Both the position numbers and the translations under genes were made by a program. Positions 1-64,000 of a stretch of 64,000 nt of DNA are shown in pieces; position 1 is the stretch's first letter, and every line of letters starts with the position of its first letter. The DNA is from Chitinophagales bacterium (GTDB lineage: Bacteria > Bacteroidota > Bacteroidia > Chitinophagales > Chitinophagaceae), in the NCBI GenBank assembly GCA_031539345.1, contig JAVKMO010000013.1:1276-65275 (forward strand), read 5' to 3'. Below the pieces are notes generated by a model. It was given only the letters and a program-made list of their open reading frames with translations, had not been told where the DNA came from and made no database searches.

Positions 1-1441
1 CTATATTGCCAGAATAGGTGGGCGTATTTTGTTTGATGGTTGTATAAGGAAGATGAAACAATAATGCCGTATCGACAAGTGTAGAATAAAGGCTTGTATA
101 ACCTAAGCGAAAACCATCTACTAATGTAAAACGTGGATTGATTTTCCATGTATGAGAAAAATAGAACGCAAAATTATTCATTGAATTAGTTCCATCAGGA
201 TATCGTGTATCTAACTTTGTGCTTGTATGCGTTACAATGTTTTCCTTGTTTGCTGTAGATTGAAGCGTGTTAAATTGAAGGTCAAGTCCAAATCGAATAT
301 CATGGTCTTCTTTTATTTTTTTTACCACATCTAAGCTTGCTCCAATCACGTGAACTTTTTCTATTCGATGGCTTAAAGAAGGACTGTTAAAATTTCTATT
401 GTGCCGACTTTCATCTATCATTTGATAATTCACGCCAAGGTGAATATTGTCAAATCCACTTTCGATTTTTTTGAAGTGCAAATCATAAGCAGCAAGCAAG
501 CGCGTTTGAGGACCATAATACCATTCGGCATATTTTAAACCCGTTGTAGAAGGGTCTGTTAAGCGATCGTATCTTGGCACATTGCTTGAATTTGAATATT
601 GCAAATTGAGGCTGTGGCTCAGAAATTTATTTTGTTGAAACAATAATTTTTGTATCAAATCATATTGAGAATAAGCATTTCCAATTTGTAAAAAACGGTT
701 ATTGTTTTTGATGAGTGTGTCTTTCCCTCCGCCAAGATATTGGGTATAATAAGAACGCGTTCCATATTCTTGATCATAAAACGGATTCGTGTTTGTGCCT
801 GACATTAAATCGCCAAATTGAGAATATGTAAATGACGTGAGTGAGGCAAATTGATTGCCGCCAAAGTTTACATCTACATGATTTGTAAAACCCTGAAACG
901 CACTTTCATATCGAGACAAAATATTGCCTTTAAAATTCAGTTGATTGTTATTTGATAATACGGGTCCTTTGGTGTATAAATTAATCACACCACCTAAAGC
1001 ATCGCTACCATACATAGTTGAAGACGGTCCAAATAAAATTTCAACTTTATCTAAACTGCTATTATCCGTTTTAATCACATCTTGTAAATGACCTGCACGA
1101 TAAATCAAATTGTTCAACCGCACCCCGTCAATCATTAATACAATACGACTCGCCTCAAAACCTCTTAATATTGGACTACCGCCACCCAATTGACTTTTTT
1201 GTACAGGAATACCTGCGTTTAAAAGAACGTCTGCTGTTGTGTTAGCGTGCGAATTTTGTATGGCAACCAAAGACAATACCTTAATATCTTGGGCTACATT
1301 TTTTTTTATCTCTTCTTGTTTATTAACAGACGTAATCACCTCTTGTAAGGTAAGCGGTTCTGTTGTATCAGTTGTTTGTGCAAATAAAATGCACGGCATA
1401 CTATTCAGCAATACAAGTATTGCTAATTGAATATTTTTCAT
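1..1441 (-). CDS. TonB-dependent receptor, N-terminal part (continues past the window edge)
   Basis: The minus-strand frame is open from the ATG at 1441 to position 2. It is missing from the ORF track because it has no stop in the window. My translation starts MKNIQLAILVLLNSMPCILFAQ (signal peptide). Plug-domain motifs follow: GGSPILRGFEASRIVLMIDGVRLNN and LFGPSSTMYGSDALGGVINLYTK. Confidence 0.8.
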   Translation of the reverse strand, partial: MKNIQLAILVLLNSMPCILFAQTTDTTEPLTLQEVITSVNKQEEIKKNVAQDIKVLSLVAIQNSHANTTADVLLNAGIPVQKSQLGGGSPILRGFEASRIVLMIDGVRLNNLIYRAGHLQDVIKTDNSSLDKVEILFGPSSTMYGSDALGGVINLYTKGPVLSNNNQLNFKGNILSRYESAFQGFTNHVDVNFGGNQFASLTSFTYSQFGDLMSGTNTNPFYDQEYGTRSYYTQYLGGGKDTLIKNNNRFLQIGNAYSQYDLIQKLLFQQNKFLSHSLNLQYSNSSNVPRYDRLTDPSTTGLKYAEWYYGPQTRLLAAYDLHFKKIESGFDNIHLGVNYQMIDESRHNRNFNSPSLSHRIEKVHVIGASLDVVKKIKEDHDIRFGLDLQFNTLQSTANKENIVTHTSTKLDTRYPDGTNSMNNFAFYFSHTWKINPRFTLVDGFRLGYTSLYSTLVDTALLFHLPYTTIKQNTPTYSGNI

Positions 1442-1525
1442 TTGAAGCATTTAAAATTAGAAAAGGCGTACGACATTTGTTCTCATCTAACTTTTGTGTG
1501 ATGAGTTGTTTTTAATACAAAAACA

Positions 1526-2050
1526 TTACGCCAATTTTTGGGGAGGGTGATAGTCCCCATTTTCATAACCAGCACAAAGCTGTTGGTCATAATGAAAAAG
1601 TCTATTTTTCTGATAGACAATTTGGACGAAGGAAAACTCTTGTAGAGTATGGGGAAGAAGTGATAACAATTGAAAAAGACTTTTAATCCAACTCGCAATA
1701 GGGGAGGAGTTGTCTGTATTTTTTTGAGTCAAGTCATCTAAGTGTTCAAACAACTTTCGTTCTTGCTTGTCATTGATGCACCAATAAATAATACTTCCGT
1801 TTTTTTCTTCTGTTCTTACAATATCAAACAGTTGGTTATGCAAACGAAATTCTTTTCCTTTACGCTCCCAATCGATTACGTCATTTTTTGCAAAAGAAAT
1901 TTGATGCAATTCTTGTGATGATAACTCGGACTTTATTTTTGCTTTTATGTTTTGTCTAATTTGGTATTGAAACAGTTTGAAAATTGGAAACAAGCCAATC
2001 ATGCTGAATGCAAGTGCGGTGAGCAAACATAATATTCCAACTTTTTTCAT
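1526..2050 (-). CDS. hypothetical membrane-anchored protein
   Basis: ORF-track 1526..2071. I prefer the internal ATG at 2050 (MKKVGILCLLTALAFSMIGLF, N-terminal TM/signal). No recognisable family. It lies directly upstream of the TonB-dependent receptor on the same strand. Confidence 0.5.
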   Translation of the reverse strand: MKKVGILCLLTALAFSMIGLFPIFKLFQYQIRQNIKAKIKSELSSQELHQISFAKNDVIDWERKGKEFRLHNQLFDIVRTEEKNGSIIYWCINDKQERKLFEHLDDLTQKNTDNSSPIASWIKSLFQLLSLLPHTLQEFSFVQIVYQKNRLFHYDQQLCAGYENGDYHPPQKLA

Positions 2051-2140
2051 AGTTGCCTCAAAATAATTCAATTAGAATCAATTCCAAAATGAATTTTTGT
2101 TCATATGCAAATTGAGACCGTTACGCTTCAAAACATATTT

Positions 2141-2175
2141 ATAAAAAAGTGGTCCATACAAAAACAGACCACCCT
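2141..2175 (-). terminator. rho-independent terminator downstream of nagB
   Basis: Read on the minus strand: stem GTGGTC / GACCAC (2149-2154 with 2167-2172), followed by a T-run (complement of ataaaaaa at 2141-2148). Confidence 0.5.
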
Positions 2176-2197
2176 TTTATTGACTGACTTTATGGCA

Positions 2198-4108
2198 CTA
2201 ATAAATCCATCGCTTAAACGCTTCTAAGGCGGCATATTGTGTTAAACCTAAGCCTGCATAAACGTTAGCCGTATTTGCGTTTCGGTCTTCTGCACGTTGC
2301 CAAAATTCACGCGAATCATTACCCTGAAAAGGAACGATGTCTTTTTGTGATTGATGAATAAATATACCAAAACGTTTTTTCTTTACTTGCTCTGGACTCA
2401 TCGGCACAACCATTTCTATTTCTTCTATATTCCATTCTTGCCAAGCACCTTTATACATCCATACCCAGCAGTCTTTTACCCATGTTTTATTAGCAGCTTT
2501 TAAACGTCGCATTGCTTCAAAAATAATCTCTATACATACTTTGTGCGTGCCGTGCGGATCGGCTAAATCACCAGCACAAAAAATCTGGTGTGGTTGAACT
2601 TGGTCTAATAAATCCATCGTAATTTTTATATCCTCTTCGCCCATCGGTTTTTTTGCTATTGTGCCTGATTCATAAAAAGGCAAATTTTGAAAATGGATAT
2701 TATGATCTGGCAAACCGACATAACGACACGTCGCCCGCGCTTCGCAACGGCGTATTAAACCTTTTATTTGTCTAACAGCTTCTGTGTCTTTATCAAAAGG
2801 GCTTTGCTTCGTTTTGATAAAATTTCTCGCATCGCTATAAATTTTTGCAGAAGCACTTGCATTGAGTTCAAACAATTCATCAAACCCTACGGTAAAATCT
2901 AAAAAGCGTGTTACAAATTCGTCTGTAACGGCTATGTTTCCAGAAGTTTGATAAGCAATGTGAACATCATGCCCTTGTTCGTGTAAACGCATAAATGTTC
3001 CGCCCATACTGATAATGTCATCATCGGGATGTGGTGAAAAAATAATCACTTTTTTAGGAAAAGGTTTTTCGCGTTCTGGATGATTCGGCAAAGGCGCGTT
3101 TTTTCCACCAGGCCAACCAGTAATCGTATCACGTAAAGAATAATAAACTTCTAAATTGATTTTGTAGGCTTCACCATGCATTAATAATAATTCTCCTAAG
3201 GAGTGTTCAATATAATCATTAGACGTTAAACTTAAAATAGGTTTTTGCAATTTTTGAGCCAAATCAATAACCGCTTTTTTAACCAATTGCTTATCCCACT
3301 GACAAGCACCTGCCAACCAAGGCGTTTTTATGCGGGCTAATTCTTGTGCAGCTTGTAGGTCTATAAAATACTCACAGTTGGGGTGATTTTGTAATAACGA
3401 TGCTGGAATTTTTTCGGTCATATCGCCTTCTAATGCTTTTTGAATAATAGCAGCTTTGCTATCTCCCCAAGCCATCATAAGAATTGTTTTTGCTTGTAAA
3501 ATCGTCCGAATGCCCATTGTAATTGCCAAGCGAGGCATTTGTAATAAAGTGCCAAAATGGTTAGCATTGCTGATGCGCGTGCTATTTGCCAAATGCACTA
3601 AACGTGTTTTAGAATGAAGACTCGCACCAGGTTCGTTAAAACCAATATGTCCATTCGTACCAATACCTAATATTTGCAAATCAATTCCTCCAGCATCAAT
3701 TATTTTTTGTTCGTAAAGAGCCGTTTCTATCGCTATATTTTCTTCGCTTATTTGTCCATTGGGTATGTGTGTATTGTTGAGGTCAATATCAATATGTTTA
3801 AACAAATGCTCATTCATAAAAGAACGATAACTATTCACATGATGAGTGTCTATACCATAATATTCATCTAAGTTAAACGTTACAACATTTTTAAAACTTA
3901 AGCCTTCATGTTTATGCATATCAACCAAATGTTGATATACATATTTCACCGAAGAACCTGTGGCTAAGCCCAAAACCATTTTTTGTTTTTGATTTTGTTT
4001 ATTCAGCATGAACTCTTTTATTTTTTTTGCTATTAGCAAACTACCTTCTTGTTCGTTAGGAACGACATGGCATACATTTTTTTCTAAGGATTGAGAAAGA
4101 TTCATCAT
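2198..4108 (-). CDS. nagB: long-form glucosamine-6-phosphate deaminase (NagB domain fused to a LmbE/PIG-L-like domain)
   Basis: 636 aa. N-terminal NagB motifs GLATGSS and ILGIGTNGHIGFNEPG. C-terminal half carries the PIG-L/LmbE signature IIFSPHPDDDIISMGG. Confidence 0.9.
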   Translation of the reverse strand: MMNLSQSLEKNVCHVVPNEQEGSLLIAKKIKEFMLNKQNQKQKMVLGLATGSSVKYVYQHLVDMHKHEGLSFKNVVTFNLDEYYGIDTHHVNSYRSFMNEHLFKHIDIDLNNTHIPNGQISEENIAIETALYEQKIIDAGGIDLQILGIGTNGHIGFNEPGASLHSKTRLVHLANSTRISNANHFGTLLQMPRLAITMGIRTILQAKTILMMAWGDSKAAIIQKALEGDMTEKIPASLLQNHPNCEYFIDLQAAQELARIKTPWLAGACQWDKQLVKKAVIDLAQKLQKPILSLTSNDYIEHSLGELLLMHGEAYKINLEVYYSLRDTITGWPGGKNAPLPNHPEREKPFPKKVIIFSPHPDDDIISMGGTFMRLHEQGHDVHIAYQTSGNIAVTDEFVTRFLDFTVGFDELFELNASASAKIYSDARNFIKTKQSPFDKDTEAVRQIKGLIRRCEARATCRYVGLPDHNIHFQNLPFYESGTIAKKPMGEEDIKITMDLLDQVQPHQIFCAGDLADPHGTHKVCIEIIFEAMRRLKAANKTWVKDCWVWMYKGAWQEWNIEEIEMVVPMSPEQVKKKRFGIFIHQSQKDIVPFQGNDSREFWQRAEDRNANTANVYAGLGLTQYAALEAFKRWIY

Positions 4109-4197
4109 GTTTAATTTTTGGTTATTAATAGCGAGTTTTTGACAATGAATTTCAAATGACTACACTTTGATTTGTTCAGTCATTCGTCATTGAAAAT

Positions 4198-5382
4198 TTA
4201 TATAAAATGTTTTTCTAAGGCAACTATGCAAGCACCATAAATGCCAGAATGTTCATAGGTATTGGTAATCATAATTTCCGTTTCATCAGCAACCACATTT
4301 AAGCAATATTTATTAATGGCATTTTTTATAGGCCACAAAATATAATTTTTTGTTTGTGCTAACACGCCCCCTAAAATGATCATATCAGGGTTCAACATAT
4401 TGATTAAATTAGCGATAGACATTCCTAATTTATTTCCCATCGTTTCTACAATATTGATAATAACACTATCGTTGTTAAAGAGTGCTTTTATAATGTCTTC
4501 TACATGAAGAGGATGAATGTTTTCTACTTGCGAAGTTTTGCCTGTTGCAAGAGCTTCTTTTACTAAACGCAACAAAGCCTTGCCCGAAGCAACAGTTTCT
4601 AAACAACCACTTTTTCCGCAATGACACAAGATATTATTGTCTTCAAAAAATGTATGCCCTAATTCACCAGAGTAACCATTTTTCCCATAAAACACTTCGT
4701 CATTGATGATTAAATTCATCCCTAAACCATAATCTACGTGAATGTAAATAATGCTTTTATTGTGGTATCGTTTTTGTGTATAATATTCGCCTAATGCGAT
4801 CGCACGCGTGTCGTTATCAATGGTTGTCATAATGCCTAAAACAGTACTCATATGAACTGCAAAGCTCGAAGGCAAAAAATTAAAGTAATTGATATTTTCT
4901 CCTTTATTCGTATTCACTCTGCCGGGTAAAATAATACATACACCAGCAATTTGAATGCCTTGAAACGCAGGTAGTTTTATAAAATCTTGAATAATAGCAA
5001 CCACTTGATCAAGTGCTTCTATTGTGTTTTGTAATGAATATTCAAATTTTAATATTTCGCCAATCCATTGTTTTTGCAAATTGACAGCACCAATTAAAAT
5101 CCTATTTTGTTGAATTTCTACCCCAACAAAATGAACAGCTTCTTTGTTAAGAAAATAATTAACTGCTTTTCTGCCTACTGCAGATTCTGTTTTGCCACCT
5201 TTGATTAACCATTTTTCTTCGCACAAACTTTCGATTAAATTAGTTGCCGTTGGAATACTAATATTTAATATGCGAGTTGCGTTATAAATAGTCGTCTCGT
5301 GGTCGTATTTAATAAGGTGTTTTAATAATTGGTTTTTATAGCTACTTTGCTTTTGCTCTAAAACGCTTACACTTTCTAGCAT
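4198..5382 (-). CDS. ROK-family transcriptional regulator (NagC-like)
   Basis: 394 aa. N-terminal winged-HTH region (ATRILNISIPTATNLIESL). ROK sugar-kinase-like fold with zinc motif GHTFFEDNNILCHCGKSGCLE. Divergent from susC. Confidence 0.85.
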   Translation of the reverse strand: MLESVSVLEQKQSSYKNQLLKHLIKYDHETTIYNATRILNISIPTATNLIESLCEEKWLIKGGKTESAVGRKAVNYFLNKEAVHFVGVEIQQNRILIGAVNLQKQWIGEILKFEYSLQNTIEALDQVVAIIQDFIKLPAFQGIQIAGVCIILPGRVNTNKGENINYFNFLPSSFAVHMSTVLGIMTTIDNDTRAIALGEYYTQKRYHNKSIIYIHVDYGLGMNLIINDEVFYGKNGYSGELGHTFFEDNNILCHCGKSGCLETVASGKALLRLVKEALATGKTSQVENIHPLHVEDIIKALFNNDSVIINIVETMGNKLGMSIANLINMLNPDMIILGGVLAQTKNYILWPIKNAINKYCLNVVADETEIMITNTYEHSGIYGACIVALEKHFI

Positions 5383-5522
5383 GTTTTATACGTTATTTTA
5401 ATTTGTTTCAAAGAAATTGTTCATAAAAAGATGCAAATAAACTATTTTTTTAAAATAGTCGTGCCGTAAAACTAAAGCAAGAAATATGGTATAGAATTAA
5501 ATACAAAAAAATATTTTTTTTA

Positions 5523-5555
5523 TTTGTTTGTTTTTAAAAAATGTTTATACATTTG
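5523..5555 (+). promoter_or_regulatory. candidate Bacteroidetes-type promoter for susC-like gene
   Basis: TTTG at 5523-5526, then a 21-nt spacer, then TACATTTG at 5548-5555 (matches TAnnTTTG). This sits about 68 nt upstream of the ATG at 5623. Motif match only. Confidence 0.3.
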
Positions 5556-5622
5556 TTTTATTATTAAAATATTTTAATAACAACTTGGTTTATTTTATTT
5601 AATTTTTAAAATCTAAACGCCT

Positions 5623-8586
5623 ATGAAAACTATTGCGAACAAGCCTTTAACGAAAAGGTTATTAAAAAAAGCGGCGATGCTTTGGATACTAACATCCTTT
5701 GGGTATTTGTCGGCGGAAAGTAATGCGGGAGTATCAAAAAAAATGATCCCCACTTTTAATTTGCAAGAACAAATGGCGGCTTCGTTATCTTCGTCAAAAG
5801 ATAGCACTGCGGCACAAGTAAAAACAGAAGAAGAAGTTGTGGTAACAGCGTTGGGAATAGAAAAAAATAGAAAAGCATTAGGCTATTCTACTACTAGTGT
5901 TAAAGGAGATGAATTAACATTAGCTCGTGAGGTAAATTTAAGCTCAGTGTTAGTAGGAAAAGTGGCAGGGTTAAATGTAGACGCAAATGCAACAGGGGTT
6001 GGTGGATCAACAAAAATCACCATTAGAGGTAATAACTCTTTGACTCTTGGAAGTCAACCTTTGGTAGTTGTAAATGGTATACCTTTTGATAATACAAATC
6101 CTGGTGGAGCTGGCAAATGGGGAGGTATTGATTTAGGAGATGGAATGTCAAGTATCAATCCTGATGATATTGAAAGCGTAAACGTACTAAAAGGTGCTGC
6201 GGCTGCGGCACTATATGGTCAACGTGCTAGAAATGGAGCTTTGGTTATAACAACAAAAGCAGGCAAAAGAAATAGACCTGTTTCAGTAGATATTAATAGT
6301 AATACAACTTTTGATGCACCTATTGACTTTACTGATTATCAATTCGAATATGGTCAAGGTACTGCAGGACAAAAACCAACGACAAAAGCTGATGCGCTTG
6401 CTACTGGTGCTTCTGGTTGGGGGGCAAAATTAGACGGCTCACCAGTCATTATTTTTGATGGTTCTACTAAACCCTACAGTGCTCAAAAAAATAATATCAC
6501 TAATTTTTACAATGTTGGCTCAACACTTAGTAATAGTGTTTCTGCTTATGGAGGATCTCAAAATGCCGACTATTTCTTTTCTTATGGAAATGTAACCAAT
6601 AAAGGGATTTTACCAAATTCTACTTATGATAGAAATTCAGTAGCTTTAAATGTTAATCTAGATATAAACTCTAAAATAAGTAGTGGGGTAAATATCAATT
6701 ATGTGAATGAATCACGAGGAGGCATATCGCAGTTAAGTGACGCACCAAATAATGCAAATTTTGGTATTAGAACTCTTCCTGCAAATATTAGCCAAGAATA
6801 TTTAAAACCAGGGTACACAGGAGAAGGTTCTACGTTATTAGAATCTCAGTTTTCTGATAATCCTTACAGAACAAATCCATATTTTGTAATTAATAGAAAC
6901 AAAAACACTTCTCAAAAAAACAGGGTATTTGGAGCTGCATTTGTAAAATACCAAGTTTTGCCAGAATTTTCAGTAAAAGGTAGAGTAACTAATGATTTTT
7001 ATGCATTTGAAGCGTATAATATTTATCCAGCTGGCATTACGTTCAGACCTTTGGGGGCACTAGATAATTATAATAATACCAAATTCAGTGAAATTAATGC
7101 AGAGTTTACAGCAAATTATAAGAAAAAATTTGATAAAATCGGTGTTGATGTAATAGCTGGTGCTAATACTTTATACCGTAATTCTAATATATGGAATATA
7201 AATGCAGGTGACTTTAGTTTTTTTGATGTTTATAATCCTGCAACTGCAGCCACTCAACGTTCAAATTTAAGTCAGCCTAAAAGCAGAATAAACTCATTGT
7301 TTGCATCGGCAGATATTAATTATGATAATTTTTTGTTTTTAACAATTTCTAATCGAAGCGATTGGTCTTCAACACTTCCAAAAGAAAATAACTTTTTTAA
7401 TTACCCAGCTGTTTCATTAGGTTTTGACGCCGCAAAATTGATTAATTCATCAATGGTTAATTTGTTAAAATTGAGAGCTGCTTATGCAACTGTAGGAGGA
7501 GAAGCTGCACCTTTTCAAACACAATTAGCCTACTCATTAGGTGCTCCAGTTTCGGGAACATCTATAGGGGCTATACCATCTACAATTCCAAATATAAATT
7601 TAAAACCTTTAACTATTAGTGAAATGGAATTGGGTTTTGAAACTAAATTATTTAATAATAGATTAAATGTAGATTTTGCTTGGTATTCTAAAACAACTAA
7701 AGATGATATTGTTAATTCTACAGTATCTCAAACATCTGGTTATTCGGCTGCAGTGCAAAATATAGCTGAAATTAAAAATCAAGGTGTAGAATTATTAATT
7801 AATGGAGATGTTATTAATACAGGAAAATTTAAATGGAATACAGGTGTAAACTTGGCATATAATATCAATGAGGTTGTTGCTTTAGCTCCAGGTCAAACAA
7901 CATTAAGAGCTGGTGAGGCAAGAACTGGCAGAGCATTTGTAGAAAATGTAGTTGGCAAATCAATAAATCAAATAGCTGTTTTTGACTACAAAAAAGATAA
8001 AAACGGGAAATTGATTTTAAAGGATGATGGGACACCGCAAGCCATAGATACCGTAACTTATGCAGGTTCTGGTATTCATCCATTTACAGGTGCATGGAAT
8101 AATAGTGTATCTTATGCAGGTCTTACATTAAGTTTCTTAATAGATTGGAAATTTGGAGGATACATTTATTCTTCTACTGACTCAAGAGCCATAGCTGCAG
8201 GTTTTCATAAAAATACATTAACAAGCAGAGGGGGAGTAAACGTATTGGGTGTTGATGATAAAGGTAACGCAGTATCTAAACAAGTAAGAGCACAAGATTA
8301 TTATGATGCCATTGCAAATATTTCTAGCTTACAAGTATACGACGCAAGTTTTATTAAACTACGTTCAGTTACATTAAGTTATAATATACCATTTTCTGGT
8401 GCAGCTAAAAAGTATATTAAATCTGCAACGGTATCTTTTGTTGCAAGAAATTTATTTTACATTCTTAGAAAAACAGAAAATATTGAGCCGGAGGCTAATT
8501 ATAATACTTTGACAGTGCAAGGATTAGAAGGAGCTGGTTTACCAACTTCACGTTCTTTTGGATTTAATATTGCACTTAAGTTTTAA
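5623..8586 (+). CDS. susC: SusC/RagA-family TonB-linked outer membrane protein
   Basis: 987 aa. Plug motifs VVVTALGIEKNRKALGYSTTSV, ITIRGNNSL and NPDDIESVNVLKGAAAAALYG. C-terminal barrel ends FGFNIALKF. A SusD-like gene follows immediately. Confidence 0.9.
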   Translation: MKTIANKPLTKRLLKKAAMLWILTSFGYLSAESNAGVSKKMIPTFNLQEQMAASLSSSKDSTAAQVKTEEEVVVTALGIEKNRKALGYSTTSVKGDELTLAREVNLSSVLVGKVAGLNVDANATGVGGSTKITIRGNNSLTLGSQPLVVVNGIPFDNTNPGGAGKWGGIDLGDGMSSINPDDIESVNVLKGAAAAALYGQRARNGALVITTKAGKRNRPVSVDINSNTTFDAPIDFTDYQFEYGQGTAGQKPTTKADALATGASGWGAKLDGSPVIIFDGSTKPYSAQKNNITNFYNVGSTLSNSVSAYGGSQNADYFFSYGNVTNKGILPNSTYDRNSVALNVNLDINSKISSGVNINYVNESRGGISQLSDAPNNANFGIRTLPANISQEYLKPGYTGEGSTLLESQFSDNPYRTNPYFVINRNKNTSQKNRVFGAAFVKYQVLPEFSVKGRVTNDFYAFEAYNIYPAGITFRPLGALDNYNNTKFSEINAEFTANYKKKFDKIGVDVIAGANTLYRNSNIWNINAGDFSFFDVYNPATAATQRSNLSQPKSRINSLFASADINYDNFLFLTISNRSDWSSTLPKENNFFNYPAVSLGFDAAKLINSSMVNLLKLRAAYATVGGEAAPFQTQLAYSLGAPVSGTSIGAIPSTIPNINLKPLTISEMELGFETKLFNNRLNVDFAWYSKTTKDDIVNSTVSQTSGYSAAVQNIAEIKNQGVELLINGDVINTGKFKWNTGVNLAYNINEVVALAPGQTTLRAGEARTGRAFVENVVGKSINQIAVFDYKKDKNGKLILKDDGTPQAIDTVTYAGSGIHPFTGAWNNSVSYAGLTLSFLIDWKFGGYIYSSTDSRAIAAGFHKNTLTSRGGVNVLGVDDKGNAVSKQVRAQDYYDAIANISSLQVYDASFIKLRSVTLSYNIPFSGAAKKYIKSATVSFVARNLFYILRKTENIEPEANYNTLTVQGLEGAGLPTSRSFGFNIALKF

Positions 8587-8624
8587 TCTAATTAAATATT
8601 TTTTTAACTAAATAATTTTACCCT

Positions 8625-10229
8625 ATGAATAAGTATATAAAAAACTCCGTCTTCTTGATATTCCTTGGAATAGCAATGTCATGTAATAAAAATTTTCAAG
8701 AATTAAATACAGATGCCAATTCTGCAACGCTTTCAAGCTACAATCAAAATAGTTCTTTATCAAAAGCCCAACTTGAATATGCAGGAAATTCCGATTTCAG
8801 TTATGAAACATGGCGAGTAAATATTATTTACAGCAGTTTGATGATGCAACACCTTGCTAATAATTCTTGGTATAGTGGCGATAAATACATAGAAAATTTA
8901 GGATGGCAGTCATCTTATTTTGATGTTGCATTTAGAGATCAATTGAAATATGCAACAGATATTATTATCAATACGAAAGGTAAACCTAATTTAGTTACCT
9001 TATACAATGCAGCAAGAATAATGCGAGTGTTAATTGCACATAGATTAACTGACATTTATGGCGATATTCCATATTCAGACGCTGGTTTTGGCTCATTAGG
9101 AGATGCAAAATATTTAAATCCAAAATATGATAATCAGGCGGAAATTTATCCTGATATGTTAAAACAGTTGGACTCAGCACAAACAGAGATTACAACTGGA
9201 ACGGATAAATTAACCAACGATTTGATTTATAAAGGAGATGTATCTCTATGGAAAAAATTCGCAAATTCATTAATGTTGCGTTTGGCAATGCGTTTAGTAA
9301 AAGTAGACGTTGCAAATGCTCAAAAATGGGCAGAAAAAGCAGTTGCAAATGGTGCGTTTTCTTCAAATGATGATAATGCTTTAATTAAGCATGATGCATC
9401 TGGAGGAAGAGCTACCGTAAACAGAATTAACAATATTCTTGGAAATGAATGGGATGCAACAGGTATGAAAACAAAAGGTAAACAGGATATACTTTTAAGT
9501 CAAACTTTTGTGGATTTTTTAAAAAATAATAATGATCCAAGACTGGGAATTATAGCTGTATTAAGAAATAATAATGACAAAACACCTGCTAATCAAATTG
9601 GTATGCCTAATGGTTACGATAATGGAACGACTATTAAGCCCATAACAGGTGCTCCTAATTATCCTGGAGAAGCAGACGATACGAGAAATGGAACAACTGA
9701 TAAAGTATATAAATATTCGACTATAAATTCTGATTTATTAGGATTATCAGCCCCTACTTGTGTAATAAGTTATGCCGAAGTGGCATTATTAAAAGCAGAA
9801 ATGGCAGTGAAAGGATGGAATAATGGTGGTGTTAGTGCTCAAGTAGCTTATGACAATGGCGTTAAAGCATCCATGAAACAGTTTGCTCAATATAATAGCG
9901 CTTCTACAGTAGCAGATGCTGACATAACTACATATTTAACTGCAAGTGGAAAAAAATGGGATGCGGCTAATGGTTTAACATTAATTAATGAACAATACTG
10001 GGTTGCTACATTTTTTAATTGGTATGAAACATGGGCAAATTGGAGAAGAACGGGTATTCCTGCACTAACCCCAGTTAATTATACTGGTAATGCTACAGGA
10101 GGAACTATTCCTCGAAGAATGACTTATCCAGCTACTGAAGCATCAGATAACAAAGCTAATTTTAATACGGCAGTTTCAAGGCTTTCTAATGGAAACACAA
10201 TGACAAGCAGAGTATGGTGGGATAAGTAA
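8625..10229 (+). CDS. susD: SusD/RagB-family nutrient-binding outer membrane lipoprotein
   Basis: 534 aa. Lipoprotein signal LGIAMSCN. Size, position after susC and the C-terminal WETWANWRRTG-type region are typical of SusD-like proteins. Confidence 0.85.
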   Translation: MNKYIKNSVFLIFLGIAMSCNKNFQELNTDANSATLSSYNQNSSLSKAQLEYAGNSDFSYETWRVNIIYSSLMMQHLANNSWYSGDKYIENLGWQSSYFDVAFRDQLKYATDIIINTKGKPNLVTLYNAARIMRVLIAHRLTDIYGDIPYSDAGFGSLGDAKYLNPKYDNQAEIYPDMLKQLDSAQTEITTGTDKLTNDLIYKGDVSLWKKFANSLMLRLAMRLVKVDVANAQKWAEKAVANGAFSSNDDNALIKHDASGGRATVNRINNILGNEWDATGMKTKGKQDILLSQTFVDFLKNNNDPRLGIIAVLRNNNDKTPANQIGMPNGYDNGTTIKPITGAPNYPGEADDTRNGTTDKVYKYSTINSDLLGLSAPTCVISYAEVALLKAEMAVKGWNNGGVSAQVAYDNGVKASMKQFAQYNSASTVADADITTYLTASGKKWDAANGLTLINEQYWVATFFNWYETWANWRRTGIPALTPVNYTGNATGGTIPRRMTYPATEASDNKANFNTAVSRLSNGNTMTSRVWWDK

Positions 10230-10438
10230 TCATTTTTAGTAATCACCTATGTGTAAAAAGTATTGACAGAAAATAAGTGTTCCTAAAAAGAGAATTAATA
10301 ATGTTGCTGTAAAATATTTAGGTGGTGATGATAACGGAGCTACTCAACTTTGGTGAGATACAAATGCTGGCATAAGCAATTTTTAATGCGATGCCATAAC
10401 AAATAGAAAAAAAGGTTAAAAGGTTAAATGAAAGGAAG

Positions 10439-10467
10439 GACGAGGGAAACCTCGTCTTTTCTTTTTT
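10439..10467 (+). terminator. rho-independent terminator after the susCD pair
   Basis: GACGAGG gaaa CCTCGTC, followed by TTTTCTTTTTT. Confidence 0.6.
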
Positions 10468-10625
10468 ATATAGATTTAGTTGTTATATAAATTCTACCAA
10501 TGCAATGTCCGATGATTGATTTTTGTTAAATATGCTCCCCAACCCCAAAATATTTTTAATATCTTTATGGGAATACAAATTCAGGTTATGATAAAATTTA
10601 TTTTTACTTACTTTATTCTAAAAAT

Positions 10626-11750
10626 ATGACACTCTTAAAACGCACACTATCTTGTTTGATGGCTTTAATATTAATCGCTTGTCAAAATACCAATCAACCA
10701 TTTAAAGTAGAAACGTTTTTTATAGGCACATATACCGATAAAATATACACCCTACAGTTTGACAAAATGAAAGGCTCTTTAACTTTAATAGATTCGGTTA
10801 AAGGAATCCCCAATCCTTCATTTCTAAGTTTAGATAGTCAAAACCATTTTTTATATGTTGTCAATGAAAACAATACCGGCAGCTTAAGTAAATGGAGTGC
10901 TTCTAATAATGCGTTAAAAATTTTAGACACACAAGCCATAAAAGGCATACACCCTTGTTATGTATCATTAAGTCATACAAAAAAATATTTGGGAATTGCG
11001 AATTATACGAGCGGAGACATTATGATTAGAAATTTGCAAAACCATACTGATTCAATAATTGTCATACCAGAAAAAAACACGAATAAAAAAAACTCTCATC
11101 TTGTATCACATGCACATAGCCTTGTTTTTTTACCTCATAATGACACGCAATTTGTAACGGCTAATTTGGGTTTAGACCGATTAACTTTTTATACCATAGT
11201 CTATAGAAATAAGCTAAATAAGACTATGATTAATCAAGAAATTTTATTGCCTAAAGGTTCTGGCCCAAGGCATTTAATTTTTTCACCTATTGATAAAAAT
11301 CGTTTGTATGTTATCAATGAATTAGGCGGATATGTATCTTTTCTATCAAAAAATAATAACCAATGGCAAATTGTTCAAAACATACCTAGTGATACTACGA
11401 TTCGTCAAAAAGAAGACGTTAGTGGCTCTGCAGATATTCATATTACAACTGATGGCAAGTTTTTATATACCAGCAACAGACTCACGTCTAATAGCATTTC
11501 TGTATTTAGCATTGACCCGAAAGGTTTGTTGAAATTTATTCAACAAATTAGAACACCCAAACACCCACGTAATTTTTTAATTACAACAAATCAACAATAT
11601 ATTTTTGTTGCAAGTAGAGATGAAAATAGTGTAAGTGTCTATAAACGAAATATGCAAAATGGGTTATTGACAGAAACGCCTATAAGTCAAATAAATATTC
11701 CCAAACCTGTTTGTATAGCCACCGCTTACCAAAGGTTGATGAGTCAATAA
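10626..11750 (+). CDS. lactonase-family 7-bladed beta-propeller lipoprotein (6-phosphogluconolactonase-like)
   Basis: 374 aa. Lipobox LILIACQ. Repeated propeller-like segments with motifs HPCYVSL, GPRHLIFSP and HPRNFLIT, typical of the Pgl/lactonase family. Confidence 0.7.
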   Translation: MTLLKRTLSCLMALILIACQNTNQPFKVETFFIGTYTDKIYTLQFDKMKGSLTLIDSVKGIPNPSFLSLDSQNHFLYVVNENNTGSLSKWSASNNALKILDTQAIKGIHPCYVSLSHTKKYLGIANYTSGDIMIRNLQNHTDSIIVIPEKNTNKKNSHLVSHAHSLVFLPHNDTQFVTANLGLDRLTFYTIVYRNKLNKTMINQEILLPKGSGPRHLIFSPIDKNRLYVINELGGYVSFLSKNNNQWQIVQNIPSDTTIRQKEDVSGSADIHITTDGKFLYTSNRLTSNSISVFSIDPKGLLKFIQQIRTPKHPRNFLITTNQQYIFVASRDENSVSVYKRNMQNGLLTETPISQINIPKPVCIATAYQRLMSQ

Positions 11751-11783
11751 TAAATCATTGATTTGTTTTTTTAAGCTCATTTT

Positions 11784-12464
11784 ATGACATTAATATTACT
11801 TGTTGCCTCCTTGTATCACATGAATATAAATTCATTTGTAATGGATAATAATGTTCATTTTAAAAACACAGCATTGAGTAAAACAAAAGCACGGATCGAA
11901 ATTCAAGATTCTTCCAACATACCACAAATGAAAGGTTCTTCTACCATACAACAAATCCAAGATTCTTCCAACATACAACAAATGCAAGGTTCTTCTACAA
12001 TACAACCAATGGAAGGTTCTTCTACCATAAAACAAATGATTGCTTTTTTAAAAATAAAAGATGACCGAAATCTTATAAGAGGCGTATGGTTAAATGGTGC
12101 AAAAAATGCACAAATAGAAATTTTTCAAACCGATTCTAATACATATGCAGGGAGAATAGTTTGGCTACGAGTGCCTATAGATACGCTAACCAAGAAACCT
12201 AAATTAGATAAATTGAACCCCGATACAACTCTCCGGAAACAACCACTTATAGGACTTGTTAGTTTTAAAAATTTTATTTATGAGGGAAAAGGAATTTGGA
12301 ATCAAGGCACAGGTTATGACCCAACAACTGGGAGAACCTATAATGGAAGAATCACAATGAATATAAAAAACGCGGATTTCAATAAAATAAAATTAACTGG
12401 TTATTGGAAAACGCCTTTGTTGAGAAGAAGTTCACTATGGATACGAATGAGTTTGCCAAATTAA
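11784..12464 (+). CDS. DUF2147-domain protein with an N-terminal 9-aa tandem-repeat insertion
   Basis: The C-terminal ~130 aa match the DUF2147 pattern (RGVWLNGAKNAQIEIF, YAGRIVWL, LDKLNPDTTLRKQPLIG). The N-terminus is atypical and the true start is uncertain. Confidence 0.6.
   Translation: MTLILLVASLYHMNINSFVMDNNVHFKNTALSKTKARIEIQDSSNIPQMKGSSTIQQIQDSSNIQQMQGSSTIQPMEGSSTIKQMIAFLKIKDDRNLIRGVWLNGAKNAQIEIFQTDSNTYAGRIVWLRVPIDTLTKKPKLDKLNPDTTLRKQPLIGLVSFKNFIYEGKGIWNQGTGYDPTTGRTYNGRITMNIKNADFNKIKLTGYWKTPLLRRSSLWIRMSLPN
11901..12035. repeat. in-frame tandem repeat, 27-bp unit x5 (also readable as 54 bp x2.5)
   Basis: Encodes IQDSSNIPQ / MKGSSTIQQ / IQDSSNIQQ / MQGSSTIQP / MEGSSTIKQ. The DNA copies are near-identical. 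Confidence 0.8.
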
Positions 12465-12669
12465 AACCATTGCAAAACTATTGACACATTTTGTTTCATT
12501 CAAAGCAATTATATTCGTATGGCATTTTCATCGTCAAACTATTTATTGTCTGAAGAAAGTCTTCAACACTTGGTTGCCGGCATAGTGGTGTTAAAAATAA
12601 TTTTCACTCATATCAATAAAAAAAATAATTGGTTTCGCAGCGGTATCTAAATCCTATTATCATTGTCGC

Positions 12670-13254
12670 ATGAAGATTGTAATTATTAAATACAACGCAG
12701 GGAATACAGCATCTTTGAATTATGCTTTACAACGCATAGGATACGAATCGATTATTAGTGATGACGAAAAGATAATTCAGTCTGCCGATAAAATTTTATT
12801 TCCAGGTCAAGGCGAAGCATCAAGTGCGATGCAATTTTTACAAGAAAAAAAAATAGACATACTCATCAAACAATTGCAACAACCTGTTTTAGGAATTTGC
12901 GTTGGCTTGCAATTACTCTGTATGTTTTCTGAAGAAGGTGAAACAAAGTGTATTGATATCATACCTGCTACGGTAAAAAAAATACCTCCTCCTGCAAAAG
13001 TTCCGCATATTGGTTGGAATACAATAACAAAATTACAAACGCCTTTATTTGCAAATGTTTTAGAAGGAGCTTATGTATATTATGCGAATAGCTTTTGTGT
13101 TCCGCCAATTAAACAAAGCATAGCACTGACAAATTATCACCAAAATTTTTCGGCAGCCTTACACCATAAAAATTTTTACGGTATTCAATTTCATCCAGAA
13201 AAATCGGGTCTTGTTGGAGAACAAATTTTACGCAATTTCTTAACCTTATGCTAA
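12670..13254 (+). CDS. hisH: imidazole glycerol phosphate synthase, glutamine amidotransferase subunit
   Basis: 194 aa. Catalytic Cys in PVLGICVGLQLL. C-terminal GIQFHPEKSG. Confidence 0.9.
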   Translation: MKIVIIKYNAGNTASLNYALQRIGYESIISDDEKIIQSADKILFPGQGEASSAMQFLQEKKIDILIKQLQQPVLGICVGLQLLCMFSEEGETKCIDIIPATVKKIPPPAKVPHIGWNTITKLQTPLFANVLEGAYVYYANSFCVPPIKQSIALTNYHQNFSAALHHKNFYGIQFHPEKSGLVGEQILRNFLTLC

Positions 13255-13979
13255 AGAATAAAATCGACATTATACCAGCAATAGACATTATCAATGGTCA
13301 TTGTGTACGCCTTGTTAAGGGCGACTATCAGCAACAAACAACTTACCATACACAACCTTTAGATATTGCAAAAACATATCAAGACAATGGTATTCAGCGT
13401 TTACATTTAGTCGATTTAGATGGTGCAAAAGCAGGAGCAATTAAAAATTTATTTGTTTTAGAAACGATTGCAAAACACACTACATTGACCATAGATTTTG
13501 GCGGAGGTATTCAAACAAAACAAGACGTACAAAATATTTTTAATGCTGGTGCAACTATGGTGAGTGTCGGTAGTCTTGCCATCAAAAACAAACCCTTGTG
13601 GCAAGAATTAATTTCAATGTATGGACCAGAAAAAATTTTATTAGGAGCAGATGTTAAAAACGAAAAGATAGCGATTAGCGGCTGGTTAGAACAAACTCAA
13701 ATTTCACTCTCTGATTTTTTAGAAGAAAACAGTCAGCTTGGTATTCAAAAAATTTTCATTACCGATATTCATAAAGACGGACTTTTACAAGGACCGGCAA
13801 TAGAATTATATTCAAAAATTCATTTGCAATTTCCGCACCTACAAATTATTGCCAGCGGAGGTATCCATGTGATTGAAGATATACAATATTTATTAGATGT
13901 AGGTTGCAGTGGCGTGATTATTGGCAAAGCAATCTATGAAAACAAAATTTCACTTCAACAATTAAAAACTTTTTTGTAA
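13248..13979 (+). CDS. hisA: ProFAR isomerase
   Basis: 243 aa. IIPAIDIINGHCVRLVKGDY, LHLVDLDGAK, IASGGI, GVIIGKAIYE. Overlaps hisH by 7 nt. Confidence 0.9.
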   Translation: MLKNKIDIIPAIDIINGHCVRLVKGDYQQQTTYHTQPLDIAKTYQDNGIQRLHLVDLDGAKAGAIKNLFVLETIAKHTTLTIDFGGGIQTKQDVQNIFNAGATMVSVGSLAIKNKPLWQELISMYGPEKILLGADVKNEKIAISGWLEQTQISLSDFLEENSQLGIQKIFITDIHKDGLLQGPAIELYSKIHLQFPHLQIIASGGIHVIEDIQYLLDVGCSGVIIGKAIYENKISLQQLKTFL

Positions 13980-14163
13980 TCGCAATTTGTTTGAACAACG
14001 CTTAACTTTGACTCATTATTGAATTTGTTTTGCTACCCTAAATCATTTTGTTAACTAAAATGTTCAGCCTTATTAATATTTATTTTACCATTTATAGTTT
14101 TTTTTTTTAGTTTCGTTGAACTTCTCTTTTATTACATTACCCTATCATTTAATTCGTATTTGT

Positions 14164-15504
14164 ATGAACAAATTATTAGCTACTAAAACAATAATTTTTT
14201 TCGTTTTTTATGTTTTTGTTGTGTCTATATTATCTTCATGTAAACTCATGCCATTTTCAAACAATAACCTGGTGTCAAACAGACCGCCTGACGATGGAAT
14301 GGTACACGGAACTTACACACAAAGTCATTCTCCTTTAACACCATTAGGAATGGTTTATGTGCCACCTGGGGTAAATATAATGGGGCAACCAGATGAAAAC
14401 AGTAAAATACATTCTTTGACAATGAAGCAAAGAAATGTAACCATAGAAGGTTTTTGGATGGATGCTACAGAGACAACAAACAATCAATATCGTCAATATG
14501 TTACATGGGTATTAGATTCTATTACTGCAAAACTCTTAGGTTTTATTGTTGCAGATGCTGAGGGAAATGAAGCTGTGGATTGGGTGAAATATTATGAATA
14601 TGGAAATTCAAAGACGCCTATTTCTAATGAAGAATTAGTCGGAAAACTTTCTCCTATTACGATACCAAAACAAAATTTGCCATTGAACTTAGCAAAAAAA
14701 CTATATGTAATCAATGTTGATAAAATTATTTATCATTATGAAGACTACGATTTAAGAGAAGTGAGTAGTCCTGCCAATAGAAAAAAATCCCTAAAACAAA
14801 TGATTAGAAAGTATGACGTTAAAGTTTATCCTGATACATTTGTTTGGTTGAGAGATTTTTCTTATAGCTATAACGAGCCGATGGCAAGAAAATACTATAG
14901 TGACCCTTCTTTTGGAAATTATCCTGTTGTTGGAGTAAATTGGAAGCAAGCCGTTGCTTTTTGTAATTGGAGAACAAATTTAATGAATAGTTATTTATCT
15001 CGACAAAGTAGATTAGAAAGAAAAGATTATTTTAGATTGCCTTCTGATTATGAATGGGAATATGCGGCCAAAGGAGGAAGAATAAAAACTGTTTATCCTT
15101 GGGGTAATTATTATTTACGTAATAAAAAAGGCTGTTTATTAGCCAACTTTAAACCAAGAAGAGGTGATTATGCAGAAGACGGTGCTATCACAACTGCAAA
15201 AGCAGATGCCTATTGGCCAAATGACTTCGGATTATACAATATGTCAGGAAATGTGTCTGAGTGGACAAATTCTATTTACTATGAAGGTTCATCTGTTTTA
15301 ATGAATGACTTGAATCCCAATGTTGAGTATACAGCTAAGAAAAGTGATCCTTTAGCCATGACAAGGAAAATTATAAAGGGAGGTAGCTGGAAAGATATAG
15401 GTAATTTATTGCAACTTGGGTCTAAATCTTATGAATATCAAGATACTGTAAAATCATATTTAGGATTCAGAACAGTGATCAGTTTGCCTTTAGTTAATTT
15501 ATAA
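14164..15504 (+). CDS. gldK: gliding motility / T9SS lipoprotein GldK (FGE-sulfatase-like domain)
   Basis: I prefer the ATG at 14164 (MNKLLATKTIIFF...ILSSC lipobox) over the TTG at 14116 in the track. SUMF1/FGE-like motifs YPVVGVNWKQAVAFCNWR, GNVSEWT, GGSWKD. First gene of the gldKLMN order. Confidence 0.9.
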   Translation: MNKLLATKTIIFFVFYVFVVSILSSCKLMPFSNNNLVSNRPPDDGMVHGTYTQSHSPLTPLGMVYVPPGVNIMGQPDENSKIHSLTMKQRNVTIEGFWMDATETTNNQYRQYVTWVLDSITAKLLGFIVADAEGNEAVDWVKYYEYGNSKTPISNEELVGKLSPITIPKQNLPLNLAKKLYVINVDKIIYHYEDYDLREVSSPANRKKSLKQMIRKYDVKVYPDTFVWLRDFSYSYNEPMARKYYSDPSFGNYPVVGVNWKQAVAFCNWRTNLMNSYLSRQSRLERKDYFRLPSDYEWEYAAKGGRIKTVYPWGNYYLRNKKGCLLANFKPRRGDYAEDGAITTAKADAYWPNDFGLYNMSGNVSEWTNSIYYEGSSVLMNDLNPNVEYTAKKSDPLAMTRKIIKGGSWKDIGNLLQLGSKSYEYQDTVKSYLGFRTVISLPLVNL

Positions 15505-15547
15505 TTTTATTTATTCTTTTATTTATTAAAATTTACAATCTTTTATT

Positions 15548-16384
15548 ATGGTTAAATATTTTGGCACACACAAAGGAAAAGTCTTTATTAATGTATTTGT
15601 TTCGCTTGGAGCTGTATTAGTAATTTTGGGTGCTTTAGGTAAAATTTTGCATGCAAGTTGGGGAACAATGGCAATTACCATAGGTATGCTTGCAGAGTGT
15701 ATTATCTTCCTTATGATGGCAGTTGTTCCTGTGGAACACCATGTTCATTGGGAGCGTTATTATCCAGAAATCAATAAAGATCCCTTAAATGAGTATGACG
15801 AAAATGGTGAATTGCCAGCTCAAAAAGTAACTTTTATGGCAGGAGGAGGTACTTCTGCGTCATCTAATCCAGCGTTAGATCATTTAGATGAAATGCTAGA
15901 ACAAGCTGAAATCAATCCTAAGAATTTAAAAAGATTAGCAGAAAATTTCGAAAAATTTAATAATACAATTAATAAAATATCAGACTCTGGTGCAATAGCT
16001 ATTTCTACAGTTGATTTGTCAAACAAAACAAAAGAGGCTACTGAAGCATTAGAAACTCTTAAAAAATCTTATTTAGATTCTGCAAAAGAAATGAATTCTA
16101 ATAATTTTACAGAAGGAATTAAAGTATTTTATGATCAAATGTTTAGTTTGACTAAAAATATTTCTTCATTAAATAATATTTATGGGGTAGAAATTCAAGA
16201 TACACTGCAAGAAATAAAAAAAATAAAAGGATATTTTAAAAATATGAATGACGTTTCTGTTGAACTTAATTCTACAATCACAGAAGTTCAGCAATCGAGA
16301 GAACAAATTAGTATATTAGTTAACAATTTGTCTAATTTAAACGAAGTGTATGGTAGGGTATTAACGGCTATGCAAGGCAAATAA
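15548..16384 (+). CDS. gldL: gliding motility / T9SS protein GldL
   Basis: 278 aa. Two N-terminal TM helices (VFINVFVSLGAVLVILGALGKILH and AITIGMLAECIIFLMMAV, with the conserved membrane Glu), then a cytoplasmic coiled region. Positioned between gldK and gldM. Confidence 0.85.
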   Translation: MVKYFGTHKGKVFINVFVSLGAVLVILGALGKILHASWGTMAITIGMLAECIIFLMMAVVPVEHHVHWERYYPEINKDPLNEYDENGELPAQKVTFMAGGGTSASSNPALDHLDEMLEQAEINPKNLKRLAENFEKFNNTINKISDSGAIAISTVDLSNKTKEATEALETLKKSYLDSAKEMNSNNFTEGIKVFYDQMFSLTKNISSLNNIYGVEIQDTLQEIKKIKGYFKNMNDVSVELNSTITEVQQSREQISILVNNLSNLNEVYGRVLTAMQGK

Positions 16385-16446
16385 ATTCCTTCTGCTTTTA
16401 AATTAAATCAGTCTCATTTCGAAATTTTATACTAAAATAAATAAAA

Positions 16447-17973
16447 ATGGCAGGAGCAAAAGACCCCCGTTCAATGATGATAGGAATGATGTATTTAGTG
16501 TTGATGGCACTATTGGCATTAAACGTTTCTTCTGAAGTAATGAATGCTTTTAGAATACTAAATGAAAGTTTGGAAACTTCTATAACATCAATCACCAATA
16601 AAAATGATTTGTTATTTTCTCAATTCGATAAAGAAATTAAAGCACAAGGAGAATTTAAGGTACGACCTTATAAGGAAAAAGCACAGAAGATGAGAACAGC
16701 ATCAAAACAAACTGTAGATTACATTAATTCATTAATTAAAAAAGTTATTGCAGCATCTGATCCAAAGCCAAATGGAACATATAAAGAATCCGATTTAAAT
16801 GCATCGTCAAGAATTTTTGTTGAAGAAGGAGAAGGAGATAAATTAAAAGGAAATCTTCAAAAAATTATTGATTTGTATGGTTCACTTATTAACCCTGAAG
16901 ATAAAATTCGGTTAATGAAATCACTTTCTTTAAAACTAGAAATGCCTAAACCTGATCCAGAAAAAGGTGAAGAAACGACTGCTCCTTCATGGGCATCTTT
17001 ACATTTTCATGGCATGGCAAGTATTGGAGGTATAACAATTTTAAATAAGTTTAAAAATGATATTGTTAATGTAGAAGGATCTTTGATAGAATATTTGCTT
17101 AATAAAATAGATGCTTTAGATATTAAATTTGATAAATTCGAGCCTCTGATTAATGCAAATTCTACATATTTAATGTTGGGGCAAAAATTTGAAGCAACCA
17201 TTGCTGTTGGAGCTTTTAGTTCTACTTCTCAACCTCGAATTTTAGTTAATGGAGTGCCTCTTCCAGTCCGAGATGGAAAAGCTACTTATGTTGAAGATAT
17301 GCAAAGTCCTGGTAAGCGAATTATAAGAACAACCGTTGTAATGCGTTTACCAGATGGAAGAGACCAACCGTTTAATAAAGATATAGAAATCAATGTTGGT
17401 ATCCCTTCTGGTCCTGTTGTTACTGCGGATAAAGTAAATGTATTGTATCGAGGTATAGAAAATCCAGTTACTGTTTCTAGTGGTCCAGTTGGACAAGAAC
17501 GAATAAAAGTTGCCATGACAAATTGTAAATTTTCAGGGTCTGGTTCTAGCTATAATGTTATTCCTGGAGATGGTCCAGAAACTGCAGTTTCTGTAAGTAT
17601 TGATGGTAAAACTTCGGTCTATAAATTTAGAGTAAAGGATATTCCTCCTCCCGTTCCTGCCGTTGGTGAATTTTCTGGAGGTCTAGTTCCTACAGCTCAA
17701 TTTAAAGCTGAAGGGGGATTGAGAGCCTTATTAAAAGATTTTCTTTTTGAAGGGTTGAATTTTACTGTTGTTGGTTATAAAATCGGAGGAAATGGACCAG
17801 GTTTTGATGGTTTTAGAATTGAAAATAATGAAGGCGGAAGATGGGTGAATCGAGCAAAAGGAATTGTGGATCAAGCTAAACCAGGTGCATTGATTTATAT
17901 TGATGATATTCAAGTAAAAGGACCTGATGGGAAAGTTAGAAAATTGAATAGTATTGCCTTTAAATTAAAATAA
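16447..17973 (+). CDS. gldM: gliding motility / T9SS protein GldM
   Basis: 508 aa. N-terminus MAGAKDPRSMMIGMMYLVLMALLALNVSSEV is characteristic of GldM/PorM. Single TM plus a periplasmic multi-domain body. Confidence 0.9.
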   Translation: MAGAKDPRSMMIGMMYLVLMALLALNVSSEVMNAFRILNESLETSITSITNKNDLLFSQFDKEIKAQGEFKVRPYKEKAQKMRTASKQTVDYINSLIKKVIAASDPKPNGTYKESDLNASSRIFVEEGEGDKLKGNLQKIIDLYGSLINPEDKIRLMKSLSLKLEMPKPDPEKGEETTAPSWASLHFHGMASIGGITILNKFKNDIVNVEGSLIEYLLNKIDALDIKFDKFEPLINANSTYLMLGQKFEATIAVGAFSSTSQPRILVNGVPLPVRDGKATYVEDMQSPGKRIIRTTVVMRLPDGRDQPFNKDIEINVGIPSGPVVTADKVNVLYRGIENPVTVSSGPVGQERIKVAMTNCKFSGSGSSYNVIPGDGPETAVSVSIDGKTSVYKFRVKDIPPPVPAVGEFSGGLVPTAQFKAEGGLRALLKDFLFEGLNFTVVGYKIGGNGPGFDGFRIENNEGGRWVNRAKGIVDQAKPGALIYIDDIQVKGPDGKVRKLNSIAFKLK

Positions 17974-18009
17974 TTTATTACTATTAACATTTTATAAATT
18001 GCGATTCAT

Positions 18010-18972
18010 ATGAAAAAATATTTTATTCAATTCGGAGCATTAGCTTTCTTTTCTTTTACAGTTATCGTTGCTTATGGTCAGAAAACTGGATCTAGCGATT
18101 TTAGTGTTTCTTATGCAAATAAAGCCGAAGGTGCTAAGGCTAATAGTAATTTTGACCCATTAGGTGTTAGTGAATGGTCTCCTTCTAAAGTTAATGACAA
18201 CGTTTTTAATATTAAAAAACCTCGTCAAAAAGTTGTTCTTCCGTATCGCTTTTTAAGAGAGGAAGATATTTTATACAGAGTGAAAGTGATTAGAGAAATT
18301 CCAATTAATGAAAAAATTAACATGCCATTTCGTTATAACATCGATGAAGATAATGGTAATCAAAGATTTATTATGTTGTTATTAAAAGGGTTAAAAGCAA
18401 AAAAAATAAAAGCCTATAGCCCGGTTGATGATAGATTTACAGAGCCATTAAATTATCAAGAATTAACGGATGTTATTGTTGGGCAACCAGAAGTTATTCA
18501 GGTTACGGATTGGTCTGATCCATCAGGGAATACAAAAAGAGATTCTTTGATTGTTAACGAATTTGATCCTCAGTCTGTTGAATATTATAGAGTGAAAGAA
18601 GAATGGGTTTTTGATGTAGCTGGCGGACAATTGTATAGCAGAACTTTAGGAGTTGCTCCATTAAAAAATGTATTAAATGCAGACGGAAGTGTTAGAGACA
18701 GGTCAGTAGTATTTTGGTTATATTATCCAGATTGCAGAGAGTATTTTGGTTCTTTAGAGATTTACAATCCGTTCAATTTATCTTATCGTTCGACATGGGA
18801 AGAACTTTGGGAGTCTAAGTACTATGGTTCTTATATAGTTAAATCTTCTATTCAAAATCCATATAATTTAAGTATTGCGGGGTATATAAAAGATCCTATT
18901 ATGAGATTAATGGAAAGTGAAAAAATTAAAAATGAAATTTTTAATTACGAACAAAATGTTTGGTCGTATTAA
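18010..18972 (+). CDS. gldN: gliding motility / T9SS protein GldN
   Basis: 320 aa with a signal peptide. It is the last gene of the conserved gldKLMN order. It has a RVKEEWVFD-type core. Confidence 0.85.
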   Translation: MKKYFIQFGALAFFSFTVIVAYGQKTGSSDFSVSYANKAEGAKANSNFDPLGVSEWSPSKVNDNVFNIKKPRQKVVLPYRFLREEDILYRVKVIREIPINEKINMPFRYNIDEDNGNQRFIMLLLKGLKAKKIKAYSPVDDRFTEPLNYQELTDVIVGQPEVIQVTDWSDPSGNTKRDSLIVNEFDPQSVEYYRVKEEWVFDVAGGQLYSRTLGVAPLKNVLNADGSVRDRSVVFWLYYPDCREYFGSLEIYNPFNLSYRSTWEELWESKYYGSYIVKSSIQNPYNLSIAGYIKDPIMRLMESEKIKNEIFNYEQNVWSY

Positions 18973-18999
18973 ATTTAATATGAAAATATTCTGATAAAA

Positions 19000-19030
19000 A
19001 ACTTGCTAGAAATGGCAAGTTTTTTATTTT
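19000..19030 (+). terminator. rho-independent terminator after gldN
   Basis: AACTTGC tagaaatg GCAAGTT, followed by TTTTTATTTT. Confidence 0.6.
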
Positions 19031-19070
19031 ATACTCAACAATCCAATCCATAATTCATACTTGTTTTAAC

Positions 19071-22000
19071 GTGAGGTTACATAGTTTAGAAATTAAGGGA
19101 TTTAAAAGTTTTCCCGACAAGACCGTAGTTCATTTTGATAATAAAATTACAGGAATAGTAGGTCCAAATGGTTGTGGAAAAAGTAATATTATAGATGCTA
19201 TTCGTTGGGTTGTTGGTGAACAAAAAATAGCCAATTTACGTTCTGAAAATTTGGAAAGCCTTGTTTTTAATGGATCAAAAACTCGTTCGTCAAGTGGCGT
19301 AGCTGAGGTTATTTTAACTTTTGAAAATACAAAAAATATTTTGCCTACAGAATATAGTATGGTTGCTATTTCAAGAAGGTTTTACAAAACGGGAGAAAGT
19401 GAATATCGGTTGAATGATGTTGCATGTAGGTTAAAAGATATTCAAAACTTATTGTTAGACACTGGTATAGGTTCTGATAGCTATTCGATTATCGAACTTG
19501 GCATGGTTGATGACTTAATTAAAGACAAAGACAATAGCAGACGGAAATTATTAGAACAAGCAGCAGGAATAACTATCTATAAAATTAGAAAAAAAGAAGC
19601 AAAACAAAAATTAGAATTAACACAAAATGATTTGGCAAGAATTGAAGACGTCTTGTTTGAAATTGCCGAACAAATGAAATTGTTGGAAACTCAAGCAAAG
19701 AGAGCCGAGAAATTCAACGAATTTAAAAAAGAGTATAAAGAGTATTCTATCCAATTCGGGAAACTTTCTACTAATGAACATGGAGAAAAATTACAAGCTA
19801 TTAATATAGAAATTCAATCTGTGCAAGACGGAATAATTGTCGTTGAAACAAACATGAGTGAATTGAATGCTTTGTTAGAAAAGCAAAAAATACAAGTCAT
19901 TGAAAAAGAAAAAAAGTTACAGGAGTTTCAAAAGAAATATAATGAACTCTTAAATGCCATTACGCAGAGTGAAAATGACCAAAAATTGCTTGTGCAGAGG
20001 GGAGAGTATTTGAACGATAGAGTGAAAAATATTGCGGGCACTATTCAAAACTCAAGCACACAATTACAACAATTAAATCAAGCGGTTGATTTGACAAAAC
20101 AACAACTCGCAGAGCAAGAAGATAATATCAAATTGTTTAGTGATAATGTCAATTTACAAAAAGAAAAATTAGCACACAGTAAACAGTCAATTGAGCAACA
20201 AAAAAACCATTTAGAAAATATCAGAACAGAAAATAAAAAATGGCAGATACAACAATTTGATCTTGAAAAAAAAATAGCTGTTTCTGAGGCTTCATTGAAT
20301 AATGTTAATGTTAATCTGCAACAAATTGAAACCGATAGCAATAGAAGAAAAGACATTTATCAAAACTTATTACTTGAAAAAGAACACTTAGAACAAAATT
20401 TGACACATCAGCAAAAAGAGCTGGAAACGAGAAAAGAAAAAAATCAACAAATTAAAAATCTGATTATTGAGCAACAAGAAACACTTGAATTAGAAAGGGA
20501 AAAATTGGGGGTAGAGAATAGAATTTTTGATGCAAAAAAGAATGAGTATGAATTGCTCAAAAGTGTTGTTGAAAAAATGGAGGGTTATCCAGAGAGTGTG
20601 AAATTTTTATTTAATAACCCTAATTGGGTAAACAGAACAATTCCAATTTTATCTGACCTCATTTATGTGCAAGAAAAATACAGAACAACCATTGAAAATT
20701 ATCTCAATCAATATTTGAATTATTATGTTGTAGAAACAAGAGAAGAGGCGGTAATGGCGGTAGAACTTTTATTTTCTAATCAAAAAGGAAAGGCTAATTT
20801 TTTAATTTTAGAAGAGTTTAGACATCAAATAAAAAAAGAAAAAGCATCCACAGAAAATACGTCTAATTTAATTTCTGCGTTAACAATATTAGAAACCGAA
20901 AATGCGTATGAACATTTGTTTGATTATTTATTAGGCGATGTATATATATTTAATCAACCAATAGAATCTTTTGCTACGTTGCATCACAATGGAGTGATTT
21001 TAATTGACATGAACGGAAAAATTGTTCATCAGCAATTTTCGGTAAGTGGAGGAAGTATTGGTTTGTTTGAAGGAAATAAAATAGGCAGGTTAAAAAATTT
21101 AGAAAAGAGCCTTGAATTTATTCATACGCAAACAAAAAAAGTAGAAGAACAAAAAAATCGTATTGCTCATATTCACCAATTGATTGTTACTAAAAATGGT
21201 GAAATTCAAGAACAAGAAGTTCAGCAAATACAAGCCAAAGTGAATGTGCTTACGAATGAAAAATTTGCTCTTGATAACAAAGTAGAAAGCACGTTGAGTT
21301 TGGATAGGGTAGAGAAAAAGAAAAAAGAAGATTTAGAAAAATTGAAACTCAATTACGAAGAAGGCATTTTAATCAACAAAAACAACCTGAGTGTTGTACG
21401 TGTCGATTTTGAAAAAACGGCAGAATTATTGAAAAATAGTCTTGTTGAATTTGAAAAAATATCAACAGAGTTTGTTGCTCAACAAGATTTGTATAATCAA
21501 ACCAATTTAACATTTTCGCAGAAACAAAATTATTTGAACAGCCTTAAACAAGAAGAAAAATTTAAAGTTGAACAAATTCAAAATTTAACGCAAACACTGA
21601 CGGCAAACACAACAGAAGTAGAAGCAATAACAAAATCAATTGCTGAATTGGGTGAGCAAATCAATCAAAAGAAAAATGAAGTATTGAATTTTTATCAACA
21701 AAAAGAACTGCAACATCAAGATTTGGTCAAGGAAGAGCAAGTGTATCAGACAATGAAATATGATTTGTTGGCAAAAGAAAATGAATTGAAACAATTGTTA
21801 AAAACAAAGGAAATTAATGACAAACAAATTGCTGGATTGAAAGACCAAGCAACAGAAATTAAACTTCGACTGACTAGCGTAAAAGAAAGGCTACAAGCCG
21901 AGTTTAATATTGAAATCGATGATATTGAAGAAGCAACAGCAGTGGCAAATATGAATTTAGACGAATTGAAAACGGGAATAGAAAAAATAAAAAAACGAAT

Positions 22001-22613
22001 TGAAAATTTAGGAGAAATCAATCCCATGGCGATAGAAGCCTATCAAGAAATTAAAACCCGATATGAAACGATTGTAGCTCAAAAACAAGATATTGTAAAT
22101 GCAAAAGACAGTTTGTTGCAAACAATTCAAGAAGTTGAAGTAACGGCAAATCAAAAGTTTTTAGAAACCTTTAATACCGTAAAAGATAATTTTAGAAAAG
22201 TATTTAAGGCTTTATTTACCGAAGAAGACGAGTGTGATTTGATTTTAGAAAATCCTGAAAATTTGGCAGAAACAAGTGTCAATATTTTAGCAAAACCAAA
22301 AGGAAAAAAACCATCAAGCATTACGCAGTTGAGCGGAGGAGAAAAAACACTTACGGCAACAGCATTGCTCTTTGCTATCTATTTAATTAAGCCGGCACCG
22401 TTTTGTATTTTAGATGAAGTTGATGCACCCTTAGATGATCAAAATGTGGCGAAATTTACAAACATGATTAGGAAATTTAGTGATGAGTCGCAATTTATTA
22501 TCGTAACGCACAATAAAACAACAATGAGTACGGTTGATGTGATTTACGGCGTTACCATGCAAGAGCGAGGCGTGAGTAAATTAGTGCCAGTAGATTTTAG
22601 AAACTTAGATTAA
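19071..22613 (+). CDS. smc: chromosome segregation protein SMC
   Basis: 1180 aa, GTG start. Walker A GPNGCGKSN, long coiled coils with a central hinge, signature LSGGEKTL, Walker B FCILDEVDAPLD. Confidence 0.9.
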   Translation: MRLHSLEIKGFKSFPDKTVVHFDNKITGIVGPNGCGKSNIIDAIRWVVGEQKIANLRSENLESLVFNGSKTRSSSGVAEVILTFENTKNILPTEYSMVAISRRFYKTGESEYRLNDVACRLKDIQNLLLDTGIGSDSYSIIELGMVDDLIKDKDNSRRKLLEQAAGITIYKIRKKEAKQKLELTQNDLARIEDVLFEIAEQMKLLETQAKRAEKFNEFKKEYKEYSIQFGKLSTNEHGEKLQAINIEIQSVQDGIIVVETNMSELNALLEKQKIQVIEKEKKLQEFQKKYNELLNAITQSENDQKLLVQRGEYLNDRVKNIAGTIQNSSTQLQQLNQAVDLTKQQLAEQEDNIKLFSDNVNLQKEKLAHSKQSIEQQKNHLENIRTENKKWQIQQFDLEKKIAVSEASLNNVNVNLQQIETDSNRRKDIYQNLLLEKEHLEQNLTHQQKELETRKEKNQQIKNLIIEQQETLELEREKLGVENRIFDAKKNEYELLKSVVEKMEGYPESVKFLFNNPNWVNRTIPILSDLIYVQEKYRTTIENYLNQYLNYYVVETREEAVMAVELLFSNQKGKANFLILEEFRHQIKKEKASTENTSNLISALTILETENAYEHLFDYLLGDVYIFNQPIESFATLHHNGVILIDMNGKIVHQQFSVSGGSIGLFEGNKIGRLKNLEKSLEFIHTQTKKVEEQKNRIAHIHQLIVTKNGEIQEQEVQQIQAKVNVLTNEKFALDNKVESTLSLDRVEKKKKEDLEKLKLNYEEGILINKNNLSVVRVDFEKTAELLKNSLVEFEKISTEFVAQQDLYNQTNLTFSQKQNYLNSLKQEEKFKVEQIQNLTQTLTANTTEVEAITKSIAELGEQINQKKNEVLNFYQQKELQHQDLVKEEQVYQTMKYDLLAKENELKQLLKTKEINDKQIAGLKDQATEIKLRLTSVKERLQAEFNIEIDDIEEATAVANMNLDELKTGIEKIKKRIENLGEINPMAIEAYQEIKTRYETIVAQKQDIVNAKDSLLQTIQEVEVTANQKFLETFNTVKDNFRKVFKALFTEEDECDLILENPENLAETSVNILAKPKGKKPSSITQLSGGEKTLTATALLFAIYLIKPAPFCILDEVDAPLDDQNVAKFTNMIRKFSDESQFIIVTHNKTTMSTVDVIYGVTMQERGVSKLVPVDFRNLD

Positions 22614-22677
22614 AATTTGTTCGTGCATAAAAAAAATATTTCTTTCTATTTTTTAATTTTAAACCCCTTTAAACACA

Positions 22678-23388
22678 ATGAAAAAAATCACCACAACGCT
22701 TCTTGCTTTTGCATTTACAGCAACATTATTTGCTCAAAAAATGAGCGTCCAACTGAACACAGGCTACAATTATTTATTAGGAACAAAAATTGATAAATTA
22801 GGACAGGGCGATAAACCTTCTTTGGGAAGTTTTACAGACGGCACTATCCCTGTTGGTATAGAGGCTCGTTATTATCAGGGTGATAATCTGTTTTTTAATT
22901 TAGGGTATTCTTATCATTTTGATTTGGGTCATTCGTTTACAATTCCAGGAAGTTCAACAATGCAACAATCTTCAAAATTAAATCCTCAAACGATACAACT
23001 CGGCGGAGCTTATTATTTAACAAAAGATGCTTTAAAAGTCTATGCAGGCTTAGACGTCAATCTTTACATTGCCAATACAACAATTACTGTTACCAATAGC
23101 TCGATTACGCAATATGTTCCATATTCAAAAATAGAGAGGAGTTTTTCTTATATCACAGCAGGGATAGGTCCAAAAATTGGTTTTGATTATGCTTTGAATG
23201 AAAATTTATTTTTGAATGTAAACGCATACTATAATTTTATTATTTCACAAGCAGATAACAGAAAAGTAAGTATGACTACGACTATAACAACACCTGAAGG
23301 AACAACAAAATCAACTGAGGATCAACAGGTTTCATTTAACAATTCACACTTACTTGGAATAACAGTTGGCATAGGATATAAATTCTAA
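22678..23388 (+). CDS. outer membrane beta-barrel (porin-family) protein
   Basis: 236 aa. Signal peptide ending FAQ, alternating beta-strand pattern, C-terminal GIGYKF. Confidence 0.6.
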   Translation: MKKITTTLLAFAFTATLFAQKMSVQLNTGYNYLLGTKIDKLGQGDKPSLGSFTDGTIPVGIEARYYQGDNLFFNLGYSYHFDLGHSFTIPGSSTMQQSSKLNPQTIQLGGAYYLTKDALKVYAGLDVNLYIANTTITVTNSSITQYVPYSKIERSFSYITAGIGPKIGFDYALNENLFLNVNAYYNFIISQADNRKVSMTTTITTPEGTTKSTEDQQVSFNNSHLLGITVGIGYKF

Positions 23389-23408
23389 ATACAAGAAAGT
23401 TTTACTTT

Positions 23409-23439
23409 GCCCAAGCCTTTTGGTTTGGGCTTTTTTTTT
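23409..23439 (+). terminator. rho-independent terminator
   Basis: GCCCAAGCC tttt GGTTTGGGC, followed by T9. Confidence 0.7.
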
Positions 23440-23470
23440 ATCCTTACGATAATTGACAATTGATTGCATC

Positions 23471-23677
23471 ATGCTCCGAGAAAAAAAATATAAATACTTG
23501 CTCATTGTAATTACGGTTGCTTTAGTGTATTTCAATATTTTTCCTTTCCTTTCTATTGCTAACAAAGTGTGTTTTATTATGGGCATTCCGACTTTGTTTT
23601 TTTATATTTTTTTGATGTGGTTGGTTTGTATTATAGGCGTTGCTCTTCTTACTGAAAAATTGAACAAAAAAAAATGA
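23471..23677 (+). CDS. small 2-TM membrane protein, translationally coupled to the downstream sensor kinase
   Basis: I prefer the ATG at 23471 (MLREKKYKYLLIVITVALVYF...) over the TTG at 23453. Two hydrophobic helices. Its stop TGA (23675-23677) overlaps the kinase ATG (23674-23676) as ATGA. Confidence 0.5.
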   Translation: MLREKKYKYLLIVITVALVYFNIFPFLSIANKVCFIMGIPTLFFYIFLMWLVCIIGVALLTEKLNKKK

Positions 23678-26421
23678 GTTACGGTTTTTTACTTTTTGTA
23701 TCCATCGCTTACCTTTCTTTTTTATTTTTTATTGCTTTTGTAGTAGAAAAATATTGGCACAAATCTGCCCGATTTTTAAATACCTCTTTAGTTTATTCTT
23801 TGTCTTTGTGTGCGTATTGTACGGCATGGACATTTTATGGCAGTGTTGGTAGAGCAAGTGTTACTGGCATTGATTTTTTAGGCATTTATATTGGTGCAAC
23901 AATTGCGGTTTTTTTATTGCCCATTATTGGCAGAAAAATGATTCGTATTACCAAGCACGAAAAAATAAACAGCGTTGCTGATTTTATTTCCAGCCGTTAT
24001 GGAAAAAATACAAGCATTGGTGCCGCAGTAGCCCTACTTGCTGTGTTTAGTATGATACCGTATATCGGCTTACAACTTAAAGCCATTAGCAAAAGTTTTT
24101 TTATGATTCAAACCGCACAAGGAGCTATAAGCAATGCCTATAGCGGATTGTTTTTTTATCATGATACAACCTTGTTGTTTACTATCATTTTAGCTTTTTT
24201 TATTATCATTTTTGGAACAAAAAATATTGTAACAACAGAGCGCCGTCCTGGCTTAATAGCAACTATTGCGTTTGAATCTTTGATCAAATTGATTGCATTT
24301 TTAACCATAGGAGTTTTGGTAATTATTTATTTTTATCAACATTGGAATGCAAATGTTATCAATGAATTATTGCAAGACCATTATGCTTCTACAATTGTTT
24401 TACAAAGTGAAAATTATCCTTACCTCACTTGGTTTAGTCTTATTGTACTTGGGGCATTATCCTTTTTCTTTCTGCCACGTCAATTTCATTTAGGCATTTT
24501 AGAAAACATGGACGAGCGTCATACACAGCGTGCAGCATGGATTTTCCCCCTCTATCTTTTACTCATCAATTTATTTGTACTTCCCATTGCACTACTCGGC
24601 AATATTTTGCTTAAAGATAAGGGCATAGACGGCGACTCTTATGTCATTATGCTTCCGCTTTTTTTGAAACAAAATTGGCTTACAATTTTTGTTTTTTTGG
24701 GCGGTTTTTCTGCCGCAACCAGCATGATTATCGTTTCTACGTTGTCGCTTGCTTATATGGTGAGTAATAATTTGATTTTGCCTATACTACTTTCAATGAA
24801 CAAAATTCAAAATAGATGGAATGCAACGAATGCAGCTTCATTAAAAGTGATTCGTAACATTAGTATTGTTGTCATTTTATTGATTGCATTTTTGTTTGAA
24901 ATATTTATTGCTGAAAACATATCTCTTGTTTCTATTGGCTTGATATCATTTGTTGGCATAGCCCAACTTGCACCTGTTGGAATTTTAAGCATGTATTGGA
25001 AAGATGCTAATTTGAAAGGAGCTTTATGGGCAATTTTGAGTGGCTTTAGCGTATGGGCATTTTGTTTGATTCTTCCCATTTTTATCAATATCAATATCCT
25101 GCCACAAAGCATTATGACACATGGGTTATTTGGTTTTTCTTTTTTGAAACCTTTTCACTTATTTGGAGTTACAGGTTTAGATCCTATTACACATGGGCTT
25201 CTTTTTAGTTTGAGTATCAACTTCTTTATGTTTGTTGTGGTGTCTTTGCTTACACAAAAAACAAGTCGCGAAATTTATCAAGCAGAAGTTTTTGTTGATA
25301 TTTTTAAAAATGAAACTCAATTAGAAGAAAAAAATATTTCATGGCGGGGTGACATTAGTAATAAAAACTTACTCATTTTATTGTCCAATTTTTTGGGAGA
25401 AGAAAGGAGTAAATATTTGTTCGAGTCGTATCAAAATCGACATAAAATAAAAACAGAAGCGAATGGTATTGCAGATAGTCGAATGATTAATTTTGTAGAA
25501 CAAATTTTGTCGAGTGTAATTGGTGCTGCGTCGGCACGGTTGATGGTAGAATCCGTAACCAAAGAAATGCCTGTAAACGTTGAAGAGATGTTGCGTATTA
25601 TTCGAGAATCGCAACAAATTATTTCATTAAATAAAGAACTCACAAAACAATCAATTGAACTTAAAAAAGCATCTGTACAATTACTACAAGCCAATGATGC
25701 TTTAAAAAAAATAGATGAAATGAAAGACGAATTTCTCTATACCGTAACCCATGAAATCAGAACCCCATTGACTTCGATAAAAGCATTGGGAGAAATTCTA
25801 TACGAGCATCAAGACTTGACACCAGAAGAAAAACAAAAATGCTTGAACGCCATTGTAAAAGAAACTGACCGATTAAGTCTTTTGGTATCTGAAGTATTAA
25901 ACTTAGAAAAATATGAATCAGGCAAATATGAACTCGTCTTATCAACATTCAAATTATCTACGGTTTATGAACAAACGATAGAAGCGGTATCACACTTTTT
26001 GAAAGAAAAAAAAATTGTTATTATTCATAATTTAGACGAACAAGATGTAACGCTATGTGCTGATAAAATTTTAATACAACAAGCTTTTTACAACCTGATT
26101 ACAAACGCAATAAAATATGTAGAACCACAAATAGGAAAGATTGAATTTTTAGTTGAGCAACTCAACCCAACGCAGATCAAAATTATCCTTAGAGATAATG
26201 GCAAAGGCATACCATTAGAAATTCAAGAACAAGTATTTGACAAATTTTTCCAAGTTAAGAATCAACTGATAAAAAAACCCGAAGGGTCTGGCTTAGGTTT
26301 AGCAATTACAAAAAATATTATTACTCTACATCAAGGCATTATTTATCTCACAAGTCAAGAGCAAAAAGGTACTACTTTTTATATTGAATTGCCTCTTGAG
26401 CAAAATACAAATGAAAAATGA
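23674..26421 (+). CDS. sodium:solute symporter (SSS/SLC5) domain fused to a histidine kinase (CbrA-like architecture)
   Basis: 915 aa. About 13 TM helices of SSS type are followed by a ~130-aa linker consistent with a STAC domain, then a coiled coil. H-box THEIRTPLTSI, N-box LITNAIKY, G-boxes RDNGKGI and GSGLGLAI. Confidence 0.85.
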   Translation: MSYGFLLFVSIAYLSFLFFIAFVVEKYWHKSARFLNTSLVYSLSLCAYCTAWTFYGSVGRASVTGIDFLGIYIGATIAVFLLPIIGRKMIRITKHEKINSVADFISSRYGKNTSIGAAVALLAVFSMIPYIGLQLKAISKSFFMIQTAQGAISNAYSGLFFYHDTTLLFTIILAFFIIIFGTKNIVTTERRPGLIATIAFESLIKLIAFLTIGVLVIIYFYQHWNANVINELLQDHYASTIVLQSENYPYLTWFSLIVLGALSFFFLPRQFHLGILENMDERHTQRAAWIFPLYLLLINLFVLPIALLGNILLKDKGIDGDSYVIMLPLFLKQNWLTIFVFLGGFSAATSMIIVSTLSLAYMVSNNLILPILLSMNKIQNRWNATNAASLKVIRNISIVVILLIAFLFEIFIAENISLVSIGLISFVGIAQLAPVGILSMYWKDANLKGALWAILSGFSVWAFCLILPIFININILPQSIMTHGLFGFSFLKPFHLFGVTGLDPITHGLLFSLSINFFMFVVVSLLTQKTSREIYQAEVFVDIFKNETQLEEKNISWRGDISNKNLLILLSNFLGEERSKYLFESYQNRHKIKTEANGIADSRMINFVEQILSSVIGAASARLMVESVTKEMPVNVEEMLRIIRESQQIISLNKELTKQSIELKKASVQLLQANDALKKIDEMKDEFLYTVTHEIRTPLTSIKALGEILYEHQDLTPEEKQKCLNAIVKETDRLSLLVSEVLNLEKYESGKYELVLSTFKLSTVYEQTIEAVSHFLKEKKIVIIHNLDEQDVTLCADKILIQQAFYNLITNAIKYVEPQIGKIEFLVEQLNPTQIKIILRDNGKGIPLEIQEQVFDKFFQVKNQLIKKPEGSGLGLAITKNIITLHQGIIYLTSQEQKGTTFYIELPLEQNTNEK

Positions 26422-26530
26422 TAAAAATCTACTATTGATGAGTAAATACTTAAAAATTTTGATAAATTCGTCCAATTAGTGTTTTTACCCCCTCCACACT
26501 CATCTACTATTTTTTACTTATTTTAAATTT

Positions 26531-27913
26531 ATGTTACGATATTTTATTGCATTTTTATTTACACTGATTTCACTTTCTGTTATTGCTCAATCTTCAAAAA
26601 TAGACGATACAAAAGACTACCTCCAAGCCAAAGAATGGATTAAAGCAAAAAGTGCTATCGATGCAGCGAGTGTACATAACAAAACAAAAGACTTAGTAGA
26701 AACTTGGTATTTAAAGGGCTTGGTTTATAGCTCTTTGGGTAATGAAGAAAGTGTAAAATTAAATTATCCGAATGCGAGAGAAGAGTCGTTTGACGCTTTT
26801 CAAAAAGCCTATAAATTAGGTTCTACAGATTTTTTGAAATATGTTTTGACTTATAATGCAGGAACAAATCCGATTTTATTTTTATATAATTCTTATTATC
26901 AAGAAGGGGCTAATTTCTATAACCAGAAAAAATTTACAGATGCCATTGCAGCATTTAAAAAAGCATTGAACGTGAATGATTACATCGCCCAACAACCGCA
27001 ATCAAATCGACCTTTGTTGGATACATCTTTGGTTGTAAACATTGCGTTGTGTTACGAAAATGCAGGCGATAAAAATAGTGCTGCAGACTATTATCAAGAA
27101 ATTGCCAACATGAAAATTGCAGGCGAAACCTACAGCCAAATTTATAGATGGCTTTGTTTTCATTTTTATAAAACGCAGCCTGATACTGTAAAATTGAATA
27201 AATACTTATTTATTGGAAAAAAGCTCTATCCTAAAGATGATTTTTACGCCAAGATAGAATTAGACAGGGTAAGAAATAAAGCAAATACAAATAAAGAAGA
27301 ATTGTTTGATGGCTATGAAGCGAGTTTGTCGCAAAATCCCAATGATTTAGATGTTCTAAAAGCATACGCATCAGATTTGTTTAATTATATTCATCCTAAT
27401 GCGGGAAAAAGACCAACAGAAGTGTCAGGAAAAATTACTCGTTTAGAAGAATTGTATACGCAAATTTTAGAGTTAGAAAAAGAAAAAAAACATGAAGTAT
27501 GGTCTGACTTTGGCAAGCACTATTACAATGAATATTTATTAAAATCTGAGGATGTTAAACCAATTAATATTAAATTAAATAGCATCAATGAGCAACTGTT
27601 TAAATTAAATAAATCTAAAAAAAGAGATGCTGCTTTTACAGAACAAAAAAAATCTTTGGATATTGAAATAAAGAAAGCAAATCTTGCTAAAGACAATATA
27701 AAAACAAACGCTGCCGAAACGCTTGGATTAGCAATTCAATATTTAGAAAAAGCGTATGGTTATTATTATTCCCAATTTACTGCGGGTAGCATGAAATCTT
27801 ATGAAAAAAATATTTTGAAAACGAATATAGATTTACTAATTGTTTGTTATACAGAAAAAAAAGATAAAGAAAAAGAAGCCTTCTATGATAAAAAATACTC
27901 AGAAATAAAATAA
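26531..27913 (+). CDS. secreted TPR-like helical-repeat protein, function unknown
   Basis: 460 aa. Signal peptide ending VIAQ. TPR-like segments (e.g. FTDAIAAFKKALNVND, ALCYENAGDKNSAADYYQE). Confidence 0.5.
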   Translation: MLRYFIAFLFTLISLSVIAQSSKIDDTKDYLQAKEWIKAKSAIDAASVHNKTKDLVETWYLKGLVYSSLGNEESVKLNYPNAREESFDAFQKAYKLGSTDFLKYVLTYNAGTNPILFLYNSYYQEGANFYNQKKFTDAIAAFKKALNVNDYIAQQPQSNRPLLDTSLVVNIALCYENAGDKNSAADYYQEIANMKIAGETYSQIYRWLCFHFYKTQPDTVKLNKYLFIGKKLYPKDDFYAKIELDRVRNKANTNKEELFDGYEASLSQNPNDLDVLKAYASDLFNYIHPNAGKRPTEVSGKITRLEELYTQILELEKEKKHEVWSDFGKHYYNEYLLKSEDVKPINIKLNSINEQLFKLNKSKKRDAAFTEQKKSLDIEIKKANLAKDNIKTNAAETLGLAIQYLEKAYGYYYSQFTAGSMKSYEKNILKTNIDLLIVCYTEKKDKEKEAFYDKKYSEIK

Positions 27914-27960
27914 TTTGATAATCCTTTATTTAAATTAAAGTATAGTATTTAAAAGAAAAT

Positions 27961-28524
27961 ATGAGTCAAGATTTAGCACAAATTATTACGATGACAGAAA
28001 GTTTGATGAATAGATCATTAGACCACTTACAAAAAGAATTAGTGAAAATAAGAGCTGGAAAAGCAACCCCTGAAATTTTAGACGGCTTGGTGGCAGACTA
28101 CTATGGAACGCCAACGCCGTTACAACAAGTGGCGAATATTGCAGCCATAGATGCAAGAACATTGACTATACAGGCGTGGGAAAAAAAGATGTTGCCTGTG
28201 ATAGAAAAAGCTATTCTCGCTTCAAACATTGGGCTTACTCCTCAAAGTGATGGTTTGATATTGCGTATTTTTTTACCACCGCTTACAGAAGAACGCCGAA
28301 AAGAATTGGTAAAAAAAACACATACAGAAGGAGAGGGAGCTAAAATTTCTTTACGCAACATTCGTAGAGAGGCGATTGAAGAAGTTAAAACAAGTCAAAA
28401 AAATGGTGCAAGTGAAGACTTGTGTAAAAATGCAGAAAAAGAAATTCAAACCTGCACAGATAAATTTATTGCACTTGTAGACAAAGCCCTCGTAGGAAAA
28501 GAAAAAGAAATTATGACGATTTAA
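27961..28524 (+). CDS. frr: ribosome recycling factor
   Basis: 187 aa. Typical RRF sequence: LVKIRAGKATPEILDGL, LTEERRKELVK, ISLRNIRREA. Confidence 0.95.
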   Translation: MSQDLAQIITMTESLMNRSLDHLQKELVKIRAGKATPEILDGLVADYYGTPTPLQQVANIAAIDARTLTIQAWEKKMLPVIEKAILASNIGLTPQSDGLILRIFLPPLTEERRKELVKKTHTEGEGAKISLRNIRREAIEEVKTSQKNGASEDLCKNAEKEIQTCTDKFIALVDKALVGKEKEIMTI

Positions 28525-28558
28525 AACACCTCTATATTAGAATAGAATAATTATAACT

Positions 28559-29494
28559 ATGAAAGTAAAACTTTTTTTTCTTCTTGCTTTTTTTCTTGTT
28601 CTTTTCACAAAAAAAGGAGATTTATTAGCTCGTTCAAACATTCTTTTATCAATAGAAAATAAGCCTGTTTCGATAGAAGAAAATATTCTACATTTGATAA
28701 ATGTTCAACAAAATCAGAACAGTGTTCAAAAAAGAACAAATCCGAAACTGTCTCTACAAGCCAAAGAGAAGAAAAAATTAGAACTATTTACTAAACTGAT
28801 TATTAAAAATAAAAGCACGATTTCTCAAGTTGTGTTATGTTATATCGTCAATCAATTTTTATTAACATACGTTTTAAAAAACACAGAAAAATCTGTATAT
28901 CCTTTTTTAAGACGAAAATCAGCAGAGATTAATAACTTTTTGCAAACTCAAGAAGAATACTTAGACCTTGCTGATAAATATTTTGCAAACTCTAAATTGA
29001 GTATAAGTTATAAATATTTGCCTTTGGTTTTAAAAATGCACGAAAACGAGGATAAAAATAAGTATCAAAAGAAACTACAAAGAGAAGATAAACCTTTGAC
29101 AATTTGGAAAATAACCCCAGCATTTCTCAATACTATTTCATATGGAAATGGTAAAAATAAAGAAACAAGTAGAGATTTGACGGTAGCAAAGGCTACTATT
29201 TTTATGGGTAAATATTTTACTGATAGATACGGAATTTTAAATCAAAATACCTATTATGTCATTGTGGAATATCTAACAAGGCATGATGAAAAAAATCGTT
29301 TGTATGATTTATTAAAAGACGGAAAGGCGACAAGTGTAAGTGATATAGAAGAATATTTAAATGTTAAAGACAGAATTAAAATCAGAGAATTTTTAGCCAT
29401 TTATTTTTACGATAATATTCTTAAAAACCCCGATTTTGATTTTTATAAAGACCCTTTCATAATCGACGTTTTGAAAAAAAATTCTCTTTTTTAA
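28559..29494 (+). CDS. hypothetical secreted protein
   Basis: 311 aa with an N-terminal signal-like segment. No family recognised. Confidence 0.45.
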   Translation: MKVKLFFLLAFFLVLFTKKGDLLARSNILLSIENKPVSIEENILHLINVQQNQNSVQKRTNPKLSLQAKEKKKLELFTKLIIKNKSTISQVVLCYIVNQFLLTYVLKNTEKSVYPFLRRKSAEINNFLQTQEEYLDLADKYFANSKLSISYKYLPLVLKMHENEDKNKYQKKLQREDKPLTIWKITPAFLNTISYGNGKNKETSRDLTVAKATIFMGKYFTDRYGILNQNTYYVIVEYLTRHDEKNRLYDLLKDGKATSVSDIEEYLNVKDRIKIREFLAIYFYDNILKNPDFDFYKDPFIIDVLKKNSLF

Positions 29495-29515
29495 ACCGAG
29501 TGAAACGTTTGTGTT

Positions 29516-30250
29516 ATGGACAAAATAGTTGAAAAAAAAAATCTTTTTGTTGCTCTAAGTCCAGCACTTTTACCTCTTTATCCAGTACAAAATAGTATAG
29601 TTGTAGTCATTGATATTTTACGTGCCACTTCAACGATTGTGATGGCAATGCACAATGGTGCAAAATGGGTCGTTCCTGTGGATAGTATAGAAGCATGTAT
29701 TGCAGAAGGAAAAAAATTGAACGCCTTGACAGCTGGCGAACGAGATGGAAAAATCATACCAGGGTTATCACATGGTAATTCTCCTTTAGAATATGAGCCG
29801 CAAACAATAGCGGATAAAGTATTGGTCATTACGACAACAAATGGAACTAAACTATTACATCAAGCCTTTCAGCAACAAGCAGTAGAAATTGTCATTGGAT
29901 CATTTCTCAATATCAGTGCTGTTTGTGAATATTTACGCCAGCAAAATCATCATGTTATTTTAGCTTGTGCAGGCTGGAAGGATAAAATCAATATAGAAGA
30001 TGCTTTATTTGCAGGTGCTGTTGTCAATAAATTGAAGGGTGATTTTAATATTGACTGCGACAGTGCAATGATTGCAGAAACACTGTATCAACATGAAGAA
30101 AAAAATAAAGACACATTCATCCCGCAAATTTCACACTATCAACGCTTGGCAAAATTTGGTTTAGAAAAAGACATCGAATTTTGTTTTCAGCACGATAAAA
30201 GTATTTGCCTCCCCATCTTTGATGGTGAAAAATTAGTGTTATGGACATAA
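29516..30250 (+). CDS. 2-phosphosulfolactate phosphatase (ComB) family protein
   Basis: 244 aa. The VVVIDILRATSTIV motif and overall length are typical of the ComB family. Confidence 0.75.
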   Translation: MDKIVEKKNLFVALSPALLPLYPVQNSIVVVIDILRATSTIVMAMHNGAKWVVPVDSIEACIAEGKKLNALTAGERDGKIIPGLSHGNSPLEYEPQTIADKVLVITTTNGTKLLHQAFQQQAVEIVIGSFLNISAVCEYLRQQNHHVILACAGWKDKINIEDALFAGAVVNKLKGDFNIDCDSAMIAETLYQHEEKNKDTFIPQISHYQRLAKFGLEKDIEFCFQHDKSICLPIFDGEKLVLWT

Positions 30251-30288
30251 TGCAATTTGTGTATTTAAGCCTTTAAAAATCAACATTC

Positions 30289-32355
30289 ATGTCAAAGAAA
30301 TTACCTTTTCATCACTCGATTGATACGCCTTCTTTTTTAGAAAAAAACGCTTGGGTGATTGTTGGCATACTCACGTGTATCGCTTTTTTTATTCGTATTT
30401 ATCGTTTAGATTTTCATTCATTTTGGGTTGATGAATATACCCACGCCTTATATGCAAAGGCATGGTTGCACGGTACAGGTAGTTTTTTTGGAGGAGAATT
30501 TAATCAAGTCATTGTTACAATGCTGAATGCTTGTAGTGCTGCTGTTTTTGGTTTAAATGATTATGCGTGTAAATTTCCTTTGGTTGTTTTATCTGTTGCA
30601 GGCATTCCACTTGTATTTTTATTTGCGAAAAAATTATACAACACGCCCATTGCTTTGCTATCAGCAACCCTTTTTAGCTTTTCTCAATTTTATACATTTT
30701 GGTCTAGAATTAATCGTTCTTATGGAATGGTGGCTACTTTTTATTTCTTTTTAATACTCATGCTATGGTTTTTATTTGAAACAAAAACACAACGTAAACA
30801 GCCATCTATCTTTGAGCCCTTACAATTAAACTATCGCTATTTTTATTGGTTTTTTTTCGCATTTGTTTTAGCACTCATCACACAAGTAACCATTATTTTG
30901 TTTTTCTTTTCTTTTGGATGTTATACAAGTATTATTTTTATCAATAACGTCATCAATAAAAAAGAAAATGCCTTTAAAGATAAGTACGCCATTATCGCTT
31001 ACATCAATTGTTTTCTTTTGCTCATTTTATTTACGCCACTTTCTACCTATACGGTTCAAGTTTTAGTTTCGTATCTTGTTAATCCAATGATTGCAGAGGC
31101 TGTTTCGCCCAACTGGACTGCTATTTTTGCAAAGTTTCAAACCAAAGATTGGAATAAAGCCCTCAAGGTTTACACTGACGTTACTATATACGACCTCAAA
31201 AATTTTTATTGGTTGGGTTGGCTGGGATTCATACTTGCTTTTTTTGTCAATAAAAAAAGTTCTGTCTTTTTGTGTACTTTATTTTTTGTTCCACTAATTC
31301 TCATGTCTTTTATTTTAAGAGGGTTGACATGGGAGCGTTATATGGCATTTTTTTATCCTACATTTTTTATCGCAGGCAGTGCAACAATTTATGTTATTGC
31401 GTTTGTGTTTTTACCTAAAATTCAAATCATTCAGCGATATGTGAAAGCATACATTTTTCTCATCGTCTCGCTTATTCTCTTGTGTGTTTACTCTTTTTTG
31501 CCTTTATCAGAAATTCACGCTTTCATTACAACAGAAAAGCAAGGTAGGGTTATTGACGAACACCTTTCTCCACTTACCGTTCATGTGCCGTGGAATCAGG
31601 CTTGTGAATATATCAAACCGCAACTTAAAGAAAACGACATTGTTCTTAGCTCGCACGTAGAAAATGCAATGTATTATTTACAACATGATAGTGTTTTTTT
31701 ATGTCGCCAACAACGTGTAGAAAAATTCCAGTCGAATAACCTCATAGCAATAGAAAAAAATCAAACCGTTTTGAATCAAAACAATGCATTGACATTTGAG
31801 AATTTTTTACATACCTATAACAGAAATCAAAGGGGTTGGATTATCCTTGATAATGCCTTTTTTCATTCAGGTTTTATAGACTCTCGCGTAGCACAATTTT
31901 GTATCGACAGTATGTATTTTCATTACGGAATTACTACTGATGGTTTATTAAAAGTATTTAGTTGGGATCATCATTATCCTAAAAAGAGTATTTCACCTTT
32001 TTTAATCCACTTAGGGAGTTTATATGATGATATGCTTGCGTATAAAGAAATTGGGTTTCAATTTCCTGCTCATATTGGCTTGGTAAAAAAAATAGTTGCT
32101 CATATAAAATGTGAAGGCATTGATATTAATGATGAAGCGGTGTTATTGGTAAACGGTCGCCGTCAAATTTCTTTATCAAGTGGAATCATAACGTCAAAAG
32201 AACTTGTGCGAAATAATATAGAACGAGCCATAGAATATCGTAGTATAGAAGTAAATAAAAATGATGTGCAAGCAGGGGCAAACTCTTTTGTTTTTTTGCA
32301 AGGAGGCGAATCAAATGGTTATGTGATTTACAATTTGAGTTTTTCTATTCAATAA
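30289..32355 (+). CDS. ArnT/GT39-like (GT-C fold) membrane glycosyltransferase family protein
   Basis: 688 aa. About 10 or more N-terminal TM helices, with an early loop motif FWVDEYTHA (DE-type GT-C motif), and a soluble C-terminal domain. Confidence 0.65.
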   Translation: MSKKLPFHHSIDTPSFLEKNAWVIVGILTCIAFFIRIYRLDFHSFWVDEYTHALYAKAWLHGTGSFFGGEFNQVIVTMLNACSAAVFGLNDYACKFPLVVLSVAGIPLVFLFAKKLYNTPIALLSATLFSFSQFYTFWSRINRSYGMVATFYFFLILMLWFLFETKTQRKQPSIFEPLQLNYRYFYWFFFAFVLALITQVTIILFFFSFGCYTSIIFINNVINKKENAFKDKYAIIAYINCFLLLILFTPLSTYTVQVLVSYLVNPMIAEAVSPNWTAIFAKFQTKDWNKALKVYTDVTIYDLKNFYWLGWLGFILAFFVNKKSSVFLCTLFFVPLILMSFILRGLTWERYMAFFYPTFFIAGSATIYVIAFVFLPKIQIIQRYVKAYIFLIVSLILLCVYSFLPLSEIHAFITTEKQGRVIDEHLSPLTVHVPWNQACEYIKPQLKENDIVLSSHVENAMYYLQHDSVFLCRQQRVEKFQSNNLIAIEKNQTVLNQNNALTFENFLHTYNRNQRGWIILDNAFFHSGFIDSRVAQFCIDSMYFHYGITTDGLLKVFSWDHHYPKKSISPFLIHLGSLYDDMLAYKEIGFQFPAHIGLVKKIVAHIKCEGIDINDEAVLLVNGRRQISLSSGIITSKELVRNNIERAIEYRSIEVNKNDVQAGANSFVFLQGGESNGYVIYNLSFSIQ

Positions 32356-32674
32356 TAGTCTCTTTGGTCAGTTTCTTTTTTTTTAAGCTATCATACGATA
32401 ACACGTACAATTTTTAATTATATTCGGCACGATGTTATTTTATTTTTGAATGACAGGTTGATAAAGAGAATTTTAAGTATTGAAGGTTGTTGTAACCTGA
32501 CAATTTAAAAACACAAGCAGTAATATGACAAAAACAAATAAAGGCCATTACCATTTATCGTTTGCTTATACTCATTTTTAATTTGTGTGCTTCTTGTTGA
32601 AGCCTTGCTTGTATTCTTTTGTTGGCTTTTTTTAAAAATAGAACAACGATTTTTATACTTTAAAACGTTATTTT

Positions 32675-34231
32675 ATGTTAGTTTTTATACTCATTGCGAT
32701 TGTTTCTTTGGCAGTAGGCATAGGTTTGTCTTTTTTTATTTTAAAGGATAAAAGTAATCTCAAAATCAAAGAAGCTGAATTGAAAGCAGAACAGATTTTG
32801 AAAGAAACACAAACCTCTGCAGAAGCAATTAAAAAAGAAAAATATTTAGAGGCAAAAGAAAAATTTTTTCAACTGAAAGCAGAACATGATACTCTTATTT
32901 TAGATAAGAATAAAAAAAATGCCGAAGCTGAATTACGTATCAAGCAAAGAGAAAATACGCTTACACAAAAAGAAACACATTATACAAAAACCATTAGCGA
33001 CAACGAATCTTTAAAAGAAAGTTTGCAAAAACAAATTGAAAATATTGCACTCAAACGCACAGAGTTAGAAAATCAAATTACAGAAAATAGCCAGAAATTA
33101 GAAAAAGTGGCGAATTTAAGTGTAGAGCAAGCACGTACTTTGTTGATGGAAAATATCAAACAACAAACCCAAACACAAGCAACGGCTTTACAACAACAAA
33201 TTATTGATGAGGCTAAAAAGAATGCCGATAAAGAAGCACGTAAAATTATTGTTCAAACAATTCAGCGTGTCGCAACAGAACAAGCAATAGAAAATGCGAT
33301 TACTGTTTTTCCTTTGGAAAATGATGAAATTAAAGGACAAATTATTGGACGTGAAGGGCGTAATATTAGAGCCTTAGAGGCGGCAACTGGGGTAGATTTA
33401 ATTGTTGATGATACGCCTGAAGCTGTTGTGCTTTCGTGCTTTGATCCTTTGCGTAGAGAAATTGCTCGTATCAGTTTGCAACGTTTGGTTGCAGACGGAA
33501 GAATTCACCCTGCAAGAATTGAAGAAATTGTAGAAAAAACAAAAAAACAAATCGAAGATCAAGTATTAGAAATTGGAGAAAGAACCATTATAGAAATTGG
33601 CGTACACGGTTTGCATAAAGAATTAATTCGGTACGTAGGGCGAATGAGATTTCGGTCTTCTTATGGACAAAATTTATTGCAACATAGCAGAGAGGTCGCA
33701 AATCTTTGTGGAATTATGGCAGCTGAAATGGGTATTAGTCCTAAACAAGCCAAACGTGCAGGTTTATTGCATGATATAGGCAAAGTGCCTGATGAAGAAA
33801 CAGAATTGAGCCACGCATTGATTGGTATGAAATTGGCAGAAAAATTTGGAGAAACGCCTGCAGTGTGTAATGCAATTGGGGCTCACCATGATGAAATAGA
33901 AATGCAATATGTGATATCACCCATCATTCAAGCCTGCGATTCAATTAGTGGTGCAAGACCCGGTGCAAGAAGAGAAATGATGCAACAATATTTACAACGA
34001 TTAAAAGACTTAGAAAAAATGGCAACATCTTTTCAAGGTGTAGAAAAATGTTATGCGATACAAGCAGGTAGAGAATTGCGCGTTATTGTTGAAGCCGACA
34101 AAGTTAATGACGAAGAAAGCAACACGATGTCATTTAATATTGCACAAAAAATCCAAAATGAAATGACTTATCCAGGACAAATTAAAGTAACCGTTATTAG
34201 AGAAAAAAGAGCCGTAAGTATTGCCAAATAA
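32675..34231 (+). CDS. rny: ribonuclease Y
   Basis: 518 aa. N-terminal TM, coiled coil, KH domain (GQIIGREGRNIRALE), HD domain (LLHDIGK, GAHHDE). Confidence 0.95.
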   Translation: MLVFILIAIVSLAVGIGLSFFILKDKSNLKIKEAELKAEQILKETQTSAEAIKKEKYLEAKEKFFQLKAEHDTLILDKNKKNAEAELRIKQRENTLTQKETHYTKTISDNESLKESLQKQIENIALKRTELENQITENSQKLEKVANLSVEQARTLLMENIKQQTQTQATALQQQIIDEAKKNADKEARKIIVQTIQRVATEQAIENAITVFPLENDEIKGQIIGREGRNIRALEAATGVDLIVDDTPEAVVLSCFDPLRREIARISLQRLVADGRIHPARIEEIVEKTKKQIEDQVLEIGERTIIEIGVHGLHKELIRYVGRMRFRSSYGQNLLQHSREVANLCGIMAAEMGISPKQAKRAGLLHDIGKVPDEETELSHALIGMKLAEKFGETPAVCNAIGAHHDEIEMQYVISPIIQACDSISGARPGARREMMQQYLQRLKDLEKMATSFQGVEKCYAIQAGRELRVIVEADKVNDEESNTMSFNIAQKIQNEMTYPGQIKVTVIREKRAVSIAK

Positions 34232-34347
34232 AATATCATTTATCCTCATTGTTTTGTTTTTTTTTATTTTGTTTTATTGAATAAAATTTTTGTCGTATTC
34301 AATATCTTATTCTGTTTAATTTATTTCATAACGCTATAATTTTAGAT

Positions 34348-35583
34348 ATGCAAACTCCTCTTAGTCCACTTTCCAATTCATTTATTCAATTAGAAGAACA
34401 GTTTGGTGCACATAATTATCACCCTTTGCCTGTTGTTCTTTCAAAAGCAAAAGGCGTTCATGTATGGGATGTTGATGGCAAACAATATTTTGATTTTTTA
34501 AGTGGTTATTCGGCTGTTAATCAAGGTCATTGTCATCCAAAAATCATTGCAGCTTTAATTGAACAAAGCCAAAAACTAACACTCACTTCACGTGCTTTTT
34601 ACAATGACCAACTTGGTTTGTACGCAAAATTTATCACCAATTATTTTGGTTATGATAAAGTTTTACCCATGAATACGGGCGTTGAAGCTGGTGAAACTGC
34701 GATTAAATTAGCAAGGCGTTGGGGATATACTGTTAAAGGCATTCCGACAAATGCGGCAAAAATTATTTTTGTTGAAGGCAATTTTTGGGGCAGAACTTTA
34801 GCGGCAATATCTTCTTCTCAAGATCCAAGTAGTTACAAGAATTTTGGACCTTTTATGCCAGGTTATGAAATTATTCCTTACAATGATACAGTGGCTTTAG
34901 AAGCCGCTTTTCAAGATAAAAATGTGGCTGCATTTATGTTTGAACCCATCCAAGGAGAGGCTGGTGTTGTTGTGCCAGATGAAGGATATTTAACAAAAGT
35001 GCGTTCGCTTTGTACACAATATAATGTTTTGATGATCGCAGATGAAATTCAAACTGGGTTGTATCGAACAGGAAAACGAATTGCTTGTGAACATGAAAAT
35101 GTAAAACCAGATTTATTATTATTAGGTAAAGCATTGAGTGGAGGCACGATGCCTATTTCTGCCGTACTCGCAAATGATGCCGTGATGCTTACAATTAAAC
35201 CCGGCGAACATGGTTCAACTTATGGCGGAAACCCGCTTGCGTGTGCTGTTGCTATTACAGCGTTACAAGTATTTGACGAAGAAAAAATGGGCGAAAACAC
35301 AATTCAAATGGGACAGCTTTTACGAACTGAAATTGAAAAAATAAAATCACCATTTATCAAAATTGTGAGAGGCAAAGGACTCCTCAACGCCATTGTTATA
35401 GAACACCAAAACCCAGAAGCCGCTTGGGATTATTGCGTAGAATTAAAACACAATGGATTGCTAGCAAAACCAACCCATGGAGATAAAATTCGTTTTGCTC
35501 CGCCACTCATTATTACCAAAGAACAAATTATAGAGAGCGTTAGCATCATCAACAAAAGTTTACACATTTTAGAAAAAAAATAA
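34348..35583 (+). CDS. rocD: ornithine aminotransferase (class III PLP aminotransferase)
   Basis: 411 aa. [25 protein letters not shown] (PLP Lys region), [13 protein letters not shown]. Confidence 0.9.
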
Positions 35584-35627
35584 TTTTTCAATATTTAAAT
35601 TTTCACTCTTTTTATTTTAAACGTAAC

Positions 35628-36401
35628 ATGATGATAAGGAAAAAAATCGCCGCTGCAAATTGGAAAATGAATCTCACTTTAACTCAAGCAAATGAGTTAT
35701 TAGACAATATGGTGAAGGACATTGCTCTTACTAATTTGAATCATGAGGTTGTGTTTGCTGTTCCATTTCCTTATATATCGGCTATGAAAGAGAAAATAAA
35801 AAGTCAAAAAAATATTTTTATCGCAGCACAAAATTGTTATTCAAAAAAATCAGGTGCTTATACGGGAGAAATTTCGGCAGAAATGTTAGCCTCTGTTGGG
35901 GTTGATTTTGTTGTGTTGGGGCACTCCGAAAGAAGAGAATATTTTGTAGAAACAAATGCACAATTGACTGAAAAGATGCAGCTGGTATTAGACAATAAAA
36001 TGAAAGTTATTTTTTGTTGTGGTGAACCTTTACATGTGCGAGAAGCCAATCAGCAAAATGAATTTGTTCATACACAAATTCAAGAAAGCCTTTTTGCTTT
36101 TACGCCAGAACAATTAACCCAAATTGTCATTGCATACGAACCAATATGGGCAATAGGCACAGGGAAAACAGCAACAACAGAACAAGCAGAGGATATTCAT
36201 CAAGCCATACGTGCAATGATTGAAAAAAAATATGGCACACAAGTGGCTCAACAAATGTCGATTTTGTATGGAGGTAGTGTAAAAGCAAATAATGCAAAAG
36301 AACTCTTTGCTTGTGCAAATATTGACGGCGGCTTAGTAGGCGGTGCATCTTTAATTGCTGCAGAATTTCTTTCTATTATCAAGGCTCTGCCTGATTTGTA
36401 A
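35628..36401 (+). CDS. tpiA: triose-phosphate isomerase
   Basis: AANWKMN, VVLGHSERR, IAYEPIWAIGTGKTAT, GGLVGGASL. Confidence 0.95.
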   Translation: MMIRKKIAAANWKMNLTLTQANELLDNMVKDIALTNLNHEVVFAVPFPYISAMKEKIKSQKNIFIAAQNCYSKKSGAYTGEISAEMLASVGVDFVVLGHSERREYFVETNAQLTEKMQLVLDNKMKVIFCCGEPLHVREANQQNEFVHTQIQESLFAFTPEQLTQIVIAYEPIWAIGTGKTATTEQAEDIHQAIRAMIEKKYGTQVAQQMSILYGGSVKANNAKELFACANIDGGLVGGASLIAAEFLSIIKALPDL

Positions 36402-36442
36402 ATTCATATAATTATTCTGACCACTTTATTTTTAATGCTCAA

Positions 36443-39019
36443 ATGAATATTGACCAACAAACTAAAAGCAAAAATTTTAATGAACTGATTGCATTAAAAT
36501 TTCAATTATTCAACAGCTTGTTTACGTCATTGCCTTTTTACAAAATAGAAAAAACAGGTGTTTTATTGTCCCTGTTTTTAATGCATTGCGAAGAAACTTT
36601 TGAAAGCGAGAAAATTACAAATCCTGAACAATTGGTGCATGACTTTTTTTCTAAGCATACAAATGCACTCAGCCATACAGAGCAATTACAGTTACTGTTT
36701 AGTTTTATTAAATACGTTGAACGTCAAGTTGTTTTGTTTGATGCCTTAGAAGATGCTGCTTTTTCCATTGTTAATGATGTGCAAGGAAATGGCACATGGA
36801 AACATTTAGAATCTGCCGTATTAGAAAAAAATAAAGTAGAAAAATTAGAACGTCAGTTGAAAAAGTTTTCTCTCAAACTTACGCTCACAGCACATCCTAC
36901 GCAATTTTATCCAGGTGTTGTTTTAGGTATTATCAATGACTTGTCAACTGCAATTCAAAAAAATAATACGAATGAAATCAATGCCTTGCTTTTGCAATTA
37001 GGTAAAACACCTTTCTTCAAAAAAGAAAAACCAAGCCCGTATAGCGAAGCCGTCAATTTGATATGGTATTTAGAAAATGTATTTTACACTTCGATTGCAG
37101 GCATCGTCAATAACATTAAAAACATTTCTCCCGATTTTGTTACAGACCAAAATTGTAAACTGATAGAAATGGGTTTTTGGCCCGGAGGCGATAGAGATGG
37201 CAATCCATTTGTAAAATCAGACACCACATTACAAGTTGCTGAAGCTTTAAAAAGTAGCGTACTGAAAAGCTATTATTTAGATATTAGAAAATTAAAACGC
37301 AAGCTGACGTTTAAAAATATAGACACGAAAATAGAAGCAATTGAGAAAGAATTATACGAGATTGTTTTTTTTAAAAAAGAAAATTTAGCGTTTACAAAAT
37401 CCAAATTTTTAGATGATTTAAACCTCATTAAAAAGATACTTGTTGAACAGCACGGAAGTCTTTTTTTGTCTAAATTAAACAGCCTAATTACTAAAGTAGA
37501 AATTTTCGGATTGCATTTTGCCTCCATAGATATTCGGCAAGAAAGTACAATGCATGAAAATTTTTATCAGGAATTGTCAGATAAAAATATTTTGTCAAAA
37601 CCCTACAAAAAAAGCTCAGTTGAAGAAAAAATCAAGCTGTTAGAAACTATTCCCCCAACTTTGAATTTGGCTTTTGACCATCCCATTCATCAGGATATTT
37701 ATGATTCTGCGTATGCCATTCGTTCTATTCAACAAAGTAATGGTGAGGCGGGTTGCCATCGTTATGTGATTAGTCAATGCAATAGTGTGGCTAATATTTT
37801 AGAAGTTTTTTATCTGTTTCAACTCATAGGTTGGAAAGATTGTCAGGTTGATGTGATACCTCTTTTTGAAACTATTACGGACTTGCAAAACGCATCTCAA
37901 ATTTTACATCAATTATTTACGCATAAAAATTATCAGCAGCATTTACAAAAAAGAAAATCTGTCCAAACAGTCATGTTGGGTTTTTCTGACGGCACAAAAG
38001 ATGGTGGTTATTTTATGGCAAATTGGAGAATTTTTAAAGCACGTGAAGAGTTGGTTCAAGTGGCTAAACAATATGATATTGATATTGTTTTCTTTGATGG
38101 ACGAGGAGGCCCGCCTGCAAGAGGAGGGGGCAAAACGCATAAATTCTATGCGTCAATGGGAAAAAATATTACGACAAATCAAATTCAATTAACCGTTCAA
38201 GGGCAAACAATTAGTTCTAATTATGGAACGACCGCTTCTGCAAAATACAATATTGAACAATTGCTTCATGCCGGCATTTATGGCAAATTATTTAACGATA
38301 AGGAAAGCACTTTTACAAAAGATGAAAGCGAGTTGTTAGAATATGTAGGACGCATCAGTCATGAAAAATATGCAACTCTTAAAGAGAAGGAAAATTTTAT
38401 GACTTATTTAGTAGAAGTCAGTCCACTTAAATTTTATAGTGAAACTAATATAGGCTCTCGTCCCGCAAAAAGAAACCAAGCAAAACAACTCACACTACAA
38501 GATTTACGTGCTATTCCTTACGTTGGAGCATGGTCTCAGATTAAACAAAATGTAACGGGTTATTATGGCTTGGGAACGGCACTCGCACAGTTAAAAGCTG
38601 AAAACAAATTTTCTTCTTTGCAAACCATTTATCAACATTCTGTATTTTTTAGAACCCTTATTGATAACTGCGAAATGTCGATGTGTAAATGTTATTTTCC
38701 GTTAACGCAATACTTGTCTAGAAATGAAGCCTATCAAGAAGTATGGCATGCTATTCACAATGAATTTTTGCTTACACAACAAATGATTTTAGAGCTGTCA
38801 GAAAAAAAAACATTAATGGAAGATAATCCTGTTGATAGAACTTCGATAAAAATGAGAGAGCGAATTATTCTTCCTTTGCTTGCCATTCAACAATTTGGGT
38901 TGATGCAATTGCGAAAAATGGAAGACGACGAATTGTCTAAAGACAGCCAAAGAGATATTGAACAATTGATTACACGCTGTTCTTTTGGTATCATCAATTC
39001 GTCAAGAAATTCTGCGTAA
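36443..39019 (+). CDS. ppc: phosphoenolpyruvate carboxylase
   Basis: 858 aa. LTLTAHPTQF, VMLGFSDGTKDGG, FFDGRGGPPARGGG. Confidence 0.9.
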   Translation: MNIDQQTKSKNFNELIALKFQLFNSLFTSLPFYKIEKTGVLLSLFLMHCEETFESEKITNPEQLVHDFFSKHTNALSHTEQLQLLFSFIKYVERQVVLFDALEDAAFSIVNDVQGNGTWKHLESAVLEKNKVEKLERQLKKFSLKLTLTAHPTQFYPGVVLGIINDLSTAIQKNNTNEINALLLQLGKTPFFKKEKPSPYSEAVNLIWYLENVFYTSIAGIVNNIKNISPDFVTDQNCKLIEMGFWPGGDRDGNPFVKSDTTLQVAEALKSSVLKSYYLDIRKLKRKLTFKNIDTKIEAIEKELYEIVFFKKENLAFTKSKFLDDLNLIKKILVEQHGSLFLSKLNSLITKVEIFGLHFASIDIRQESTMHENFYQELSDKNILSKPYKKSSVEEKIKLLETIPPTLNLAFDHPIHQDIYDSAYAIRSIQQSNGEAGCHRYVISQCNSVANILEVFYLFQLIGWKDCQVDVIPLFETITDLQNASQILHQLFTHKNYQQHLQKRKSVQTVMLGFSDGTKDGGYFMANWRIFKAREELVQVAKQYDIDIVFFDGRGGPPARGGGKTHKFYASMGKNITTNQIQLTVQGQTISSNYGTTASAKYNIEQLLHAGIYGKLFNDKESTFTKDESELLEYVGRISHEKYATLKEKENFMTYLVEVSPLKFYSETNIGSRPAKRNQAKQLTLQDLRAIPYVGAWSQIKQNVTGYYGLGTALAQLKAENKFSSLQTIYQHSVFFRTLIDNCEMSMCKCYFPLTQYLSRNEAYQEVWHAIHNEFLLTQQMILELSEKKTLMEDNPVDRTSIKMRERIILPLLAIQQFGLMQLRKMEDDELSKDSQRDIEQLITRCSFGIINSSRNSA

Positions 39020-39031
39020 CCGTTTCTCTGT

Positions 39032-42000
39032 TTATTTTTTTATTTCTGTTTCTGGTGTTGCACTTTTGATGGGCGCTTCACTTTGTTCTATTTCAAGCAA
39101 TTTTGTATTTGCAATGTCTTGATACTGTTGTATTGATGCGTTTTTAATAATGCTTTTTAAAGTCGCTTTTGCATTAAATAAATCTTTCTGTTGTTTGTAA
39201 ATATCAGCTAATAGTAAATAAGATTTGAGCACCAATTCATCATATTGATTGTGCTTGTCTATCACGACAAAAGCTTGTTTTTCTGCAAGTGTCCAATCTT
39301 TTAATGCATAATAAAAATTGGCATTGTCGTATGCGGCTAACGCAGAAAGCAGACTGTTATTATTGGATATTATTTTTTGGTTTTCACTAATTGCATTTTG
39401 GTAGAAGCTATCTTTTGCATACCGTTTTGCAGTCAAATAATGAAGCAGTGCAAGGTCTTGTTCTGTCAATTCTTTTTGTTTGTTCAATTCTTCGAGATAA
39501 GGATATGCGGCATTAAAATCATTGAGTTCAAAGTTTAACCATACAATACTTTTAAGTGCCATCGTTTTATTCTCTTCACTTTTTGTTTGCTCTAATAAAA
39601 GTGAATAATAACGCAAGCGTAATGGTTTGTTTGCTGTTGTTGTGTCTCGCATTTTTGTGATTAAAACTAAACCTCGTTCAGTATATTTTGGCTGGTTGTT
39701 CATTAATAAGCTATCGAGAAAACTATATGCCAAATTGGCATTTTTATAGTATGCAGAAATATTGAGCAAATAATACCACGCTTCATTTTTTCTATTATTT
39801 GTAGGAAATTTAGTCAGATAATCTTTGAATAATGCAAACGCATCGTTGTATTTTTTTTCTCGATATTTTATTTCTGCACTTCTAAAATAAAGAGAATCCG
39901 TATTTGTATCATCTGCATATTGTCCACTTTTTTTTGCTATGTTAATGAATGTTTCTACGTCGCCTTTATTAGAATATATTTCTTTCAAAAGCAATAATGC
40001 TTGTTCTGCGTCAGGTGTATTTGGATAATTATCAGCCACTTGTTGTAAATAATAAATGGCTTGCTTATCGTTATTTAAATTGTTGTATGACAAACCAATA
40101 TTCAATAAGGCACTTGAACGCAAACTTTGAGCATCATTTAAACCTAAAATTTCATTAAAAGTTTGAATTGCTTTTTCAAATTCATTATTGGCTAATTGGG
40201 CATTTCCAATTTCTGTCAGAATGATTTTTCTGAAATTTGTTTCTGGATATGCAACGAGTAAATTTTGCAACAATTTGATTTTTTCATTTGGATTATTGAT
40301 GCCAACGATGAGTGCATACTGATAAGCCGCGTAATCTCTGTTTACATTTGAAGCGTCTTGTGCATAGCGAAAATAAATATCACTTGCTTCAGCATATTTT
40401 TTACTCATCCAAAACATATCACCAAGCCTCAATAAAGCGTCTTTTTTTTGTGCAACGCTTTGGTTATCGTTTTCATTTGCATCAACAACATGCTTAAAAT
40501 AAATCGCAGCTTGTGCATAATCTTGATACTTCATGTGAGTATAAGCAAGTTGATATTCAATGTTTGCAATAGTAGGAGAGGCGGTGGCAATGCTGAGGGC
40601 TTTTTGAAAATAAGGAACAGCACCAGCGTAATTTTCCTTTTGATATTCTATCTCTCCAAGGATAACATTTGATTTTTTTTCGTACAGATCACCTATTTGC
40701 AATTCTGCATTTTTGATGAAAAAGTATTTTGCACTATCTAATTTGTTCTCATGGAATAGTTCTAAGGCTCGCCCATAATAAATTTTAGATAACACTTTCT
40801 TGTCATAAATTTTTACGACATCAGTCATCAAATTGATAGCCGCTTTAAAATTATTTGTATTTGTATAAGTCAGTATTAGCAATTGTTTGGCTTCAACGCC
40901 GTGTTTGCTATTGGGGTATGTGGTAACTAATTTTTGCAAAGTTTGAAACGCAATATTCGACCGCCCTAAGTCTAATGACGTTTTTGCATACATCAATAAA
41001 ATCAAATCATCAAAAGGCGATTTGATGGTATTGCTCGCACAATAAAATAAGTATTGGTAGGCTTTAGGAATGTTTTTTTTATTGAGATAAATTTGAGCCA
41101 AGATGAAATTGATTTCAAAATTTATTGTGTCATTGACGTTCGTTACTTGTGTTAATGTAGCAATCGCTTGGTCAAAACTATCGACTTTAAAATAGCTTGT
41201 TCCCAAATAAAAATTTTCTTCTGCGTCTCTTTTTTGTTCATGTGCTAGATTGCGAATCACTTTTGCGTACTGATTATTTTCAAAATACAATTTCGTGAGT
41301 AATCTTGTTAATTCACTTTCATATAAAAACTCTTTGTCTTGCGACAACTTCTCCTCTAAATATTTTTGTGTGTTGAGCTTATACTTCAAAGCATACAACA
41401 AATGTGCAATGTAATAAGGACAAATAAGCTCATATTTAGGGTTTGCTTCAATCAAATAAAAACCATTGAGAGCAACCTTAAGATTGTTATTGATTTTAAT
41501 TTGTAAGTAAGAATAATAATAATAAGCGTCTGCGAAAAATGGATTGTTCAAGGAAACTTGACGCAAAAAATCAAACAATACAAATGCTTTTTCAAAGTCT
41601 TGTTCTTCAAAATAACTGTAGGCTTGAATAAATTTCAAATAGATGATTTGCTGTTGATTGAAATTTTCATAGCTTAATTCTTTTGTGTATTCGATAGCAT
41701 TTTTATATTCTCTATTTAAGAATGTATAAACGCTCAATGCAAAGCTGAGTTTATCAACTAAAGGTTTGTTTTTTGTTGTACTGATGTAAGCAAGTGCTCT
41801 ATTTTTGTAATCTTGATTATTGAGGTTCAACCCAAGAATGATATCGACGTACTCTTTTACTTGTTGTGCGTCTTGCTTGGCAATATTGTCCTTTGCTTCA
41901 TTGACAAATTGGTTAAAAATTTGTTTTAAATAGAAATAAGAATTGATGATATTTTGATTTTGATAAAACGTTAAACTTCGATTGATTTTTTCATTGACAT

Positions 42001-42091
42001 TATCGTACGAGCCGCTTAAATACTGCGCATGAAGTGAATTGTTGAAAAAAGCAAGAATGAAAAAACAAATACAAACAATAATCTTCTTCAT
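39032..42091 (-). CDS. large secreted tetratricopeptide-repeat protein
   Basis: 1019 aa. Signal peptide MKKIIVCICFFILAFFNNSLHAQ and TPR-like repeats throughout. A PorW/SprE-like role cannot be supported from the sequence alone. Confidence 0.7.
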   Translation of the reverse strand: MKKIIVCICFFILAFFNNSLHAQYLSGSYDNVNEKINRSLTFYQNQNIINSYFYLKQIFNQFVNEAKDNIAKQDAQQVKEYVDIILGLNLNNQDYKNRALAYISTTKNKPLVDKLSFALSVYTFLNREYKNAIEYTKELSYENFNQQQIIYLKFIQAYSYFEEQDFEKAFVLFDFLRQVSLNNPFFADAYYYYSYLQIKINNNLKVALNGFYLIEANPKYELICPYYIAHLLYALKYKLNTQKYLEEKLSQDKEFLYESELTRLLTKLYFENNQYAKVIRNLAHEQKRDAEENFYLGTSYFKVDSFDQAIATLTQVTNVNDTINFEINFILAQIYLNKKNIPKAYQYLFYCASNTIKSPFDDLILLMYAKTSLDLGRSNIAFQTLQKLVTTYPNSKHGVEAKQLLILTYTNTNNFKAAINLMTDVVKIYDKKVLSKIYYGRALELFHENKLDSAKYFFIKNAELQIGDLYEKKSNVILGEIEYQKENYAGAVPYFQKALSIATASPTIANIEYQLAYTHMKYQDYAQAAIYFKHVVDANENDNQSVAQKKDALLRLGDMFWMSKKYAEASDIYFRYAQDASNVNRDYAAYQYALIVGINNPNEKIKLLQNLLVAYPETNFRKIILTEIGNAQLANNEFEKAIQTFNEILGLNDAQSLRSSALLNIGLSYNNLNNDKQAIYYLQQVADNYPNTPDAEQALLLLKEIYSNKGDVETFINIAKKSGQYADDTNTDSLYFRSAEIKYREKKYNDAFALFKDYLTKFPTNNRKNEAWYYLLNISAYYKNANLAYSFLDSLLMNNQPKYTERGLVLITKMRDTTTANKPLRLRYYSLLLEQTKSEENKTMALKSIVWLNFELNDFNAAYPYLEELNKQKELTEQDLALLHYLTAKRYAKDSFYQNAISENQKIISNNNSLLSALAAYDNANFYYALKDWTLAEKQAFVVIDKHNQYDELVLKSYLLLADIYKQQKDLFNAKATLKSIIKNASIQQYQDIANTKLLEIEQSEAPIKSATPETEIKK

Positions 42092-42243
42092 AAGAATAAG
42101 GCAAACAAAAAATAAATAAGTGCGATTTTTTTAATCGTTTTAAGAGTGGTATAATTTCAATCAGATGCGATATCTGTTGAAGTTTTATTGTGAAAGAAAG
42201 TTGCAAAACAAACATTTTCAACACAATAGGTTTTCTTATTTTT

Positions 42244-42822
42244 TCACATTTGTTTTGTTTGTGCATTTTTAAATTCTTTTTTCCAACTTACATATGCTTG
42301 AATGGCAATTGCCAATAATACAACGTATTGAACGCATGTAATGGCATATCCTTTGTAATAAAACAAGCCGATAGAAATAATATTTACAATTATCCATAAC
42401 AACCAATTTTCTATTTTTCGCAGTACTAATAATCCCATAGCAACATAAGATGCACCAACTACAAAAGAGTCAAAAAAAGGCACCGTACTGTCGGTTAAAT
42501 ATTCTAATCCAAAATAAAATATTCCCCATAATCCCAAGAGAGAAAGCAAGCCAATCCACTTTTCTTTTCTATTGCAATAACTAATTGCAATGACATTTAT
42601 ATTATCTGATTTTTTCTTTATCCAATTGATCCAGCCAATCAGGTTCATCACTGTGTAATACAAATTCAACACACATTCTCCATACAATTTACCTTCAAAA
42701 CAAATGAAGATGTAAATCATCGTATTGCCTAAGCCAATGACAAACCCCCAATAACTATTTTTGTAAGAATAATAAACACCAATGATGCCGAATATTGTAC
42801 CTAATAATTCTAATTTATTCAT
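42244..42822 (-). CDS. pnuC: nicotinamide riboside transporter PnuC
   Basis: 192 aa, 7 TM. N-terminus ELLGTIFGIIGVYYSYKNSYWGF and the WINW motif are typical of PnuC. Confidence 0.85.
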   Translation of the reverse strand: MNKLELLGTIFGIIGVYYSYKNSYWGFVIGLGNTMIYIFICFEGKLYGECVLNLYYTVMNLIGWINWIKKKSDNINVIAISYCNRKEKWIGLLSLLGLWGIFYFGLEYLTDSTVPFFDSFVVGASYVAMGLLVLRKIENWLLWIIVNIISIGLFYYKGYAITCVQYVVLLAIAIQAYVSWKKEFKNAQTKQM

Positions 42823-42986
42823 GTTTTATGCTTAAAGGAAAATGCTCTAAAATTGCTTGTTTTTGTTTAATTTGCTGTCTGAAATTGGAAAATATTGTGC
42901 TTGTTATGTTATTCTTGAATAACTAACAATATGCTATTTTATGTCTGCTGATTGATGTTTTTTTTCCGTGAACGTATTTTTTTATT

Positions 42987-44315
42987 ATGCAAATTATTTT
43001 CATTTCTTTTAAAAAATTTACCAAACTCCATCGATTGTTTTTATCTTTTGTTATCGTGTATGGGTTATCGGCAATATTGATGCCTGTTTTTGCTCAACCC
43101 AAGCTGACTAAACAAAAAACTAAAAATGAGTTTATCATCGGCTATATTAAGAATGGCGAACTAAAAGTGTTTAAAAATTTGATTAAGAACAAAGTTCTCA
43201 ATTTGAATGGAATTGCAGGGTTGCGCTATGTTTCAAAAGATACTTTTGGCTATACAGATATTAAAGGAAAATTTATTGCTAAGCCTGGTACTGCCGTTCG
43301 GTTTTATCTTGGAGAGCTAAGGATAGGAACTTTTTTGGCAGACACTTTATTATCTTATATTGATATGTCAGGAAACGTACAGAGCGATTTACTTCTTGCT
43401 GAAAATAGAAACAAAGCAGCTTTAATACAAAGTTTAGATCAAGATGGTAACCCTACAAACGGCATTATTATCGATACTGAATTTGTAGCACGTTATCTTC
43501 AAGGAGACTTAGCACGACAAATGGATTTTGATAGAGAAGATTTTTCTAATGGACTGCAACAGCTTGTTGCATTAGCACAACAGTCAGGCAAACAAATGAC
43601 TTATGTTAGTCCAGAAAAAGCCATTGAAAGATTAGCTAATGGGTTGGGGTTAGATTATGAAGTCAAAGATTGTAATGAAAAATATGTTCAACCTGTGATA
43701 GAAGGTTGGTATTATGATGATTGTGCAAGCTGTCGATGGGAACAAAAAAAAGACGAAAATGGAAAAATGATATCTTTTACACAATATAATCAAAAAAATG
43801 AAATGGTTGTTAATTTGTCGAATTTTGAATACGACTATGTTGGCAATTGTCCTTCTCTGATTGTATGGGCAGAAACGGTTATGGCTGCTGGGTATCATTT
43901 TTATGAAAAATGGATTTATCAAACAAGTCCCGTTCCTCTTTTTAAAGAAACATACACATTTGAAGATAGAAACAAATTGATGGAACGATTTGGTTATGCC
44001 TACAACTCATCATTTTGGACAACCATTGAAACTGTATTTCGTGCTGATGGTGCAAAATCTGTTCAAGAATATGACAAAGAAGGTAAACACAGACTAAGAG
44101 TGAGCGAATATGATAACCAAGGAAAACGTACTTTTTACTTTTCTGATTATCATTATTATTCAAATGGCAATTTAAAATCTTTAACTGGGTATGATGCCAA
44201 AGGAAGGAAAAGTTATTATGAAGAATATTCTGAAACAAAAGCAAAAGAGAGAATCAAATTTGTCACTTTTGACCCTACGGGAAAGGTCTCTGGCTATACG
44301 GTTTTTAATAATTAG
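42987..44315 (+). CDS. hypothetical secreted protein with C-terminal YD-like repeats
   Basis: 442 aa with a signal-like N-terminus. The C-terminal segment repeats EYDKEGK / EYDNQGK / GYDAKGR / FDPTGK. Confidence 0.5.
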   Translation: MQIIFISFKKFTKLHRLFLSFVIVYGLSAILMPVFAQPKLTKQKTKNEFIIGYIKNGELKVFKNLIKNKVLNLNGIAGLRYVSKDTFGYTDIKGKFIAKPGTAVRFYLGELRIGTFLADTLLSYIDMSGNVQSDLLLAENRNKAALIQSLDQDGNPTNGIIIDTEFVARYLQGDLARQMDFDREDFSNGLQQLVALAQQSGKQMTYVSPEKAIERLANGLGLDYEVKDCNEKYVQPVIEGWYYDDCASCRWEQKKDENGKMISFTQYNQKNEMVVNLSNFEYDYVGNCPSLIVWAETVMAAGYHFYEKWIYQTSPVPLFKETYTFEDRNKLMERFGYAYNSSFWTTIETVFRADGAKSVQEYDKEGKHRLRVSEYDNQGKRTFYFSDYHYYSNGNLKSLTGYDAKGRKSYYEEYSETKAKERIKFVTFDPTGKVSGYTVFNN

Positions 44316-44346
44316 TCTTTTTATTTTTCTTCTCATTGTTGAATGA

Positions 44347-44760
44347 ATGCCTTCCTATAAAATTGAAAATGGAAAAATTTGGGATATCGTTAGAAAGCAA
44401 TGGCTGTATGCTTTTCCCGAAGAAGTTTTACGCCAACAAGTAATAAATTATTTAATACACGAAAAAAAATATCCGCTTGCATTTATTGCCGTAGAAAAAG
44501 AATTTTTATTTCAGCAACGTAAAAAACGATTTGACATTGTTGTTTACAATAGCGATTTTACACCACACATTTTAGTTGAATGTAAACAAAAAAAAGTGCC
44601 ACTTGACCATCGTGTGAGTGATCAAATATTGCCTTATCTATTAGCACTTGCCCCGCAATATGTGGTCATTACAAATGGAGAAAGAATGCTCGTTTACAAA
44701 AGGAATAATGAAACGATAGAACAAATAGAAACAATTCCAACTTTTGATTTTATTCAGTAA
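44347..44760 (+). CDS. HsdR-N-terminal-like PD-(D/E)xK nuclease-fold protein
   Basis: 137 aa. Putative D...ExK core (RFDIVVY ... ILVECKQK). Size and pattern resemble the stand-alone type I restriction enzyme HsdR N-terminal domain proteins common in Bacteroidota. Confidence 0.6.
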   Translation: MPSYKIENGKIWDIVRKQWLYAFPEEVLRQQVINYLIHEKKYPLAFIAVEKEFLFQQRKKRFDIVVYNSDFTPHILVECKQKKVPLDHRVSDQILPYLLALAPQYVVITNGERMLVYKRNNETIEQIETIPTFDFIQ

Positions 44761-44781
44761 AAAATAATTTTTCATTTTACT

Positions 44782-45843
44782 ATGCAAGAACAATTTTCAC
44801 AAGAAGACGAAGAAGAAGATTTGTCGCCCCAAGATGAACAAGGTTTATACGAACAATTTCGTGTTGTTGTTGATAAAGGACAGACACCGCTTCGGATTGA
44901 CAAATTTTTACAAAATAGAATTCTTGGTGCAACGCGAAACCGTCTGCAACAAGGCATTGAAAAAGGAATCGTCCTCGTCAATCAAAAAACAACAAAGGCA
45001 AATTATTTGGTAAAACCCTTTGACGATATCATTGTCTATGCACAAGGTACAGAACATGATGACGAAATTGTTCCTGAAAATATTCCTTTAGATATCTTAT
45101 TTGAAGATGATTATTTGCTCCTTGTCAACAAACCAGCAGGCATGGTTGTGCATCCCGGTTGCGGAAATTACAAAGGCACTATGCTCAATGCGGTTGCATA
45201 CCATTTTGCCAAAAACAATTTAGACACAACAACTTTGCCTCGTCTTGGTCTTGTGCATCGTATTGATAAAAACACAAGTGGCATTTTAGTGTTAGCTAAA
45301 ACTTTAGATGCCATTTATGGAATGATTAAACAATTTGCAGATCATAGCATCCATCGCCGATATATTGCTATGGCATGGGGAGATATGAAGCAAAATCAAG
45401 GGACAATAAAAGCACATATTGGAAGGCATCAACGCTTTAGAAAAAAATTTGACGCTTATCCCAATGGAGAATACGGTAAAGATGCGACAACACATTACAA
45501 AGTATTGCAACGATTCAATTATGTAACGCTTATAGAATGTCGATTAGAAACGGGACGCACGCACCAAATTCGTGTGCATATGCAACATATCGGACACAAC
45601 CTTTTTAATGACTATGAATATGGTGGTGATAAAATTTTGAAGGGAACTGTATATAAAAATTATCAGTCTTTTATTCAAAAATGCTTTGATGCCATGCCAA
45701 GACACGCTTTACACGCCAAAGAATTAGGCTTTATTCACCCTATTACAAAAGAAAAAATGTTTTTTGAGAGTGAATTGCCAAATGACTTTGAGCAGTTGAT
45801 TTCATTGTGGACAGCCTATACGTTAAGAAATAAAATGCTATAA
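44782..45843 (+). CDS. rluD: 23S rRNA pseudouridine synthase, RluA/RluD family
   Basis: 353 aa. S4-like N-terminal domain (RIDKFLQ). Catalytic motif LVHRIDKNTSGILVLAK. RTHQIRVHM. Confidence 0.9.
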   Translation: MQEQFSQEDEEEDLSPQDEQGLYEQFRVVVDKGQTPLRIDKFLQNRILGATRNRLQQGIEKGIVLVNQKTTKANYLVKPFDDIIVYAQGTEHDDEIVPENIPLDILFEDDYLLLVNKPAGMVVHPGCGNYKGTMLNAVAYHFAKNNLDTTTLPRLGLVHRIDKNTSGILVLAKTLDAIYGMIKQFADHSIHRRYIAMAWGDMKQNQGTIKAHIGRHQRFRKKFDAYPNGEYGKDATTHYKVLQRFNYVTLIECRLETGRTHQIRVHMQHIGHNLFNDYEYGGDKILKGTVYKNYQSFIQKCFDAMPRHALHAKELGFIHPITKEKMFFESELPNDFEQLISLWTAYTLRNKML

Positions 45844-45926
45844 AGAACACATCAATAATGGTTAATTGAGTACATCTGAACTGGCTTGAGGCTATGGCAA
45901 AGCAACTATCTATTTTATGACCACAA

Positions 45927-46061
45927 GGCTTCAACGGTTTGGGGCTTGGCGAAGTGGGGGATTTTGAAGCACTTACTTTCAATTTAGCACAAATGTACGT
46001 AAAAAGCACAAATGTTGAAGTTGGCACTGAAGCCCCAATTTCGCAAAACCGTTGTTAGCGG
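45927..46061. repeat. attC-like imperfect-hairpin repeat, copy A (most degenerate)
   Basis: Left arm GGCTTCAACGGTTTGGGGCTTGGCGAAGTGGGGG. Right arm GCCCCAATTTCGCAAAACCGTTGTTAGCGG. The centre carries four ~17-bp direct sub-repeats. Confidence 0.8.
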
Positions 46062-46071
46062 AAGTACCTTT

Positions 46072-46230
46072 TTAAACTAATTCTTTTTTCTTGGTTTTAG
46101 TCAATTTAGTAGTAGATTTTTTTGCTTTATAGTCAGCGATAAACTTACTTATTTCAGCTCTATCTTTGTCTGTCAAAGGTTCGCTTTGGATTAGAAAGTC
46201 AATGCCTTTAGGTTCTTTTATGTGTCCCAT
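46072..46230 (-). CDS. small ORF (52 aa), below the ORF-track cutoff, 4 nt downstream of the GNAT-like gene
   Basis: My translation: MGHIKEPKGIDFLIQSEPLTDKDRAEISKFIADYKAKKSTTKLTKTKKKELV. The ATG at 46230 is 4 nt after the upstream stop (46235). The stop lies 10 nt before repeat A. Lys-rich tail. Confidence 0.4.
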   Translation of the reverse strand: MGHIKEPKGIDFLIQSEPLTDKDRAEISKFIADYKAKKSTTKLTKTKKKELV

Positions 46231-46234
46231 TTTG

Positions 46235-46750
46235 TTAAGATTTAAAATATTTATCAGTCAAAATTTTTGCAGAATGCGTTGGAATTATCATTTTATGTCC
46301 ACCAAAATGATAAGCGTCCAAAGTTTCTTCATAATGTTTTATCAATCTTGTCTTTGCCGTAAATGACAAAAACCCTTCAAAACCAAATTGAAAAGAGAGT
46401 TTACAAGCATAAGCTACTAAATTTCCAGCAACACCTTCATAGAGTTTGTTTTTACCAATATTAAAAGGAGCGTTTTCGAGTAAATTCATAAAAATGTGGT
46501 TGCTTTCTCTTCGGATACTTATAATGTTAGGGTTTCCAACAATTGTCAATTTGTAAACTTCGTTTATTTCGTTGTCAAGCTCAGATTTCCAGTTGAAATT
46601 CCAACCATTCCTTTTTACTACTTGTTTACAGTCAGCAAAGGTAAATCTTGAAATTTCGGTTTGAAAACTATCTCCAGAAATAGTATTTTGGATAGAGTTA
46701 GTTAATTTATCCACTAAAAAATCGAGTTGTATTTCGCTTGTCATTTTCAC
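46235..46750 (-). CDS. GNAT-like acetyltransferase-fold protein (tentative)
   Basis: 171 aa. The C-terminal segment YEGVAGNLVAYACKLSFQFGFEGFLSF resembles the GNAT motif-A region. The assignment comes from pattern memory only. Confidence 0.5.
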   Translation of the reverse strand: MKMTSEIQLDFLVDKLTNSIQNTISGDSFQTEISRFTFADCKQVVKRNGWNFNWKSELDNEINEVYKLTIVGNPNIISIRRESNHIFMNLLENAPFNIGKNKLYEGVAGNLVAYACKLSFQFGFEGFLSFTAKTRLIKHYEETLDAYHFGGHKMIIPTHSAKILTDKYFKS

Positions 46751-46822
46751 AGGATAAATTTACAAAACAATTATCAGCCTTGCAAGTGTTAAGTTTCAGA
46801 TAGTAGTGCGGTAATGGTATTC

Positions 46823-46958
46823 CCGCTAACGGCCTGGGGCTTTGCGAAGGTGGGGAAATCGAAGCACAAATGTTCAATTTAGTACAAATGTTCATTAGAA
46901 TTCCAATGCTCAAATTTAGCACAAATGCCCCACTTTTGCAAAGCCCCTGTTAGGTGCA
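46823..46958. repeat. attC-like imperfect-hairpin repeat, copy B
   Basis: Left arm CCGCTAACGGCCTGGGGCTTTGCGAAGGTGGGG. Right arm CCCCACTTTTGCAAAGCCCCTGTTAGGTGCA. The arms pair with a 5-nt versus 1-nt internal loop. Confidence 0.85.
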
Positions 46959-47037
46959 GTTTTTTTTCATTTTCGCATTTATTTTTGCGTATTTGAATTA
47001 TTATTCTCATATTTGCAAAATAAAATGAATTCAAGTT

Positions 47038-47343
47038 ATGTCTGAATGGAATAATAAAGTCAAACGAATACTCAAATCAGAGTTAGTAAAACGTGGTTTG
47101 TCCACCGAAGATTTAACCACTTTGTTAAACGAAAACGGTTGTACAGAAACGAAGTCAAGCGTTGATAGTAAAATTAGTCGTGGTACTTTTAGTGCTTCCT
47201 TTTTTATGCAATGTCTGTATGTCATAGGTTGTACAAAAATTGAAATTGAAGAATATCGCTCTACTTTTATGATTTCAGAACCGTCTGTTTTGATGGTTGC
47301 TGAACCTAATGTTGAATATAAAACTGTGAAAGATGACAACTAA
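47038..47343 (+). CDS. small putative DNA-binding/regulatory protein (DUF6471-like) coupled to the methyltransferase
   Basis: 101 aa. WNNKVKRILKSELVKRGLSTEDL...SKISRGTFSASFFMQCLYVIG resembles, from memory, DUF6471 proteins often found next to methyltransferases. Its stop (47341-47343) overlaps the MTase ATG (47333). Confidence 0.55.
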   Translation: MSEWNNKVKRILKSELVKRGLSTEDLTTLLNENGCTETKSSVDSKISRGTFSASFFMQCLYVIGCTKIEIEEYRSTFMISEPSVLMVAEPNVEYKTVKDDN

Positions 47344-48703
47344 ATTAAAATTTATAGATTTATTCGCTGGTCTTGGTGGTATTCGTCTTGGTTTTGAGCA
47401 AGCCTGTCAAGATAGAGGAATTGAAACTGAATGTGTTTTAACTTCTGAAATTAAACCTTACGCAATACAAACACTAAAACATAATCATCATCACGAAAAT
47501 TTTGTAGGCGATATTTTTCAAGTTAAAAATGAAGATATTCCGCTATTTGATTTTTTATTTGGTGGTTTCCCTTGTCAGCCGTTTAGTGCAAGTGGAAAAC
47601 GAAATGGTTTTGCTGATACAAGAGGAACTTTGTTTTTTGAAATAGAAAGAATTATTAAATACCATCAACCAAAAGGATTTATCCTTGAAAATGTTGAAGG
47701 TTTGGTAAAACACGATTTAGAAAACAAATATGATGAAATTGGCAGAACACTAAAAACAATTTTAGATAAACTTGAAAATGAATTAAATTATCAAGTGTCT
47801 TGGAAAGTTTTGGATAGTATAAATTTTGGCGTTCCACAGTCAAGAAAAAGAGTTTTTATTGTCGGTACAAAAAATGAAAAAGTGTCATTAGATAATTTTG
47901 AGCCAACTTTTAAAGTTTTGAAAGATGTTTTAGAAAGTGGCAAACCAATAATGAAAACCGATTTCACTAAAAAATTACTTTCACATTTTACGGTTGAAGA
48001 ACTTTATGGAAAATCAATAAAGGACAAACGTGGTGGCGAAAACAATATTCATAGTTGGGATATTGGTGTAAAAGGTGAATGTTCAAAAGACCAAATAAAT
48101 TTGCTAAACAGGCTTTTTAAAGAACGCAGAAAAAAGCAATGGGCGAGTGAAATTGGTATTGATTGGATGGATGGTATGCCTTTAACTTTAAGTCAAATTC
48201 AGTCATTTTTTCCTGCCAAGAATTTGTTTGAAAATGTTGATGTAAAAGCACTTTTAGATGATTTGGTTGAAAAAGGTTATATAAAATTTGAACACCCAAA
48301 AAAAATAGTTTCTGAAAATACAGAGAATGGTGTAATTACTTCTCGTATATATGACGAAACAAAACCAAAAGGCTACAATATTGTAACTGGAAAATTGAGT
48401 TTTGAAATAAATAAAATTTTAAATCCTTTTGAAATTGCTCCAACTTTGGTTGCTACTGATATGGTTAAAATTGTTGTTCCCGATGGCAAAGGAATAAGAA
48501 AACTAACCATAAGAGAAGGTTTAAGAATTTTTGGTTATCCCGAAAATTACGAAATTCCTGTCAAAGAAAGTTTAGCGTTTGATTTATTAGGAAACACGGT
48601 TGTTGTTCCTGTTATCAAAGCCGTTGCAGAAAAAATTTTAGATGCTTTGGAAGTGTCGGAATACGAAATATTAGAAACAGAAAACGCAGGAATTAGAGTT
48701 TAA
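47333..48703 (+). CDS. dcm: DNA (cytosine-5)-methyltransferase, type II
   Basis: 456 aa with all the canonical m5C motifs: I FAGLGG, IV GGFPCQPFS, VI ENVEGL, VIII QSRKRVFIVG, IX REGLRIFGYP, X GNTVVVPV. Long variable (TRD) region between VIII and IX. Confidence 0.95.
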   Translation: MTTKLKFIDLFAGLGGIRLGFEQACQDRGIETECVLTSEIKPYAIQTLKHNHHHENFVGDIFQVKNEDIPLFDFLFGGFPCQPFSASGKRNGFADTRGTLFFEIERIIKYHQPKGFILENVEGLVKHDLENKYDEIGRTLKTILDKLENELNYQVSWKVLDSINFGVPQSRKRVFIVGTKNEKVSLDNFEPTFKVLKDVLESGKPIMKTDFTKKLLSHFTVEELYGKSIKDKRGGENNIHSWDIGVKGECSKDQINLLNRLFKERRKKQWASEIGIDWMDGMPLTLSQIQSFFPAKNLFENVDVKALLDDLVEKGYIKFEHPKKIVSENTENGVITSRIYDETKPKGYNIVTGKLSFEINKILNPFEIAPTLVATDMVKIVVPDGKGIRKLTIREGLRIFGYPENYEIPVKESLAFDLLGNTVVVPVIKAVAEKILDALEVSEYEILETENAGIRV

Positions 48704-49382
48704 TTCCTGTGTTTTCAAAATATTTTTTCTTTACGTTTTTCAACCAATTTTCGCTGTAACTTCCTGTACTGTGAGAATATTTTTCGAGCGTTTCAGAAAT
48801 AGCATTTAGAAAAGTGATTTTATCTGCAAATGGTTTGTTCTTTGGATTTTTAGCATACCATTTTATAGGTCTTAAATTATATGGTTGGCTGTTTTTGGTT
48901 TGCATATTTACAGGATTTGCTCCCGAAGTTCCTGCCATTTCCCAAACTTTCATAAGCCATAAATTGTCCACACTCAAAACAGAATCAACCATTTTGTAAC
49001 CGAAAATCAAATAATCTGCATCAAGTCTTTCAGGTTTGATAAGTAGAGATTTGTTGTAAGAGTCAAAATTTGCAATGTCAAAAGCTGGTGTAGCATTTGC
49101 ATTGAATGTTTTGATTTCTAAAAACCCACTTTTGTCGTCTTCGGCTAGTAAAAAGTCTGGAAATTCTTGTGTGTTTACTCTGGTTCTAAAATAAAAGTTC
49201 TTTTGTTTTAGCCATTCACCAAGCCATTCTTGTAATAAGTCGCCAATTGCGTCTTTACCGTTATATTTTGCAGAAATACCGCCAAGTATGATTTCAACGC
49301 TTCCGATTTGTTCTTTTATTTTAAATTCGTTTAACAACAAATCATAAATTTCATTCGCTGTAACCTTTTTCTTTTCTGCCAT
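48693..49382 (-). CDS. type II restriction endonuclease (PD-ExK fold), partner of the m5C methyltransferase
   Basis: 229 aa. Convergent with the MTase, 11-nt tail overlap. Candidate catalytic core EFPDFLL ... GFLEIKTF (PD...ExK). A similarity to the NgoBV/NlaIV family is only a recollection and is unverified. Confidence 0.65.
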   Translation of the reverse strand: MAEKKKVTANEIYDLLLNEFKIKEQIGSVEIILGGISAKYNGKDAIGDLLQEWLGEWLKQKNFYFRTRVNTQEFPDFLLAEDDKSGFLEIKTFNANATPAFDIANFDSYNKSLLIKPERLDADYLIFGYKMVDSVLSVDNLWLMKVWEMAGTSGANPVNMQTKNSQPYNLRPIKWYAKNPKNKPFADKITFLNAISETLEKYSHSTGSYSENWLKNVKKKYFENTGIKL

Positions 49383-49471
49383 TCTTCTGTCTTGATTATA
49401 TTTTAAAATTGTCGCAAATGTACAAATTCTTCGTTGATGTTCGTTGTCGGTTGTGTCGGTTTTCGTAGCCT

Positions 49472-49609
49472 TGCACCTAACGGTTTTGGGCTTGGCGAAG
49501 GTGGGGTTTAGAAAGTATCAATGTTCAAATTTAGTACAAAAGCTAATAGAAAGTACAAATGTTCTGCCTAGTACTAAAGCCCCACTTTTGCCAAACCCAT
49601 GTTGTGCGT
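49472..49609. repeat. attC-like imperfect-hairpin repeat, copy C
   Basis: Left arm TGCACCTAACGGTTTTGGGCTTGGCGAAGGTGGGG (ACCTAAC equals RYYYAAC). Right arm CCCCACTTTTGCCAAACCCATGTTGTGCGT. Confidence 0.85.
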
Positions 49610-49629
49610 TCGTTGTTTTTTCTTTCAAG

Positions 49630-50059
49630 TTATTGTTCTAACATTTTTTTCAGTCCGTCCATTACATAACCCCAATTTGTGTCTGAATGGTTATGAGTTT
49701 CTTGTGTTTTAAAACCTCCTTGAACTATTGTAAAAATTGTTCCGTTTCCGTCTGCCGTTAATTCGTATTTTATTTCTGAATAGTTTGCAGGAATATCTTC
49801 TGTTCCTGAAAAAGAACTCCAATAATTATAAAGTATAAATTTTTCGATTTCAATATCTATTATGTTTCCTTTGTCTTCGTATGATTTGCCTTCATAAATT
49901 CCTTTGTAAAGTATTGGACTTCCTATCTTCCATTCACTTATACATTCCGTTCCAAAGAAATATATTTTAATAAGTTCGGGATTTGTCAATGCTTCCCAAA
50001 CTTTTGCAGTTGAAGCGTTAATATTAAATTGACTTTTTTAATGTTAATTCTGTTGTCAT
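49630..50059 (-). pseudogene. SRPBCC / AHSA1-like protein, interrupted by a frameshift in an A6 run
   Basis: ATG at 50059 gives MTTELTLKKSI then a stop. The long ORF (track 49630..49989, TTG start) is in another frame. Upstream of its TTG it still encodes KSQFNINASTAKVWEAL, preceded by an in-frame TAA. Removing one base of the run at 50034-50039 restores a 142-aa SRPBCC-type protein. Confidence 0.65.
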
Positions 50060-50060
50060 T

Positions 50061-50444
50061 TTATTTTGTCTGTTTGTTTATAAAGTAAAGCATTGTTGAA
50101 GAAATAATACACATAACAGTTGCTCCAATGTAAAGTGAACTGTCTTGTTGCGATATTCCTACGAAAAAGTCGCCAATGTTCATTACTAAAAAGAATAAGT
50201 AAGCAAGTGTCAGCATTGGAATTGATTTTTTCAATGTAGCAAAAGCGAAAATAAAACCTACTGCAAATTGTCGTGTCGCCCACATTTGTGTCAAGTAGCA
50301 AACACCTTTTGCATTTAGGTCAACTGTTTTCAATGCAGATTCTGGCGAAAATATCAAAGTTGAACTTACAATAAGTCCAAGTAATGCAAAAAGTCCTGAT
50401 ATAATTAGTATCCATTTTGGTATTGATTTCAAATTTTCTGTCAT
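50061..50444 (-). CDS. small 4-TM membrane protein
   Basis: 127 aa, four hydrophobic helices. Its stop at 50061 abuts the ATG (50059) of the SRPBCC gene, which suggests an operon. Confidence 0.6.
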   Translation of the reverse strand: MTENLKSIPKWILIISGLFALLGLIVSSTLIFSPESALKTVDLNAKGVCYLTQMWATRQFAVGFIFAFATLKKSIPMLTLAYLFFLVMNIGDFFVGISQQDSSLYIGATVMCIISSTMLYFINKQTK

Positions 50445-50500
50445 AATTTATTTGTTTTGTTATTTTGTTTTTGTTGTCTGTCTATGCGGTTCGGTACAAT

Positions 50501-50617
50501 GACGCACAACACGTAAATATACGCAATAGTATATTTTTTTCATCTTAACAAAAATAATTTAAACCAACAATAATTTAATATTTTAGGACAAAAAATATTT
50601 ATTTTACGCATTGCGTC
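50501..50617. repeat. palindromic boundary element D (sequence unrelated to A-C)
   Basis: Left GACGCACAACACGTAAATAT pairs imperfectly with right ATATTTATTTTACGCATTGCGTC. Its left tip ACGCACAAC (50502-50510) is the exact reverse complement of the right tip of repeat C. Confidence 0.45.
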
Positions 50618-50669
50618 TTTTTGTATATTTTTTCAAAAGATAAAACAAATTCTGCGACAGTTATTATGC

Positions 50670-51434
50670 TCAAATATTGATGCTTAAGGCTGTTCTATTC
50701 AAATGTTGCTTTATTTTTTTTACCAATTGTAAGCCTTTGAGTGGATTGTAAAAAACCGTCGATAATGAAAAATGGGTCGCCCCTAAGTTTTGATATTGTT
50801 TGACATCATCGAGGGTATAAATTCCTCCGCCTGCAATAAGGGTCATTTTAGAAATTAAATTGTTGCGGTCAAGTTGTTGTAATAATCGAATGTTTATTTT
50901 TTTTAAAATTTCTCCCGATACGCCGCCACGTTTTGTTGGATAGGTGTTTGATAAATGAAAGTGGGATATGCCTTGTTCCAAAAAACCTTCTATTGTAGGA
51001 ATGGAACTTTCTTTGGGAGGAACTTTAATAAGTACGGTTTTAAATTGTTGTGTAAAGGGTAGAATGTCTTTGGCAATTAAGGGTTGTGTGAGTGTATTGG
51101 GGCAACCAACGTTAATTTCGATGTGTTGAAAACCATAATTATTGTTGGCTTTAAAATGCTGCAAAAAAAAATGCCAGTCTGCATATTCAATTGCCGCAAT
51201 AGAAAGAATTTCTTTTTCGTTCGCTTGATAGCGAAATGCTGCAATGCCTTTTGTTCTTAAGCCAATTTTGTTGATCCAGCTATTTTTTCCGCAAACGGGG
51301 CGTATGGTTTTAATGGCTTGCGAATATCTGCCTTTACGGATAGGCACAGTAAGGCTACCGACAACGTTTGATGTTTTTGGAATATGTTTTATCCATTCTC
51401 CAAAAGGCGGAGAAATCAGAATATGTTCTAACAT
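50670..51434 (-). CDS. short dihydroorotate dehydrogenase-like TIM-barrel protein
   Basis: 254 aa. DHOD-family-like motifs NKIGLRTKG, IEINVGCPN (Cys-type active-site loop), LSNT, GGVSG, AGGGI. It is shorter than canonical PyrD, so I do not assign pyrD. Confidence 0.65.
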   Translation of the reverse strand: MLEHILISPPFGEWIKHIPKTSNVVGSLTVPIRKGRYSQAIKTIRPVCGKNSWINKIGLRTKGIAAFRYQANEKEILSIAAIEYADWHFFLQHFKANNNYGFQHIEINVGCPNTLTQPLIAKDILPFTQQFKTVLIKVPPKESSIPTIEGFLEQGISHFHLSNTYPTKRGGVSGEILKKINIRLLQQLDRNNLISKMTLIAGGGIYTLDDVKQYQNLGATHFSLSTVFYNPLKGLQLVKKIKQHLNRTALSINI

Positions 51435-51483
51435 AATAAAACTAAAAAAGAAGAATGAAAATGTGGTTTGCTGTTTTTAAAGG

Positions 51484-51518
51484 CATAAAAAAAGTCAGGT
51501 AAAAAATGCCTGACTTTA
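51484..51518 (-). terminator. rho-independent terminator after rpsP and the small ORF
   Basis: Minus strand: AGTCAGG cattttttA CCTGACT, followed by TTTTTTAT. Confidence 0.6.
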
Positions 51519-51540
51519 GGGTATGAAATAAGTGTATTGT

Positions 51541-51681
51541 TTAGTTATAGCCAGCCATTCCAACTGTGTTTGGGCATGTGTTGCAAGTTACGCAAGTGGC
51601 TGCACAAGCGTTTAAACAAACAAGAACGCCGATAACAAAAAGGGCGATAAAAATGGTTGAACTTATTTTTTTTGTAACCAT
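51541..51681 (-). CDS. small Cys-rich putative lipoprotein/peptide (46 aa), not in the ORF track
   Basis: My translation: MVTKKISSTIFIALFVIGVLVCLNACAATCVTCNTCPNTVGMAGYN. It has a signal-like helix, the lipobox-like LNAC, and then CxxxCxxCxxC. It sits between rpsP and the terminator. Confidence 0.35.
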   Translation of the reverse strand: MVTKKISSTIFIALFVIGVLVCLNACAATCVTCNTCPNTVGMAGYN

Positions 51682-51718
51682 GGTAGAGCGTTTTAAGAGG
51701 TTAAAAATGAGTTGTGAA

Positions 51719-52189
51719 TTAAGAAGTAGGTGCTTGTTCTGTTGGTGGATTTTCTGTTGCTACTGCTATTGGCGTGGCTACTGGTGTCGCTACAGGTTTT
51801 GGTGCTTGTGCTACTTTTTTCTTTGCTGCATTTTCTTTTGTTTTTGCAATAAACGCTTCATGGTCAGATAACCATTTTTCAAATTTTTGATTTGCAGTAG
51901 CAAGGTCAAATAATCCCTTTTTTACGCCTCTTAAAAGGTGTTTGTAAAATAGAACGCCTTTAAAAGATAAAATTCTTTGCACTGTTGGTGTTGCTTGTGC
52001 ACCGTTTTCTAACCATTTAATGGCTTTTGCATTGTCTAAGGTGATTGTCGCAGGTACTGTAAGCGGATTGTAAGTGCCTAATTTTTCAATTGATTTGCCG
52101 TCTCTTGGTGAGCGTGTGTCGGCAGCAACAATAAAATAAAAAGGTCTTTTTTTTGATCCAAATCTTTGGAGTCGGAGTTTTACGGGCAT
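51719..52189 (-). CDS. rpsP: 30S ribosomal protein S16 with a C-terminal extension
   Basis: [31 protein letters not shown]. The Ala/Pro/Thr/Lys-rich tail is typical of Bacteroidota S16. Confidence 0.95.
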
Positions 52190-52268
52190 CTTTAATAGAA
52201 ATTTTAAATGCGTGAAGAAATATAGAAAGCGACTAAACTAATTTTTTTAGTCATAAAAAGAAAAGTGT

Positions 52269-53480
52269 TTATCGTACGGCTTGATTCACTAATTGTGATG
52301 CTTCGCTTAACAAAATGGCGGGTTGTACTTTTAGCCCACTTTCATCAATCAGTTTCTTGGCTTCTACGGCGTTTGTGCCTTGTAGTCTAACAATAATGGG
52401 AATGGAAATATTGCCGATTGATTTGTAGGCATCGATAACGCCTTGTGCCACACGGTCGCAACGAACAATGCCGCCAAAAATGTTGATTAAAATGGCTTTT
52501 ACTTTGGGGTCTTTTAAAATAATTCTAAAACCTGCTTCTACTGTTTGTGCATTTGCACTACCGCCAACGTCTAAGAAATTGGCAGGTTCACCGCCGCTAA
52601 TTTTGATCATGTCCATGGTTGCCATTGCCAAGCCTGCACCGTTGACCATACAGCCTACGTTGCCGTCTAATTTAACAAAGTTTAAATTGTATTTGCCTGC
52701 TTCAACTTCTGTAGGGTCTTCTTCTGTAACGTCTCTTAAAGCGGCTAAGTCGGGGTGTCTTAATAATGCGTTGTCATCTAAATTCATTTTACAATCTACG
52801 GCAATAATTTTTTCATCGCTTGTTTTAAATAGCGGATTGATTTCTACCATATTGCAATCTAACCCTACATAGGCATTATATAAATTGTTTACAAATTTGG
52901 TCATGTTTTTAAAGGCTTCGCCTGATAAGCCTAAGTTGAAAGCAATTTTGCGTGCTTGATAACCTTGTAATCCGCCTGAGGGGTGAACGTGTTCTTTGAA
53001 AATTTTTTCTGGGGTATTGTGTGCCACTTCTTCAATATCCATGCCGCCTTCTGTGCTATACATAATGACATTTTTACCCAAAGCTCTATCTAATAAAATC
53101 GATAGATAAAATTCTTTTGTTGGATTTGCACCAGCGTAATAAACGTCTTGTGCGATTAAAATTTTGTTGACCATTTTGCCTGCTGGTCCAGTTTGAATGG
53201 TTACTAAGGTGCCGCCTAATAAATTTTTTGCTGCTTCGACTAATTCTTCTGCTTTTTTAATTACGACTACGCCTTTTTGTTCTGTCCCTACAATTTTTCC
53301 TTTGCCTCTTCCGCCTGCGTGAATTTGTGCTTTGATAACAGCAAAGTTGTTATTGAATTTAACTTTTAATTCTCTGTATGCTTCTTCTGCTGCTGCTGGA
53401 GTGTCTACAGCAATACCTTCTTGAATGGGAACGCCATATTTTTTGAGTAATTCTTTGGCTTGATATTCGTGTAAGTTCAT
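52269..53480 (-). CDS. sucC: succinate--CoA ligase (ADP-forming) beta subunit
   Basis: 403 aa. [21 protein letters not shown]-grasp region, [29 protein letters not shown]. Confidence 0.95.
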
Positions 53481-53628
53481 AGTAAATTTGTTTGAGTAAA
53501 AATAAATAAAGACAAAAGCAGGTGCAACAAATTAAGGAGATATTTTGAGTTGCGTTACACAAGAAAAAGGAAAAATGAAATAGGAGTACAAGAGACAGGA
53601 GAAACAATTTTGTTGAAGCCATTGTACT

Positions 53629-54528
53629 TTATGGCTTTTCGCTGCGTTTGTCAAAACCCCAGTATAGTTTTTGTTTGAGTGTATGGAGAAAAGTTTTTTC
53701 TGTAAAGCGAATGAGCTTGGCATTGAATTCTTCTTTTTTAATTGCAATTTGAATGTTTTTTGCAAATTGATAATGCCGAGAGTCTAAAGAACAAGTATAT
53801 TTATCACTGCGTGTTTCGATGGTAAATGCAATGACAGATTTTTCTGAAACAATAATTGGACGAGAATTTAAATTGTGTGCGGCAATGGGCGTAATAATAA
53901 TTGAATGAATGTCAGGAAACACAATTGGTCCATTGCAGCTGAGTGAATATCCTGTTGAGCCTGTGGGCGAAGAAATGACAATTCCATCACCCCAAAACGA
54001 TGTTAAATATTCGCCATTTAAATAAGTGTGAATGTTGAGCATAGAAGAAAAATCTGTGGCATGAATGACGCAATCATTCAACGCATAGGGCATATTGTTA
54101 AATTGATCGGTGCCTTCAATACTTGTGTCCACGTGTAATAACATGCGTTCTTCAATAAAAAAAACACGGTCTAATAAATTATTAAATAAGGTTTGCAAAT
54201 CTTCTTTACCCACTACAGCAAGAAAACCAAGTCTGCCAAAATTGATTCCTAATACCGGAATATTTCGACTTTTAGAAACTACGTCTAACAATGTACCGTC
54301 TCCGCCAAGGCTAACAATCAATTCAATGTCGTCTTGTTTTAAATTTTCGGTATGCTGAAACGCTTCAAATGTTGCCGTTGAAGTAGCAGGTAATAAATGT
54401 TTGACTTGGTGAAATAAGTGCCGATGAATACAACATTCAAAAGGGAATTTTGAAATTTGTTGAATAAAATGTTTTAAGTCTTCTTCAGTAATTGAATTTT
54501 GTTGACGTGCGTATAAGGCTATTTTCAT
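53629..54528 (-). CDS. nadK: NAD+ kinase
   Basis: 299 aa. VSLGGDGTLL motif and ISSPTGSTGYSLS. Confidence 0.9.
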   Translation of the reverse strand: MKIALYARQQNSITEEDLKHFIQQISKFPFECCIHRHLFHQVKHLLPATSTATFEAFQHTENLKQDDIELIVSLGGDGTLLDVVSKSRNIPVLGINFGRLGFLAVVGKEDLQTLFNNLLDRVFFIEERMLLHVDTSIEGTDQFNNMPYALNDCVIHATDFSSMLNIHTYLNGEYLTSFWGDGIVISSPTGSTGYSLSCNGPIVFPDIHSIIITPIAAHNLNSRPIIVSEKSVIAFTIETRSDKYTCSLDSRHYQFAKNIQIAIKKEEFNAKLIRFTEKTFLHTLKQKLYWGFDKRSEKP

Positions 54529-54576
54529 AAATAATGAGACGATTATTTTTGACGTGCAAGTAAAGTATCTATTTGA

Positions 54577-57483
54577 TTAAAACCGTAAACCTACGCCCAA
54601 TTCGACTGCGAGAGGTTTTGGTGCGTCTGGCGTATAAGCAAAAGAAAAACGAAAAGGAATAAGAAAAATAGGATTACTGATATAAGCTCCTTCATAAATC
54701 ATATCTACACCCATAGACCGAAAAGTAGCCGACTTTGTTGTTGTTGCATAAGCGTTATCAGAAAATAAATTGAAGCGAACAGCTTTAGAATATTTTGGGA
54801 TTAAAAACAAGGTGATATATTGAAGCCAATTCGGTGTTTGCCAATCTAATGATAAAGGACTTGTCAGATAATTGACTGATGCACGATATAAGTTTTGATG
54901 GGCAAATGAACCATAACCTTTAGGATAAGAAAGTAAATTTCCTAACTCTGCCGATGCTGCATTTCTTTTTTCTGCATTGAGTGAAAACACAAACCTGTCT
55001 TGATGTGAAAAAGCAGGAAAAACAAATTCGCTTCTGAGTGTAATTTGTTGAAATAAATTTGTTGTGCCGCTTTTTGCAAGTCCTTGGCTGTATGTAACCG
55101 TAATGTTTTGACTATTGCGAGCGAGTAAATCAGCGGGTACAATTGCACTAAATGCGTGAACAAAACGAAGTTGATGAATCAAATAAGAAGATTGCATGGT
55201 AGCCCTTTCGCTAATCACAATTTTGTTTGTTGTTCTGTTAAAAGCAAATGTTGTAGGAATGTCAATTGAATAATTATTCTGCCAATGATGTGATAGCGAT
55301 AATTGTGTATGATGCAAAGCCTGTGAAAAATTAAAAGGAAATAATACCCCTAAACTTAATGACTGTGTTTGCCATGACAACAATAGGTCTTGTGTAGAAT
55401 CTCCTTTGGGGCTTAAACCAGGTTGTAGTTTAAAAGTGTGGTTTACGTTTCTATTTTGTAGGGTATAATTTGCAGAAAAGCTTGGAAAGAATTTTTGATA
55501 AGCAATCGATACGCCTGTCAACAATCCGTTTTCAGAATTTGAAATGCCAATAAAAGGATTCACTTCAATACTGTTCATCAAGTCTGTTCCTATTAAAGAC
55601 AAGCCTAATCCATTGTTGTTGAGAGACGTAGAAGTTGTTGGTAACCAAGAATGAAAACGAAAATTCGCTAAACCCTGATATGGCTTTGAAGGATAGTTTG
55701 TAAAAGGTATTTTTTGAAAGCTATCCAAAATAGAATGACCTGCTTCTTGCTTTTGCAAAGCGTCATGATAATTGATGATTTGTGTATTCCAACGTTTGGT
55801 TGAAGGCAACTTTTTTGTTTGTAGTTGCTTTACAATTTCGTAGCCTTTGCTTGTATAGTGGCTATAGTACAAGTCATTTGTAGCTTTGTTCCAAAATGGA
55901 AAATCTGCACCTATTTTGTCTGAGGTGATTTGTGTGCTTACTTTTTTTTCAATATCATAAACAAAAATATTGTCAATGCCAGACTGTGTATTATGATAAT
56001 AAATCGATTTGTCTTGATCGCCAAAAACAGGATTTGAAAAAATAAACTCTTCATGTTTTTGTATGATATCTTCTTGGTCTGTAGCCAAATTATAGATGCT
56101 CATTTGCACTTCGTTTTCCTTCGTTCTTTTTGTAAAAACGAGTTTGTCGCTGTTTTTATTCCATGAAATATTGCCAATAAAAATCTCATTAGAATTGAAG
56201 CATTTTTTTTTCGTCATGCCTGTTTTATCTAAAATAGATAAAACGCAATTTCTGTTTTCATCAAATGATACAGCCGCAATTAAATTGCCATTCGGACTTA
56301 ATGCAGCCACGTAATATTTTGTTTTATGTGTCAGTTGTATTTTCTTTTTTGTCTGTAATTGATACAACATAATAACGCCAAAATCTTTCTCACTAAAAAT
56401 TTTATCTGCCTTTTGTTCTACCCATACAAGTTCTTGTGCATTGCTGATATCGAGAGGGTTGTCTTGAATAGGTTTATAAAACAACAAGTGTGTTTTTATG
56501 TTTTTTTTTATATTGATTTTTACAAGTGCATTCGTTTGTTGCAAGCTATGATGAACAGCAATACATTCCGTTTCATTGATAAAATTTGGATAAGTGAAAT
56601 TTTCAAAACGCTTTTTGCTTGGCGTAATGACTTGAAATGCTGTTGTGTCTAAAAGAGCCACTTGTACTAAAGTTTTATGTTTCAAATTTTGCGAAAAATT
56701 TTCAAATACTTCTTCCTTTCGTTCATGTGTTAAGTATTTTAAATTTCTTTCCCAGCGAATATTTTGGAATAATTTATTCCATATGTGTGTGCCATATTTT
56801 TGTCTTAAATAGGCATTAAAAAAATATCCCAAAGCATAATGATTTGGATAGAAGTTTTTATATGATTGATAAACAGTAGGTGCATATTGAAGCGGAAGAC
56901 TGTCCAGTAACATGGCTCTGTAATGCTGACTGAATGAGGGTAAACGACCTCTTCCACTTTTGCTGAGTGCGGTTTCTGTTACGACTGCGTCGCCTTCATA
57001 AAACCAAGGAGGCAAGAAGAGTAATTGAAAGGCGTGTCCAATTTCTCCAAAAAAAAGATTCGGCAAAGTGGACCCAGATTGTTTGATTTTTTCAAATTGT
57101 ACCATGTGCCGCATTTCATGTAAAGCCAAATCTTGATACCATTCTGTTGCACCCATTGCAATATTGCCAGGTTGATTATACCATTCTGATTTACGCATTG
57201 CCAAAGTTACGTATGCGTTTGCGGTCATGTTTTGATTGGATAAAATCAATGGAAATTTTCTCCATTTTGTGAGTGATAAACTTTTTGTTTCGTACGGAAA
57301 AACATACTCGCAAAGGTTCGCCACGCGCTGTGCTTCTTGTGTAATTCCTTTTGGATAAATAATTGTAAAGTGAGGCGTAGTGATTTTTTGTAAATCTAAA
57401 TGTGTGGGATAGGGCGGAATGTTTTGTGCTGCAAGAAAAAGGCTGTTGCTAAGGCAATACAGTAAGGTCAATGTAAATCGCAT
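54577..57483 (-). CDS. large secreted protein: HExxH-containing N-domain, PD40/TolB-like beta-propeller repeats, C-terminal beta-barrel-like region
   Basis: I prefer the ATG at 57483 (MRFTLTLLYCLSNSLFLAAQ signal peptide). The longer track ORF would overlap the upstream peptidase gene. LALHEMRHMVQFEK is an HExxH motif. PD40-like repeats (LSPNGNLIAAVSF, IYYHNTQSGIDNIFVYD). C-terminus ends VGLRF. Confidence 0.6.
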   Translation of the reverse strand: MRFTLTLLYCLSNSLFLAAQNIPPYPTHLDLQKITTPHFTIIYPKGITQEAQRVANLCEYVFPYETKSLSLTKWRKFPLILSNQNMTANAYVTLAMRKSEWYNQPGNIAMGATEWYQDLALHEMRHMVQFEKIKQSGSTLPNLFFGEIGHAFQLLFLPPWFYEGDAVVTETALSKSGRGRLPSFSQHYRAMLLDSLPLQYAPTVYQSYKNFYPNHYALGYFFNAYLRQKYGTHIWNKLFQNIRWERNLKYLTHERKEEVFENFSQNLKHKTLVQVALLDTTAFQVITPSKKRFENFTYPNFINETECIAVHHSLQQTNALVKINIKKNIKTHLLFYKPIQDNPLDISNAQELVWVEQKADKIFSEKDFGVIMLYQLQTKKKIQLTHKTKYYVAALSPNGNLIAAVSFDENRNCVLSILDKTGMTKKKCFNSNEIFIGNISWNKNSDKLVFTKRTKENEVQMSIYNLATDQEDIIQKHEEFIFSNPVFGDQDKSIYYHNTQSGIDNIFVYDIEKKVSTQITSDKIGADFPFWNKATNDLYYSHYTSKGYEIVKQLQTKKLPSTKRWNTQIINYHDALQKQEAGHSILDSFQKIPFTNYPSKPYQGLANFRFHSWLPTTSTSLNNNGLGLSLIGTDLMNSIEVNPFIGISNSENGLLTGVSIAYQKFFPSFSANYTLQNRNVNHTFKLQPGLSPKGDSTQDLLLSWQTQSLSLGVLFPFNFSQALHHTQLSLSHHWQNNYSIDIPTTFAFNRTTNKIVISERATMQSSYLIHQLRFVHAFSAIVPADLLARNSQNITVTYSQGLAKSGTTNLFQQITLRSEFVFPAFSHQDRFVFSLNAEKRNAASAELGNLLSYPKGYGSFAHQNLYRASVNYLTSPLSLDWQTPNWLQYITLFLIPKYSKAVRFNLFSDNAYATTTKSATFRSMGVDMIYEGAYISNPIFLIPFRFSFAYTPDAPKPLAVELGVGLRF

Positions 57484-57512
57484 GAGGATATTTTTTTGAT
57501 TGCTATGCGTCA

Positions 57513-59252
57513 TTAAAGTTGTTTCATGGTGATATAAAAAACTTTTTCTAAGGCTTTTTCTGTCCACCATTTTTTTCCCATTGTAGTCATTCGGTGCGTT
57601 TGCCATTTTGTTGTAGGAAAAAGTTGGGTATGGTTTTTACCTTCTGGTATTAGAATGGGTAAATTGAAATCTAATTGACATTGTTCCCAACGAAAAACAA
57701 CTTCATCATTTTTGAAATAATACGTCAATTCGGGAATCTTGTTTTGTCTTAAATACTGATTGAATACGGGTTGGAAATTGTAATGATAAAAATGACAAAA
57801 TTCTTTTTCTATCATTTGTGTTGTAACAATTTCATGGTAAAATTTTTTATTTAAATGGCGTAAAAATTGTCTGAATTTTTCATCGTCATAAGTTGCATTG
57901 CGTAGCGTATGAATAAGATTTCCGCCTTTGTAATACATATCTCCATTACTCTCTTCATTGATGCCATAATTGCCAATGATGGGTTGTTTATTTCCAATAT
58001 TATTCCGAATGCCAAAACAATATTCATTGCTTGCTTTATGCCCAGATAAATATTCTGTAAATAAAGTTTCACTATAATTTGAAAACGCTTCATGCACCCA
58101 TAAATCAGCACGGTCGGCGACACTGATATTATTTCCAAACCATTCGTGTCCTGTTTCGTGAACTAATATAAAGTCCCACAATAAGCCCCATTTTGTTTTG
58201 CTTAAATCTTTGCCTTTGTATCCATTTTTATAGCCATTGCCATAAGCAATTCCGCTTTGATGTTCCATCCCCAAAAAAGGCGTTTCTATAATTTGATAAC
58301 CATCTTCATAAAAAGGATACGCCCCAAACCAATATTCAAAACAACGTAAAATGGGTTTAATGATTTTGAATTGCTGCTTTGCTTTTTCTATATTGTGGTG
58401 TAGCACCCAATAACGTAGTGAGAGCAAGCCTTTTTCTCCTTGAAAAGTGTCTGAAAAATGAGCAAATTTTCCAATCGTAAAATTGATGTTGTAGTTATTG
58501 ATAGGGTTTTTGACTTGCCAATTCCACGTCGTTGTTTTTGTGTTTTCGTCAGTACTACTTTTTATCAATGTGCCATTTGAAACTGCTGTTAAAGTGTCTG
58601 GCGTAGTAATTGAAATGTCCATTCCTTTGTTCGGTTCGTCGCTCAAATGATCTTTACAAGGATACCAAAGCCAAGCTCCTTGCCCTTGACAAGCAACAGA
58701 AATAAAAGGTTGTTGTAAAGAATCGGTTGTCCAAATTACGCCACCGTCCCAAGGTGCATTTTTTGCTTCTTGTGGTTTTCCATGATAATAAATGCGAATC
58801 TTTTTTTGTTGGTGCTTTAAAATACTTTTTTGAAAAACTATGAAATTGGTATTTGTATCTTTCTTAAATACAATGGGAATCAATTTTGTAATTCTTTTTT
58901 TTGAAAATACTTCGACTTCAAAAACGCTGTCAATGTGCAATTTTTCGTGTAAATCAATTTGCATGATATGCCCCGTTTGTATGGCATTAAATTCTATTTC
59001 AACGCTTCCAATAATTGTTTTATTTTTTATATCTGGCGTAATGGCAATGCCATAATGTTGCACGTCCCACCAAGTTCGGTATCGATTCAAACTGCCTCTT
59101 AAACTGTCTGATAATGTGTATTTTTTTTCATGTTCAGTTGGTTCTAAATTATTTTTATTGGACTGAATAGGTTTGCTGAATAAACTATTGATAGAAATCA
59201 ATAATACCCACGATATTGTAATAAAATGAAAAATGAAATAGCGATTGGGCAT
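57513..59252 (-). CDS. M1-family zinc metallopeptidase (aminopeptidase N-like)
   Basis: 579 aa with a signal peptide. LGMEHQSG (GxMEN-like), HETGHEWFGN (HExxH), then WVHEAFSNY (third zinc ligand Glu). Confidence 0.85.
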   Translation of the reverse strand: MPNRYFIFHFITISWVLLISINSLFSKPIQSNKNNLEPTEHEKKYTLSDSLRGSLNRYRTWWDVQHYGIAITPDIKNKTIIGSVEIEFNAIQTGHIMQIDLHEKLHIDSVFEVEVFSKKRITKLIPIVFKKDTNTNFIVFQKSILKHQQKKIRIYYHGKPQEAKNAPWDGGVIWTTDSLQQPFISVACQGQGAWLWYPCKDHLSDEPNKGMDISITTPDTLTAVSNGTLIKSSTDENTKTTTWNWQVKNPINNYNINFTIGKFAHFSDTFQGEKGLLSLRYWVLHHNIEKAKQQFKIIKPILRCFEYWFGAYPFYEDGYQIIETPFLGMEHQSGIAYGNGYKNGYKGKDLSKTKWGLLWDFILVHETGHEWFGNNISVADRADLWVHEAFSNYSETLFTEYLSGHKASNEYCFGIRNNIGNKQPIIGNYGINEESNGDMYYKGGNLIHTLRNATYDDEKFRQFLRHLNKKFYHEIVTTQMIEKEFCHFYHYNFQPVFNQYLRQNKIPELTYYFKNDEVVFRWEQCQLDFNLPILIPEGKNHTQLFPTTKWQTHRMTTMGKKWWTEKALEKVFYITMKQL

Positions 59253-59393
59253 ATAAAAATGAGGGTTGATAGAGAACCAAGAAATTGTAACGAATAAAAT
59301 TATTTTTCCCCACTATTATTTTCTTTCTTAACAAAAAAATGGATACTATTTTAGACTTCATATTTTAATCAACCGACATTTTAATTTTCAACT

Positions 59394-59801
59394 GTGCCTC
59401 ATTCTCCGCTTCATATTTATATCAATAGTTTTTCTTTTAAAAAAGGACTTCCCCAAGATGAGACCGAACACGGCGGCGGTTTTATTTTTGATTGCAGGTG
59501 GATTGATAATCCTGGCCGCATAGACAGCTATAAAAAACTCACTGGTAAAGATCAAGCAGTGCAACAATTTTTGCTTTCACAAACAGAAATGCCCTTTTTT
59601 TTAACACAAACACAAGGCTTATTAAAACCTGTTATCGACAAATACATACAACGTGATTTTGCTTATTTGGCAATTCATTTTGGATGCACAGGCGGGCAGC
59701 ACAGGTCTGTTTTTGCGGCTATTGCAACACAACAATTTATTCAAACACATTTTCCTGACACTACAATTCATGTAAACCATAGAGAGCAATCTGCTTGGTG
59801 A
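59394..59801 (+). CDS. RapZ C-terminal-domain-only protein
   Basis: 135 aa, GTG start with an in-frame TAA 4 codons upstream. YINSFSFKKGLPQDE, FIFDCRWIDNPGR and HFGCTGGQHRSV match the C-terminal (RNA/sugar-binding) half of RapZ. No P-loop domain is encoded. Confidence 0.65.
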   Translation: MPHSPLHIYINSFSFKKGLPQDETEHGGGFIFDCRWIDNPGRIDSYKKLTGKDQAVQQFLLSQTEMPFFLTQTQGLLKPVIDKYIQRDFAYLAIHFGCTGGQHRSVFAAIATQQFIQTHFPDTTIHVNHREQSAW

Positions 59802-59836
59802 TTTTTTTATTGATTATTTTTTTTCTTTTTCTAACT

Positions 59837-62701
59837 ATGTATTCATTCCCTTTTTCTCCTCGACACATTGCACCAAAACAAGAAGACCTTAAAATAATGC
59901 TCAAAACAATTGGTGTAAAAAATTTGCAACAGTTAATACAAGAGACGATTCCCGCAGACATTCAACGCCAAACTTTTCAATTAGACAAACCTAAAACAGA
60001 ACAAGAATATATTAAGGCGATGCAAAAAATTGCAAGCCAAAATAAAGTCTATAAAAATTTTATTGGACAAGGATATTATGGCACGCATACGCCGCCGATT
60101 ATTTTGCGTAACATTTTTGAAAACCCTTCTTGGTACACGGCATACACTCCTTATCAAGCAGAAATTAGTCAGGGTAGGATGGAGGCGATTTTGAATTATC
60201 AAACCATGGTTGCCGACCTTACGGGCATGGAAATTGCCAATGCGTCTTTGTTAGATGAAAGTACGGCGTGTGCCGAAGCCATGACAATGGCAAAACGTCT
60301 TGTTCAAAAAAATCATACAGCAGAAAAAAATAAATTTTTTGTAGATGAAAATTTATTTCAACACAATAAAAATGTTTTGATTACACGTGCTGCACCTTTA
60401 CAGATTGAATTGGTTTTTGGAGACTATAAAACAGTGCCGATTGACGAACATTTTTTTGGTGGCATTGTACAATATCCTAATCAATACGGTAGCGTAGAAG
60501 ACTTTAGCCTTTGGATAAAAAAACTCCAACAAGTTGGTGCATTGAGTGTTGTTGCAACAGATTTACTCGCCTTGATGTTACTCAAAAGTCCTGGAGAAAT
60601 CGGCGTTGATATTGCTGTTGGTAATAGTCAAAGGTTTGGTGTTCCCTTAGGTTTTGGAGGACCTCACGCCGCTTTTTTTGCAACTAAAAAAGACTTTATA
60701 CGAGAAATTCCAGGGCGCATTATTGGAGTTTCTGTTGATGCAATTGGCAATATTGCTTATCGCATGACATTGCAAACTCGCGAACAACATATCAAAAGAG
60801 ACAAGGCAACATCTAATATTTGTACTGCACAAGCACTCCTTGCTATCATGGCTTCAATGTATGCAGTGTACCACGGTAAGGCAGGATTATTATTGATGGC
60901 ACAAAGTATTCATCATTATGCGTATCAATTTCAACAGTTTTTGCAACAACAACATTATACGCTTGTAAATACAAATTTGTTTGATACAATAACGATAAAA
61001 ACAAATGAACAGTCTCCTTTTCAAGTTCAACAAATAAAAGAGCGTGCGGCACAAGCAAAAATGAATTTGCATTTTCATAACCATGATACCATTAGTATCA
61101 GCTTTGATGAAACAACAAATGTCAGTGATGTTGTTTTATTGAGTAAAGTGTTTAGCAACCAAAAAATTGTTTTAAAAAAAATCAATGCAAAAAAACCGAC
61201 TGTGTTTTTAGCACAAGATTTAATACGCAAACGAGACTGTTTAACGCATCAAATTTTTCATCACTATACTTCAGAAACGGCACTTTTGCGGTATATTAAA
61301 CACTTAGAAAATAAAGACTTGTCTTTAGCAGATGCCATGATTCCACTTGGTTCTTGTACTATGAAATTAAATGCAACAAGTGAAATGATCCCCCTTTCGT
61401 GGAAAGCATTTACTGACATTCACCCTTATGCACCCTTAGAACAAGCACAAGGTTACATGACGATTATCGAAACATTGAAAAAATATTTACAAGAAATAAC
61501 AGCTTTTGATGACATTAGTTTTCAGCCTAATTCTGGTGCACAAGGTGAGTATGCAGGCTTGATGGTAATTAGAGAATATTTTAAATATCACCAACAAACA
61601 CAGCGTCATAAAATTTTAATTCCTGTTTCGGCACACGGCACAAATCCTGCAAGTGCAGCAATGTGTGGCTTTGATGTGATTGTGGTGCGTTGCGATGAAA
61701 AAGGCAATATTGATGCCATTGATTTGAAAGAAAAAGCAGAACAACATCAAAATGAATTAGCCGGCTTAATGATTACCTATCCATCAACACACGGCGTGTA
61801 TGAAGAAGGCGTTCGAGCGATTTGCGAACTTGTTCATCAACATGGTGGCTTAGTTTATATGGACGGTGCAAACATGAATGCACAAGTAGGACTAACTTCT
61901 CCTGCACATATTGGAGCTGATGTTTGTCATTTGAATTTGCATAAAACATTTTCTATTCCACACGGCGGTGGCGGACCAGGTATGGGACCGATTGGCGTGA
62001 ATAAAAAATTAGCTCCCTTTTTACCTCAACACCATTTGTTGCCAAAAACCAATAACGACAATACACTTGGAGCCGTTTCTGCCGCACCTTTTGGCAGTGC
62101 TTTGATATTGTTGATTTCTTATGGATATATTCAATTACTCGGAACAGAAGGGTGCAAAAATGCCAGTGTTTATGCCATTTTAAATGCAAATTATATCAAA
62201 GCAAAAATTCAACATGCTTTTACGCCACTTTATGTTGGGCAAAAAAATAGGGTAGCGCATGAGTTGATTTTAGATTTGAGAGAATTTAAAAAAACAGCCA
62301 ATATCGATGCAATAGATGTTGCAAAGAGATTGATTGATTTTAGTTTTCACCCGCCAACATTAGCTTTTCCAGTTCCTGGAACAATTATGATAGAACCAAC
62401 CGAAAGCGAACCCAAAGAAGAATTAGACCGTTTTTGCGACGCTTTGATTTGTATAAGAAAGGAAATTCAAGAAATTGAAGAAGGTCAATACCAACAAGAT
62501 GACAACGTGTTGAAAAATGCCCCACACCCAATTCAGAGTATTGCAACAAGTGATTGGCAAAAAAAATACACTCGCGAAAAAGCAGTCTATCCACAAAAAT
62601 ATTTGCAACAAAAAAAGTTTTGGCCTCGCATTGCTCGTATTAATGATACGTATGGCGACAGAAATATTTTTTGTACTTGTCCCAGTTTAGAGCTGGAATA
62701 A
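59837..62701 (+). CDS. gcvP: glycine dehydrogenase (decarboxylating), glycine cleavage P protein
   Basis: I prefer the ATG at 59837 (MYSFPFSPRHIAP...); the track start at 59795 adds a hydrophobic artefact. PLP-Lys region CHLNLHKTFSIPHGGGGPG. About 950 aa, single-chain form. Confidence 0.95.
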   Translation: MYSFPFSPRHIAPKQEDLKIMLKTIGVKNLQQLIQETIPADIQRQTFQLDKPKTEQEYIKAMQKIASQNKVYKNFIGQGYYGTHTPPIILRNIFENPSWYTAYTPYQAEISQGRMEAILNYQTMVADLTGMEIANASLLDESTACAEAMTMAKRLVQKNHTAEKNKFFVDENLFQHNKNVLITRAAPLQIELVFGDYKTVPIDEHFFGGIVQYPNQYGSVEDFSLWIKKLQQVGALSVVATDLLALMLLKSPGEIGVDIAVGNSQRFGVPLGFGGPHAAFFATKKDFIREIPGRIIGVSVDAIGNIAYRMTLQTREQHIKRDKATSNICTAQALLAIMASMYAVYHGKAGLLLMAQSIHHYAYQFQQFLQQQHYTLVNTNLFDTITIKTNEQSPFQVQQIKERAAQAKMNLHFHNHDTISISFDETTNVSDVVLLSKVFSNQKIVLKKINAKKPTVFLAQDLIRKRDCLTHQIFHHYTSETALLRYIKHLENKDLSLADAMIPLGSCTMKLNATSEMIPLSWKAFTDIHPYAPLEQAQGYMTIIETLKKYLQEITAFDDISFQPNSGAQGEYAGLMVIREYFKYHQQTQRHKILIPVSAHGTNPASAAMCGFDVIVVRCDEKGNIDAIDLKEKAEQHQNELAGLMITYPSTHGVYEEGVRAICELVHQHGGLVYMDGANMNAQVGLTSPAHIGADVCHLNLHKTFSIPHGGGGPGMGPIGVNKKLAPFLPQHHLLPKTNNDNTLGAVSAAPFGSALILLISYGYIQLLGTEGCKNASVYAILNANYIKAKIQHAFTPLYVGQKNRVAHELILDLREFKKTANIDAIDVAKRLIDFSFHPPTLAFPVPGTIMIEPTESEPKEELDRFCDALICIRKEIQEIEEGQYQQDDNVLKNAPHPIQSIATSDWQKKYTREKAVYPQKYLQQKKFWPRIARINDTYGDRNIFCTCPSLELE

Positions 62702-62778
62702 AATCGCCTTTCAACGATAACAATTAGAATACAACTGTATCTTTCATTTTTACCTTTTTTCTCATCGCTAATTATTTT

Positions 62779-63315
62779 ATGGATATTTTATTTCTCATTT
62801 TACAGATAGGTTCTTTTATTTTACTCGCCATCACCTTTCTTCTGATTGTAAAACAGAAAAAAAACATTTCTCCCACTCCAATTATTCCACAAACACCAGC
62901 TCAAACAATCATTAAAAACCCAGATAAAACGGCATTAAATTACAAGTTACAAGCCTATGAACGCTTGATTTTATTTTGTGAAAGAATGTACCCGCCGCAA
63001 TTGATTTTAAAAACATACAACGCAAATTTTAGCGTAAAAGAAATGCAAGCCATTTTAAATGAAACGATTCAAAAAGAATTAGAACACAACATTACACAGC
63101 AAATTTACGTCAATCATAAAGTATGGAAATGGATGATAACCGTAAAAGACAACCACCTTTTTGCCATCAATGCCATAGCTGATGGAAGTAAAAATTTGTC
63201 GCCTGCGATGTATGTCAAAAAAATCATAGAATATTATGATGGCAATGAATTGAGAGAGCAACATTTATTATTATTAGACGCTATTCAGCAAGAAGCAAAA
63301 TTGATTTTAAAATAA
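62779..63315 (+). CDS. hypothetical N-terminally membrane-anchored protein
   Basis: 178 aa with one N-terminal TM helix. No family recognised. Confidence 0.5.
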   Translation: MDILFLILQIGSFILLAITFLLIVKQKKNISPTPIIPQTPAQTIIKNPDKTALNYKLQAYERLILFCERMYPPQLILKTYNANFSVKEMQAILNETIQKELEHNITQQIYVNHKVWKWMITVKDNHLFAINAIADGSKNLSPAMYVKKIIEYYDGNELREQHLLLLDAIQQEAKLILK

Positions 63316-63321
63316 ATCCGA

Positions 63322-64000
63322 ATGATAGAAGTCAATCATATCAGTAAATCTTTTTCAGGAATAAAAATTTTAAAAAATATTCATACCACAATGGAAAGTG
63401 GAAAAATGAATATGATTATTGGAAAAAGTGGTGGCGGAAAAACGGTATTGATGAAAATTTTGTTAGGGTTATTTGAACCCGACGAAGGAGATATTTTATA
63501 TGACAACATTTCCTTTTCTAAGGGAACAAAAGAACAAAAAAAACAATTGATGTCAAAAATAGGAATGGTCTTTCAAGGGTCTGCTTTGTTTGATAGTATG
63601 AGCGTTTTGGAAAACGTGATGATGCCTTTAAACTTTTATAGTAAAGATAAATACAACGTCAAACTTCAACGTGTAAAGGATAGTTTGAGTCGCGTGAATT
63701 TGACACAAGCCATTGAAAAAAGAACGAATGAATTGAGCGGAGGAATGAAAAAAAGAGTTGCTATTGCAAGAGCTATTATTTTAAATCCAACTTACTTTTT
63801 TTTAGATGAACCAAATTCTGGTTTAGACCCTCAAACGTCTATTCTCATTGATCAATTGATACACGAATTGACCACAGAAAAAAAGATGACCACGATTGTC
63901 AATACGCATGACATGAATTCTATTTTAACGATGGGCGACAATATTAATTTTATGTCGCAAGGAAGTTTATTGTGGCGTGGACATCATTCTCAAATTGAAC
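63322..64000 (+). CDS. ABC transporter ATP-binding protein (MlaF/Ttg2A-like), 3-prime end outside the window
   Basis: Open frame from the ATG at 63322 to the window end; not in the track because there is no stop. Walker A GKSGGGKT, signature LSGGMKKRVAIARA, Walker B FFLDEPNSGLD. Confidence 0.85.
   Translation, partial: MIEVNHISKSFSGIKILKNIHTTMESGKMNMIIGKSGGGKTVLMKILLGLFEPDEGDILYDNISFSKGTKEQKKQLMSKIGMVFQGSALFDSMSVLENVMMPLNFYSKDKYNVKLQRVKDSLSRVNLTQAIEKRTNELSGGMKKRVAIARAIILNPTYFFLDEPNSGLDPQTSILIDQLIHELTTEKKMTTIVNTHDMNSILTMGDNINFMSQGSLLWRGHHSQIE

Follow-up and report, generated by a model that had tools for sequence, protein, structure and literature searches.

In the 64-kb stretch of DNA analysed here (the window), three ~138-nt hairpin elements lying in one orientation delimit three cassettes, which raises the question of whether the locus was built by cassette recombination of the integron kind, as a sequence-only reading of the same DNA had proposed. 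Judged from sequence, it is probably an array in which three cassettes have been assembled by an integron-like system of site-specific recombination with a wide distribution in Bacteroidota; we give this reading a probability of about 0.8. From the DHODH-like side towards rluD, the features are as follows (R1 is our covariance model of the element).

50510..50625, minus strand: putative attI-like platform site; an inverted repeat, then TATATTTACGTG|TT, with the crossover between 50510 and 50509
49481..50509, minus strand: cassette 1, 1029 nt; two ORFs and element C; complementary tips TTGTGCGT / ACGCACAAC
50061-50444, minus strand: 127-aa membrane protein of cassette 1 (weak DUF4267)
49630-49989, minus strand: 119-aa AHSA1/SRPBCC protein of cassette 1 (Pfam AHSA1, 1.6e-14)
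49472..49610, minus strand: element C, attC-like site of cassette 1 (R1 125.9 bits, E = 1.6e-28)
46830..49480, minus strand: cassette 2, 2651 nt; type II restriction-modification (R-M) system and element B; complementary tips GTTAGGTGCA / TGCACCTAAC
48693-49382, minus strand: NgoBV-like REase of cassette 2 (Pfam RE_NgoBV, 2.1e-48)
47333-48703, plus strand: C5 cytosine methylase of cassette 2 (Pfam DNA_methylase, 6.8e-82)
47038-47343, plus strand: DUF6471 protein of cassette 2 (Pfam DUF6471, 2.3e-24)
46821..46958, minus strand: element B, attC-like site of cassette 2 (R1 111.5 bits, E = 5.2e-25)
45935..46829, minus strand: cassette 3, 895 nt; two ORFs and element A; complementary tips GTTAGCGG / CCGCTAAC
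46235-46750, minus strand: 169/171-aa ORF of cassette 3 (no Pfam family above threshold)
46072-46230, minus strand: 52-aa ORF of cassette 3 (no Pfam family above threshold)
45926..46063, minus strand: element A (R1 99.8 bits, E = 3.6e-22)

The window array has a cassette architecture. The elements had been placed at 45927-46061 (A), 46823-46958 (B) and 49472-49609 (C), and all three are there: over the whole window of 64 kb, R1 finds exactly three copies, which lie in one locus on the minus strand, and the arm pattern has 5 matches in the window against 0.00 expected from shuffles. With a G|TT crossover on the minus strand, we obtained the claimed cassette sizes again (50509-49481, 49480-46830 and 46829-45935), the end of element C, bases 49480-49472, being part of cassette 2. 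The minus-strand stop codons of the small cassettes lie near the hairpins as described, ~10 nt before element A and ~20 nt before C. On the rluD side, the outer tip of A, GTTGAAGCC (minus strand), adjoins the chromosomal flank, and the rluD stop codon is at 45843.

Both ORFs of cassette 1 run the same way as element C, and the SRPBCC gene named as cargo is borne out by its AHSA1 match. The R-M cassette, described with its REase on the minus strand and its regulator and methylase on the plus strand, gives RE_NgoBV, DUF6471 and DNA_methylase matches on those strands; the DUF6471 protein is possibly the R-M controller. The GNAT-like call on the 171-aa ORF is not supported by Pfam, as its sole match there is to DUF899, weak and below threshold (E = 0.0095). 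Across the family the longest ORF is co-oriented with the element in 96/114 cassettes, and 109 cassette proteins were assigned to 70 Pfam families, many of them R-M or defence.

The ends of the elements locate the exchange point. Each right tip was said to pair with the left tip of the next element, and it does so exactly over 8-10 nt, with no extension to its own other tip: 8 nt from A to B (GTTAGCGG), 10 nt from B to C (GTTAGGTGCA) and 9 nt from C to 50502-50510 (GTTGTGCGT), where ACGCACAAC occurs once in the window. The rule holds across the family and not in the window alone: in other genomes 46/77 neighbouring pairs have 9-10 nt of exact tip complementarity, a figure that falls to 8/159 for an element's own tips and to 1.8% for random pairs. 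Position 11 is a conserved mismatched A, after which tip pairing starts again at positions 12-15; the cassette ends are mutually complementary over ~15 nt. In the array of CP058707.1, a 3.4-kb cassette is present in two copies (99.5% identity) with different neighbours for each copy, and the identity runs from within the upstream AACCGTT to the downstream ...AAACCGTTG. These limits indicate that the mobile unit is a cassette with its 3' element, and the exchange point maps to the conserved AACC-GTT. The locus has imperfect palindromic sites with RYYYAAC / GTTRRRY cores, G|TT exchange and cassette starts that equal the end of their own site, as integrons do.

At the other end of cassette 1, the junction 50510|50509 lies 159 nt downstream of the DHODH-like gene. 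Its inverted repeat (minus strand, AAAAAGACGCAAT at 50622-50610 and ATTGCGTATATTT at 50527-50515) and TATAW..RG|TT follow the layout of recombinase-linked platforms, 18/22 of which share an inverted repeat and GCG-TATAW..RG|TT; the first cassette there starts mostly 94-113 nt past the recombinase stop codon (18/22 platforms). The content of the locus differs between relatives exactly at this platform-side junction. The sister assemblies L015 and L017 have the DHODH-like gene and the junction in common with the window, and the shared sequence stops exactly at ...TATTTACGTG, after which the cassettes are different; their first cassette carries an EcoRII-type REase and a methylase and ends in a fourth family member. 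L003 and L017, both from the MAG bin GCA_031538245.1, carry different first cassettes at the same junction, and L150 and L151 have a common platform followed by different first cassettes. Two first cassettes at one junction, even in one MAG bin, point to recent turnover, and the platform site turns over at strain level. Many contig breaks fall at the two array borders. Positions 50510-50625 therefore look like an attI-like insertion site, more than a mere boundary. We saw no cassette reordering, the three window cassettes standing in the same order throughout the sampled population, and activity at the window locus is thus evident at the platform-proximal end only.

The element is not confined to this locus. 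A genome scan with the arm pattern returned at least 120 loci, nearly all in Bacteroidota among the matches listed. The elements are not scattered singly, but lie in co-oriented arrays in 69/69 multi-element loci among those matches, where they were never seen in mixed orientation or inside genes. One locus, L150, holds a recombinase and 15 elements within 10 kb. No Rfam family matches the element (Rfam holds no attC family), and no earlier description of the system was found there or in the literature searched. Among cultured strains, Flavobacterium silvisoli RD-2-33 carries a recombinase plus an array, and the element is also present in F. degerlachei DSM 15718, Algoriphagus faecimaris DSM 23095 and Pedobacter puniceum.

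In the reading direction of the ORFs, the site runs RYYYAAC-A-(23-bp conserved stem)-(70-90 nt interior)-(stem)-AAACC-GTTRRRY, with AAC and GTT almost invariant in the family. The spacer is asymmetric (1 nt versus 5 nt), the stem has two fixed A.C mismatches, the R-box is extended to ~15 bp and interrupted at position 11 by a fixed A mismatch, and the interior is conserved and contains repeats; the fold of the family has no bulged L-box bases. In the family stem 96.2% of cells are paired and eight pairs have compensatory double changes, and the covariation score of 0.167 exceeds both the 0.054 of shuffles (0/500 reach 0.167) and the values for slid partners, which stay at 0.014 or below. Arms ~90 nt apart covary and maintain their pairing; the hairpin is under selection. 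In the window, the 20-nt arms of element B are 90% complementary, and the single-stranded DNA fold of element C has z = -4.2 on the plus strand and -2.75 on the minus strand. B and C are both intact, with scores as good as those of elements in recombinase-linked arrays; A, which comes last in the array, is the most degenerate of the attC-like sites: its stem is weaker, and it has an alternative pairing that is shifted. The two strands have fold energies of -20.4 and -19.6 kcal/mol, a small gap (30/44 elements, p = 0.004), and the substrate would be a folded single strand, the strand opposite the ORFs being slightly favoured, as in integrons.

Such hairpins could also act in RNA, as terminators, stabilisers or processing sites 3' of accessory genes that spread in the manner of MITE or REP repeats. 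Their position 10-20 nt past stop codons, in the orientation of the ORFs, is consistent with this, as are the conserved A.C mismatches, which turn into G.U pairs in the antisense transcript, and covariation is the same for DNA and RNA. However, no Rfam family matches, and tips complementary to a neighbouring copy are unexpected for such a repeat. Duplicated units bounded exactly in AACC-GTT, a fixed junction beside a recombinase gene and, in the loci listed, elements never in mixed orientation and never inside genes are left unexplained. A role in RNA may be additional, as is known for attC sites, but alone it is insufficient for the architecture, and we consider this explanation very improbable.

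As claimed, the window encodes no tyrosine recombinase (jackhmmer run on every ORF of 100 aa or more in the 64 kb), and 111 among the 120 matches listed have none within 8 kb. Where it is present, the recombinase is linked to the arrays in a fixed geometry: in 8/9 recombinase-bearing genome loci (among the matches listed) the gene lies upstream of the first element and points the same way. Every downstream element is co-oriented in the metagenome loci that were retrieved through homology to the recombinase; where the identity is 50% or more and the downstream sequence 1.4 kb or longer, 8/10 loci have elements. Four recombinase relatives with long downstream sequence (L154, L158, L171 and L181) have no detectable elements. 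The array-linked recombinases score 172-222 bits on TIGR02249 (cutoff 265), in a match split in two stretches, and alignment to VchIntIA (2a3v) places 20 residues where that chain has residues 181-242, so the IntI-specific insertion is absent. The closest solved structures are XerA (4a8e/5hxy, E ~1e-40), and the profile NF040815 is reached at about its cutoff; the recombinase is equally close to XerA and IntI and has an additional ~90-aa N-terminal domain. As the missing insertion contacts extrahelical bases in canonical integrons, hairpin recognition, if any, must work differently. This Xer/IntI-related tyrosine recombinase is most likely the catalyst.

The kinship with XerA and the lack of an IntI insertion that reads extrahelical bases also suit a scheme in which host Xer-type recombinases bind the elements as double strands and move them like the pdif modules of Acinetobacter plasmids, with no folded hairpin. 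We find this improbable. The elements are 138 nt long and co-oriented in 69/69 listed multi-element loci, while pdif sites are 28 bp and alternate, and arms ~90 nt apart covary with pairing kept. The ~15-nt complementarity of the cassette ends is needless for a duplex, but needed for the R-box of a hairpin. In addition, a recombinase with a fixed place beside the arrays is no housekeeping Xer.

The data instead favour the integron-like mechanism, in which each cassette would consist of genes followed by a ~138-nt imperfect hairpin site at the 3' end, with cutting and joining inside the conserved AACC-G|TT. Exchange at that point would make the first bases of a cassette complementary to those that immediately precede its own hairpin. 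New cassettes would enter at the fixed platform, at ...TATATTTACGTG|TT (50510|50509), and the enzyme would be the Xer/IntI-related recombinase, elsewhere encoded ~100 nt upstream of such a junction and co-oriented with the cassettes. With no recombinase in the window, either the enzyme works in trans, encoded at another place in the genome, or the array is at present frozen and CALIN-like. An inert relic, built by this same mechanism and left with fossil boundaries after loss of the recombinase, would fit a window without the enzyme, the degenerate element A, the identical cassette order in all contigs carrying the window cassettes and the 111 of 120 listed loci without a recombinase within 8 kb. 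We hold it to be unlikely, though worth serious weight, since two first cassettes occur at the same junction within one sample set and one MAG bin, and elements B and C are intact, scoring like those of recombinase-linked arrays. The source genome probably still has the recombinase. In summary, the proposal of an integron stands in that the locus works like one, and falls as to membership as defined, given the missing IntI insertion, the failed TIGR02249 cutoff and the non-attC geometry.

In surveys, the integrons of Bacteroidetes comprise only In0 elements and one Salinibacter integron (PMC9024848); Bacteroidota also appear in a 2024 preprint's list of clades earlier found without any integrons (10.1101/2024.07.02.601686). 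The surveys suggest that the element sites go undetected by the IntegronFinder attC model. Taking these results together, we lean slightly towards a broader reading, in which Bacteroidota own a phylum-wide integron lineage whose Xer/IntI-like recombinase is without the domain regarded as essential for recognising folded attC sites, and whose 138-nt hairpin marks the recombining strand by fixed mismatches and not by extrahelical bases; the lineage would be missed by present integron finders and would extend to phage-like contigs and to some binned as other phyla or Archaea. Integrons serve as the textbook case of modular gene capture by bacteria. If the family is what it seems, a cassette pool with many R-M and defence genes has gone unrecognised in a major environmental and host-associated phylum, and integron detection will require one more site model and one more integrase profile. 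Cassette-type recombination would then be possible without the defining IntI insertion, which bears on the evolution of integrons from Xer recombinases. The cultured element-bearing strains make the question directly testable.

Among known systems, REP and MITE repeats, whose copies are dispersed one by one or in both orientations and follow no cassette logic, do not match co-orientation in 69/69 listed loci, neighbour-specific tips and only three window copies in one locus. The pdif modules have short 28-bp XerC/XerD duplex sites in alternating orientation. XerA, XerC and XerD, the chromosome-dimer resolvases, provide the nearest structures and profiles to the array-linked recombinase, but Xer and pdif systems act on short duplex dif sites, whereas here the gene is array-linked and the 138-nt elements form hairpins with covariation and are always co-oriented. 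In the reverse ('inverted') integrons of Treponema/Spirochaetes, the integrase is transcribed in the direction of the cassettes, as is the recombinase here, but these have a bona fide IntI with its extra domain and canonical attC sites. A CALIN comprises at least two clustered attC sites with no integron integrase nearby, defined by IntegronFinder attC-model hits (PMC4889954; PMC9024848); the window has three attC-like sites, identified as R1 hits, in 3.7 kb and no integrase nearby, and the array keeps an attI-like junction, which a CALIN does not have. IntI also inserts cassettes at genomic GTT sites, or attG (bioRxiv 10.1101/2022.09.11.507474), which accounts for cassette arrays in ordinary intergenic regions far from an integrase; the window junction, however, is no bare GTT, but has the full layout of recombinase-side platforms. 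Canonical attI lies between the divergent intI and the cassettes, whereas the putative insertion site here follows a co-oriented gene. The element has the R-box pairing and the hairpin of canonical attC, yet the spacer (1 nt against 5 nt), the two A.C mismatches replacing the extrahelical L-box bases, the extended R-box and the conserved interior, where attC terminal structure is variable, set the fold apart. By the integrase criterion too the system differs from sedentary chromosomal integrons, as its recombinase is below the TIGR02249 cutoff, lacks the IntI insertion, has an extra ~90-aa N-terminal domain and is upstream of and co-oriented with the cassettes rather than divergent. With these integrons, for example the Vibrio cholerae superintegron with its ~125-nt VCR attC sites, it nevertheless shares co-oriented, mostly promoterless cassettes with an imperfect palindromic 3' site whose length falls in the attC range, AAC...GTT cores, G|TT exchange and a cassette start complementing its own site, a putative dedicated platform insertion site adjoining a tyrosine recombinase gene, and arrays with duplicated cassettes and accessory or defence cargo that includes R-M systems.

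Our data support the reading of the window locus as a small array of an integron-like system, for which comparison at the level of sequence establishes how the cassettes are built, that the hairpin is under selection, where exchange takes place, that a recombinase is linked to such arrays and that cassettes turn over at the platform. The three hairpin elements claimed by the sequence-only reading were recovered where it had placed them. A scan of the window with the left-arm pattern gave five matches (three left arms and two right arms), with none expected in shuffles, and the covariance model of the wider family detected three copies and no more in the whole 64 kb, each of them on the minus strand:

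49472-49610, minus strand, element C (covariance model, 126 bits)
46821-46958, minus strand, element B (covariance model, 112 bits)
45926-46063, minus strand, element A (covariance model, 100 bits)

The claimed complementarity of each right tip to the left tip that follows was exact at all three junctions, over 8 nt between A and B, 10 nt between B and C, and 9 nt between C and 50502-50510; ACGCACAAC occurs a single time within the window. The right and left tips of the same element showed no match past the GTT(A)/(T)AAC core in any of the three. With the G|TT crossover and a minus-strand reading, the proposed cassette sizes of 1029, 2651 and 895 nt were reproduced, and an ORF screen found no tyrosine recombinase encoded within the 64-kb window, in agreement with the reported absence of an integrase from it. 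At gathering thresholds the window has no Rfam match, nor does the element family on the window and 13 related loci, where the sole features matched were DUF805 motifs and a group II intron in the vicinity.

A degenerate conserved-arm pattern scanned over one genome per species returned at least 120 loci. Nearly all matches listed are from Bacteroidota (Flavobacteriales, Chitinophagales, Saprospiraceae, Cytophagales, Sphingobacteriia and Bacteroidales), with Flavobacterium, Algoriphagus, Pedobacter and Amniculibacterium strains as cultured carriers among them, and the partner arm lies at a fixed distance of ~91 nt in about 90 of the 122 matches listed. With the cassette ORFs reading forward, the consensus runs RYYYAAC-A-NNNGTTTGGCAAAAGTGGCGG-(70-90 nt)-CCGCCACCTTCGCCAAGCNNN-AAACC-GTTRRRY. 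In a non-redundant alignment of 44 sequences the stem is 96% paired, with compensatory double changes in 8 pairs, and the covariation score is 0.167 compared with 0.054 for shuffles (0/500 reach 0.167) and at most 0.014 for slid partners. Two fixed A.C mismatches on the ORF-sense strand become G.T wobbles on the opposite strand, and single-stranded DNA folding is slightly better for the strand opposite the ORFs in 30 of the 44 elements (p = 0.004).

The element interior is conserved, not variable, and holds one or two units of ~37 nt. The loop is conserved across orders (e.g. window 49510-49575 and 46860-46925), with repeated TGTRST / ACATTTGTGG motifs in the ~37-nt units, and may be a binding site for an accessory factor or the recombinase N-terminal domain. 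Short variants of 110-112 nt, found at four loci (L084, L093, L128 and L040), are without one ~37-nt unit. Elements of the Bacteroidota type also occur on contigs binned as Nitrosotalea (an archaeon), Acidobacteriota, Klebsiella, Methylophilus and Limnohabitans (L040, L038, L097, L131 and L133); the first of these, JAHEYD010000008.1, labelled Nitrosotalea sp., carries seven elements at 971-4118. These host labels reflect either mis-binning or real transfer, and the elements bear on MAG-based claims of integrons in Archaea. Among IMG/VR contigs classed as viral, the element is present on 51 (L221-L271), at most 6 times per locus, and one of these (L222) also encodes a recombinase of the family. 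On CP058703.1 (L049), a group II intron (RF02001, 122 bits) at 6224-6395 on the plus strand lies 105 nt from an element at 5982-6119 on the minus strand, in opposite orientation, an arrangement that recalls the group IIC-attC introns known from integrons.

All elements lie on one strand in 69/69 of the multi-element loci listed, and arrays reach 15 elements in 10 kb (L150). Exact complementarity of 9-10 nt between a right tip and the next left tip was found in 46/77 adjacent pairs from other genomes, compared with 8/159 for the tips of the same element and 1.8% of random pairs; thus the singly scattered copies lacking tip complementarity that would mark a generic repeat were not seen. Compared position by position, tip positions 1-9 pair. 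At position 11 the cassette-start side has a near-invariant A, which lies opposite C in 61% and forms a Watson-Crick pair in just 4%; pairing returns at positions 12-15 (57-70%) and is at background farther out. A duplex mechanism of the Xer/pdif type fails here, being contradicted by the uniform orientation, the covariation of the arms and the end-to-end complementarity.

Two 8-kb segments, L080 and L107, share a 3.4-kb cassette that is 99.5% identical between them and has other neighbours, left and right, in each copy. Shuffling between two genomes was considered and rejected, as both segments belong to one large array on a single chromosome (CP058707.1, 3.584-3.608 Mb), and the sharing is therefore an intra-array duplication. 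The identity starts inside the AACCGTT of the upstream element, with the stems before AACCGTT differing, spans the cassette and the entire downstream element, and ends at ...AAACCGTTG. These boundaries show that the mobile unit is a cassette with its 3' element and place the exchange within the conserved AACC-GTT, in keeping with G|TT. A reading of the elements as RNA-only features or as REP/MITE repeats leaves the neighbour-specific tips and the duplicated units unaccounted for.

The cargo of the integron-like array in the window is as follows:

Cassette 1, an AHSA1/SRPBCC protein together with a membrane protein of 127 aa that weakly matches DUF4267
Cassette 2, a type II R-M system in which an NgoBV-like endonuclease is accompanied by a C5 cytosine methylase and by a protein of the DUF6471 family
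Cassette 3, two ORFs, neither of them assigned to a family

The GNAT-like identity given earlier to the 171-aa ORF of cassette 3 was not supported. Among the loci listed, the longest ORF is directed toward its own element in 96/114 cassettes and the median element spacing is 1.2 kb. Cassettes elsewhere encode 70 Pfam families among 109 proteins, including Dcm and N6/N4 methylases, GmrSD, Eco57I, an AbiEii-like ATPase, T9SS-sorted proteins and AHSA1. DUF805 and DUF805b cis-regulatory RNA motifs lie within cassettes at two loci (L027, 5366-5433; L049, 2824-2856), so some cassettes bring a regulatory leader of their own. Outside the array, just upstream of rluD, the window encodes a 137-aa HSDR_N_2 protein, similar to the N-terminal part of type I restriction enzyme R (44347-44760, plus strand).

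An ORF screen seeded with approximate sequences of IntI1 and XerD, with matches confirmed by NCBIfam, Pfam and PDB searches, identified tyrosine recombinases in 9 of the 120 loci listed. In 8 of these 9 loci the recombinase gene precedes the first element by 0.7-3.2 kb and runs in the same direction, and no elements were found further upstream of it in those 8. The proteins comprise Phage_int_SAM_4 and Phage_integrase domains and an N-terminal extension of ~90 aa without a Pfam match. They score 172-222 bits with the integron-integrase model TIGR02249 (cutoff 265), matched in two stretches, and about at the cutoff of NF040815 (XerA / integron integrase). Among solved structures, archaeal XerA proteins are the best relatives, and in comparison with VchIntIA (2a3v) 20 residues replace 62, showing that the IntI-specific insertion is absent.

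Scanning metagenomes with an alignment of seven array-linked recombinases gave at least 593 relatives, from which 80 loci were kept. Contigs in this set typically have long sequence upstream of the gene and end <1 kb downstream. All elements found downstream of the recombinase gene were co-oriented with it, and elements were present in 8/10 loci with ≥50% identity and ≥1.4 kb of downstream sequence. At L152 (8042-19138) the family recombinase gene lies inside an array and is flanked left and right by elements in its own orientation, as would be seen with a nested platform or a cassette-borne gene. Another locus (L053) has a second, shorter (298-aa) type of tyrosine recombinase antisense inside cassettes (3460-4353 and 6992-7336, both minus strand), beside an IS91-type Y2 transposase; this is a different element using the array as a landing site.

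Where the first cassette begins was determined from the left tip of the first element. The junction was found in 18/22 recombinase-linked arrays, mostly 94-113 nt past the recombinase stop codon. Ahead of it lie the motif ..GCG-TATAW..RG|TT and an inverted repeat that differs in sequence from platform to platform but keeps its pairing. The window junction is arranged in this way too: it reads TTGCGTATATTTACGTG|TT, has the inverted repeat AAAAAGACGCAAT / ATTGCGTATATTT upstream, and is closest to the site (GATATTTACTAG|TT) of Flavobacterium silvisoli, whose recombinase gene is at 262-2040 of L125. The DHODH-like gene takes the place of the recombinase gene in the window, 159 nt away.

Relatives of the locus were gathered by exact-protein lookups of the flanking rluD and DHODH-like genes, and the contigs returned belong to a single series of samples (SRR258314xx-5xx; MAGs GCA_0315xxxxx). 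Many of them stop 70-160 nt past rluD or exactly 95 nt past the DHODH-like stop codon, and such breaks at the array borders are the pattern that would be expected where strains differ. The comparison of the junction among related assemblies, proposed with the sequence-only reading, revealed a different first cassette at the DHODH-like side. In two contigs (L015 and L017) the content past the DHODH-like gene differs from the window; the common sequence stops at ...TATTTACGTG, after which the window reads TTGTGCGT.... From the junction, L017 continues with a 138-nt G-rich hairpin, G|TTGTGCGT, an EcoRII-type endonuclease and methylase, ACGCACAAC and a fourth member of the element family, which has compensatory stem changes. 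The same junction therefore holds different cassettes in one population, and both first-cassette variants occur in a single MAG bin, GCA_031538245.1 (L003 and L017). That the window array is an inert relic is accordingly weakened by these two variants, and we consider it unlikely.

The G-rich hairpin lies directly at the platform junction in both contigs (L017, 1985-2122; L015, 5063-5200). Its core has GAT...ATC on both sides in place of GTT...AAC, a compensatory change, and it holds two small CCCTTCGGG-loop hairpins; it resembles an empty cassette. Within the loop of the attI-like inverted repeat, a stretch of ~30 nt (window 50575-50588; L017, 1906-1935) differs between the variants with both flanks identical, and the Logan contigs break at this stretch, 95 nt past the DHODH-like stop codon. 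Further along the variant array in L017, beyond the EcoRII-type cassette, is a fragment of an IS5-like DDE transposase (4561-4953, minus strand), preceded by a degenerate element remnant (..TTTGCAAAAGCC..GTTAGGTGC). The three window cassettes have an identical order wherever exact-protein lookups found them; since all these contigs are from one sample series, the order says nothing either way about mobility beyond what the junction variant shows.

By analogy with integrons, the array-linked recombinase would catalyse the reaction, the substrate would be a folded single strand, and the source genome probably still encodes the enzyme. Our non-exhaustive literature search on integrons or attC sites in Bacteroidota, integron-like elements in Flavobacteria and the arm sequences found no description of the system, although an earlier one is possible; matches to the conserved arm sequences were chance occurrences in unrelated papers. 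The IntegronFinder 2.0 survey lists Bacteroidetes with only In0 elements and one Salinibacter integron (PMC9024848), and a 2024 preprint places Bacteroidota among the clades previously found without integrons (10.1101/2024.07.02.601686). A classification of tyrosine recombinases describes the insertion as 'not fully conserved' in the integron-like subgroup (PMC8138268). The integron-like reading of the locus is supported, in a refined form: the IntI insertion and canonical attC geometry were tested and are lacking, and the orientation of the recombinase gene also differs from canonical integrons, whereas the logic of the two systems is the same.
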